A DNA stretch of 40,660 nucleotides from a virus (taxonomy: Duplodnaviria; Caudoviricetes), in the IMG/VR virus record IMGVR_UViG_3300048851_000036, positions 1-40,660 of that record. One strand, written 5' to 3'. Made by a program: the position numbers and the translations under genes. Shown here piece after piece: positions 1 through 40,660 of this stretch. Position 1 is the first letter of the stretch. The number at the start of each line of letters is the position of its first letter. A model generated the notes under the pieces. It did no database searches, was not told where the DNA came from, and was given only the letters and a program-made list of their open reading frames with translations.

Positions 1-3
1 TAC

Positions 4-30
4 GGTGGAGCTAAGGGGACTCGAACCCCT
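4..30 (-). other. att core: 3' part of tRNA-Ala (T-arm plus acceptor strand), not a complete tRNA
   Basis: Reverse complement reads AGGGGTTCGAGTCCCCTTAGCTCCACC (T-loop GTTCGA, acceptor strand TAGCTCC-A), as in actinobacterial tRNA-Ala; no 5' half upstream. Confidence 0.85.
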
Positions 31-138
31 TCCTGACCTGCGGTTATGCCGTTCGTCCTGCATGTTTCCGTAGTTCTCCGCACCCGATTTCACATTGGGT
101 GAGCCGTTCTGAGGCAATGTGTTGGCAGTGCCAACACA

Positions 139-897
139 TCACCCCGCACATTCCTGTGTCCAGCCGGTCGTCCCGTCAGTGAACATCGTCGTCCCCTTCT
201 GATAGACCGGATCATCCATGCAGTAGGCGATGGCCTTCTCTGGCAACGCGGTTGGCGGCCCCGTTGGTGCGCCCGTATATCCGACGGGAGGGTCAGCTTC
301 AACCGTCTCCTCAACCGTCTCTTCAACCGTGGGCTCGGGTTCAAAGGTTGGAGTGGGGGTCGGTGTCGTCGTAGTTGGCTCGACAACAGGCGCAGGAGGT
401 GTTCGCTGCGGCAAGACACTGAAGTCGCCAAACCAGTTGGTCGACCCAAACAGGGTGAAAGTGCCCGACTTGAGTGCCGCGGCAGGCATCGCGAACCCCC
501 AAGACACATCCGCGGTCGAGCCTCCACGGAATACGCCTTCGACGCCGGGATCTAAGTCCTCGAGCACGGTGTAATCAACCGAGTCGTGACCTTCGGGTAC
601 GAATGTTGCCATCGGCTCCCAGTTGGCGACGTCGGCTCCAGTGTTCGCCGCTTGCCCGTAAAGCACGGTGTAAACGACCGGCGTACTCGCATCAGCGTCG
701 GTGTAACTACCCCATCCGGTGAGCTTGAACTTCACCCCATCGTCAAACGTGACCTCATCGGTGGGGGCGTGAATTGCCGTGCCGTCCTCGGTCGATGGGG
801 CTGCGGAAGATGCGGTCTCGTTGTCGCCTCCCTCGCTCGAGCAACCCGCCAGGATCAAGGCGGTGGCACCAACCACTGCGATGAGTGTGCGTTTCAT
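139..897 (-). CDS. Lipoprotein with Pro/Thr/Glu-rich linker and small Cys-flanked C-terminal domain
   Basis: Signal peptide MKRTLIAVVGATALILAG-C with lipobox LAGC; PT-rich linker; C-terminal YC...EC pair. Confidence 0.85.
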   Translation of the reverse strand: MKRTLIAVVGATALILAGCSSEGGDNETASSAAPSTEDGTAIHAPTDEVTFDDGVKFKLTGWGSYTDADASTPVVYTVLYGQAANTGADVANWEPMATFVPEGHDSVDYTVLEDLDPGVEGVFRGGSTADVSWGFAMPAAALKSGTFTLFGSTNWFGDFSVLPQRTPPAPVVEPTTTTPTPTPTFEPEPTVEETVEETVEADPPVGYTGAPTGPPTALPEKAIAYCMDDPVYQKGTTMFTDGTTGWTQECAG

Positions 898-1133
898 GTC
901 AGGTCTCTCCTCTGTGTACGGGCTGTCACCCGCTCGGATCGTATGCGCCGCAAACGATTTACCAATTGTGGATAGGACTCTAGCGCCTCGGGATCGTCGA
1001 TGATCAGGTTCAGCCGCCGGTAATACCTGATGGCAGACACCTCAAAGCGACGCACAATCTCCGTCTCTTTGTTGCCACGCTGGTACCACCACAAGGATTC
1101 GAACTCCAAGTACTCGCGGTCACGGTCGTTCAT
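894..1133 (-). CDS. DUF3263-family protein
   Basis: LEFESLWW...KETEIVRRFEVSAIRYYRRLNLIIDDPEAL...P.LVNRLRR pattern; ATGA overlaps with both neighbours. Confidence 0.8.
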   Translation of the reverse strand: MNDRDREYLEFESLWWYQRGNKETEIVRRFEVSAIRYYRRLNLIIDDPEALESYPQLVNRLRRIRSERVTARTQRRDLT

Positions 1134-1582
1134 GGCGCCCAACTCCATTCGTCACCAAGCCGGTGCTCGAGCTCGGCCACCTCGATCGGCCCCAGTCCGC
1201 GCATCCGAAACTCCAGCGTCGGAACGTCCACCCACAGTTCGTCGGCCAGTTGGACTGGAGTGGGGTGTCGATGCCACCGGAAGGCGTCAACCAGTGCGTC
1301 CAACGGAATAAGACGCCGTGACGCTATGTCGTTCACGATCTCCTCCTCTCGGCGCGCGGCAGCGTCCCCAGCGGGTAATGGCCCGCGCTCAATGTGAACG
1401 ATCTCGTGGGTCAACGTGCACCGCCGCTCAGCTTGCGTCAGCGTCGAGCACAACCAGATCCGGCGGCCTCGCACCAGCCCCATCCGAGATGCGTGCAGCT
1501 CGTGCCTACACGTCACCTCCAGGTCGGGATATTGATCGCGGAGATGCCGCCACGGATGCCATCGAGGGATCTGAGTCGTCAT
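1130..1582 (-). CDS. ImmA/IrrE-family metallopeptidase
   Basis: ERRCTLTHEIVH (HExxH), downstream EE and LADELWV; directly after the repressor. Confidence 0.85.
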   Translation of the reverse strand: MTTQIPRWHPWRHLRDQYPDLEVTCRHELHASRMGLVRGRRIWLCSTLTQAERRCTLTHEIVHIERGPLPAGDAAARREEEIVNDIASRRLIPLDALVDAFRWHRHPTPVQLADELWVDVPTLEFRMRGLGPIEVAELEHRLGDEWSWAP

Positions 1583-1642
1583 GTCCCGGACCGTAGGGCC
1601 AGGGTCTGACAAAACCTGTGCTGACCTCGAATTACACGGATG

Positions 1643-2449
1643 TCATTCTTCCGTGGGCTGGCCCTTCTTGTAGCCGGGTGGCGTCTCACGGGCCGCCACG
1701 TCCTCGTCGTCGAGCGCGGGCGGTAGATCGTCAAGGTCTTCGCCTTGATCTGTCGGATTCAAGGGATGGACATTGTCGTGATGCTGGCGGTCGCCAGCGT
1801 CGGCCTCCTTGTGCGACGGGGCGCCCGATGCTCCCGGCGTCTTGGCCGGCGAATCAGTGGCGGGTGCGGTTCGTTCTGCATTGGGGTCAAACTCCTTCGT
1901 TAGATCAGCTAGGTCTTGCCGTATGAAACTGATGGCAGCCACGGGGCCACTCAGCGCGTTGATCAAGTCCAGTCGAAGCGTCTCCGTTTCGCTCTGTATG
2001 GCAACGCTTTGGGCCACGTCGATTGAAGACTGAAGAACGTTGAGCATTTTGCGGATACGGACGAGCGGCGATGTCTCTGGATCTAACTCGCCGTAGGCGG
2101 TGATGACGTCGTAAAGCGAGTCCTGGCGGGTGCTCCATCCCCGCTCATCTAGAAGCTTCCTAACGTCGCCGCCACGGACAGGGTCATCGACGACCGATTC
2201 TCCCTCCTTCGGAACAGGATCTCCGCCGGCAAGCGTCCGAGCCGCGCTCCCTTTAGTCCATCCCAGGCTGTGATCCAGCTTGCTAAGTGTTGCGATCGTC
2301 ATCCCAACTGGTGCACCTTCCAAGATCTTTCGGAGCGTCGTATCGCTGGGGCCACCTCGCTCACGGATAGCCGCCTGCGTTAGCCCGAGTTCGGCCATGC
2401 GTTTCCGGACGTGCCGAGAGAAGTACTCGGAGTTGAGCAATGTCGTCAT
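1643..2449 (-). CDS. Immunity repressor (XRE-type HTH); start re-called at 2449
   Basis: RMAELGLTQAAIRERGGPSDTTLRKI...TLSKLDHSLGWTKGS; divergent from the cro-like gene; the longer ORF call would overlap cro. Confidence 0.8.
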   Translation of the reverse strand: MTTLLNSEYFSRHVRKRMAELGLTQAAIRERGGPSDTTLRKILEGAPVGMTIATLSKLDHSLGWTKGSAARTLAGGDPVPKEGESVVDDPVRGGDVRKLLDERGWSTRQDSLYDVITAYGELDPETSPLVRIRKMLNVLQSSIDVAQSVAIQSETETLRLDLINALSGPVAAISFIRQDLADLTKEFDPNAERTAPATDSPAKTPGASGAPSHKEADAGDRQHHDNVHPLNPTDQGEDLDDLPPALDDEDVAARETPPGYKKGQPTEE

Positions 2450-2631
2450 GCCGAAAGTGTCGCAGATTTTTTCGGCAAACCTCGGGATGGGTTGGCAAAC
2501 GACAAGCAGGTAATTCGTTTCGCCTTGGCATCCCGAACACTCATCGACGCTGATGGAGGCGGTTTGCCACTTTCGGATCGGTTTCGTTAATTCGGTTTGC
2601 CTTCGGGTTTCTATGGTGTACCTTCGGACAC
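2450..2631. promoter_or_regulatory. Divergent immunity switch region with repeated GGCAAAC/GTTTGCC operator-like boxes
   Basis: GGCAAAC at 2474 and 2494, GTTTGCC at 2562 and 2595; TTGCCT (2597) ... TACCTT (2619) ending 7 nt before the cro ATG (leaderless-type). Confidence 0.6.
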
Positions 2632-2922
2632 ATGCCAACGGAAACCCAATCGCGGCGGTACTCGCGCCAACGAAATCCGAAGGTGCCGCCTCACGTGTCG
2701 ATCGCGATAGTGCGGCGCCTTTCGGGGCTGACACTTGATGAGGTTTGCGACCGGATAGAGGAGATCACCGGCGACCGACCCACCAAGGGCGCGTTGTCTG
2801 CAATTGAGAACGGTCACCGGGGCGCATCACTGCAGCTGATCACTGCGCTTGAGCAGGCGTACCAGCTGCCCGCAGGCTCCATCTCGACCACGTATCAACC
2901 ACGTCAAGCGGCGGTGGCGTGA
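2632..2922 (+). CDS. Cro-like HTH protein
   Basis: VRRLSGLTLDEVCDRI...TKGALSAIENGHRGAS XRE HTH; first gene of the rightward operon. Confidence 0.85.
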   Translation: MPTETQSRRYSRQRNPKVPPHVSIAIVRRLSGLTLDEVCDRIEEITGDRPTKGALSAIENGHRGASLQLITALEQAYQLPAGSISTTYQPRQAAVA

Positions 2923-3635
2923 TGCCGGCCCACCACGACCTTGTCCAGATCCCAGTCCCCGGGACCGACCGCGAGATCGTCGCGACGCAGGTTGATGGCC
3001 GCGCTCTGGTCTCGCTGCGCCACGCTTGTGAGGCGATTGGTCTAGCCACCGACTCGCAGCGCCGCAAGCTGAGCAGCAGGTCATGGGCAACCGTCACCCA
3101 GCAGGTGTCGGTTGCAGAAGATGGCAAGGCGCGGGAGATGACAATGATCGACCGACGCACATTCACTATGTGGCTGGGCGGCATAGACGAGAACCGGGTT
3201 AAGCCTGAGGCTCGGCCAGTCCTCATCGCGTTTCAGGCCGAGGCTGCCGACGCGCTCGACTCCTACTTCTCGACAGGAATCGCCGTCGCCACTCCGGCGA
3301 ACTTGTCTCAGTTCGACATCCTCCGCGCAGCTATCGACCGCATTGAGGAATCAGAGCGAATCGCTACTGAGGCAAGGACTATCGCGGAGCGTGCCGAAGC
3401 ACGCCTCGACGGCATTGAGGGTCACCACGACTGGTTCTCGGCTCTTGGCTACGCGAAGCTGAACGGCCTCCCCACGTACGAGAAGTTCCTCCGCAAGCTT
3501 GGTAGCTGCGCATCGATGATCGCGCGTACCCACGAGATCCAGCCCGACAAGGCGCAGCACGCCCATTACGGCACGGTCAACAGCTACCCCGTGTGGATCT
3601 GGAAACTCGCGGCTGACGGAATGGGTGCCCAATGA
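2919..3635 (+). CDS. Phage antirepressor (P22 AR N-terminal type)
   Basis: LVSLRHACEAIGL..DSQRRKL...DGKAREM..I...F.MWL..I..NRVKPE motifs. Confidence 0.85.
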   Translation: MMPAHHDLVQIPVPGTDREIVATQVDGRALVSLRHACEAIGLATDSQRRKLSSRSWATVTQQVSVAEDGKAREMTMIDRRTFTMWLGGIDENRVKPEARPVLIAFQAEAADALDSYFSTGIAVATPANLSQFDILRAAIDRIEESERIATEARTIAERAEARLDGIEGHHDWFSALGYAKLNGLPTYEKFLRKLGSCASMIARTHEIQPDKAQHAHYGTVNSYPVWIWKLAADGMGAQ

Positions 3636-3640
3636 CTCTC

Positions 3641-3864
3641 GGCAGGCCAGGTGCGGAGCGGCATGGCACGGCGCGTTATGGCGGTTCACGGTCCGGCAGG
3701 CGGGGCATGGAACGGTTTGGCAAGTCTGGTCTGGGTTTGGCTAGGCACGGCAGGGCAGGCAAGTCAAGGCTCGGAGCGGCTAGGCACGGCTCGGCAAGGC
3801 GTGGCAGGCATGGCGTGGCGACGACCGGCTGGGCGTGGTTTCGCGCGACATGGCGCGGCCGGCA
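3641..3864 (+). repeat. GGY-NN pentamer array 1 (putative guide ncRNA): four blocks of 10, 11, 9 and 10 units separated by GGCA
   Basis: Parses in 5-nt register, e.g. GGCA|GGCCA GGTGC GGAGC GGCAT GGCAC GGCGC GTTAT GGCGG TTCAC GGTCC|GGCA|GGCGG...; GGCA spacers at 3641, 3695, 3754, 3803 and 3861. Confidence 0.9.
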
Positions 3865-3872
3865 AAAGACAA

Positions 3873-3895
3873 CCCCGGTGCTGTGAACACCGGGG
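3873..3895. terminator. 8-bp hairpin at the 3' end of array 1 (RNA boundary element or minus-strand terminator)
   Basis: CCCCGGTG-ctgtgaa-CACCGGGG, preceded by AAAAGACAA. Confidence 0.55.
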
Positions 3896-3940
3896 CCGCA
3901 ATAGATATCAGCAATCCAACTGACAACAGGAGTGTATCAA

Positions 3941-4576
3941 ATGACTGAACGTATCGAAATCACCAAGATCGCGTCCGAGACCATGATCGTCCCGATCAAG
4001 GGCACGGCGCCCCTGATCGTGCACAACTTCTCTGAGAAGTCGAAGCGCCAGATGCTAGACGCGCAGCAGGGGAAGAAGAAGGTGAAGGAAGTTCGTGATC
4101 CGCAGGCCGAGTACGAGGCCGCGTTCTATCGAATTGCGAACGAGGACAACGGTGATGAGTACGGGTTCCCGGTGACGGCGTTCAAGGCGGCGACGATCGG
4201 TGCGGCCAGGTTCTACGACAAGTCAGTCACCATGACCTCGCTCCGGCAGTTCATGTTCATGCACGGACTCTTGACGAAGGCTGATCCGCAGCAGTTGGTG
4301 AAGATCATCGGCGAGCCGTCGTTCCGTGAAGATGTTGTGCGGCTTGGCGGTCCGTCGCGGTCGGCTGACCTACGGTACCGGCCGGAGTTCCGGGACTGGT
4401 CCGCCGAACTGAAGGTCACCTACGTGACCAGCTCCCTCTCGAGGGATTCGGTTCTGTCTTTGATTGACGCAGGCGGTCTCGGTATCGGCGTCGGAGAGTG
4501 GCGTCCCGAGAAGCGCGGCGAGTTCGGGACGTACGAGATTGACCAGACGAAAGACATCGAAATTCTCCCGAGGTGA
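3941..4576 (+). CDS. Stand-alone RAMP/Cas7-like protein (Vipr-like)
   Basis: RBS ACAGGAG; N-terminal IVPIKGTAPLIVH, GFPVTAFKAA and C-terminal Gly-rich loop GLGIGVGEWRPEKRGEFGTYEI resemble RAMP signature elements; flanked by the GGY-NN arrays. Confidence 0.75.
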   Translation: MTERIEITKIASETMIVPIKGTAPLIVHNFSEKSKRQMLDAQQGKKKVKEVRDPQAEYEAAFYRIANEDNGDEYGFPVTAFKAATIGAARFYDKSVTMTSLRQFMFMHGLLTKADPQQLVKIIGEPSFREDVVRLGGPSRSADLRYRPEFRDWSAELKVTYVTSSLSRDSVLSLIDAGGLGIGVGEWRPEKRGEFGTYEIDQTKDIEILPR

Positions 4577-4587
4577 TGGAAGTGGTT

Positions 4588-4627
4588 GGCGTTACTGAAC
4601 TCTGTGGGGATCGGGTTCAGTCACGCC
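4588..4627 (+). other. Hairpin immediately 5' of array 2
   Basis: GGCGT-t-ACTGAAC-TC ... GG-GTTCAGT-c-ACGCC. Confidence 0.6.
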
Positions 4628-4630
4628 CTC

Positions 4631-4826
4631 GGCAGGCTAGGTGCGGCAGGTCCCGATTTGGCAGGTCACGGTTTGGCATGGCAGGGCAGGCATGGCACAT
4701 CGCGTCATGGCTAGGTTCGGCACGGCGTGTCTCGGCAAGGCAGGCATCGGCAGGGCAGGCAAGGCGCGGATCGGTTTGGCATGGCCCGTCTCGGCAAGGC
4801 CCGGCAGTCGCGGCACGGCACGGAAT
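4631..4826 (+). repeat. GGY-NN pentamer array 2 (putative guide ncRNA): blocks of 10, 10, 2 (irregular), 9 and 4 units separated by GGCA
   Basis: GGCA spacers at 4631, 4685, 4739, 4754 and 4803; starts CTCGGCAGGCTAGGTGCGG, nearly identical to the array 1 start CTCGGCAGGCCAGGTGCGG. Confidence 0.9.
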
Positions 4827-4852
4827 CATCACAGTGACAGAAGGATTCAACA

Positions 4853-5272
4853 ATGAGTGACCTCAGAAGCACACTCACAAGCATTTACCAGGACCGGGGC
4901 GAACTCACGCCACAGACAGTCGTGGATGTAGCTCGACCTGCTGACCACCCACTGCACAACAGGTTCGAGTGGAACAACGACGTGGCTGGCGAAGCCTACC
5001 GCCGCGTCCAAGCGCAAGAACTGATTCGGTCGGTGAAGATCACCTACGCCGAGACCCCGCAGGGTGACAGGCGGTCTGTCCGCGCCTTCTCATCGCTTCA
5101 CGAATCGGTCGATCCGCAACGTGAAGGCTATGCGCCGACCGAAGAGCTCATCGAAGATCCTCTCACTCTCAAGATCCTGCTGCGCAACTGCCAGCGCGAC
5201 ATCGAGACGATAAAGCGGAAGTACGGGCACCTCAAGGAGTTCGGCGACCTCCTTCGCAAGGCGGCATCATGA
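4853..5272 (+). CDS. Hypothetical protein, probable accessory gene of the array/RAMP locus
   Basis: Good RBS (GAAGGA); LTPQTVVDVARPADHPLHNRFEWNNDVAGEAYRRVQAQELIRSV; directly follows array 2. Confidence 0.75.
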   Translation: MSDLRSTLTSIYQDRGELTPQTVVDVARPADHPLHNRFEWNNDVAGEAYRRVQAQELIRSVKITYAETPQGDRRSVRAFSSLHESVDPQREGYAPTEELIEDPLTLKILLRNCQRDIETIKRKYGHLKEFGDLLRKAAS

Positions 5273-5496
5273 CCGACCCCGTCAGTGCCGGACAAGCAGG
5301 CGCTGAGTACGTCATCAATTCCGCTTCAATGCCTGCGGCCACGCCGATCCTGGACTCACTCAACGCAGTTCGAATTGCGGAGGAGGAACTCAGGAAAACT
5401 CTCACGGAGGTCTACAGGCGGAGAGAGGATCTGGCTGAGGCCAAACGTGTGGCTGCCTCCTTCCTTGATGACACCAAGAAGGAGTTCGGCTTATGA
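5269..5496 (+). CDS. Hypothetical coiled-coil protein
   Basis: ATGA overlaps at both ends. Confidence 0.6.
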   Translation: MTDPVSAGQAGAEYVINSASMPAATPILDSLNAVRIAEEELRKTLTEVYRRREDLAEAKRVAASFLDDTKKEFGL

Positions 5497-5672
5497 CGCC
5501 TTTCGATGGTGACCAGCACCTATTCGATCGCCGGTTCGCCGAGATTATCGACGCTAACACCACCGACGCCATCGACTTTGACCTTGGACCGATGCGTGCC
5601 GTGGTCATCACCCTCGCAGGCTCGGTCACATTCTGGGTCGTCGTCGGCGTCATCGTGTGGGTGGTCCTGTGA
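5493..5672 (+). CDS. Small membrane protein (not in ORF track)
   Basis: MTPFDGDQHLFDRRFAEII...AVVITLAGSVTFWVVVGVIVWVVL; AGGAG RBS, coupled start and stop. Confidence 0.6.
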   Translation: MTPFDGDQHLFDRRFAEIIDANTTDAIDFDLGPMRAVVITLAGSVTFWVVVGVIVWVVL

Positions 5673-5848
5673 TGTCGACCGAAGACCTTCAACTAGATGC
5701 AGTTGTTGAACTCGGCAATGCTCGCCGGGACCTCGCCGAGGCTGTCCGCAAATTTTGGTACGCCGACGGCCCGTACAACGCTGTCGCCGAACAGGTTCAG
5801 CGCTACGACGTCGCCAGGTCCATCGTCCTCGCAAGGAGCACAGCATGA
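5672..5848 (+). CDS. Hypothetical protein
   Basis: TGATG coupling; MSTEDLQLDAVVELG... Confidence 0.55.
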   Translation: MSTEDLQLDAVVELGNARRDLAEAVRKFWYADGPYNAVAEQVQRYDVARSIVLARSTA

Positions 5849-6099
5849 CTGACACCACTGAAACATTCAGCGTCGCTGAGGGTGCACGCCGGCTTGGCAT
5901 CACCGAGTCCGGCTACTACCGAAAGCTTGGGCGCCGTGAATGGCCGGGTCGGAAAGTCTGCAACCGTTGGCGGCTCACCGAAGCTGACATTCAACGCGCT
6001 CTGGACATTTGCTACCAGCCACCGAGGGATGACACCGCTCCCCCACCGCCCGCGAATGGACTGTCAAAGCGGTCCACCCTTCTCAAAAACGTTTCCTGA
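5845..6099 (+). CDS. xis: Excisionase-like HTH (recombination directionality factor)
   Basis: FSVAEGARRLGITESGYYRKL...PGRKVCNRWRLTEADI; AAGGAG RBS. Confidence 0.7.
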   Translation: MTDTTETFSVAEGARRLGITESGYYRKLGRREWPGRKVCNRWRLTEADIQRALDICYQPPRDDTAPPPPANGLSKRSTLLKNVS

Positions 6100-6110
6100 A
6101 AGGCATTCCC

Positions 6111-6272
6111 ATGAGCGACTATCCGCTCTACATCAGCCCCATCTCCAACTACTTGGGGTCCTGCGCGATCGTAATATCCATCGGCGTCATGATCCTCTAC
6201 GGGTTGTCGTACACGCCGCCTGACTTCGACTACCTCGCTGTGGATGGCGACCGGATCGAGGTGCGGTCATGA
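6111..6272 (+). CDS. Small membrane protein (not in ORF track)
   Basis: GAAAGG RBS; hydrophobic segment AIVISIGVMILYGL. Confidence 0.5.
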   Translation: MSDYPLYISPISNYLGSCAIVISIGVMILYGLSYTPPDFDYLAVDGDRIEVRS

Positions 6273-6550
6273 GCGCCGAGCACAGCAGCGAGACCGTGGG
6301 CGAACTGGTCGATCTCGGTGACGACAAACGGGTGGGGCACGCATTCGGAACCGAATGGCTCATGCGCGTCATGGCGACCGTGGGCGTCGAGACCTGGGAG
6401 AAGGTGCCTGGCGCCAGACTTCTCGTGCTTTATCCGAAGCCGGGACACTGGGGGCTCTCACCGGTAGGGATCGCGAACATCGACACCGGCAAGGCGCTGA
6501 TCTTCAAAGAGCTGGCGGCTGAGTTCTTCCCCGAATCGACGGTGTCCTGA
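6269..6550 (+). CDS. Hypothetical protein
   Basis: ATGA coupling within the operon. Confidence 0.6.
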   Translation: MSAEHSSETVGELVDLGDDKRVGHAFGTEWLMRVMATVGVETWEKVPGARLLVLYPKPGHWGLSPVGIANIDTGKALIFKELAAEFFPESTVS

Positions 6551-6869
6551 TGTTCTTCGATTGCCCGCCAGCAACTTTCAAGCCCCGCATCGCACCGGAC
6601 GGATGGAGCGACACCAGCCCCGGCGTCCACTTCTGGTCGGTCACCACAGGCGGCGACTTCCGACTGTTCGACAACCTCGGCCAGGCATGCGACTTCATTC
6701 GCAGGAGGACGCCATGACCGACACCCCCACCACCCACGGCACAGGCATCACGCACCTCGAATGCCAAGTCTGCTGCCGCCAATCCGCAACCCTCACGGTC
6801 AACGTCGTCACCGGTATATGCGACAACTGCGCTGAGGTCACCACCACACTTCCGAAACGCGAGGTCTAA

Positions 6870-7115
6870 ATGCTCCATCTCACCCGAACCCACAGCGGGG
6901 CAATCAAAGACTGCCGCGATGGTGTACCCCTCGCCGACGCGCAACTCAAGGACGAGTTCAATCCCTGCGGCGCCCTCGATCCACATCCCGAACACCTCCG
7001 CGGGGACGACACCCACCTCACTTGCACGATGTCCGGCCGCAAGCATGCCGGAGCGCACAAGGCATTCGGCTTCGGAAACAGGCTCTACGAGTGGGCGAAT
7101 GAGGCGTCGGCATGA
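6870..7115 (+). CDS. Hypothetical Cys/His-rich protein
   Basis: GAGG RBS; ATGA overlap with the exonuclease. Confidence 0.5.
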   Translation: MLHLTRTHSGAIKDCRDGVPLADAQLKDEFNPCGALDPHPEHLRGDDTHLTCTMSGRKHAGAHKAFGFGNRLYEWANEASA

Positions 7116-7930
7116 CTCTCCACGAATACCCCCACCTCGAACAAGGCTCGGAGGATTGGCTGGCAGCACGCCGGGGCCTGGTCACGGCATCGACTGTCGG
7201 CAACCTCATCACCACCCGCAAACTGTCGGCCATCGACTACGACTGCCCCAACTGTGGTGCACCGAAAGACGAACCGTGCGTTGGCAAGAGGCCACCTCGG
7301 GCAGCCATTGCAACCAAGCACGCAGAACGGGCGGAGGTTGCGCGTACCAGCAATTCCGGCACCGTGTTCGAGGTGGCCAGCAACGACAAATCCCAAGCAC
7401 TCACGTTGGCTCTCGTCGCTGAACGCATCAACGGCTGGTCTGAAGAGTCCTACGTCAACGACGACATGATGCGCGGAATCCTCGACGAGCCCATCGCTCG
7501 AAACCTCTACTCCAAGCACTTCGCACCAGTCACTGAGACCGGGTTTATGGTCGAGGATCGCTGGGGATTTCGTCTTGGCTTTTCGCCGGATGGATTAGTG
7601 GGTGACGACGGGCTCATTGAGATTAAGAGCAGGAGGCCAAAGACTCAGGTCGCGACCGTCCTCGCTGGACATCCGCCGGTCGAGAATGTTCCTCAACTCC
7701 AGGCGGGACTCCTCGTCACTGGCCGAAAGTGGCTGGACTACGTGAGCTTTGCCGGCGGGATGAATCTCTTTGTGACCCGCGTCTACCCGGATCAGCGATG
7801 GTTCGAGGCCATCATCAAAGCGGTCCGCACATTCGAAGCCAACGCAGCTGAGATGCAGAGGCTGTACCAAGAGGGCATCGAAGGCATGCCGATCACCGAG
7901 CGCCGGGTCGAGCAGGAGATGGTGATCTAA
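7112..7930 (+). CDS. YqaJ/lambda-exonuclease-family recombinase nuclease
   Basis: QGSEDWLAARRGLVTAS, M.RG..DEP.AR, SPDGLV...GLIEIK, QLQ..L motifs. Confidence 0.9.
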   Translation: MTLHEYPHLEQGSEDWLAARRGLVTASTVGNLITTRKLSAIDYDCPNCGAPKDEPCVGKRPPRAAIATKHAERAEVARTSNSGTVFEVASNDKSQALTLALVAERINGWSEESYVNDDMMRGILDEPIARNLYSKHFAPVTETGFMVEDRWGFRLGFSPDGLVGDDGLIEIKSRRPKTQVATVLAGHPPVENVPQLQAGLLVTGRKWLDYVSFAGGMNLFVTRVYPDQRWFEAIIKAVRTFEANAAEMQRLYQEGIEGMPITERRVEQEMVI

Positions 7931-8353
7931 ATGGAGCGATTCTGGTCAAAGGTGCAGAAGTCGAACGGTTGCTGGTTATGGACGGCGCATCGAGATGACA
8001 GGGGATATGGACGATTCGGCTTCAATGGGAAGCACCACAAAGCGCACCGACTCGCTTACGCCTTCACGTATGGAGAGATCCCTCCCGGCGCGCACATTCT
8101 GCATGACTGCGACAACCCGCCTTGCGTAAATCCCGAACACCTCCACATTGGGACCCATACCGACAATATGAGGGAACAAAGGCAGCGAGGGCGAAACTAC
8201 TACTTAAACAAGACTATTTGCAAACACGGACATCCTTACGATGCTGCGAATACCTACCCGCGTCCCAATGGAGGGCGTGATTGCCGGACTTGCAGGGCCG
8301 CCGCGAAGAAGAGATACCGGGAGCGAATTGCTCAGTCACGAAAGGCCGCCTAA
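7931..8353 (+). CDS. HNH homing endonuclease
   Basis: RFWSKV...CWLW...GYG..AHR...ILHDCDNPPCVNPEHL..GT..DN; C-terminal CKHGH...CRTC. Confidence 0.9.
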   Translation: MERFWSKVQKSNGCWLWTAHRDDRGYGRFGFNGKHHKAHRLAYAFTYGEIPPGAHILHDCDNPPCVNPEHLHIGTHTDNMREQRQRGRNYYLNKTICKHGHPYDAANTYPRPNGGRDCRTCRAAAKKRYRERIAQSRKAA

Positions 8354-8356
8354 TCC

Positions 8357-8935
8357 ATGGACATCACCGAAACAACCGCCCCCCGCAGTGACCAACAGAA
8401 CTTTGATGACTACGCAACGACTTCGCGGACTGTCACGGTCTCCGAGGTCCGCGCTGGCACCGCCGAGCAACCCGTCGAGATTCATCTGGTCGAGTTCCCC
8501 GGCAGGCCGTTTAAGCCATCAAAGACTGTGCGCCGGATCCTGGTCGCAGCATGGGGACCCGAGGCTTCGAACTATGTTGGCAGGCGCATGACCCTGTATG
8601 GCGATCCGACTATCAAGTTCGGCGGACAAGTCGTTGGGGGCATACGGGTTTCGCATCTCAGTCATATAGACAAGAAGCTGACCTTGCATCTCACGTCGAC
8701 TCGCGGCAAGAGGTCGCCTCATGTGATCGAGCCTCTCCCCGCCGGCCCACCCCTCATCACCGACGACCAGGCCGCGGAGATCGCCGACAAGATAACGAGG
8801 GCCGACGACCGAGCAGCATTGGATGAGATCGGCGTCCAGCTCAAAGGTTTCGACCTCGGCGCACACAAAGCAGATCTTCAAGGGCTGTGGAAGTCGCGGG
8901 CTGGAGAACTCGCGGGGAACGAGGGTCAGGGATGA
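8357..8935 (+). CDS. Conserved phage protein, probable recombination partner of the exonuclease
   Basis: PRSDQQNFDD...FKPSKTVRRILVAAWG...YVGRRMTLY.DP.IKFGG..VGGIRVSHLSHI; position after the exonuclease. Confidence 0.6.
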   Translation: MDITETTAPRSDQQNFDDYATTSRTVTVSEVRAGTAEQPVEIHLVEFPGRPFKPSKTVRRILVAAWGPEASNYVGRRMTLYGDPTIKFGGQVVGGIRVSHLSHIDKKLTLHLTSTRGKRSPHVIEPLPAGPPLITDDQAAEIADKITRADDRAALDEIGVQLKGFDLGAHKADLQGLWKSRAGELAGNEGQG

Positions 8936-9186
8936 GCGACATACTCGTTCGGCGCGCCCGTCATCGAAGCGGAACGCGAACAGGGCGTGGAGGCCTGCAC
9001 TACTGGAACGTCTATGACTATCGAGGTCCGAAGGTGTTCATCCAGCAGTTCACGTTCTCGTTCTACAGTGCCGCGCTGAACGCCGCCATCGCCCTGTCTC
9101 GCAATGACCCGATCAAGCCGCACGGACTGTTCGGCGTCCAACGCATTGAGCATGGGTCGCAGCAAGATCCGAGGGCTGCATCGTGA
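8932..9186 (+). CDS. Hypothetical protein
   Basis: ATGA coupling. Confidence 0.5.
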   Translation: MSDILVRRARHRSGTRTGRGGLHYWNVYDYRGPKVFIQQFTFSFYSAALNAAIALSRNDPIKPHGLFGVQRIEHGSQQDPRAAS

Positions 9187-9295
9187 CTCTCCCCCTCCTG
9201 TCGCTCATCCCGGCGTGGCTCATCGTCGTCGGCACCTACACCTGGCACGTCATCAACCACGCAACACCAGCATTTTTCGGAATCGAGGGTATCTC

Positions 9296-9619
9296 ATGAT
9301 CGACTGGGTAGAACTCACACCGCAAGGCCGCCGATACACACGAGGCACGCTCGAAGTGTTCGTCGGAGACGAAGACGACAGTGACCCCGACTACCTAACG
9401 GTGGATCCGAACTGGTACTGGCGTGCGAAAGGGAAGAACGGCCAGAAGTCAGCGCAGAGCGAGGGATACACGCGCCGCGGTGACGCGGTCAGGGCGTGTA
9501 CGGACCACCACTCAGCCCGTTTCATCAACCCACTGGCAATCCGAAAGACGGTCGTCCCCTGGCGTCTGGTCGTCTTCAACCGCGACGGCTCGATAGCTCG
9601 CGAAGGGTTGGTGTACTGA
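9296..9619 (+). CDS. Hypothetical protein (YegP/DUF1508-like motif)
   Basis: WYWRAKGKNGQKSAQSEGYTRRGDA. Confidence 0.5.
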   Translation: MIDWVELTPQGRRYTRGTLEVFVGDEDDSDPDYLTVDPNWYWRAKGKNGQKSAQSEGYTRRGDAVRACTDHHSARFINPLAIRKTVVPWRLVVFNRDGSIAREGLVY

Positions 9620-9749
9620 TGCCCGATTTCAACTGGTGGCAATGGACCCTCGTCGGCGCCGGCTCACTCATCGCGGTGATTGTGGTCGGTTCGGTCGTCA
9701 TGGTCGTCAGCCTCCTCCGCAACAATCCTGATTCCGAAAAGGAGGACTG

Positions 9750-10445
9750 GTGATGGCGAGCCACGACAAAGTGCCCATAGCGCCCGTCCACCAGCACGTC
9801 ACACAGCTCATGGCGTGGGGCATGGATGCGTTCATGATCGCCCACGCGACAGGCGAATACGTGACCAACTCAACCATCACGAACATCCGCAGCCAGCGAT
9901 ACGGCAACGTTCTGGCCGATGTGGCTGAAGCTGTCCTCGCGGTCGGACCTCAACCAGTCCCCTACTGCCCCATCGTTTTGTCGATCGGCACGCAACGGCG
10001 GATACGTGCCCTTGCCAGACGTGGCTGGACAGCCGCGCAATTCGAAGAACTCGCCGACCTTCCATCCAAGACGGTCTCTCAGATCATGAACCGGAAGACG
10101 GTCCGCTACTCCACGTGGCTGCAGGTCCGCGACGTGTACGAACCACTGTCGGCGTCCCCTGACATGGGACCTTCCTTATTGGCGGCCGAACGATCCAAGG
10201 CGAAGAAGTGGCCTACTCCTATGGACTGGGAGGTGGTGGATATCGACCACCCCGGTCAAACCCCTGACCGTGCTCGATCACTGCCTGAGCTGGACGCTGA
10301 GGACCGCCGCGAACGTGTGTGGGCGCTGACCCGTCAAGGCTATTCAGCTGCGGTGATCGCGATCAGGCTGGGCATAACGGAACGCACTGTGTGTCGTGAT
10401 CGTGCGTTGGTTCGTACCTACTCCGATGAGTTGAGGTCGGCATGA
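9750..10445 (+). CDS. HTH DNA-binding protein
   Basis: GTQRRIRALARRGWT and C-terminal GYSAAVIAIRLGITERTVCRDR. Confidence 0.75.
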   Translation: MMASHDKVPIAPVHQHVTQLMAWGMDAFMIAHATGEYVTNSTITNIRSQRYGNVLADVAEAVLAVGPQPVPYCPIVLSIGTQRRIRALARRGWTAAQFEELADLPSKTVSQIMNRKTVRYSTWLQVRDVYEPLSASPDMGPSLLAAERSKAKKWPTPMDWEVVDIDHPGQTPDRARSLPELDAEDRRERVWALTRQGYSAAVIAIRLGITERTVCRDRALVRTYSDELRSA

Positions 10446-10795
10446 GCGACCCGGCGATCCTGCCCGCGATGAGAGCCCTACTGTCCTGCCCTGGCATAAC
10501 CCACCGGGAAGTTGCTATCGCGGCTGCCCGTGAGGCCCTGGCACCACTTCGCGAGCTGCACAAAGCCTTCGGTGTCTACGGAGACGACTGCGACCACGAG
10601 TTGGACACCGGTGATGACAAGCACAGGTATGTCGAGGAGTTCGGCTGGACCTGCGACTACATGTACGACATCTGCATCGAGTGCTGCACCACGAGCGGCT
10701 ATCAGACCGAGGACTGCGCGACCTACCACGACCACGGTCCAGGCAAACCGATCTGTGCCACAGCGAAACTCATCTACCCGAGCGAGGAACTATGA
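10442..10795 (+). CDS. Hypothetical Cys/His-rich protein
   Basis: AREALAPLRELH...CIEC...CATAKLIY; coupled at both ends. Confidence 0.6.
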   Translation: MSDPAILPAMRALLSCPGITHREVAIAAAREALAPLRELHKAFGVYGDDCDHELDTGDDKHRYVEEFGWTCDYMYDICIECCTTSGYQTEDCATYHDHGPGKPICATAKLIYPSEEL

Positions 10796-11170
10796 GCACC
10801 CGCCACTCCGGCCTGTTCATCCGTGCCGGCCTCGCAGCCATCGCCCTCGGCGTGATCGCGGTCAGCCTCGGGGTGGCCATGGGGTTGGAGGAGGAGTCGT
10901 GAACGAGCCGACCATCGCCGCCTCAATAGCGGATCTCCACGAGCGCCTGGACAACGTGGAGGTGAAGCTGTCCCCTCGGTTCTGGTTCTATGGGCCGAAT
11001 CGCTTCTACGGGATCCGCCACAACGTGTTGCCTTGGCTGGGGAGTGACGGCAACGAGACCTGGTGCCGCAGAACGCTGGTCCTGCCCCTATTCGGCCTAG
11101 GCGCGATCATCGTCGGGCTGAAGTGGCACCTACTCGAGGACTGCCTCAAGAGCGCAATCGAGGACGCCTC

Positions 11171-11353
11171 ATGACCCGTCGCCAATCCTCCGACCCGGCC
11201 GAGTACCGCCCCCGCCGCAACAACCGTGGCATATCCATCGCCCGATACCCCGGTAGTTGCGATTGGTGCGGAAAGCCTTGGGTGGTCAACCAAACCAAAA
11301 TCCAGCGGGTCAAGGGCAATGAACTCTGCCTTGACTGCGCAGGGAAGGAATAG
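11171..11353 (+). CDS. Small zinc-finger protein
   Basis: ARYPGSCDWC...LCLDC. Confidence 0.55.
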   Translation: MTRRQSSDPAEYRPRRNNRGISIARYPGSCDWCGKPWVVNQTKIQRVKGNELCLDCAGKE

Positions 11354-11432
11354 CTATGGGCGCCACATTAAGTCGCGGCTACGAACTAGCGAAGGCTATG
11401 TCCGTCGCTGCTGAAAACGATTCGGAGACAGC

Positions 11433-11711
11433 ATGATTACCACAGTGACCGTCTATTCAGGGCCGGGCTGCACACGTTGCCAGGTCACCAAGGCGCAATT
11501 CCGAAAGCTTGGTATCGCTTTCGTTGAGGCGGAAGCGGCCGACCACCCTGAGATCATCGAGACAGTCGAGAGCCTGGGCCTTGTCCGTCAGCTACCAGTG
11601 GTTGTCATCGATCAAGAAGCGGGCGAACAGATGGTGTGGACTGGACTCGACCGAGATGGCATCAAAGCACTACACTACCTCGTCTTGTGCGAGAAGGACG
11701 GTGCCGCATGA
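11433..11711 (+). CDS. nrdH: NrdH-like glutaredoxin
   Basis: VTVYSGPGCTRC..TK...LPVV...WTG. Confidence 0.85.
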   Translation: MITTVTVYSGPGCTRCQVTKAQFRKLGIAFVEAEAADHPEIIETVESLGLVRQLPVVVIDQEAGEQMVWTGLDRDGIKALHYLVLCEKDGAA

Positions 11712-11950
11712 CGATGCCATACATCCTCCGCGTATCCGGATGCGACGACAGCACCACGAAACTCATCGACTTCACGCCCGAGCAGCTCGAAGTCGTTGAG
11801 TGGCTGCGCGATCAAATCAACCCTCACGCGGGCGGCTGCAAACCATCCATCGACCTCATCCACCCAGACGACGCCGAAGTCGAGTGGATCAACATGGACG
11901 AGGCGCGCAACCCCCTCGTGCTCAACACAGACTGGAGGGCGGACGAATGA
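11708..11950 (+). CDS. Hypothetical protein
   Basis: ATGA coupling. Confidence 0.55.
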   Translation: MTMPYILRVSGCDDSTTKLIDFTPEQLEVVEWLRDQINPHAGGCKPSIDLIHPDDAEVEWINMDEARNPLVLNTDWRADE

Positions 11951-12144
11951 ACGCCCCCTTCGAAGCGGTCATCGTCACCCGCATCCCCCTCGACGTCACC
12001 AGCCGTGAAGTAGCCGACACCCTCGCCCACGACATCGCCGACGACATGGCTCGATCCGCCGGCCAATACGGACTGTACGAACCGCAAATCGAACGGTGCG
12101 ACGTTGAATGCACTGCGGCGTGGGCGGCGGGTGAGGTGCTGTGA
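11947..12144 (+). CDS. Hypothetical protein
   Basis: GGAGG RBS; coupled at both ends. Confidence 0.55.
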   Translation: MNAPFEAVIVTRIPLDVTSREVADTLAHDIADDMARSAGQYGLYEPQIERCDVECTAAWAAGEVL

Positions 12145-12863
12145 AGCCGCGACTTCTCGACCTCTTCTGTTGCGCGGGTGGGGCTGCGATGGGCTACCAC
12201 CGTGCTGGATTCGAAGTCGTTGGTGTGGACATCAGCCCGCAGCCCAACTATCCGTTCGAGTTCATCCACGCGGACGCCACCGCGCTTCGCCAGGACCGGG
12301 TATATGGCTGTTGGCACGAGGACTCGAACCTCACGTCGCTCCCTGGTCGTAACCCTCGCTGCCTCGGCAAGTTTGACGCCATCCACATGTCGCCGCCCTG
12401 CCAGGCATCCTGCGCGCTCACGAAGGGTACGAACAAGGGGCGCGAGCACCCGCAGCTCATCCCGACGATGCGGGAATGGGCTGCCAGCCTGGGCATCCCG
12501 ACCGTCATCGAGAACGTTCAAGGCTCAGACCTCCGCCGCGACCTCACCCTGTGCGGGGAGATGTTCGGGCTCGGTGTGATCCGTCACCGCTACTTCGAGG
12601 TCAGTAACTTCGAGGTCACCCAGCCTGCACACATCAAGCACCGCGGTCGAGTGGCCGGCTGGCGTCACGGCGAGTACTTCGACGGCCCCTACGTAGCCGT
12701 GTACGGCGACGGGGGTGGCAAAGGCACTGTCGCGCAATGGCAGCAAGCAATGGGTATCGACTGGACTAACGACCGCAAGGAACTCGCAGAGGCCATCCCT
12801 CCGCGGTATGCGGAGTTCATTGGCCGCCAAATCATGGCCCACATCCAGGCGGTGGCCGCATGA
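12141..12863 (+). CDS. DNA cytosine-C5 methyltransferase (short, orphan)
   Basis: Motif I LDLFCCAGG, motif IV SPPCQ, motif VI IENV, motif VIII RHRYF, C-terminal EAIPP.Y..FIG. Confidence 0.85.
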   Translation: MKPRLLDLFCCAGGAAMGYHRAGFEVVGVDISPQPNYPFEFIHADATALRQDRVYGCWHEDSNLTSLPGRNPRCLGKFDAIHMSPPCQASCALTKGTNKGREHPQLIPTMREWAASLGIPTVIENVQGSDLRRDLTLCGEMFGLGVIRHRYFEVSNFEVTQPAHIKHRGRVAGWRHGEYFDGPYVAVYGDGGGKGTVAQWQQAMGIDWTNDRKELAEAIPPRYAEFIGRQIMAHIQAVAA

Positions 12864-13107
12864 ACCACCCCACCCTGTTCCCCACCGAAGCCGAACTCGC
12901 AGCCACCCAACCACGACTGTGCTGGGTGTGCTCGAACGTGGTCCAGGACAAGCCTGACGGGTGCGATCGGGCGTGCATGGGGAGGTCGAGCAATGGCTGA
13001 CTGGCCCCGCTGCACCGGATGCAACTCCAGGCTCAATTCTTGGAGGATCACTCTCTGCCACAACTGCACGAGACCCGTTGTGGCGCAACCGAAAACGCAC
13101 CCCCGAC

Positions 13108-13159
13108 TGGTAGAATCGGACGAGGCCGACCGGGATGCGTCAACATCCCAACCGGCCTC
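13108..13159 (+). promoter_or_regulatory. Extended -10 promoter followed by a 5' hairpin
   Basis: TG-G-TAGAAT at 13108-13116; GAGGCCG..GGGATG-cgtcaa-CATCCC..CGGCCTC stem at 13122-13159. Confidence 0.5.
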
Positions 13160-13200
13160 TGACCATCCTCATCTGGACTTAGCAGAAAGGAGGGCTAGTG

Positions 13201-13665
13201 ATGGATTCTAGCCTCCAGAAATCTCCCTTTCACGGCGAGGAAGGCCCGCAGCACCCGGTGGGCTGGTACCGCACATTGGAGGAGAACTACGCCCGCTATT
13301 ACCTCGGATTCCCAGACAACCCCAGCAAGGGTGACGAGTGGACAGCTGAGGATGGCAGTCGGTGGACCTACCAGCTCAACACTCAGTGGTGGGACATCAC
13401 CCACGGCGCTGAGGGCGGCACCATTGAGGATGGTCTAGTTCGATCCAAGATCCTGGACTTCGAGGAGATTGCGCTCTACTCGAATCTTTGTCCCATAGAA
13501 GTCTCTCGCAGCGGCGAACTGCAGCCCTGCGACAAGCCGACAATCGCACTCCGGTACGTCGACGCCTACGACGGCACACACCACGCCACACCCGTCTGCG
13601 TGAACCACTGCCGTAAAGGCGAAATGGTCAACCTCAGCCGGATCTTGGAGAGGCCGGGTGCCTGA
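13201..13665 (+). CDS. Hypothetical protein
   Basis: Strong AAGGAGG RBS; FPDNPSKGDEW...W motif and C-terminal Cys cluster. Confidence 0.6.
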   Translation: MDSSLQKSPFHGEEGPQHPVGWYRTLEENYARYYLGFPDNPSKGDEWTAEDGSRWTYQLNTQWWDITHGAEGGTIEDGLVRSKILDFEEIALYSNLCPIEVSRSGELQPCDKPTIALRYVDAYDGTHHATPVCVNHCRKGEMVNLSRILERPGA

Positions 13666-14748
13666 ATGGGCAAAGAAGGCAGCCGTAAACACGCACAGCT
13701 CCTCAAAAGGATTTGGCGCGACCCACATTGGAAGTCACTCCCCGTGGACGCTCAGTGGTTATACGAGGCGCTCATCTCTCAGGACACCACCAACTTCGCC
13801 GGCGTCATCCCCTTGACCGATCGGAAGTGGTCGAACCTCGCCGACGACATGACCCGCAACCGCATCGAAGCCGCCCTGAATCGTCTCGAGCGTGAACGAT
13901 TCATCCTCATCGACTGGGACACCGAAGAGGTTTTGATCCGCACATACGTCCGCAACGATGAGCTGTGGAGGCAGCCTCGGATGATGCGTTTGGCGCTCGG
14001 GCAGGCCGAAGAATTGCAATCCGAAACCCTCCGAATGGCGCTCTCAGACGAGCTTGTGAGGCTCGTTCCGATGGTCGCGAACGCATCTGCCTCTGGTGTA
14101 CCTGAGTCAGCCTGGCCAGAATTGGCCACTCAGACACAGTCCGTCGCAAACGCCCTGGTCAAAGGACTTGAACACCTAGGAAATCCTAGGCAGAACCTAG
14201 GTGTCGAACAGGATCCACCAGGTGGAGGGAGCAACGGTGCCGGTGTAGTAAGTAGTAACCACATACACCGGCACCAAGCACCAAGCACCGACACCGCGCA
14301 CCACGAGTTTCCGCCTGAGCCGCCGATCGACAACTCCGAGCCCATCGAGATCGGAACGAACGCGCGCCCAACCAAGCCCGCCAAGCCCTCATCGCCGGAG
14401 CTGTCGTTCATCCGCCTGCACGTCGGCCAGCAGCTGCCCCGCGACATCGAAGCCCAACTCGTCACCGAAGTCCGCAAGCTCTCCAGCTTCGACAGGCCTG
14501 TGATCGAATCCGCGCTCCAAAACTGGGCTACCCGTGACTGCTCCCCCAAACTGCTTTCAAATCTCGTCAGCGACGAGCTCAAGAGGCGAAGACGGCCCGC
14601 GGAATCCAGGACGCTCACCACCCGTGAACGCAACGTCATCGAAGGCGAACTTCTCAAAGACAACCCGGACCCACATCTCCTCGCCCAATACGGCATCAAC
14701 CCGTCGAACACCCCGACCCTCAAAGCCATCCCGGGAGGCATCTCGTGA
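13666..14748 (+). CDS. Phage replication initiator (RepA/lambda O-like)
   Basis: IWRDPHWKSL...AQWLY..L.SQ...AGVI winged-helix N-terminus; internal DNA repeats; followed by a loader-like gene. Confidence 0.7.
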   Translation: MGKEGSRKHAQLLKRIWRDPHWKSLPVDAQWLYEALISQDTTNFAGVIPLTDRKWSNLADDMTRNRIEAALNRLERERFILIDWDTEEVLIRTYVRNDELWRQPRMMRLALGQAEELQSETLRMALSDELVRLVPMVANASASGVPESAWPELATQTQSVANALVKGLEHLGNPRQNLGVEQDPPGGGSNGAGVVSSNHIHRHQAPSTDTAHHEFPPEPPIDNSEPIEIGTNARPTKPAKPSSPELSFIRLHVGQQLPRDIEAQLVTEVRKLSSFDRPVIESALQNWATRDCSPKLLSNLVSDELKRRRRPAESRTLTTRERNVIEGELLKDNPDPHLLAQYGINPSNTPTLKAIPGGIS

Positions 14749-14978
14749 CCGTCTGCAGCACCTGCTCCGCCGAGTGGGGCGGAATGAACACCGCCCACTG
14801 CGCCAGATGCCACACCACATTCACCGGAATCACCGCTTTCGACGCCCACCGTCGCGGAGGCATATGCATTCCCGCTGAATCAGTAGGTCTCTCGCGGACT
14901 AACAGGGCCTACCCCTGTCACGGGTACCCCACTGACGAATCTGACCGCTGGTGGGCGAATCAGGGATCGAAAGCATGA
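14745..14978 (+). CDS. Small zinc-binding protein (FDxHR motif)
   Basis: CSTC...AHCARCHTTF.G..AFDAHR...C. Confidence 0.7.
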   Translation: MTVCSTCSAEWGGMNTAHCARCHTTFTGITAFDAHRRGGICIPAESVGLSRTNRAYPCHGYPTDESDRWWANQGSKA

Positions 14979-15307
14979 ACCGAGACCAAGTCGTCCAACT
15001 GCTCCAAGTCGTCACCGCCTACGACAACCGCAAGCTCGACCAAGTCCTCGTCGCAGCCTGGAACGAATCAGCCACACGGGGTCACTGGGAATTCGAACCT
15101 GCACTCAATGCCGTTCACGATCACTACGCCGGATCGACAGCGTGGATCATGCCCGGACACGTCACCGAGCGGATCAAAGCCAAATCACGGCAACCAGCAC
15201 CGGCCGCCGAGGTGCTTGAACTCGACAAGCCAATCGCCAGTCCGGAACGCCGAGCCGAACTCATGGCCGAGATCCGAAAGATCGCTGACCGGAAGGCCGT
15301 CAAATGA
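14975..15307 (+). CDS. Putative helicase loader/inhibitor-like protein
   Basis: LLQVVTAYDNRK...AW...AL.AV..HY...WIMPGHV; typical position after the initiator. Confidence 0.55.
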   Translation: MNRDQVVQLLQVVTAYDNRKLDQVLVAAWNESATRGHWEFEPALNAVHDHYAGSTAWIMPGHVTERIKAKSRQPAPAAEVLELDKPIASPERRAELMAEIRKIADRKAVK

Positions 15308-15924
15308 ACACCGACCAGTTGCTCGACGAGATCGACGCCCTCGTGGACGCCCAACTCGAAGGCGGGGAACCCGAAACCGGCTTTGACTTTGATGATCCCG
15401 ACCACCCGCGCTGCCCGCATTGCGACCGCGACTGGCACGGGTTGGCGATCACCGAGCGCTTGGACGGGATGCGATGGCGGGGGGCGGTTGACGCTGACTA
15501 CCGCTACAGCGAAGACGAATCACCCGTCTTTTGCCCCGGATCCATGTTCATCGGGCCGCGAGCCCCGCTGAGTTACGAGTTGCCACGCTGCCCACACAGG
15601 TGCTCGAGGCCATGGCATCAGGAGTCAAACGACATCTGCCCAGGATCAATGCACCTCGGACCACGACGGCCCCGTAAGGGCGAGATTCCGCCGACGCCTG
15701 AGCAGATCGCATCCGCCTGGGCTCAGGTCACAGTCTCGATCCGAGAACTCGCAGACAATCTCAAAGAGGCGTTCGCTGGGTTCGCTAAGGCGACAGAGGC
15801 TTTCGGGATCAAATCGGAGCCCGAATCACGCCTCGACGATCAAGGCCGACCCAGACTGCCAAGACCATCCTCCACGCCACCCATGTGGGCGAATGACGTC
15901 ACTCGGTCGAGGAGGCGGCGATGA
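15304..15924 (+). CDS. Hypothetical protein with duplicated Cys/His motif
   Basis: PRCPHCDRDWHG...CPGSMFIGPR and PRCPHRCSRPWHQ...CPGSMHLGPR. Confidence 0.65.
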   Translation: MNTDQLLDEIDALVDAQLEGGEPETGFDFDDPDHPRCPHCDRDWHGLAITERLDGMRWRGAVDADYRYSEDESPVFCPGSMFIGPRAPLSYELPRCPHRCSRPWHQESNDICPGSMHLGPRRPRKGEIPPTPEQIASAWAQVTVSIRELADNLKEAFAGFAKATEAFGIKSEPESRLDDQGRPRLPRPSSTPPMWANDVTRSRRRR

Positions 15925-16364
15925 GCGGCCTCGACGGATTGACCTTCACCCCCGGACGAATCCAGTTCTTCATCCCCGGCCGCCCTGCACCCCAAGGCAG
16001 CAAACGGCACGTCGGCAACGGAGTGATGATCGAGTCATCCAAGAACATCAAGGGCTGGCGTACCACCGTCGCAGAGCTGGCCTATAGCGAGTTTCCGGCC
16101 GGCCCCATCCCACGACCCTGGGCAGTCGCAGTCGGGCTTGCGTTCGTCATGCCGCGGCCAGTCTCCACACCCAAGACCCGAGCGACACCCGCCGCGATCA
16201 AAAAACCTGACATCGACAAGATCACGCGGGGAGTTCTCGACGCCTTGACTGGCGTGGCATATCAGGACGATTCGCAAGTCATCACCATCCACGCAACGAA
16301 ACGGATCGCTGAGATCGGCGAAACAACAGGCGTTGCAATCACGGTGGAGGTTCAGGGGAAATGA
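15921..16364 (+). CDS. rusA: RusA Holliday junction resolvase
   Basis: PGRPAPQGSK...KPDIDKITRGVLDALTG..YQDDSQV. Confidence 0.92.
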   Translation: MSGLDGLTFTPGRIQFFIPGRPAPQGSKRHVGNGVMIESSKNIKGWRTTVAELAYSEFPAGPIPRPWAVAVGLAFVMPRPVSTPKTRATPAAIKKPDIDKITRGVLDALTGVAYQDDSQVITIHATKRIAEIGETTGVAITVEVQGK

Positions 16365-16515
16365 CGGTCTGCAACAGCTGCAATGAGCCCATCGACCGGT
16401 CCGACCTACTCGCCGGCATCTGGGTACACCGACAGTTCGGAAACCTCTACTGCCGCAGCAACTCCAGCCAGATGGCTATCCCGCATGTCAACAGCAACGA
16501 ACGGAAGGCAGCATC

Positions 16516-16890
16516 GTGAACGACGTCGCTACGGAATGGACGCGAGTGGGCAACGTCGAGATCTTCCGCGAACGCGTGTACCCAATCGACCCAGACGGTG
16601 TGTGTGGCGCCGGCACGGATATTTTCGTCAGTCCCGGCACATATCCCTTGTACCGCAAGGGCGATGCGTACTGCTGGCTCATGACCGGCCGAGTCAATGA
16701 GCGGATCGAGAAGGTCGGCGACGGGCTGTTCTTGCTCAACCAGGGCGACCGCGGTACCGGACTTGAAGTGCAGTTCCCGTCGCGGACGTTCGGTCCCGAG
16801 CAATTCGCAGACCTGATGTCGGACCCTGGTGTGCAACCGGGGCCGGAGCGGCGATTGGAATTCACGATCCACACGGAGGACATCAAGTGA
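16516..16890 (+). CDS. Hypothetical protein
   Basis: GTGA coupling at both ends. Confidence 0.6.
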   Translation: MNDVATEWTRVGNVEIFRERVYPIDPDGVCGAGTDIFVSPGTYPLYRKGDAYCWLMTGRVNERIEKVGDGLFLLNQGDRGTGLEVQFPSRTFGPEQFADLMSDPGVQPGPERRLEFTIHTEDIK

Positions 16891-17546
16891 CCACACGTGT
16901 CCCGAAACCAAAACGCAAAGTCACCGCCAACAAACTCAGGCAAAACCTGTACTGGCTCAGCCAAGACTGGATCCACCTCTCACGCACACTCCCCACACCA
17001 GCCAGCCCCGAAGGACGCCAATCCAACACCCGCGCCTACGGACACCCCGCCGAATGGGCATCCGACCAATGCGCCAAAATCGCTGACCTCATGTGGAATT
17101 GGCATGACCTCGTCGCCGACCGCAGAGGCGACACCCCACCAGCGCCACCAGTCCTCCATGGCAGACGTGTACGCCGGGAACAAGACGTCATTGTCGCCGC
17201 CTGGCGATACCTCGAACCCCGCCTCGAAGACATACTCGCCGAGACCATTCCCTTCCCCCAACTTCACGTCCCATACCGCTGGGAATGGGCCATCGACGAC
17301 GAAGCATTCCAAGAGATCTTCGACCTCCACCGTCACATCCGAAACCGCACCGGCCAATCCCACGCCAAGATGATCCTCCCTATGCCATGCCCCAACCTCG
17401 ACTGCGGAATGCTCGCCCTCGTCCGAGCACAGGGCATGGGCCAAGACTTCGTTATCTGCGGGGCATGCGGATATACCGTCCCCGATCGCCACTACCGATT
17501 CCTCGTTGACGTCCTACTCGACACGCTGACGCAAGGTGCAGCATGA
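16887..17546 (+). CDS. Zn-ribbon protein, possible late-gene regulator
   Basis: C-terminal CPNLDC...CGACG; last gene before the promoter/terminator at 17543-17629. Confidence 0.6.
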   Translation: MTTRVPKPKRKVTANKLRQNLYWLSQDWIHLSRTLPTPASPEGRQSNTRAYGHPAEWASDQCAKIADLMWNWHDLVADRRGDTPPAPPVLHGRRVRREQDVIVAAWRYLEPRLEDILAETIPFPQLHVPYRWEWAIDDEAFQEIFDLHRHIRNRTGQSHAKMILPMPCPNLDCGMLALVRAQGMGQDFVICGACGYTVPDRHYRFLVDVLLDTLTQGAA

Positions 17547-17629
17547 CAAACGTTCCTGTTACCCGTAACATGAACGCAGCGGTAGACCTATGCCCGGAAC
17601 CCCCGACTGCCAACGCGGTGCGGGGGTTT
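17543..17629 (+). promoter_or_regulatory. Sigma70-like promoter with palindromic operator, followed by a terminator-like hairpin
   Basis: ATGACA-17 nt-TAACAT; TGTTAC-cc-GTAACA palindrome at 17557-17570; AACCCCCG...CGGGGGTT-T hairpin at 17598-17629. Confidence 0.5.
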
Positions 17630-17653
17630 CGTCGTCTGGAGGCAACGGCCACA

Positions 17654-17899
17654 ATGCACACAGCAGTACTCGCTCCCGAAGGTGTCGATTCACTTGTCCT
17701 GGCCAGTGAAGCTGCCGGCTTGTGTGGTGTCGCTGAAGTCACCATCCGACGCTGGGCACACCGCGGATACATCGACCGCACCGGCACCCGGCACACCCTC
17801 GCAGTGTCGGGTAAAGACACACGCGGGCGAAATCTGTACCGGCTACTCGACGTCGCGAAAGCCGAACGCGCAACACGCGAACGAGCACGACGCAACTGA
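17654..17899 (+). CDS. MerR-like HTH DNA-binding protein
   Basis: LVLASEAAGLCGVAEVTIRRWAHRG...GRNLYRLLDV..AE; GGAGG RBS. Confidence 0.75.
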   Translation: MHTAVLAPEGVDSLVLASEAAGLCGVAEVTIRRWAHRGYIDRTGTRHTLAVSGKDTRGRNLYRLLDVAKAERATRERARRN

Positions 17900-18484
17900 A
17901 CGTGTCTCTGACGCCAGCCAGCGCAGAGACCGCCGCTACAGCGGCATCAACCCAGTCGGCGCCTGGGCATCAACGCCGAACAACCACTCCCCTCGTGGAG
18001 GAACTCATGGCACCCGAACTTCAAGTCCTCACCATCCTCGACCTGCTATATGACGCGCAACGAGCGGCCGAGGAAGACGGCATCACTGATGTGGAGTGGG
18101 AGGTTCGGCGTCGTCGGGTTGGGATCCTGGAAGCCGAGCTCGAACGGATGAGGACAGCATGAGACTTCCACTGTGGGCTGAAAGCAAGGACGGTCGGACG
18201 GTCGATCTGGCAACGTGCAAGAACTGCGGCCAGGTGAAGCTCTTGTCCAACCCATGTGGCTTCGACCACCTTGCTGCACTGATCGAGTTCAAGGCGACGG
18301 CAGTATGAGCGTTGAGTGGCAAGGTGACTGCGGAGACGTGGTAGCAGCTCTGATGCCTTCAGTCGTTGAACGACACGTGCTATCGCCGACGAAACCACCG
18401 ATCAGGGTGAGAGTCTTCGCCAAGGATGTCGTTGACATGTGGAGCGCTGGGCACCGCGACCCGAGTATGGGTTGAGGGACTGCG

Positions 18485-18787
18485 ATGGGTGATCCGCTCA
18501 AGTCGCGCATCACTCTCCTGGCAACAGGGAAGGCTCGGTGGGTGAATGATAAGACTGGCGTCGTCTCCATCACTCACGAGGCATGGCATACGCGGTGGAA
18601 GTTGGCTGGCCCTCGGGTCTATAGCTGGTGGTGGGTGAAACGGTGGGGCCGCCTCGACTGCGGTTGTACCCGTAACCCTTTGACGCGACGCATGGTCCTT
18701 ATCAACTCATCGTGCGTCCTCCACATGGGATTCGACATGTGGGCTGATGAGATCGACGGGACTGACGATGGCGGTAACGATGGGTGA
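18485..18787 (+). CDS. Hypothetical protein
   Basis: GAGG RBS; within a cluster of small ORFs at 18000-19280. Confidence 0.45.
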   Translation: MGDPLKSRITLLATGKARWVNDKTGVVSITHEAWHTRWKLAGPRVYSWWWVKRWGRLDCGCTRNPLTRRMVLINSSCVLHMGFDMWADEIDGTDDGGNDG

Positions 18788-19268
18788 CAAGGCCGAACGC
18801 ATCGCCGAACTCGAAGCGCGGCTCGACGCTCAAGCCCTCGAACTCGAACGCATCAACAAACGGCTCGAGCAACTGGAACAAGGCGCAAGGGTTGATAGCG
18901 GCAGATCAAGGCAGGAGGGTTGACGATGAGTGAGTACGTCCTCCGCGGCAATGAGGCGCCCGTCGACCTGGACCTAGTGGACGTGGGGGCGTGGTAGATC
19001 TCGGCGTGGGATCCCGCATCACGTCAGGGTTTAACGAACCGACCATTGCCTACTTACCCGTCGTGATCCGATCACTCCGGACACTTCAGGTTGAGGCGCT
19101 CGAGCGCGACCCCGATGCCTGAGTACGCGAACGGTGGCATCATCCCGCCCGAGGATCTTGAGTCCATTGACTCCATCCTCACCAGGGCGACAGGTTGCAC
19201 ATACCTACGTCACGTTAAGACCAGTGGCGCCGAACTACTCAAGGCCATCAACGCACAAGCAGTCAGCG

Positions 19269-19502
19269 ATGGCGAATAGTCCAGGCGTTGGAGCCTCCGC
19301 AGAACTCAACCAGTACTGGACAGTTGGCGAGGGCAGAGCTAAGTGGGCAGGCTCAGCCAAGCCTTACACGACACTGCTCACCCTCCTCACCAAGTACATG
19401 CCCAAGCGCAAGGCAGAAGGCTTAGCAGCAAGCTACTTCCACATCGTGTTCGGCTACTGGCCCGGAGATCGCAAGGGAACCAACCCAACTGGACCAGGCT
19501 GA
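19269..19502 (+). CDS. Conserved small phage protein
   Basis: LNQYWTVGEGRAKW...YMP...GLAA..F..VFGYWPG; TGATG coupling to the HNH gene. Confidence 0.65.
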   Translation: MANSPGVGASAELNQYWTVGEGRAKWAGSAKPYTTLLTLLTKYMPKRKAEGLAASYFHIVFGYWPGDRKGTNPTGPG

Positions 19503-19816
19503 TGGCCTGGGACGAACGCACCACATCCAGTAGGGTGACAGGCACGAGAGCGTGGACTCAGCTCCGACTCAAGGTCCTTGAACGAGACAATTATGAATGT
19601 CAAATAAAAGGTTCAAATTGTTTTGGTTCAGCAAATCAAGTCGACCACAAACGCAACACACAAGCCGGTGGAACAAACGCCGCTGACAATCTCCAAGCAG
19701 CCTGCGCCGCATGCAATACACGCAAAGCCCAACAGGAGAGCGTCACAGCACGCACCAACAACCGCCGGCAAGCACAACACCCCGGAACATACGAGCGCCC
19801 ACCCGGCGCCCTCTGA
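19502..19816 (+). CDS. Terminase-associated HNH endonuclease
   Basis: W..LR..VLERD.Y.CQ...C...A.QVDH...NLQAACAACN.RK; directly upstream of terS. Confidence 0.88.
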   Translation: MAWDERTTSSRVTGTRAWTQLRLKVLERDNYECQIKGSNCFGSANQVDHKRNTQAGGTNAADNLQAACAACNTRKAQQESVTARTNNRRQAQHPGTYERPPGAL

Positions 19817-19932
19817 CCCCCAAGGCCTCCACCCCTCCCCCCGGATTCCAATCGGAAGCCGCAACGTACTGGCGCTGCCGCTCGGTACGGGTCTGGATGC
19901 CTCTCGAGACCCTGAAGGAAGGTGATTTGCTG

Positions 19933-20394
19933 ATGGCTGGCAAGGGACCTCGCCCGAAGGGTAATGCGATCCGGCGCAATGCCGACCCTGTGGGATTGCG
20001 GGTGTATACCGCCGAACCGGTGGCGCAGCCGGATCTTCCCGAGTTTGATGTGCGGATCGAGATCGATGACGTCATGGTGTCGCAGGAGTTCGAGTGGCCT
20101 GATGCGACTCGTCGGTGGTGGAAGACGTGGGGCGACGAGCCGATGGCCGAGGACTTCACTGCGACCGATTGGGATTTTCTTCTCGACACAGCGTTGCTTC
20201 ACGCGAAGGTGTGGGGTCATGGCGATCTGAAGTTGTTGCCCGAGTTGCGTCTTCGTGTCGCGAAGATGGGTGCGACTGGCGAGGATCGGGCGCGTTTGCG
20301 GATTACGTATGCCGCGGCCAACGAGGCGGAGAAGAAGAATCGCCCGCCGGGTGGTTCGGCTCGTGACCGCCGGGGTCCGCTGAAAGCGGTCTAG
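19933..20394 (+). CDS. Terminase small subunit
   Basis: MAGKGPRPK...RRN...W..W...TDW.FL.DTA.LH...ELRLR.AK.GAT.EDRARLRI. Confidence 0.85.
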   Translation: MAGKGPRPKGNAIRRNADPVGLRVYTAEPVAQPDLPEFDVRIEIDDVMVSQEFEWPDATRRWWKTWGDEPMAEDFTATDWDFLLDTALLHAKVWGHGDLKLLPELRLRVAKMGATGEDRARLRITYAAANEAEKKNRPPGGSARDRRGPLKAV

Positions 20395-22070
20395 TGCCGT
20401 GGAAGCCTTCGGAGCCGAATGAGGTTCCGACTCTTGGTTGGTACGTTCTCGATTGGATGACCGAGTATCTTGCTCGGCCGGCGGTTGAGGAGTATGAGCC
20501 GTTTATCCCATACCGCGAGCAAGAGGACTTCATCCTCCGCTGGTATGAGATCGATCCTCTTACGGGACGGTTCCGGTACGGCCGGTCTCTCTTGGGAAGG
20601 CCACGTGGCTGGGGCAAATCACCACTGCTTGGCGGCCTTTGCATCGTCGAGGGCATGGCGGATGTGCTGTTCGACGGCTGGGATGCTGACGGTCAGCCGG
20701 TCGGCAAGCCTTGGTCGACGGTTCGGACTCCGCTCGTGCATGTTGCTGCGGTGTCTGAGGATCAGACGAGCAACACGTGGCAGCCGATGATGGAGATGCT
20801 CCGTGAGGAAGCACCCCTGCATGACACATACAGGGGCGTGGAGCCTTTCGACACGGTTGTGAACTTGCCCCGCGGGAAAATCGAGAAGCGAACGAGTTCG
20901 GGGCGGACTGTGAAGGGCGCACCTACCACCTTCGCGGTTCTAGATCAGACCGAGGAGTGGGTGCCGTCGAACGGCGGGCCGGCCTTGGCGCAGAAGATCC
21001 GCACGAACACCGCGAAGAACGGTGGCCGGACGATTGAATCTCCGAATGCCTATATTCCTGGTGATGGATCGGTGGCTGAGCGGTCTGCTGAGACTGCGGT
21101 CGCGGCGGCGGAGGGTCGGACACGGATTGAGCAGCCGATTCTGTGGGATCACCGTGAATCGCCTCCTGATACTGACCTGACGGATCGTGACTCGCTCATT
21201 GCGGCGTTGCGGGTGTCGTACGGGGATTCGTCAGGGCATCCAGACGGGTGTGTGATCCACGACCCGCCGTGTGCCCCAGGGCATGTTGATCTCGAGGCGC
21301 AGATTGCGATCATCTGGGATCCAGCAACGGATGTTCAGACGGCTCGATCGGACTACCTGAACCAGATCACGTTCGCGACTAATTCGTGGCTGTCGGAACC
21401 GGAGTGGCGTGGCTGTAAGGCCGAGGATGAAGTTGTCACTCCCCGAGACGCGGTCACCCTTGGGTTCGACGGCTCGCGTGGTCGGGCGAAAGGCAAGCCT
21501 GATGCTTCGGCGCTCATTGGGTGTCGGGTGAAAGATGGCCATCTCTTCAAGATTGCCGTGTGGGAAGCCGACGAGGATCCGCGGTCGTGGGAGTCGTGGG
21601 AGGCGCCCGTCGAAGACATCAGCAGCACTGTTGCCGATGCGTTCAAGCGCTACAACGTGGTTGGCTTCTACGCAGATCCCGGCAAGGACTGGCGCTCCCA
21701 TATCAACGAGTGGGAAGCGAAGTACTCGAGCAAAGTCAAGGTGAAGGGCACCGCCGCTCACCCGTTTGAGTGGTGGATGACGGGCGGTCGCTCGGGGCTG
21801 GTGCAACGAGCCATCGAGCAGATGGAATCGGCCGTCCGCAACCAAGATTTGACCCATGACGGGTCACTCGCCTTGACGCGACACGTACTGAATGCCCGAC
21901 GCAGGTTCACTCGCGACAAGTTGTCTCTCTCAAAGGAAAACGACTACTCAGCCAGGAAGATCGATGCGGCCGTTGCTGCAGTCCTGGCATTCCAATGCCG
22001 ACTTGATGCCCTATCCGCTGGTGCGGGACCAAAGAAACGCAAGCGGGCCACGATCCAGAGAGTGAGGTGA
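20394..22070 (+). CDS. Terminase large subunit
   Basis: Walker A RPRGWGKS, AVLDQTE, nuclease LGFDGS, C-terminal KIDAAVA. Confidence 0.95.
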   Translation: MPWKPSEPNEVPTLGWYVLDWMTEYLARPAVEEYEPFIPYREQEDFILRWYEIDPLTGRFRYGRSLLGRPRGWGKSPLLGGLCIVEGMADVLFDGWDADGQPVGKPWSTVRTPLVHVAAVSEDQTSNTWQPMMEMLREEAPLHDTYRGVEPFDTVVNLPRGKIEKRTSSGRTVKGAPTTFAVLDQTEEWVPSNGGPALAQKIRTNTAKNGGRTIESPNAYIPGDGSVAERSAETAVAAAEGRTRIEQPILWDHRESPPDTDLTDRDSLIAALRVSYGDSSGHPDGCVIHDPPCAPGHVDLEAQIAIIWDPATDVQTARSDYLNQITFATNSWLSEPEWRGCKAEDEVVTPRDAVTLGFDGSRGRAKGKPDASALIGCRVKDGHLFKIAVWEADEDPRSWESWEAPVEDISSTVADAFKRYNVVGFYADPGKDWRSHINEWEAKYSSKVKVKGTAAHPFEWWMTGGRSGLVQRAIEQMESAVRNQDLTHDGSLALTRHVLNARRRFTRDKLSLSKENDYSARKIDAAVAAVLAFQCRLDALSAGAGPKKRKRATIQRVR

Positions 22071-23452
22071 CCGTGTACGACGATCTGACGCCGTCTGACT
22101 GGTTTGACCTCCTCGACGCAAGGTTTACTGCTCGAACCCATGAGGTGTGGCAGGACGGGCGACCGTTCGCCACGGACCATCTGTTGCCGCGGCACAAGGC
22201 GCTGGATCGGTTGTGGTCGTACTACGTTGGCGATCCTCCTCTGCCTGATGTTGCAGAGAAGTACCGTGAGATCTTTCGCGAGGAGATGCGGAAGGCGCGC
22301 TGCAACTACGCCCCGATGTGTGTGGGCGCGATGCTCGATCGCATGGAGTTGCAGGCAGTTTCGACCGCCCAGGATGAAGACACGAACGGTGACGACCTTG
22401 CCGCCGACATCATGGATGAGTCCGGGTTCGCGGCCCAGTTCAAGGATTGCCTCGCGTACATGTTCGGCATGGGCGAGGGCTTTGCGATGGTTATCCCCGG
22501 CGATCCGCTGCCTTCGATCTACGCGATTGATCCGCGGCGGTGCGTTGGAATCCCGGATCCGCAGAACCCGGTTCGGCTTCAGGCCGCGCTGGTCAAAGAG
22601 TTTGACCCCATCCGTCAAGTGCAACGTGCTTACCTGTTCCTCCCCGGCGAGAAATGGGAACTGGAGATGGGGTCAATCAATCAGTGGCAGTTGACTTCAA
22701 CTACCGCTGAGCCGGTCACGGGGATTGACCATCTCGGCGGTGTGCCGATCGTGCGGTTTGAGAACGCCAATGGGCTGGGCGAGTACGAGCCTCATGTTGA
22801 CCTGTTGGATCGGATCAACGACACAACCCTGCAGCGGATGGTGCTCACGAAATACCAGTCGTTCCGGCAGCGCGCAGTCATTCTCGAAGATGACGGTGAC
22901 GACAATGGGGACGAGGAAGAACCGCCGAATCTTGACATGGACGGCCTGTCAGCGGATCCGGGCTCGCTGTGGGTGTTGCGGGGTGCGAAGTTCTGGGAGT
23001 CGAATCAGGCTGACCTGACCCCGATCATCACCGCAAAGCGTGACGATGTGAAGGAGTTCGCGGCCGTCACGTCGACACCGCTGCACCTCATCACGCCGGA
23101 CGCTGCGAACGGCTCTGCGGAGGGCGCTGGTCTGATGCGCGAGTCCGCAACGTCGAAAATCCGCGATCGTCGCGCGCGTGTGACACCACCGTTGAAGCTG
23201 CTGTGGCGCATCGCTTTTTCCTTCGCGAACGCACCTGAACGTTCACGGGTTCGGCTGCACTGGGGTCCGATCGAGTTCCGTTCGCTGGCCGAGAAGGGTT
23301 CGGCCACCGCGCAGTCCGGAACCGCATTGTCGCTTGAGCGGACGTTGACGGACATCTGGGAGCTTTCACCTCAGGAGGCGGCGTTGGTGATTCGCCAGCG
23401 AACAGCGGACGGGTTGATGAACGTGGGTCGAAGTGACGGCACCGCAGCCTGA
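22067..23452 (+). CDS. Portal protein
   Basis: Follows terL; VPIVRFEN..GLGEYEPH..L.DRIN and ANGSAEG motifs. Confidence 0.92.
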   Translation: MTVYDDLTPSDWFDLLDARFTARTHEVWQDGRPFATDHLLPRHKALDRLWSYYVGDPPLPDVAEKYREIFREEMRKARCNYAPMCVGAMLDRMELQAVSTAQDEDTNGDDLAADIMDESGFAAQFKDCLAYMFGMGEGFAMVIPGDPLPSIYAIDPRRCVGIPDPQNPVRLQAALVKEFDPIRQVQRAYLFLPGEKWELEMGSINQWQLTSTTAEPVTGIDHLGGVPIVRFENANGLGEYEPHVDLLDRINDTTLQRMVLTKYQSFRQRAVILEDDGDDNGDEEEPPNLDMDGLSADPGSLWVLRGAKFWESNQADLTPIITAKRDDVKEFAAVTSTPLHLITPDAANGSAEGAGLMRESATSKIRDRRARVTPPLKLLWRIAFSFANAPERSRVRLHWGPIEFRSLAEKGSATAQSGTALSLERTLTDIWELSPQEAALVIRQRTADGLMNVGRSDGTAA

Positions 23453-24485
23453 TTACCAGACTGCGTTGGCAGTCGCTGCAGCCCAATTGGCGGCGGCGCA
23501 GGATCCGGAGCGGTACGCGCAGAATGTGGTCGCGACAGCCTCGGAGAACATGATTGTTGTCCGGGAGCAGTCGTTTACGTGGGCATCTCGACGTATCCAG
23601 CGGATGTGGTCCCAGGTAGACCCTTACGACGGGCGTGCGGTGCAGAACTTCACCGAGCAGTCCGCCGAGACTATGCGTCTGGCGCAATCAGCGACCGCTC
23701 GAGCAGCAGCAGCGGCACAGGTCCAGCAGCTCGACGCAGTCGGGGTGAAGGTGGATGCGGTTCCGTCCGATCCGCTCGACATTCGGGCGCCGAAAGTTCG
23801 GATTGCCGGTGGCGCTGTTGAGCTAATTCGTAAGGACACCGCCGTCGACTACACGCCGGAACCCTCGACGGATACGCCGAACCCCAAGCGTTCTCGAGTG
23901 ACTGTGACAGTGCGGGAGTACTCCACCACGGAGATCTTCAACCGGCCAGCTCGCGACTATCGATACAACATGAGCCAAGGGTTGACTCCCGATCAGGCCA
24001 TGCAGACATCCGTGGAGCGCATCGACGGACTTATCGATGACAACCTGATGCTTGCGCAGCGACTTGCTGAAGCTGAAGCTCTAGCTCAGGCAGCCAATCT
24101 CGACCGGCGGGTGATCGGGTATCGGCGAGTCATTCACCCTGAGCAGTCCCGCGGCGGGTCATGTGGCATGTGTATTGCCGCATCGGATCGGGTGTACAAG
24201 GTGCGAGAGTTGAAGCCGATCCACGGGCGATGCAACTGCACGGTCGCTGCGGTGACGAAGGACTTCGATCCCGGCGATCTCGTGAACGCGGTCGACCTGT
24301 CGGCGCTCTATGGAGATGCGCAGGGCAATCAAGCCGCTGAGTTGAAACGCACTCGCTATCAAGTGGATGAGCATGGCGAACTCGGCGCCGTACTCGTCCC
24401 GACAGCCGCATACAGGCCGCGTTCTCCTCGCGCCAAAGGCCGCGCCACCAAGGCGCGCACAAAGACTTCCGCTACCCGCGGTTGA
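23433..24485 (+). CDS. MuF-like minor head / capsid maturation protein
   Basis: GYRRV...CGMC...PIH.RC.C.V; located between portal and scaffold. Confidence 0.75.
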   Translation: MTAPQPDYQTALAVAAAQLAAAQDPERYAQNVVATASENMIVVREQSFTWASRRIQRMWSQVDPYDGRAVQNFTEQSAETMRLAQSATARAAAAAQVQQLDAVGVKVDAVPSDPLDIRAPKVRIAGGAVELIRKDTAVDYTPEPSTDTPNPKRSRVTVTVREYSTTEIFNRPARDYRYNMSQGLTPDQAMQTSVERIDGLIDDNLMLAQRLAEAEALAQAANLDRRVIGYRRVIHPEQSRGGSCGMCIAASDRVYKVRELKPIHGRCNCTVAAVTKDFDPGDLVNAVDLSALYGDAQGNQAAELKRTRYQVDEHGELGAVLVPTAAYRPRSPRAKGRATKARTKTSATRG

Positions 24486-24491
24486 CCCGAC

Positions 24492-25205
24492 ATGGGTTTT
24501 GTTCCCGACATGGGAGAAGAAGTGACCGTACTACCTTTTCATCCGATCACGGGCCTTCAGGCCATCGGTTTCGCCGGATCCAAGCCAGTGTGGCCCGTCA
24601 TGGGCGGCGCACCAGATCCTAACGACTCCGACGAGCCAGCCAACAACAACCCCGACGACGACAAGTCCGACAAGGGTTTCCCGGCCGACACCCCCATCGC
24701 GGAGATGACAGTCGAACAACAGCTCGCGTACTTCAAGCATCACGACCGCAAGAAGGCCGACACACTCAGGGCGTTCAAGGGACTCACCCCTGAGCAAGCT
24801 GAGCAACAGGCAGCCGAGTTGGAGGCGTTGCGGAAGTCGAAACTGTCGGCCGACGAACTGGCTGTGGAGGAAGCCCGCAAGCAAGCGGAATCCGCCGCAG
24901 CATCGGAGGCTACCGGCAAGTGGGCACCCCGCCTACTCAAAGCGGTTGCCGGCAGGTTCATCACGGATGAGAAGCAACTCAACTCGTTCCTCGCCATCAC
25001 GGATGCAAAAGCGTTCATCAAGGACGGCGAGTTCGACGACGAAGCGGTGGTAGGTCACCTCACCGGACTCTTCGGCGAAGGCCGGGGAACTGGGCAGCAA
25101 CAGTCCCGTCAGTGGGGCCAATCCGGGTCACGCCCGCCGGCCAAGTCGGCACGTGAGCAAGGACTAGCCGAGGCAAAACGTCGCGGCCACATCAAAGACG
25201 ATTGA
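24492..25205 (+). CDS. Capsid scaffolding protein (start uncertain)
   Basis: Acidic/helical composition; position before decoration and capsid genes. Confidence 0.75.
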   Translation: MGFVPDMGEEVTVLPFHPITGLQAIGFAGSKPVWPVMGGAPDPNDSDEPANNNPDDDKSDKGFPADTPIAEMTVEQQLAYFKHHDRKKADTLRAFKGLTPEQAEQQAAELEALRKSKLSADELAVEEARKQAESAAASEATGKWAPRLLKAVAGRFITDEKQLNSFLAITDAKAFIKDGEFDDEAVVGHLTGLFGEGRGTGQQQSRQWGQSGSRPPAKSAREQGLAEAKRRGHIKDD

Positions 25206-25216
25206 AGGAGTAAACG

Positions 25217-25621
25217 ATGTCGACTGACATCTCAGTACGCTCCGGCTCATACCAGGTCGAGGACCGTTCGTGGCTCGTGGGAACCCACGGCGTCGATGCA
25301 ACACCTGGTGTCACGCTGGACATCTCGAAGTTCACGAAGAACACCCACTACCCGAACGGGTTCATCCCGTCAGGCACCGCAATCGGCAAGGTCACCGCGA
25401 CCGGGCTGTACGGCCCGTACAGCAACGCTGCGTCGGATGGCACTGAAACGTGCGCCGGGATCCTGTTCTCGTCGGTGCGTGCGATCGACACGGCAACCGG
25501 CACTGCGCTGGCCAAGGTCGGTGGCGCACGCTTCGTCCATGGTGTTGTCAACACCGCCAAACTCCCCGCGACTGTGGATGCGAACGGCAAAGCCGACCTT
25601 CCGCTCATCGTGTGGCTCTGA
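25217..25621 (+). CDS. Head decoration protein
   Basis: G.IPSGT.IGKVTATGLYGPY...ASDG...AGIL. Confidence 0.8.
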   Translation: MSTDISVRSGSYQVEDRSWLVGTHGVDATPGVTLDISKFTKNTHYPNGFIPSGTAIGKVTATGLYGPYSNAASDGTETCAGILFSSVRAIDTATGTALAKVGGARFVHGVVNTAKLPATVDANGKADLPLIVWL

Positions 25622-25634
25622 GAGGACCTGAATC

Positions 25635-26678
25635 ATGGCAATCGTATTCGATGGTCCGATCTCGCCGGACGCTCTGACCACTTTCGTTCGCACTGTTCCG
25701 GTGCCGTCGAGCAACGCTCTTGAGCAGTTGTTCCCGACTCGGTTCTTCGACTCCAATCGGGTCGACTGGGCGGAACTGACCAAGACCAACCGCACGGCCC
25801 AGTACCGGTCGTTCGACGGCACCATTCACGTGTCGCAGCGTGACGCCGGCTCGGGCAAGTACGTTGAGCTGGCGCCGTTCTCCGACTCGCTGAACAAGGG
25901 CGAGTACGAGCGGATCGCACAGGAAGTCGCCCGTCTGGGTGGTACCAACAAGGAGATCCAGGCGCAGGCTGCCTACAACGATGCCGAACGGCTCGTCGGC
26001 ACCATGCACAACCGCGTCGAGCTGGCGTGGGGTGACGTCCTTACCGATGGCAAGCTCACCATCAACGAGGGTGGCCTGAACTCGGAAGCGGACTACGGCG
26101 TTCCCGCCAACCAGATCACCGCGCCCGCGGGCGCACTGTGGACTTCTGCCAATCAGGCCACGGCGGTTCCACTCACCGACCTGGAGGCGCAGCAACAGAT
26201 TCGGATTGCAAACGGCAACGGCAAGGCCGCCCGCGCATTGGCGTCGCGAGCGACGGTGAGCACCCTCCGTAAGAGCAAGGAGGTCATCGACGCAGTGTAT
26301 GGGTCGACTCAGGGTCGCACCTCGGTCAGCCTGGCGGAACTGAACGCCCTGTTGTCCGGTGAGGAACTGCCGACGTTCGAGACCTACGACGGCACCCTGA
26401 ACGTCGAAGGCTCGGTCACCCGCGTCCTCGCCACCGACAAAGTGATCCTGCTGCCCGAAGACATCAGCTCGCTGGGCTTCATGGCATACGGACTGTCGGC
26501 AACCGCCCTCGAACTCGTCAACTCCGGCCAGTCGGAACTGTCATTCAGTGATGGCCCCGGCATCGTCGGCGTCGTGGAGAAGGTTGGGCCTCCGTACCGC
26601 GAATTCACCTTCGTGGATGCGGTGGGCATGCCGATCCTCTCGAACGCCGGCCTCCTGTCGGTGTTGGACGTGGCCTGA
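25635..26678 (+). CDS. Major capsid protein (lambda E-like)
   Basis: 347 aa; R.ELAWG.VL.DGK..I.E; position in the head module. Confidence 0.9.
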   Translation: MAIVFDGPISPDALTTFVRTVPVPSSNALEQLFPTRFFDSNRVDWAELTKTNRTAQYRSFDGTIHVSQRDAGSGKYVELAPFSDSLNKGEYERIAQEVARLGGTNKEIQAQAAYNDAERLVGTMHNRVELAWGDVLTDGKLTINEGGLNSEADYGVPANQITAPAGALWTSANQATAVPLTDLEAQQQIRIANGNGKAARALASRATVSTLRKSKEVIDAVYGSTQGRTSVSLAELNALLSGEELPTFETYDGTLNVEGSVTRVLATDKVILLPEDISSLGFMAYGLSATALELVNSGQSELSFSDGPGIVGVVEKVGPPYREFTFVDAVGMPILSNAGLLSVLDVA

Positions 26679-26971
26679 TGCCTTCGCTCATCATCCACGT
26701 CTCGCTGTTTGATGAGTCCGGGACCGTCCATAGCTTCGGCCCAGGCGATTCGGTGCCCGAGTGGGCGCGTAAGCGGATCACCAATCCGCAAGTGTGGGAT
26801 GAGACGCCTGTGGTGGAGGAGTCTTCGGACGGACCTCCACCACAGGGTGGGCCGGGTGGCTCCCGTCAGGCCTGGGCCGATTACGCCGCCAGCAAAAAGG
26901 TGGCGGTCCAGGACGACTGGAAGCGTGATGACATCATCGAGGCCTGCGAGAAGGCTGGAGTCGAGGTCTGA
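26678..26971 (+). CDS. Small head-associated protein
   Basis: GPGD.VPEWA...ITNP.VW; C-terminal W.DYA...RDDII. Confidence 0.7.
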   Translation: MPSLIIHVSLFDESGTVHSFGPGDSVPEWARKRITNPQVWDETPVVEESSDGPPPQGGPGGSRQAWADYAASKKVAVQDDWKRDDIIEACEKAGVEV

Positions 26972-27360
26972 TGTTCGCGGACATTCAGGATGTGGTCGAC
27001 CGCTTTGAGGGGACTATCCCCGATGAGCGGCTCGGTTGGGTTGAGAAGAAGCTGGCCGACGCGGAGACGATCCTCACGGGGTTGGTTCCGTCGCTCACTT
27101 ATCCTGACGTGTCCGCGCAACGTCTCGCGCAGGCGAAGATCCTGGTGTGCGACAAGGTGCTCGAGTTGTACCGAAATCCGGACGGCTCTACGTATCGGAC
27201 GCAAACCTATGGGTCGATGACCGATGCCCGTTCGTTCTCGAAGGAAGTTGCGTCGGGTCGGATGGTGTTCACCGAGGCCGAGTTGCAGTCGGTTAGGCCG
27301 CCACGAACGCGGCGACGATTCGGTTCCATTCCTGTGTCGCCTTGGGGTGTTCCGCTGTGA
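26971..27360 (+). CDS. Head-to-tail adaptor
   Basis: FA...DV..R...L.DAE...V...RNPDG. Confidence 0.8.
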   Translation: MFADIQDVVDRFEGTIPDERLGWVEKKLADAETILTGLVPSLTYPDVSAQRLAQAKILVCDKVLELYRNPDGSTYRTQTYGSMTDARSFSKEVASGRMVFTEAELQSVRPPRTRRRFGSIPVSPWGVPL

Positions 27361-27677
27361 ATACCGTGGTGACCGCGCATGTCTCGGTGCCTGTCGAAGT
27401 CGATCGAGTTGGTGATCCGGTGGGCGAACCTGCCGAGTTCGACATCGAAAACGTGTGGGTGGGTTGGGAGTCGTCGGAGGAGGTCAACGAGTTCCGTGAA
27501 TCGACAGTGTCGAACACGATCTTGTGGATCCCCGCCGACGCCCCCACCATTCCCAACACGGCAACGATTCGATTCAATGAGTCGGACTGGATGGTGGACG
27601 GAAAGACCGGCGCCAGTGTGCATCCGATGTCGGGCTTTCAGTTCGGCCGCAAGCCCGTACCTGTCAAGGAGGCGTGA
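27357..27677 (+). CDS. Head-to-tail stopper
   Basis: Position; W.VDG...HP..G motif. Confidence 0.7.
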   Translation: MNTVVTAHVSVPVEVDRVGDPVGEPAEFDIENVWVGWESSEEVNEFRESTVSNTILWIPADAPTIPNTATIRFNESDWMVDGKTGASVHPMSGFQFGRKPVPVKEA

Positions 27678-27982
27678 TGGAGAACTTTCGTTACGACTAC
27701 CGCGGTATGGGTGAGTGGTTGAAGGGTCCGGAGGCTCGGGATTTGGTGCGGGCTAAGGCGAATCGTGCTGAGGAGTTGTATCAGGCGATCGTTACCCGCC
27801 GTACGGGTCAGTTGGCGGAGTCGACTCGTGTGGAGTTGTCGGTCGGTGGCGCCCGGAATGATCGGTGGGTTGCGGACTTGGTTGTGGGTGCACCGTATGC
27901 GGCGTCTCACGAGTTCGGTACTCAACATCAGTCGGATGCTGACGATCTGAACGTGGTGTTGTCGATGCTGGGGTCGGTGTGA
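27674..27982 (+). CDS. Neck protein (HK97 gp10-like)
   Basis: RTGQLA.S...YAASHEFGT. Confidence 0.7.
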   Translation: MMENFRYDYRGMGEWLKGPEARDLVRAKANRAEELYQAIVTRRTGQLAESTRVELSVGGARNDRWVADLVVGAPYAASHEFGTQHQSDADDLNVVLSMLGSV

Positions 27983-28404
27983 CTCTTCCCGGTTCGTGGG
28001 CGCCGCAGTTCCCTGACCAAGAGGTTGTGGTCATGGATTTGCTTCAGCCGCATCTTAATGAGGTGAATGGTCTGGCTGTCACGTGGATTCCCGCGAAGGA
28101 TGAGCTCGAGGCTCGGTTGAAGACTGGTGTTGTTGTCCGTGTGCATCGCCTTGGTGGTGGTGTGGACGGGATGGTTGATACCGGCACCATTCAACTCGGT
28201 GTGATCGCGAAGTCCCGTGCCATGTCGTGGGCTGTTCTGGGTCATCTTCGTGACGTTTTGCTCGACTTCGCGCCTGGTGATGTTGGTGGTGTTGCGGTCG
28301 CTGGTATCGAGGAGATGACCGGGCCGCTTCAGTTGCCGGAACTGTCACCGGATCGTCGACTGGTGCAGGGCCTTTTTCGGGTCGCCTGCCGCAAAATCCG
28401 CTAA
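27979..28404 (+). CDS. Tail terminator
   Basis: Position before the major tail gene; V.V.R.GG motif. Confidence 0.7.
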   Translation: MTLPGSWAPQFPDQEVVVMDLLQPHLNEVNGLAVTWIPAKDELEARLKTGVVVRVHRLGGGVDGMVDTGTIQLGVIAKSRAMSWAVLGHLRDVLLDFAPGDVGGVAVAGIEEMTGPLQLPELSPDRRLVQGLFRVACRKIR

Positions 28405-28485
28405 CCAACACAAGATTCACCCCGGACTCGCCCGAGTCGCGGGGCATTTGTAATGCCCAGATTCGGGCGAAACCAAGGAGGCCTC

Positions 28486-29430
28486 ATGGCTACTTACAAG
28501 GAACTCCAGGACCGTGCTGATCGGCTGGTCCTCGTCCCCACGAACTGCGTCATCCTCGCCCGCGAGTGGGATCCGGATGGCGCTACCCCGATCACCACCG
28601 TCGTCGATGAAGATGGCGTGTTGCTCGACTTCGCTGCACTCGGTTTCGAGACGGTCGGCATGATTGACCAGAAGGCCGGCGTCGACATGAGCCCGGACCT
28701 GAAGTTCGGCGCGATCATGGGCTACGGCGCCCGCGGTGCTCGTCGCCGCCCGAAGGAGTCCGAGGACTTTTCGCTGGGCTTCACCATCCAGGAGCAGCGG
28801 TCCATCGGTACCCGTATCGCGATGAACATTCTGTCCGAGCAGATCGTGGCGGACGGCCAGGGCGGCTGGTACGTCAAGAAGGAAGACACCGACGACGCCC
28901 TGTACTGGGATGTCCTCGTCATCGCCTACGACGGCAAGTTGGGTTCGGAAATCTATCCGTGGTGGTGGTACCCGCGGATGGGATTGTCCGAGGGCGGCAA
29001 GAAGGCCATGTCGATGACCGAGGCTCTCGGTGAACCGGTGACCCTCAGCGTGTTTGAGGACGACACCAACGGCCTGTACTACCGCGGCATCACCGGCGAA
29101 GGCTGGGCACCGCTGAGCGGTCTGGGTGGATTCCCCGGCGCGACCGCGTGGGATGTGGCGATCACCGGCTCCCCGGCGGGCGGCACCTACCAGTTGACGG
29201 TCACCCTCAACGGCGACACCCAAACCACATCAGCGTTGGCGTACAACGCTGCAACGTCGGCCGTGCAGGCTGCGTTGGTGGCGTTGTCGAACGTCGGGGT
29301 TGCGGGTGCTGTGGTCTCCGGTACTCCGACCGCGTACGAGGTCACTCTCGCGAACGGGGGTGTTCTCGGGAAGGGCACGATCGCCCTGACCGGTGGCACC
29401 ACACCGAACGTCACCATCACTCCCGCCTGA
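28486..29430 (+). CDS. Major tail protein with C-terminal extension domain
   Basis: AAGGAGG RBS; C-terminal ITGSPAGGTY.LT...T.ALAYNA....VQAAL.AL.NV. Confidence 0.85.
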   Translation: MATYKELQDRADRLVLVPTNCVILAREWDPDGATPITTVVDEDGVLLDFAALGFETVGMIDQKAGVDMSPDLKFGAIMGYGARGARRRPKESEDFSLGFTIQEQRSIGTRIAMNILSEQIVADGQGGWYVKKEDTDDALYWDVLVIAYDGKLGSEIYPWWWYPRMGLSEGGKKAMSMTEALGEPVTLSVFEDDTNGLYYRGITGEGWAPLSGLGGFPGATAWDVAITGSPAGGTYQLTVTLNGDTQTTSALAYNAATSAVQAALVALSNVGVAGAVVSGTPTAYEVTLANGGVLGKGTIALTGGTTPNVTITPA

Positions 29431-29438
29431 TGAATGTT

Positions 29439-29472
29439 CCCCGCGCCGCGCTTCTGGTGACGCGGCGCGGGG
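29439..29472 (+). terminator. 12-bp GC stem-loop after the major tail gene
   Basis: CCCCGCGCCGCG-cttctggtga-CGCGGCGCGGGG. Confidence 0.7.
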
Positions 29473-29476
29473 AGCT

Positions 29477-29505
29477 TCACCAGAACCTCACCAGAACCTC
29501 ACCAG
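29477..29505 (+). repeat. 11-nt tandem repeat TCACCAGAACC (about 2.6 copies) running into the RBS
   Basis: TCACCAGAACC TCACCAGAACC TCACCAG-GAG. Confidence 0.85.
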
Positions 29506-29514
29506 GAGAACGCA

Positions 29515-29922
29515 ATGGCTGCATCATCCCCACGTAAAGCTCCCGCCAAGAAGGCTGCCCCGAAGAAGACGACCGAGGCGAAGGTCGCCCAGTTCGACGA
29601 ATACCGGGCCAGAGCACACGGCGTCGACCTACCTGACCTCCCCGACTTCAGACCCTATGAGGTCAAAGGATTCGACCCGCCGATCGTCGTTCCGAAGCCG
29701 AGCCTCAAAACGCAGGTTCGGGTGGACAGATTTGTCCGGGCCGGCATGCAGATCGATGCGCTCGAGGCGATCGTCGGCTCAGACAACTTCAACCGGATCT
29801 TAGACGCTTTCGACTTGTTCGACGACGGCGACCGCCTCCTGTTGGGTCTGTTCTATTCGATGAGCGACCACTTCAGCGGCAAGGGTGCCAGTGAAGTGCC
29901 GGGGGGTACCTCGGCCTCGTAG
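29515..29922 (+). CDS. Tail assembly chaperone (G)
   Basis: Between major tail and tape measure genes; slippery G GGG GGT near the 3' end. Confidence 0.85.
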   Translation: MAASSPRKAPAKKAAPKKTTEAKVAQFDEYRARAHGVDLPDLPDFRPYEVKGFDPPIVVPKPSLKTQVRVDRFVRAGMQIDALEAIVGSDNFNRILDAFDLFDDGDRLLLGLFYSMSDHFSGKGASEVPGGTSAS

Positions 29923-30359
29923 ACCTCATTGGAGGCTACGGGGCGGCCCTTCGTTGGGACTTGCACCAAATGCACCTCGATTTGAACGAATGGCTTCGGG
30001 GTGAACGTGATTGGCGCGATCTGTTTGATCTGGAACCGTATCTACGGCGCCAGCAAGGGTCCGCGTATTTTGCGGCGCTCATAGAGGACGAGGACATGGC
30101 GGAGGCCATGGTCGGCCCCGACGGAGAGCTTGATCTTCCGGAACCGCCCGAGAATCCACCACATTTCGGGTGGACGCCGAAGCGAGCAGACGACGCAGAG
30201 ATTAAAGACCTTCTATGGAAGTTGATCTACGTCACCGCCAGGTCTGAGAAGAAACCACCCGAGGTGTCTCGGCCTAAGTCTGCGGTCGAGCAAGTCAAGG
30301 AACGGATCGCAAAGATCCGGCATTCGGGATTCGTGCAGAAGCTCGGGTTCAAAGACTGA
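29901..30359 (+). CDS. Tail assembly chaperone -1 frameshift extension (T part of G-T)
   Basis: The -1 frame is open from 29901: GGYLGLVDLIGGYGAALRWDLHQM... Confidence 0.8.
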   Translation, partial: GGYLGLVDLIGGYGAALRWDLHQMHLDLNEWLRGERDWRDLFDLEPYLRRQQGSAYFAALIEDEDMAEAMVGPDGELDLPEPPENPPHFGWTPKRADDAEIKDLLWKLIYVTARSEKKPPEVSRPKSAVEQVKERIAKIRHSGFVQKLGFKD

Positions 30360-30381
30360 AACCTATTGCGCTGGAGGTGAA

Positions 30382-33300
30382 GTGGCAACCTATTCCGCCG
30401 GCGAAGCCTCAGTCAGAATAAGCCCGTCCCTCCAAGGATTCGCAGCAGAACTCCGGCGCGAACTGGAACGGATGGACGCCACTTTCGCCGTTGATGTCGA
30501 GGGCGATCTCACTCGCCTCCGTCAGCAATTGGCTGCGTTCCGCGAAACCGTCACCGTCGATGTGGACGGCGACCTCACGATGCTGCGTGCACGTCTCGCG
30601 GCGATGCAGAATTATCAGATCAACGTCGGCGTCAACGCGGACACGGCCCTCGCTGAAGCCCAGCTGGCATTCCTGGCTCGGGATCGCACCGCCAACATCA
30701 ACGTCAATGTGAATGGCGGCGGCCTGGGGTCGCTCGGTTCCAGCATGGGACGTATCGGGCAGCAGGCCGGCGGGGTCAGCAGCGCTCTCACGTCGATGGC
30801 GGGTGCGACTGCAGGGATCGTCGGTGTCGCTTCTGCCATCGCGTCCATCGGCGGTGCTGCAGGTGCAGCCCTGGGTGCTGTCGGCGCGTTGGCGATCGGC
30901 CTGTCCTCTGTGGGTGTTGCTGGTGCCGGTGGTATCAGCACCCTGCTCGTGGGGCTGAACGGTGTGGGTGATGCGTTCTCCGCAATCGGGGATGCATCGT
31001 CGGGTGCCGGTGGGGCAGCGACGGATTCGGCCCGTGCGGTGACGTCGGCAGAGAATGCTTTGACGTCCGCCGTGAAGGCTGAGCAGCGCGCCCAGGAGGA
31101 CGTTGAGCGCGCCCGCAAAGACGCTCTCGAGCAGTTGGAGGACTACAACCTCGAACTCCGATCCGCTGCTTTGTCGGAGCAGGACGCGGTCCTGTCGCTG
31201 GCGGAGGCGAAACGTGATCTCGCCAAGGGTGACTTCGATGACCCACTGGATCGTCAGCGTGCGGTATTGCGTGTCGCCGAGGCTGAGCAACGGTTGGCTG
31301 AGGTCCGCGAATCCAACGGCGACCTCGAGGAAAAGGCCGCGGACGCCCGACAGAAGGGCGTGGATCAGGCCGACGAGGTTGTTTCCGCGAACGATCGGCT
31401 GGCTGAATCGCAGCAGCGGGTAACCGATGCGCAGCAGGCGTTGGCGGATGCCCAAGCTCCCAGTGGCGGCGGCGGAATCGACAAGGTCGCCGAGGCAATG
31501 GCGAAGCTGTCGCCGGAGGCCCAAGGGTTCGTGCTGGCGATGACCGCATTGAAACCTGCGTGGGATGAGTTGCAAAACTCGGTGCAGGACAAGATGTTCG
31601 AGGGCCTTGGGGTTGTTTTCACTGACCTCGCGACCACGGTTTTGCCGACACTGCAGCAGGGCATGGGTGCGGTCGCGGGATCGATCAATGGAGCCGCACG
31701 CGAGTTCGCCGCGTTCTGGTCGTCTGCCGCCGCACAAGAGGGTTTGCAGGCGGTGTTCGCCGGGACCGCGGACTTCATCACAGCCCTACAGCCTGGACTT
31801 GCCGCACTGACCCAGGGCTTCCTCTCAATGGCTATTGCGATGGCCCCGGTGATGGATCAGATCGGTGCCGGGTTTGGGCAGATGTTCGCGCAGATCGGCG
31901 CCGCTCTCAGTGAAATTGACACCTCGTTCTTCTCCACGTTTGCCGAGTTCCTGGGCCCCGTCGGGTCGTTGCTTGGTGATGTTGTCCGGACCCTGACGGA
32001 ACTAGGAACGCAGGTCATGCCTGCTCTCGGACCGTTATTGGTGGCGTTCGGCGATGCCCTGGTGACAATGGCCGGTCCGATCGGCGAACTGGGCGCCGCG
32101 TTCGCAACAGCCCTGACCCCAGTCCTACCTGTGGTCGCGGACCTGATTAATGCTCTCGCTGACGGGCTGGCCCCCCTGCTGCCGATCTTGTCGACGGCTT
32201 TGCAGACTGTTGGACAGGCGCTCATCACGGCACTGCCGATCGCCGCACCTGTCATCGAGCAGTTGGTGGGATTGTTCGGGAACCTCCTCGCTGCGATTGC
32301 ACCCCTACTGCCGCCGCTGATCGAGTTGACGGCCGCGATCCTGACGCCGCTGATAGGGATTGTGCAGCAGGTAGTGGCTGCCCTGGCCCCGTTCATCACA
32401 CAACTAATCTCGCAGCTTCAGCCCGTAATCACCGCTCTCACACCCGTGTTGGCTGAGGTGGGCCGGTTGATCGGTGACGCGATGGTTGAGGCGTTGAACA
32501 CGATGCTGCCGATCATGGGGCCGTTCGTTCAAGCTTTGCTGGACTTGATGATGGCGATGCTGCCGATGCTTCCGGCGTGGACAAAGCTTGCCGCAGAGTT
32601 GTTGCCGCTCACCATGAATGGGATGCGGGTCATGATGCCCGTCCTGACGTTGCTGATTCAAGCGTTCACGGAGTGGGCGCAGCTGGTGATGCCGCTGGTT
32701 GTTGGCGCGCTTAATGCAGTGTCTACGGTCATCGGTGTTCTGGGCGGTGTGGTGAACGGCTTGCTCACCGTGTGGAACACCGTCATGACCGGCATCAAGG
32801 ATGGCGTCACCAGCGCCGGCAGTTGGGTGACCACCAAGTTCGACGAGCTGGTCGGGTTCGTGACCGGTCTACCGGAGCGGATCAAGAACGCCGCCACAGG
32901 AATGTGGGACGGCCTAAAAGATGCGTTCAAGAATGCCATCAACTGGATCATTCAGAAGTGGAATGATCTCGAACTGAAATTGCCAGAGATAAAGGTGCCC
33001 AACCCATTTGGCGATGACGTCAAAGTAGGTGGGCAGTCTCTGTCAACGCCCAATATCGCGTTGCTCGCTACAGGTGGTGCCGTCACCGGGCCGGGTGGTC
33101 CGCGTGATGACCAGGTTTTGGTCGCAGCTTCCAATGGCGAGTACGTCATCAACGCGAAGTCCACTGCTGCATACCGGCCCCTCATCGAGGCGATCAATGC
33201 CGGCACTATCCCGAAGTTTGCTGACGGTGGAGAGATCAGCGCCTTCCCTCGCAACGAAGGACTTGAAGGTGCCCCGTACGTGTGGGGCGGTGTCCATTGG

Positions 33301-34572
33301 GGTGACTGCTCCGGGGCGATGAGTGCGATCGCTCGCTTTGCTGTCGGCTTGGATCCGTGGGGCGGAAGGTTCTCTACCGCCACCCAGGGCGCTGATCTGG
33401 CTGCGATGGGGTTCCAGTCCGGGCTGGGCGGCTCAGGGGATCTTCGATTCGGTTGGTACAACGGCGGACCTGGAGGCGGTCACACTTCCGGCACCCTCCC
33501 TGACGGCACAAACGTTGAGATGGGTGGCGCTCGCGGTGACGGTCAGGTTGGTGGCGGCGCAGCTGGTGCCGATGACCCGATGCACACCGATCACGCGCAC
33601 CTGTCTGTGGCCGGCGCAGCACCGTGGGTCATTCCCGGCGGCGACTATCAGTCACAGACTCCGGGTGCTGACACGGTCCCTGGGTGGGGTGAGGACGGAT
33701 CGACAGGCTCGGGTAGTTCTTCGAGCTCGAGCGGCTCGACCGGTTCATCGTCCCCATCGTCGTGGTCCGATGTTGCCGGCATAGGCGCAGCGGCATTCGC
33801 CAAGGGCATGGTGTCGGACCTACTTGGAGTGTTCGGCATTCCTGATTCGATGCCCCCTGCGGTGCAGGCGTACAACCAGTTCCAGGAGAACAAAACCCCG
33901 ATCACGGATCCGGGAACAACGGGCAGCGCCAACGACAACATCGACTTCGCGCCCAACCCTTCGCCAGCCCCCGCAGCGCCTCCTCCTCCTGCCGCCCCTG
34001 TCGACAATTCCCCACAGGGCGCGGTCAAGCGGGCGTTCCAGCCCATGGGGTGGGACACCGGAGCGCAGTGGGATGCAACCGATTTCATCGTCACGAAAGA
34101 GTCTGGGTGGAATCCGCTAGCTCGCAACCCTTCATCTGGGGCGTTCGGATTGTTCCAGTTCCTCGGCTCCACCAAGGATGCCTATTTGCCTGACGAGAAT
34201 CCTGACCCATTCATTCAAGGGCAGGCCGGCGGGCGATACATCGGCGACCGGTATGAGACACCCGTGCTGGCGCGCGAGGCGTGGGAAGCGCAGGGCTGGT
34301 ATGCGGACGGCGGCTACGTGTCCGGTGCGGGTGGTCCTCGTTCGGATTCCATTCCCGCCTACCTGAGCAACGGAGAGTATGTGGTCAATTCGATGGCGAC
34401 CCGCCAGAACATGCCGATCTTGGAGGCGATCAACTCCGGGCAGCAGGTGTCGTCTGGCGTCACCCACAACCACTACAACAATGTCTCCACCGCTCGTGTT
34501 GAGGATGCGTTCTGGGAGTTGCGTCAAAAGCAGGACCGCGACGCTGCGATGACCGTGACGGGGTACCGCTGA
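30382..34572 (+). CDS. Tape measure protein with C-terminal peptidoglycan-hydrolase motifs
   Basis: 1396 aa, Ala/Leu-rich; PYVWGG..DCSG...GHT and KESGWNP.A.NPSSGA.GLFQ motifs. Confidence 0.95.
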   Translation: MATYSAGEASVRISPSLQGFAAELRRELERMDATFAVDVEGDLTRLRQQLAAFRETVTVDVDGDLTMLRARLAAMQNYQINVGVNADTALAEAQLAFLARDRTANINVNVNGGGLGSLGSSMGRIGQQAGGVSSALTSMAGATAGIVGVASAIASIGGAAGAALGAVGALAIGLSSVGVAGAGGISTLLVGLNGVGDAFSAIGDASSGAGGAATDSARAVTSAENALTSAVKAEQRAQEDVERARKDALEQLEDYNLELRSAALSEQDAVLSLAEAKRDLAKGDFDDPLDRQRAVLRVAEAEQRLAEVRESNGDLEEKAADARQKGVDQADEVVSANDRLAESQQRVTDAQQALADAQAPSGGGGIDKVAEAMAKLSPEAQGFVLAMTALKPAWDELQNSVQDKMFEGLGVVFTDLATTVLPTLQQGMGAVAGSINGAAREFAAFWSSAAAQEGLQAVFAGTADFITALQPGLAALTQGFLSMAIAMAPVMDQIGAGFGQMFAQIGAALSEIDTSFFSTFAEFLGPVGSLLGDVVRTLTELGTQVMPALGPLLVAFGDALVTMAGPIGELGAAFATALTPVLPVVADLINALADGLAPLLPILSTALQTVGQALITALPIAAPVIEQLVGLFGNLLAAIAPLLPPLIELTAAILTPLIGIVQQVVAALAPFITQLISQLQPVITALTPVLAEVGRLIGDAMVEALNTMLPIMGPFVQALLDLMMAMLPMLPAWTKLAAELLPLTMNGMRVMMPVLTLLIQAFTEWAQLVMPLVVGALNAVSTVIGVLGGVVNGLLTVWNTVMTGIKDGVTSAGSWVTTKFDELVGFVTGLPERIKNAATGMWDGLKDAFKNAINWIIQKWNDLELKLPEIKVPNPFGDDVKVGGQSLSTPNIALLATGGAVTGPGGPRDDQVLVAASNGEYVINAKSTAAYRPLIEAINAGTIPKFADGGEISAFPRNEGLEGAPYVWGGVHWGDCSGAMSAIARFAVGLDPWGGRFSTATQGADLAAMGFQSGLGGSGDLRFGWYNGGPGGGHTSGTLPDGTNVEMGGARGDGQVGGGAAGADDPMHTDHAHLSVAGAAPWVIPGGDYQSQTPGADTVPGWGEDGSTGSGSSSSSSGSTGSSSPSSWSDVAGIGAAAFAKGMVSDLLGVFGIPDSMPPAVQAYNQFQENKTPITDPGTTGSANDNIDFAPNPSPAPAAPPPPAAPVDNSPQGAVKRAFQPMGWDTGAQWDATDFIVTKESGWNPLARNPSSGAFGLFQFLGSTKDAYLPDENPDPFIQGQAGGRYIGDRYETPVLAREAWEAQGWYADGGYVSGAGGPRSDSIPAYLSNGEYVVNSMATRQNMPILEAINSGQQVSSGVTHNHYNNVSTARVEDAFWELRQKQDRDAAMTVTGYR

Positions 34573-35450
34573 TGTACGTCGCAACGATCGAACTGGAGAC
34601 TGACACCGACTATTGGAAGGTCTCTGGGCCGGACGGGGATTTCGGTGCCGAGGGTGCCGAACTCGATCAAACCCCGAAAGGGATGTTCTCCACGGCGTTC
34701 ACGACCCGCACCATTTCGGGGGCGTACCAGATTGGCGGGCGGGCTGTCGGTCACGAGATACCAATCCGGGCAATGACTTTGCCGTTCAACCTGTACGACA
34801 TGGGAGCGGGTATTGAGGATACCGTCTCCCGGTTCCTGAAGATGTGGCGCATGGGCCAGACCGTCACCTGGAAGTACACCACTGCCATTTCTGGGACTCG
34901 ATGGTTGAAGCTACGGCTATCACAGCAGATCGAGTTTTCGCCGAAGCGGGACTGGAACCTGGACGGGTATGCGCGAGCGGTGGTCAGTGCGATCGCGTTG
35001 CAGCCGATGTACGAGTCGGATTCCGATAACGAATCATGGTCCAACCCCTCTGCAGGTACGCACACCGGCTGGCTGACTCTGTCGAATCCCACGGACCAGG
35101 ACATGTACTTGGAGTGGTCGATCGACCCAGCAACATCGTGGGCGTTCCCCGACTTCTCGTTCGGCAACGAGAAGAAATGGCGTCGTCCAGCCGGGGCTGA
35201 TGACGATCGGATGATCGTCACCCCCGTTCTGACTCAGAAGCTTTCAGTGATGGCAGACCCGGACTACGACACATACATTTCCGAAGACCTGTCGAACGCT
35301 GCCGGTTTGTTCAACGGCGTGGAGCCGATGTACTTCGTCCCCGCCTACACCGAACCGATTGAGGTGCCAGTGATCTGCAACGGTCCAGCGGACTCGACGA
35401 TCACGATGACCATGCGCCGTTTGTGGTCCGCCGAAGGGGGGCTCGAATGA
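34572..35450 (+). CDS. Minor tail protein (distal tail/Dit-like)
   Basis: First gene after the tape measure; NPTDQ..W...PDFS. Confidence 0.8.
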   Translation: MYVATIELETDTDYWKVSGPDGDFGAEGAELDQTPKGMFSTAFTTRTISGAYQIGGRAVGHEIPIRAMTLPFNLYDMGAGIEDTVSRFLKMWRMGQTVTWKYTTAISGTRWLKLRLSQQIEFSPKRDWNLDGYARAVVSAIALQPMYESDSDNESWSNPSAGTHTGWLTLSNPTDQDMYLEWSIDPATSWAFPDFSFGNEKKWRRPAGADDDRMIVTPVLTQKLSVMADPDYDTYISEDLSNAAGLFNGVEPMYFVPAYTEPIEVPVICNGPADSTITMTMRRLWSAEGGLE

Positions 35451-37138
35451 GTCCGGCGATAGCAGAGCGGGTCCAGGAACTTGCGGACTTCCGGGAATGG
35501 GCGCGCGAACTCCGCGATGAGCGCATCGAACAGCGTACGCAACGCCCGTGGGTTCGACTGTGGGACGGGGAGTGGAAGTTCCGTGGCCAGTGCACGTCTG
35601 AGTTGTCGGCAAGCTTCAACTGGAAACTGAACGAAACGGGCGCGGGCTCCCTGACCTTGCCGATCGACTTCGAGGATGAACGCGGGACCTTCCTGGCCTA
35701 CTGGGCTTTGGAGGAGGAGGAACGGGAAACCCGCAACATCCACATCACTGTCGATAAAGACGGTGCGCGGTGGGGCGGGAGGATGCGCAAGGCCACCCTC
35801 AAACGTGACCCTAGTGGTGACACCGTTGTTCTTGAGTTTGCCCACGACTACGAGGAACTCAAACAGATTCGTGTAGTACCGAATCCGTTCCTCCCGGTCG
35901 GGCTGATCCAGTGGCCAAAAGTGTTCATGCTCGGCGGGCCATCTCGTCATTGCCTGAAAACAGCGCTGTTCCTGAACCTTCTTCGTCTGCACGCGACAGC
36001 GTTCGAGCTCCCACCTGACCCGTTGGATCCGGCCTCGTGGGATGACCTGTCGTTTGCCGCGTGGAAGATCGTGGTCAAGCCGCATTCTCTGGGCTCAGAT
36101 TCGTCGCCGTGGACGATCGTGTCGTCGCGGATGAAGTCGTTCCATGACATGGCGGCACCGATCCTCGAGGACGCCGAACTCATGGTGGAGTGCCGGCGTT
36201 GGCTGACCGGCGATCCGGAACCGTGGGAAGGCGCGAACCTTCGCAGCGGAACCCTAGTGGTGGACATCGTCGACAAGTCTGGGTTCCGTTCGGGCACTTC
36301 GTTCGGCGGGAATCTGGTCACCGGATTGACGCGGGCGATCGCTAACTTCACCAGCAACGGCATCGAGGATTCTTTCGACCTGATCACGGGTGAGCCTATC
36401 GGGGATTCGAACTACCGCTTGCCGGGGATCCTCGAGACACGACCCGCGAATCCATACGTCATCTACCGAGACGGCGATCGGACGGGCATCCAGTCGGCCG
36501 AGTTCAGCCGTACCGCCGCTGGCCCGGTTCGGGTGACTGTGGGTGGCCGCTCAATGCCGGGCGTGAACGAGGTCATTGAGGCCGCGGTGGGGTATGCCGG
36601 CGACGTCATCGGCGACAACCTTGTCATCGGCGGCTACGGTATCGGTTCCCTTGGTGGCGTGTTGAATGCGTTCCTAAAGCCCCTGTATGAGAACTCGATC
36701 CTTGCATTCACCACCTGGCGCAGCATCGCTCGAGCTGAGGAACTCGGTTGGTCCCACTACCTCGAGACGATGGGCTCTGGTGTCACCCAGGCATATACCC
36801 CCTCGGCGATCATGGACCTCCGCACCCGTTTCCGCGAGACGCGTGCCGAGACCACCAACAAGCTCGTGATCATGGATGCTTCGCCTTGGTTGATCGGTGA
36901 TCAGGGTGAGGGGCATTGGTTCCTTGGTGACCGGATCGGGTCGACCATCAAGTACTTGGGCACGCGGGTGTTTGTGGACCGCGCCCAAGAATTGGATCTT
37001 GGTTGGTCGCGGAGTGATGCGGTGACGTGGCAGGCGACGTTGGGTGACCCGCGTGCGAATGAGGACTGGCTGACGAAGCTCGCGCGGTTCACGAACAACT
37101 TCTTCAGTGATCTCACTGAGCTGGGAGTGATGGGCTAA
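35447..37138 (+). CDS. Minor tail protein (baseplate hub-like)
   Basis: P.VRLWDG.W...N.TG.G...HITVD..G.RW.G...NPFLP..IQ.PK. Confidence 0.85.
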   Translation: MSPAIAERVQELADFREWARELRDERIEQRTQRPWVRLWDGEWKFRGQCTSELSASFNWKLNETGAGSLTLPIDFEDERGTFLAYWALEEEERETRNIHITVDKDGARWGGRMRKATLKRDPSGDTVVLEFAHDYEELKQIRVVPNPFLPVGLIQWPKVFMLGGPSRHCLKTALFLNLLRLHATAFELPPDPLDPASWDDLSFAAWKIVVKPHSLGSDSSPWTIVSSRMKSFHDMAAPILEDAELMVECRRWLTGDPEPWEGANLRSGTLVVDIVDKSGFRSGTSFGGNLVTGLTRAIANFTSNGIEDSFDLITGEPIGDSNYRLPGILETRPANPYVIYRDGDRTGIQSAEFSRTAAGPVRVTVGGRSMPGVNEVIEAAVGYAGDVIGDNLVIGGYGIGSLGGVLNAFLKPLYENSILAFTTWRSIARAEELGWSHYLETMGSGVTQAYTPSAIMDLRTRFRETRAETTNKLVIMDASPWLIGDQGEGHWFLGDRIGSTIKYLGTRVFVDRAQELDLGWSRSDAVTWQATLGDPRANEDWLTKLARFTNNFFSDLTELGVMG

Positions 37139-37464
37139 TGACCGACGACAAAGACGCCCAGATTGAATTACTCACCCGCGCACTGGTGTTCGTGTTCGCA
37201 ACCGGTACCGAGTTGCCGTTCGCCACGTCGTTGGTGATTGTCCAGAAGTGGGCGACAGCGTTGTATGCGTTGGGCGTTCGGCACGACGATACCGTTCTGG
37301 CCGATGAGATGCCGCCAATGCCGCAATGGCTACAGGCGGCGGCGAAGGAACAGGTCGAGGGGCGTGAGGCGATCGGGATTGTTCCGGCGGATGGTGCTGT
37401 GCCACAGGGGTTCGCGTCGGTGATGAAAGCTCCGAAGAAACGTGCACCGCGTAAACGTCGATAG
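37138..37464 (+). CDS. Small tail-region protein
   Basis: TAATG coupling; W...LY.LGVRH motif. Confidence 0.65.
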   Translation: MTDDKDAQIELLTRALVFVFATGTELPFATSLVIVQKWATALYALGVRHDDTVLADEMPPMPQWLQAAAKEQVEGREAIGIVPADGAVPQGFASVMKAPKKRAPRKRR

Positions 37465-37647
37465 CTTTCACCGCGTGTGGACGGCCCCGTTCATCCAGGC
37501 CGCGGTCATGCGCGGCTGGTGGCAGTCACGCCGCGACGATATGGCGGCTGCGGATCGGGCGCGGGAAGAAGCCCGCGTCGTCCTGTTCACGGCCCGAATG
37601 CGGGCAGCCGATTTGCACACAGACATCAAAGACTTTGGGAGACAGCA

Positions 37648-38307
37648 ATGAGTTTCAGAACCGCTTACGGTTACACCCACTCCGAGAACGGCTGGCGGAT
37701 GTGCAACCGCGACGAATGCGTGTTGGTCCCAGGCCCCTACATGAACACAGCGCCCATCCGTTCTGGTGCTGCCGCGGTGATCCTCGGGGACTTCGCACGC
37801 CGGTATCACGCGGAAGTGGCGCCACTCATCTCGCCGGTGTGGGGTTGGTCCGCGCAGAACGACGTCGGCAACTCGAACCACCTGTCCGGTACCGCGCTGG
37901 ATCTCAATGCCACGCAATGGCCGTGGGGGCAGCGTCGGATGCCGCAGTGGATGATCGACAAAACCAACGCGCTGCTCGGCTTCTACGAGGGCACCATCTT
38001 CTGGGGTCGCAACTGGGACCGTGCCGACGAGATGCACTTCCAAATCGGTGTCCCGGAGGGCAACCCAGCGTTGGGTCGGATCGTCGCGAAGATTCAGGGT
38101 GGCGGGGCGAAAGCAGACACTCTCGACGAGGCCGCGGCAACGGGGTTTACAGCCGCATTCATGGGACCGATCGGGTCTGACGTGAAAGACATTCGATCAC
38201 AACTGACCGGTGGCCGCGATTCCGGCGAGTACCCCGGTTGGAATCAGATCGGAAAGCGATCGGCGGCCGATGCCCTCGCCGCGATCCTGAACGAGGTGTC
38301 GAAGTAA
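37648..38307 (+). CDS. Lysin A, peptidase part (M15-like)
   Basis: SENGW.MC; SNHLSGTALDLN...DEMHFQI. Confidence 0.85.
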   Translation: MSFRTAYGYTHSENGWRMCNRDECVLVPGPYMNTAPIRSGAAAVILGDFARRYHAEVAPLISPVWGWSAQNDVGNSNHLSGTALDLNATQWPWGQRRMPQWMIDKTNALLGFYEGTIFWGRNWDRADEMHFQIGVPEGNPALGRIVAKIQGGGAKADTLDEAAATGFTAAFMGPIGSDVKDIRSQLTGGRDSGEYPGWNQIGKRSAADALAAILNEVSK

Positions 38308-39191
38308 TGGGCACCTCATGGGCTGACGTCAGCCAGTACCAGCGCGTCGTAGACGACAGCTACCCGCACCCAGTCTTCGCGTTCCGCAGCAACAGTGGTG
38401 ACGTGGCCGATAAGAACGCCGCCGCCAACCTCACGTGGGCGCTGAACAGCAAAGTTCAAATCATCATCGTCTACTACTTCTTCCGGCCAGGGCAGGCGAA
38501 CTGCGACCTGTGGCGGGAAATCGTTACCCGCGGCGGAAAGATCGACCCGCGCATCGTGTGCATGGTCGACGTCGAGGGCGACCGCGGAACCGTTGCAGGT
38601 GACAACAGCGCCGAGATCAACGACGAGATCGGCCGCGTACAAGGATGGCTTGGCGGCAAGCGGGTCATCGGCTACTACAACCCCAAGTCCGACCCAGGAT
38701 TGTGGGTGACTCGCCCCAACATCCCGTTGGTGATCCCTCACTACAACGGCACACCGGGCCAGTCCTACGACTACCCAAACAGGTTCGCGCACCAGTACGC
38801 GGACAACGTGGCGTGCGCCCCCTTCGGTCCGTGCGATGCGAACTACACGGCCCTCTCGGTCGACCAACTCAAACAGCTTTTCGGAATCTCAGGAGGATCT
38901 CCCGCCATGTCAGACATAGACGCCATCAATGAGTTCACCAAGGCCTTCAACGCGCCGATTGGTTCCGATGTCAAGGACATCCGCGAACAGCTCGTCGGTG
39001 CTCGCGACCTCGCGTACAAGACCATCGCGGGGAAGAAGGTTGTAGACATCAACGCTTCGTTCCCCGGCTGGCCGCAGCTTGGCGGTCGGACGGCTGTCGA
39101 TGCGCTCGCCGCCATTGGTGCAGCCCTTGGCATTCCCGGATTTTTCGACCCACTCGGGGTCGTGAAGAACACCAACGAGAAGAAGGATTGA
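38307..39191 (+). CDS. Lysin A, glycoside hydrolase part (GH25-like)
   Basis: ADVSQYQ...Y.F...MVDVE...HQY.D...PFG.CD.N. Confidence 0.8.
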   Translation: MGTSWADVSQYQRVVDDSYPHPVFAFRSNSGDVADKNAAANLTWALNSKVQIIIVYYFFRPGQANCDLWREIVTRGGKIDPRIVCMVDVEGDRGTVAGDNSAEINDEIGRVQGWLGGKRVIGYYNPKSDPGLWVTRPNIPLVIPHYNGTPGQSYDYPNRFAHQYADNVACAPFGPCDANYTALSVDQLKQLFGISGGSPAMSDIDAINEFTKAFNAPIGSDVKDIREQLVGARDLAYKTIAGKKVVDINASFPGWPQLGGRTAVDALAAIGAALGIPGFFDPLGVVKNTNEKKD

Positions 39192-39193
39192 TC

Positions 39194-39244
39194 ATGAATG
39201 CTCTGAACATCCGGTCGGCTGCTGACCTCCGCGCTTTCCTCTAG
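39194..39244 (+). pseudogene. Orphaned original 5' end of the holin (MNALNIRSAADLRAFL*)
   Basis: GAAGGA RBS; 16 codons paralogous to the holin N-terminus MSALNIRSLADVRSFL. Confidence 0.85.
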
Positions 39245-39837
39245 CGGATGTGCTTCCAGCTTCTGTAAGAGCAAACGTCGTACGCGGTGGTCGGCGATAC
39301 GAAGAATTGGTCAGCGAGTAATTGGTACGTCTTACCGGAGCGCCTGAGTTCGCGCATCGCCAGAACTTGATCGTCGGTGAGCTTGGAGTAGGGGTTGATC
39401 TCGCCGCGCAGCCCGCCGTGACTGTGTGAACGCTTGCGCACCTTCATGTCTGCCATGTTCTCGGCGTGCGTGCCAACCAGAAGGTTGTTGGGGTTCACAT
39501 CCCTCGGAGTGTCGTTTTTGTGGCGGATCGAATACCCCTTAGGAATCGGGCCAACCCATCGCTCGTAAGAGTACCGATGCGCGTACATGCCAGCACCACA
39601 CGCAGCCATCCACCCATAGCCGTTCACAACGGGCCCAGGCCACAGCCAGGCGACTCCTTCGGGAGGTGGCTCGCCGGTACCCATCCGCGCCGTCCACGCG
39701 TCCTCGAAAGAGGTGTAGTAGCGCTGGCATTCAGCAAGTGGGTCGCCGTAAGTCTGAAAGCAATACAGATGGCGGCGGCAATATCCGTACCCCTTATGGG
39801 GCTTTTCGCATTCCGCAACAGAACATATTCGGGCCAT
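39241..39837 (-). CDS. HNH homing endonuclease inserted antisense in the lysis cassette
   Basis: CSVAEC...YCRRH; GYG...AHR.SYE..VGPIP.G..IRH..D...VNP.NL..GT..EN..D; C-terminal KLT...V HTH. Confidence 0.9.
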   Translation of the reverse strand: MARICSVAECEKPHKGYGYCRRHLYCFQTYGDPLAECQRYYTSFEDAWTARMGTGEPPPEGVAWLWPGPVVNGYGWMAACGAGMYAHRYSYERWVGPIPKGYSIRHKNDTPRDVNPNNLLVGTHAENMADMKVRKRSHSHGGLRGEINPYSKLTDDQVLAMRELRRSGKTYQLLADQFFVSPTTAYDVCSYRSWKHIR

Positions 39838-39867
39838 AAGGTCCAATCTACAGGAGGAGCAAATACC

Positions 39868-40221
39868 ATGTCAGCTCTAAATATTCGGTCCCTCGCAGAT
39901 GTTAGAAGTTTCCTTTACGTGCTGTGGCCGGTTGTCTCGGCGCTGCTCGTGTCGTACGGCGCCATCGACGGCAACGAAGCCTCGCTGTGGGGTGGCCTGG
40001 TGACTGCGGTCCTCGGCCCCGTCATCGCAGCCATCAACGCCAAGAACCTTTCCGGGTTCCGCACCGCGTTCTATGCAGTCCTCGCCGCCGGCCAGGCCAT
40101 TGTCGTTGGCTACGGCATCGCGACCGATGAGCAGATCGGTGTGTGGCTGCCGCTGGTGTCGGCGATCGTGGGTCTGTCGACTGGTGGTGTCGCCGCTGCG
40201 AACACGAAGACAACCGAGTAA
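39868..40221 (+). CDS. Holin
   Basis: AGGAGG RBS; about four hydrophobic segments arranged as two repeats (R..LY/FY...YG); follows the lysins. Confidence 0.85.
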   Translation: MSALNIRSLADVRSFLYVLWPVVSALLVSYGAIDGNEASLWGGLVTAVLGPVIAAINAKNLSGFRTAFYAVLAAGQAIVVGYGIATDEQIGVWLPLVSAIVGLSTGGVAAANTKTTE

Positions 40222-40542
40222 GTGACCGCGTGGCTCACCCCAGATGCTCTCAACGGGTTGACCGTTGGGACTCTGGTGGTGATCGGGGCGGTGGTGTTCT
40301 TGATCGCCGTTAATCGTCGGTGGATTGTGTTGCGGTGGCAGCACCTTGACGCCTTGACGATGCGGGATCAGGAGATCGCCAGGCAGGCGGCGCTCATCGC
40401 GGGGCACAACGAGGCGATGGCGATCAAGGACCAGACGATTGCCACACAGGCGGAGACAATCCGCAACAACAACGCCACTGGTGAAGGTGCGTTGAAGATG
40501 CTGCAAACGTTCCGGGAGTTGACGGCAGGTGGCGGCTCATGA
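40222..40542 (+). CDS. Membrane protein of the lysis cassette
   Basis: N-terminal TM segment plus coiled coil; directly after the holin. Confidence 0.7.
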   Translation: MTAWLTPDALNGLTVGTLVVIGAVVFLIAVNRRWIVLRWQHLDALTMRDQEIARQAALIAGHNEAMAIKDQTIATQAETIRNNNATGEGALKMLQTFRELTAGGGS

Positions 40543-40660
40543 TCTTTTCACGCGCCTGCCAGCGCAGGGAGAGGAAGCGTGCTGAGGCGTCTCGTGCCGC
40601 CGCGGCTGCTCAAACTGCGGCTGAAGCTAAGTCGTTGGTCGATGATGCCCAACGCACCTA

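Follow-up and report, generated by a model that had tools for sequence, protein, structure and literature searches.

The question raised by this locus is what a small RAMP-like protein does in a phage genome. A preliminary description, made from the sequence alone, had presented it as a solo RAMP protein with no CRISPR context. We found that it is the effector of an already published system, VIPR, a CRISPR-related RNA-guided gene silencer reported in 2026 (10.64898/2026.04.26.720920), and that some of the guides beside it decode to integrase-gene targets; both points had been missed.

A temperate actinobacterial phage carries vipr between two guide arrays

The window, by which we mean the whole stretch of DNA analyzed, is a single virus record of 40,660 bases. 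It contains structural and lysis genes (terminase, portal, capsid, tape-measure, lysin, and holin), and its terminase is ~71% identical to Gordonia phage terminases. The features of the locus are as follows.

894..3635, no strand assigned: prophage control region with an ImmA/IrrE peptidase, a repressor-like ORF, a Cro-like HTH, and a P22_AR antirepressor, directly upstream of the VIPR operon
3641..3864, plus strand: upstream staggered vrRNA array of GGY/NN pentamers, four guides with 4-nt GGCA units between them
3873..3895, plus strand: G+C-rich hairpin after the upstream array (z -1.65, not significant alone)
3941..4576, plus strand: vipr, encoding a 211-aa single-RRM RAMP (Vipr protein), supported by the ORF, homologues, fold, and a profile match
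4631..4821, plus strand: second array, likewise staggered, located between vipr and vap, with guides 4635-4684, 4689-4738, and 4758-4802 and two short remnants
4853..5272, plus strand: candidate vap accessory gene, 139 aa, with a predicted winged-helix-like N-terminal domain and C-terminal helices

The VIPR operon belongs to the early rightward gene run that follows the control region. Because vipr lies just behind the ImmA/IrrE, repressor, Cro, and antirepressor genes, we conclude that the window is a temperate actinobacterial phage. The phage's own integrase gene was not found within the 40.7-kb contig. At positions 3-30, 26-28 bases are 100% identical to sites in many bacterial genomes; this tract, which we take to resemble a reversed tRNA 3' end, probably represents the attachment core, located at the end of the contig; ARAGORN detected no whole tRNA. 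The ORF adjoining this end (139-897, minus strand) encodes a predicted lipoprotein-like product with a Pro/Thr-rich tail and no Pfam family, in a place that we assume to be typical for superinfection-exclusion genes. A further ORF, 12141-12863, is cytosine DNA methyltransferase-like.

The absence of CRISPR context was borne out as far as it was tested: the window holds no CRISPR-like repeat family and no Rfam match, and a PADLOC scan of 25 window proteins matched no Cas model. The CRISPR array and cas operon of a class 1 system are therefore lacking within the 40.7-kb contig, and the locus is minimal, consisting of vipr and vap without a CRISPR array or cas genes. The RAMP assignment itself also stood, both by fold and by homology (see below). 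The word solo did not, as arrays flank the gene and the partner gene accompanies it in 24/24 homologous loci, a set that includes some near-duplicates.

Vipr has a Cas7-group RAMP fold and is homologous to the SUSP1 and SUSP2 proteins

The vipr ORF runs from an ATG at 3941 to a TGA ending at 4576 and has an AGGAG ribosome site in front. Among 3553 candidates, 3368 homologues were retained at E<=0.001, and the best 120 of these share 75-88% identity with Vipr, self excluded. Almost all are unnamed or "hypothetical"; the named sources are Rhodococcus, Nocardia, and Microbacterium. No family was found for Vipr in Pfam, NCBIfam, or PADLOC, and its sole match in PHROGs was phrog_4652, of unknown function.

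All four RAMP motifs that had been quoted for the protein are present, namely, IVPIKGTAPLIVH at residues 16-28, GFPVTAFKAA at 75-84, the thumb at 129-150, and the G-loop at 181-196, and many of their residues are invariant across 66 homologues. An AlphaFold2 model (mean pLDDT 80.7) was closest to Csm3/Cmr/Cas7-group RAMPs in structure comparison (Z 10.8, rmsd 3.0, 145 aligned), and Foldseek returned Cas7-group RAMPs at E 3e-5. The predicted structure is thus that of a RAMP, and the proposal of a minimal Cas7-like RAMP outside CRISPR agrees with both this fold and the absence of CRISPR elements. Its further suggestion of a possibly ancestral-type backbone is in keeping with the discoverers of VIPR, who term the lineage ancestral (10.64898/2026.04.26.720920).

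A profile built from the 66 homologues gave one significant match in the PDB, 36pp_D, "SUSP1 Vipr protein" (E 3.7e-6), while hhalign placed Vipr with the SUSP2 homologue at a probability of 96 (E 3.9e-9) and 23% identity. In the SUSP1 structural report, the GGY contacts are H17, R138, D177, W178, and R179 (10.64898/2026.04.26.720927). Vipr H28, R147, E186, W187, and R188 align with these residues in an alignment made via the SUSP2 protein; SUSP1 K33, E71, and M72 showed no conservation in the Vipr alignment. Vipr is a single-RRM RAMP with thumb and G-loop, is homologous to known Vipr proteins, and carries the GGY-reading residues. Together with the arrays described below, this places the locus in the published VIPR family.

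The arrays consist of seven GGY/NN guides separated by GGCA units

In-phase GGY pairs occur at 19 per 200 nt, as compared to 3-5 in 30 Markov simulations. Partitioned at the four-base GGCA units, the two arrays comprise seven guides, each 9-11 units long, plus two remnants, and the guides have the form expected of VIPR members, adjacent GGY/NN tandem repeats with 9-16 units per guide. We consider it likely that the GGCA units mark the guide boundaries. Staggered vrRNA arrays, in which abutting guides are offset by one base, are described in the Results and the fig. S18 legend of the VIPR report (10.64898/2026.04.26.720920). Here, the same one-base offset arises where a 4-nt unit interrupts the series of 5-nt units, and the locus is therefore probably of the staggered-array kind.

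Because ~3 in 10 array units deviate from GGY, some guides may be decayed. The hairpin at 3873-3895 is a possible 3' protecting stem; the guides themselves showed no special fold, and no sigma-70 promoter was found.

The guides were decoded with the published one-base-skip rule, and the sole control with an alternative skip used two bases on guide 1. We also considered whether each unit's third base might encode the target base that is skipped, and discarded this notion because agreement was near chance (1-7 of 9-11). Inside the window, the best guide match reached only 14-15 of 18-22 bases.

Guides 1, 3, and 4 match three groups of integrase genes

The four guides of the upstream array read as follows.

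3645..3694, plus strand: guide 1, 10 units, antisense to GVPIAVIAAW beside the LGH motif of tyrosine integrases
3699..3753, plus strand: guide 2, 11 units, codon-phased and antisense to a chromosomal amino-acid ABC permease gene (LVYNQNFKVMP), with 21 of 22 bases matching
3758..3802, plus strand: guide 3, 9 units, antisense to TLDVYA[DE]LF, which lies in the catalytic C-terminal region of a second group of integrases
3807..3861, plus strand: guide 4, 10-11 units, 20-21 of 22 bases, matching a third integrase group (RAMAK[AT]HGPTM)

Before any search, guides 1 and 3, read in antisense, already looked to us like integrase motifs. Guide 1 gave seven exact 20-base matches in IMG/VR viral contigs, all of them in PF00589 integrases (five distinct at 90% identity). 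The guide is complementary to the coding strand, and its skips coincide with codon wobble positions; the two-base-skip control yielded no match. Related cellular genomes contained 48 guide 1 sites in 44 of 251 genomes, eight of them exact, as compared to 11 sites for the reversed control. Eight of the 48 were fetched and comprised seven Pfam integrases and one 97-aa piece with the same motif.

For guide 3, which reads 18 bases, 17 exact viral matches were found. Ten are integrases (six distinct), and the other seven lie in unrelated genes, six being copies of a low-GC small gene. Guide 4 had no exact match in viral contigs, and a genome search with its 10 units returned two matches, the same number as the control. 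Both genome matches are nevertheless integrases with the same motif, and adding the 11th unit, which was done after both were known, extended them to 20 and 21 of 22 bases.

The integrase groups matched by guides 1, 3, and 4 are only 21-33% identical to each other, and for all three guides the one-base skip falls on codon wobble in genes of other mobile elements. Because the skipped base is the wobble base, each guide in effect recognizes a conserved amino-acid motif, which makes the guides detectors of such motifs over whole gene families.

Vipr is predicted to silence integrases of rival elements

The RAMP fold, the homology to the SUSP1 and SUSP2 Vipr proteins, the arrays, the partner gene, and the guide-to-gene matches are all observed or computed here. 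They argue that vipr encodes the Vipr of a phage VIPR system, which likely coats GGY/NN guide RNAs from both arrays and is predicted to silence the integrases of rival prophages and satellites; we assign this reading a probability of about 0.88. By analogy with SUSP1, a Vipr filament is expected to form on GGY-periodic RNA, with one protomer binding each 5-nt unit and burying its GGY. The NN pairs would then recognize two of every three bases in double-stranded DNA, and the bound filament would block transcription, aided by a DNA-binding Vap. The competition preprint shows that SUSP1 immobilizes a satellite whose recombinase it targets at the first two codon positions (10.64898/2026.10.15.759431). 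Applied to guides 1, 3, and 4, this logic predicts a broad silencing of rival integrases. Resident elements would be unable to excise or reintegrate and thus likely could not parasitize or outcompete the phage.

The operon immediately follows the repressor, Cro, and antirepressor genes, and the contig lacks the phage's own integrase, which therefore falls outside the comparison. Both facts would suit a system that regulates its own lysogeny by silencing the phage's own integrase gene. We regard this as improbable, because target groups sharing only 21-33% identity leave room for at most one self-directed integrase guide, and no self-targets were reported for the P. fulva clade or for types III and V (10.64898/2026.04.26.720920). 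The preliminary description had offered a different role, an anti-CRISPR decoy or crRNA sponge, and crRNA binding by a phage protein of Cas7-like fold is conceivable in principle. That role found no support, because Vipr has guides of its own with codon-phased DNA targets. Moreover, a GGY/NN array adjoins the vipr homologue in 23 of the 24 loci, and the GGY-reading residues are shared with SUSP1 Vipr, making this the least probable of the readings considered. Silencing of rival integrases would account for guides 1, 3, and 4; guide 2 pointed elsewhere.

Guide 2 matches an amino-acid ABC permease gene

At <=3 mismatches, guide 2 matched 18 of 251 genomes and its reversed control none. All but one of the 18 matches lie at one common site, 13 of them with a single mismatch. 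Among 10 fetched loci, nine held the permease, matched antisense and with the skip on wobble as in guides 1, 3, and 4. The permease gene, from clusters named from Tsukamurella and Gordonia, is followed by ATPase and binding-protein genes, and no integrase, phage, or mobile-element family was present in the 35 neighboring ORFs scanned in three genomes. In 12 loci with more distant homologues of the permease, only 9-18 of 22 bases match the guide. A codon-aware model put the chance of a site with <=1 mismatch in the 251-genome set at 2.5e-4, taking codons as independent and with seven guides tried.

These results raise the possibility that the same VIPR machine also silences a host gene, guide 2 repressing the operon of permease, ATPase, and binding protein, with effects such as the loss of a route by which other phages enter through the membrane, or a change in nutrient uptake. 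Such a role would be compatible with integrase silencing. Several findings weigh against it, beyond the two provisos of the chance model. The 17 matches at the common site are orthologues and thus count as one event. The same single mismatch recurs, and the 251 genomes, 86 Gordonia-type genomes, viral contigs, and metagenomes yielded no exact match. With the mismatched position relaxed, viral contigs still gave none and metagenomes gave two matches, one of which lies in this permease whereas the other has no ORF. The host of the phage is unproven: the site is present in 15/21 genomes of the Tsukamurella-type genus and only 3/86 of the Gordonia-type genus, and no close prophage was found in either genome set. 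Last, an accidental guide of host origin would give an identical picture. We therefore hold only tentatively, and as the less likely outcome, that this temperate actinophage directs VIPR against three rival integrase families and its own host's amino-acid ABC transporter operon alike.

If guide 2 truly represses a host transporter, the scope of VIPR would widen from mobile-element warfare to host control, and VIPR would give phages a programmable means of rewiring host physiology or shutting membrane entry to competitors. A host-transporter silencing role was not found in the accessible portions of the VIPR literature searched, and the available text of the competition preprint does not mention "transporter," "staggered," or "actinomyc" (10.64898/2026.10.15.759431).

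Guides of the second array

The three full guides of the second array, out of seven in total, gave no convincing target in the scans run. Guide 4635-4684 matched none of the 251 cellular genomes at <=2 mismatches, and guide 4689-4738 had no exact match in viral contigs. A fatty-acid desaturase considered for the latter was rejected; it was matched in 2/251 genomes at 18/20 bases, on the sense strand. In a set of 21 genomes, guide 4689-4738 matched one, at 3 mismatches.

Guide 4758-4802 matched 6/251 genomes at <=1 mismatch, two of them in tape-measure genes, with a chance expectation of about 0.7, and gave seven mixed viral matches with one position relaxed. This weakly suggests tape-measure genes as its target. 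The phage's own tape-measure gene (30382-34572) encodes, near 32900, WDGLKDAF, which is like the motif decoded from this guide and matches it at 14 of 18 bases, possibly reflecting self-avoidance.

Relation to known systems

The VIPR system, its code, and recombinase targeting by SUSP1 are already known. The VIPR type II system of Escherichia phage SUSP1 resembles the present locus in its single-RRM RAMP with thumb and G-loop (10.64898/2026.04.26.720920; PDB 36pp, 10.64898/2026.04.26.720927) and in its targeting of recombinase genes (10.64898/2026.10.15.759431). Both systems also have GGY/NN guides of 9-11 units with a one-base skip on wobble, a small DNA-binding-type partner gene, and a phage location. 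In contrast to SUSP1, where each guide has a ~40-nt structured tail, guides here abut via 4-nt GGCA units. The conserved structured 3' tail expected of type II is missing, the internal guides being only 4 nt apart, unlike in the SUSP2 locus. The partner protein gave no sequence alignment to the SUSP2 partner Vap1. Its model reached only Z 5.0-5.6 against winged-helix domains, and Foldseek returned nothing for it at E<=0.001. Furthermore, the present carrier is an actinobacterial temperate phage whose guides match three integrase groups and, in one case, a host-type transporter gene.

Class 1 Cas7-group RAMPs (Csm3, Cmr4, and type VII Cas7) share the RRM core, thumb, and terminal G-loop and are the best structural matches, at 6-16% identity. 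They use contiguous spacers, whereas the code here is gapped in 5-nt units and the window has no CRISPR array or cas gene. The locus adds an actinobacterial staggered-array example with named targets, to which possible host-gene silencing would bring one new angle.

Homologous loci repeat the arrangement and target other conserved motifs

In the 24 homologous loci, 174 of the 193 four-base units were GGCA, as counted by a parse biased toward this sequence, and 118 of 164 internal array segments had 9-13 units. The sole locus without an array at the threshold used (L012) has both genes.

A recurrent guide occurs in 6/24 loci (L001, L002, L041, L042, L044, and L046) from different actinobacterial sources. 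Its antisense decoding, A[HQ][DE][LI]GH, corresponds to the HExxH motif (HELGH) of ImmA/IrrE peptidases. One version of it had eight sites in 6/121 genomes, as compared to one control site, and all eight lie in PF06114 genes, seven of them HTH-fused. Thus, the clade repeatedly targets conserved motifs of genes typical for mobile elements.

Cultured phages carry close homologues as well, at 66-72% identity in Gordonia phages and 46% in Mycobacterium smegmatis phages, which opens the staggered type to testing in phages already available. Those annotated as "hypothetical" include genes of the Gordonia phages Pipp, UmaThurman, ODay, and Ecliptus and of 27 Mycobacterium phage records.

Several individual loci showed features of their own. 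The annotation of Pipp places a hypothetical CDS (gene 43) across the guide array. Guides in the arrays of L003 and L047 decode to ATA[HQ][DE]LR[HQ]T and APTGTG[KN]TVL, which we take to resemble the integrase HxxR motif and a Walker A motif, respectively. In L046, a Nocardia prophage region, very long arrays of ~500 and 1065 nt surround vipr, and 27 guides of at least seven units were parsed from them.
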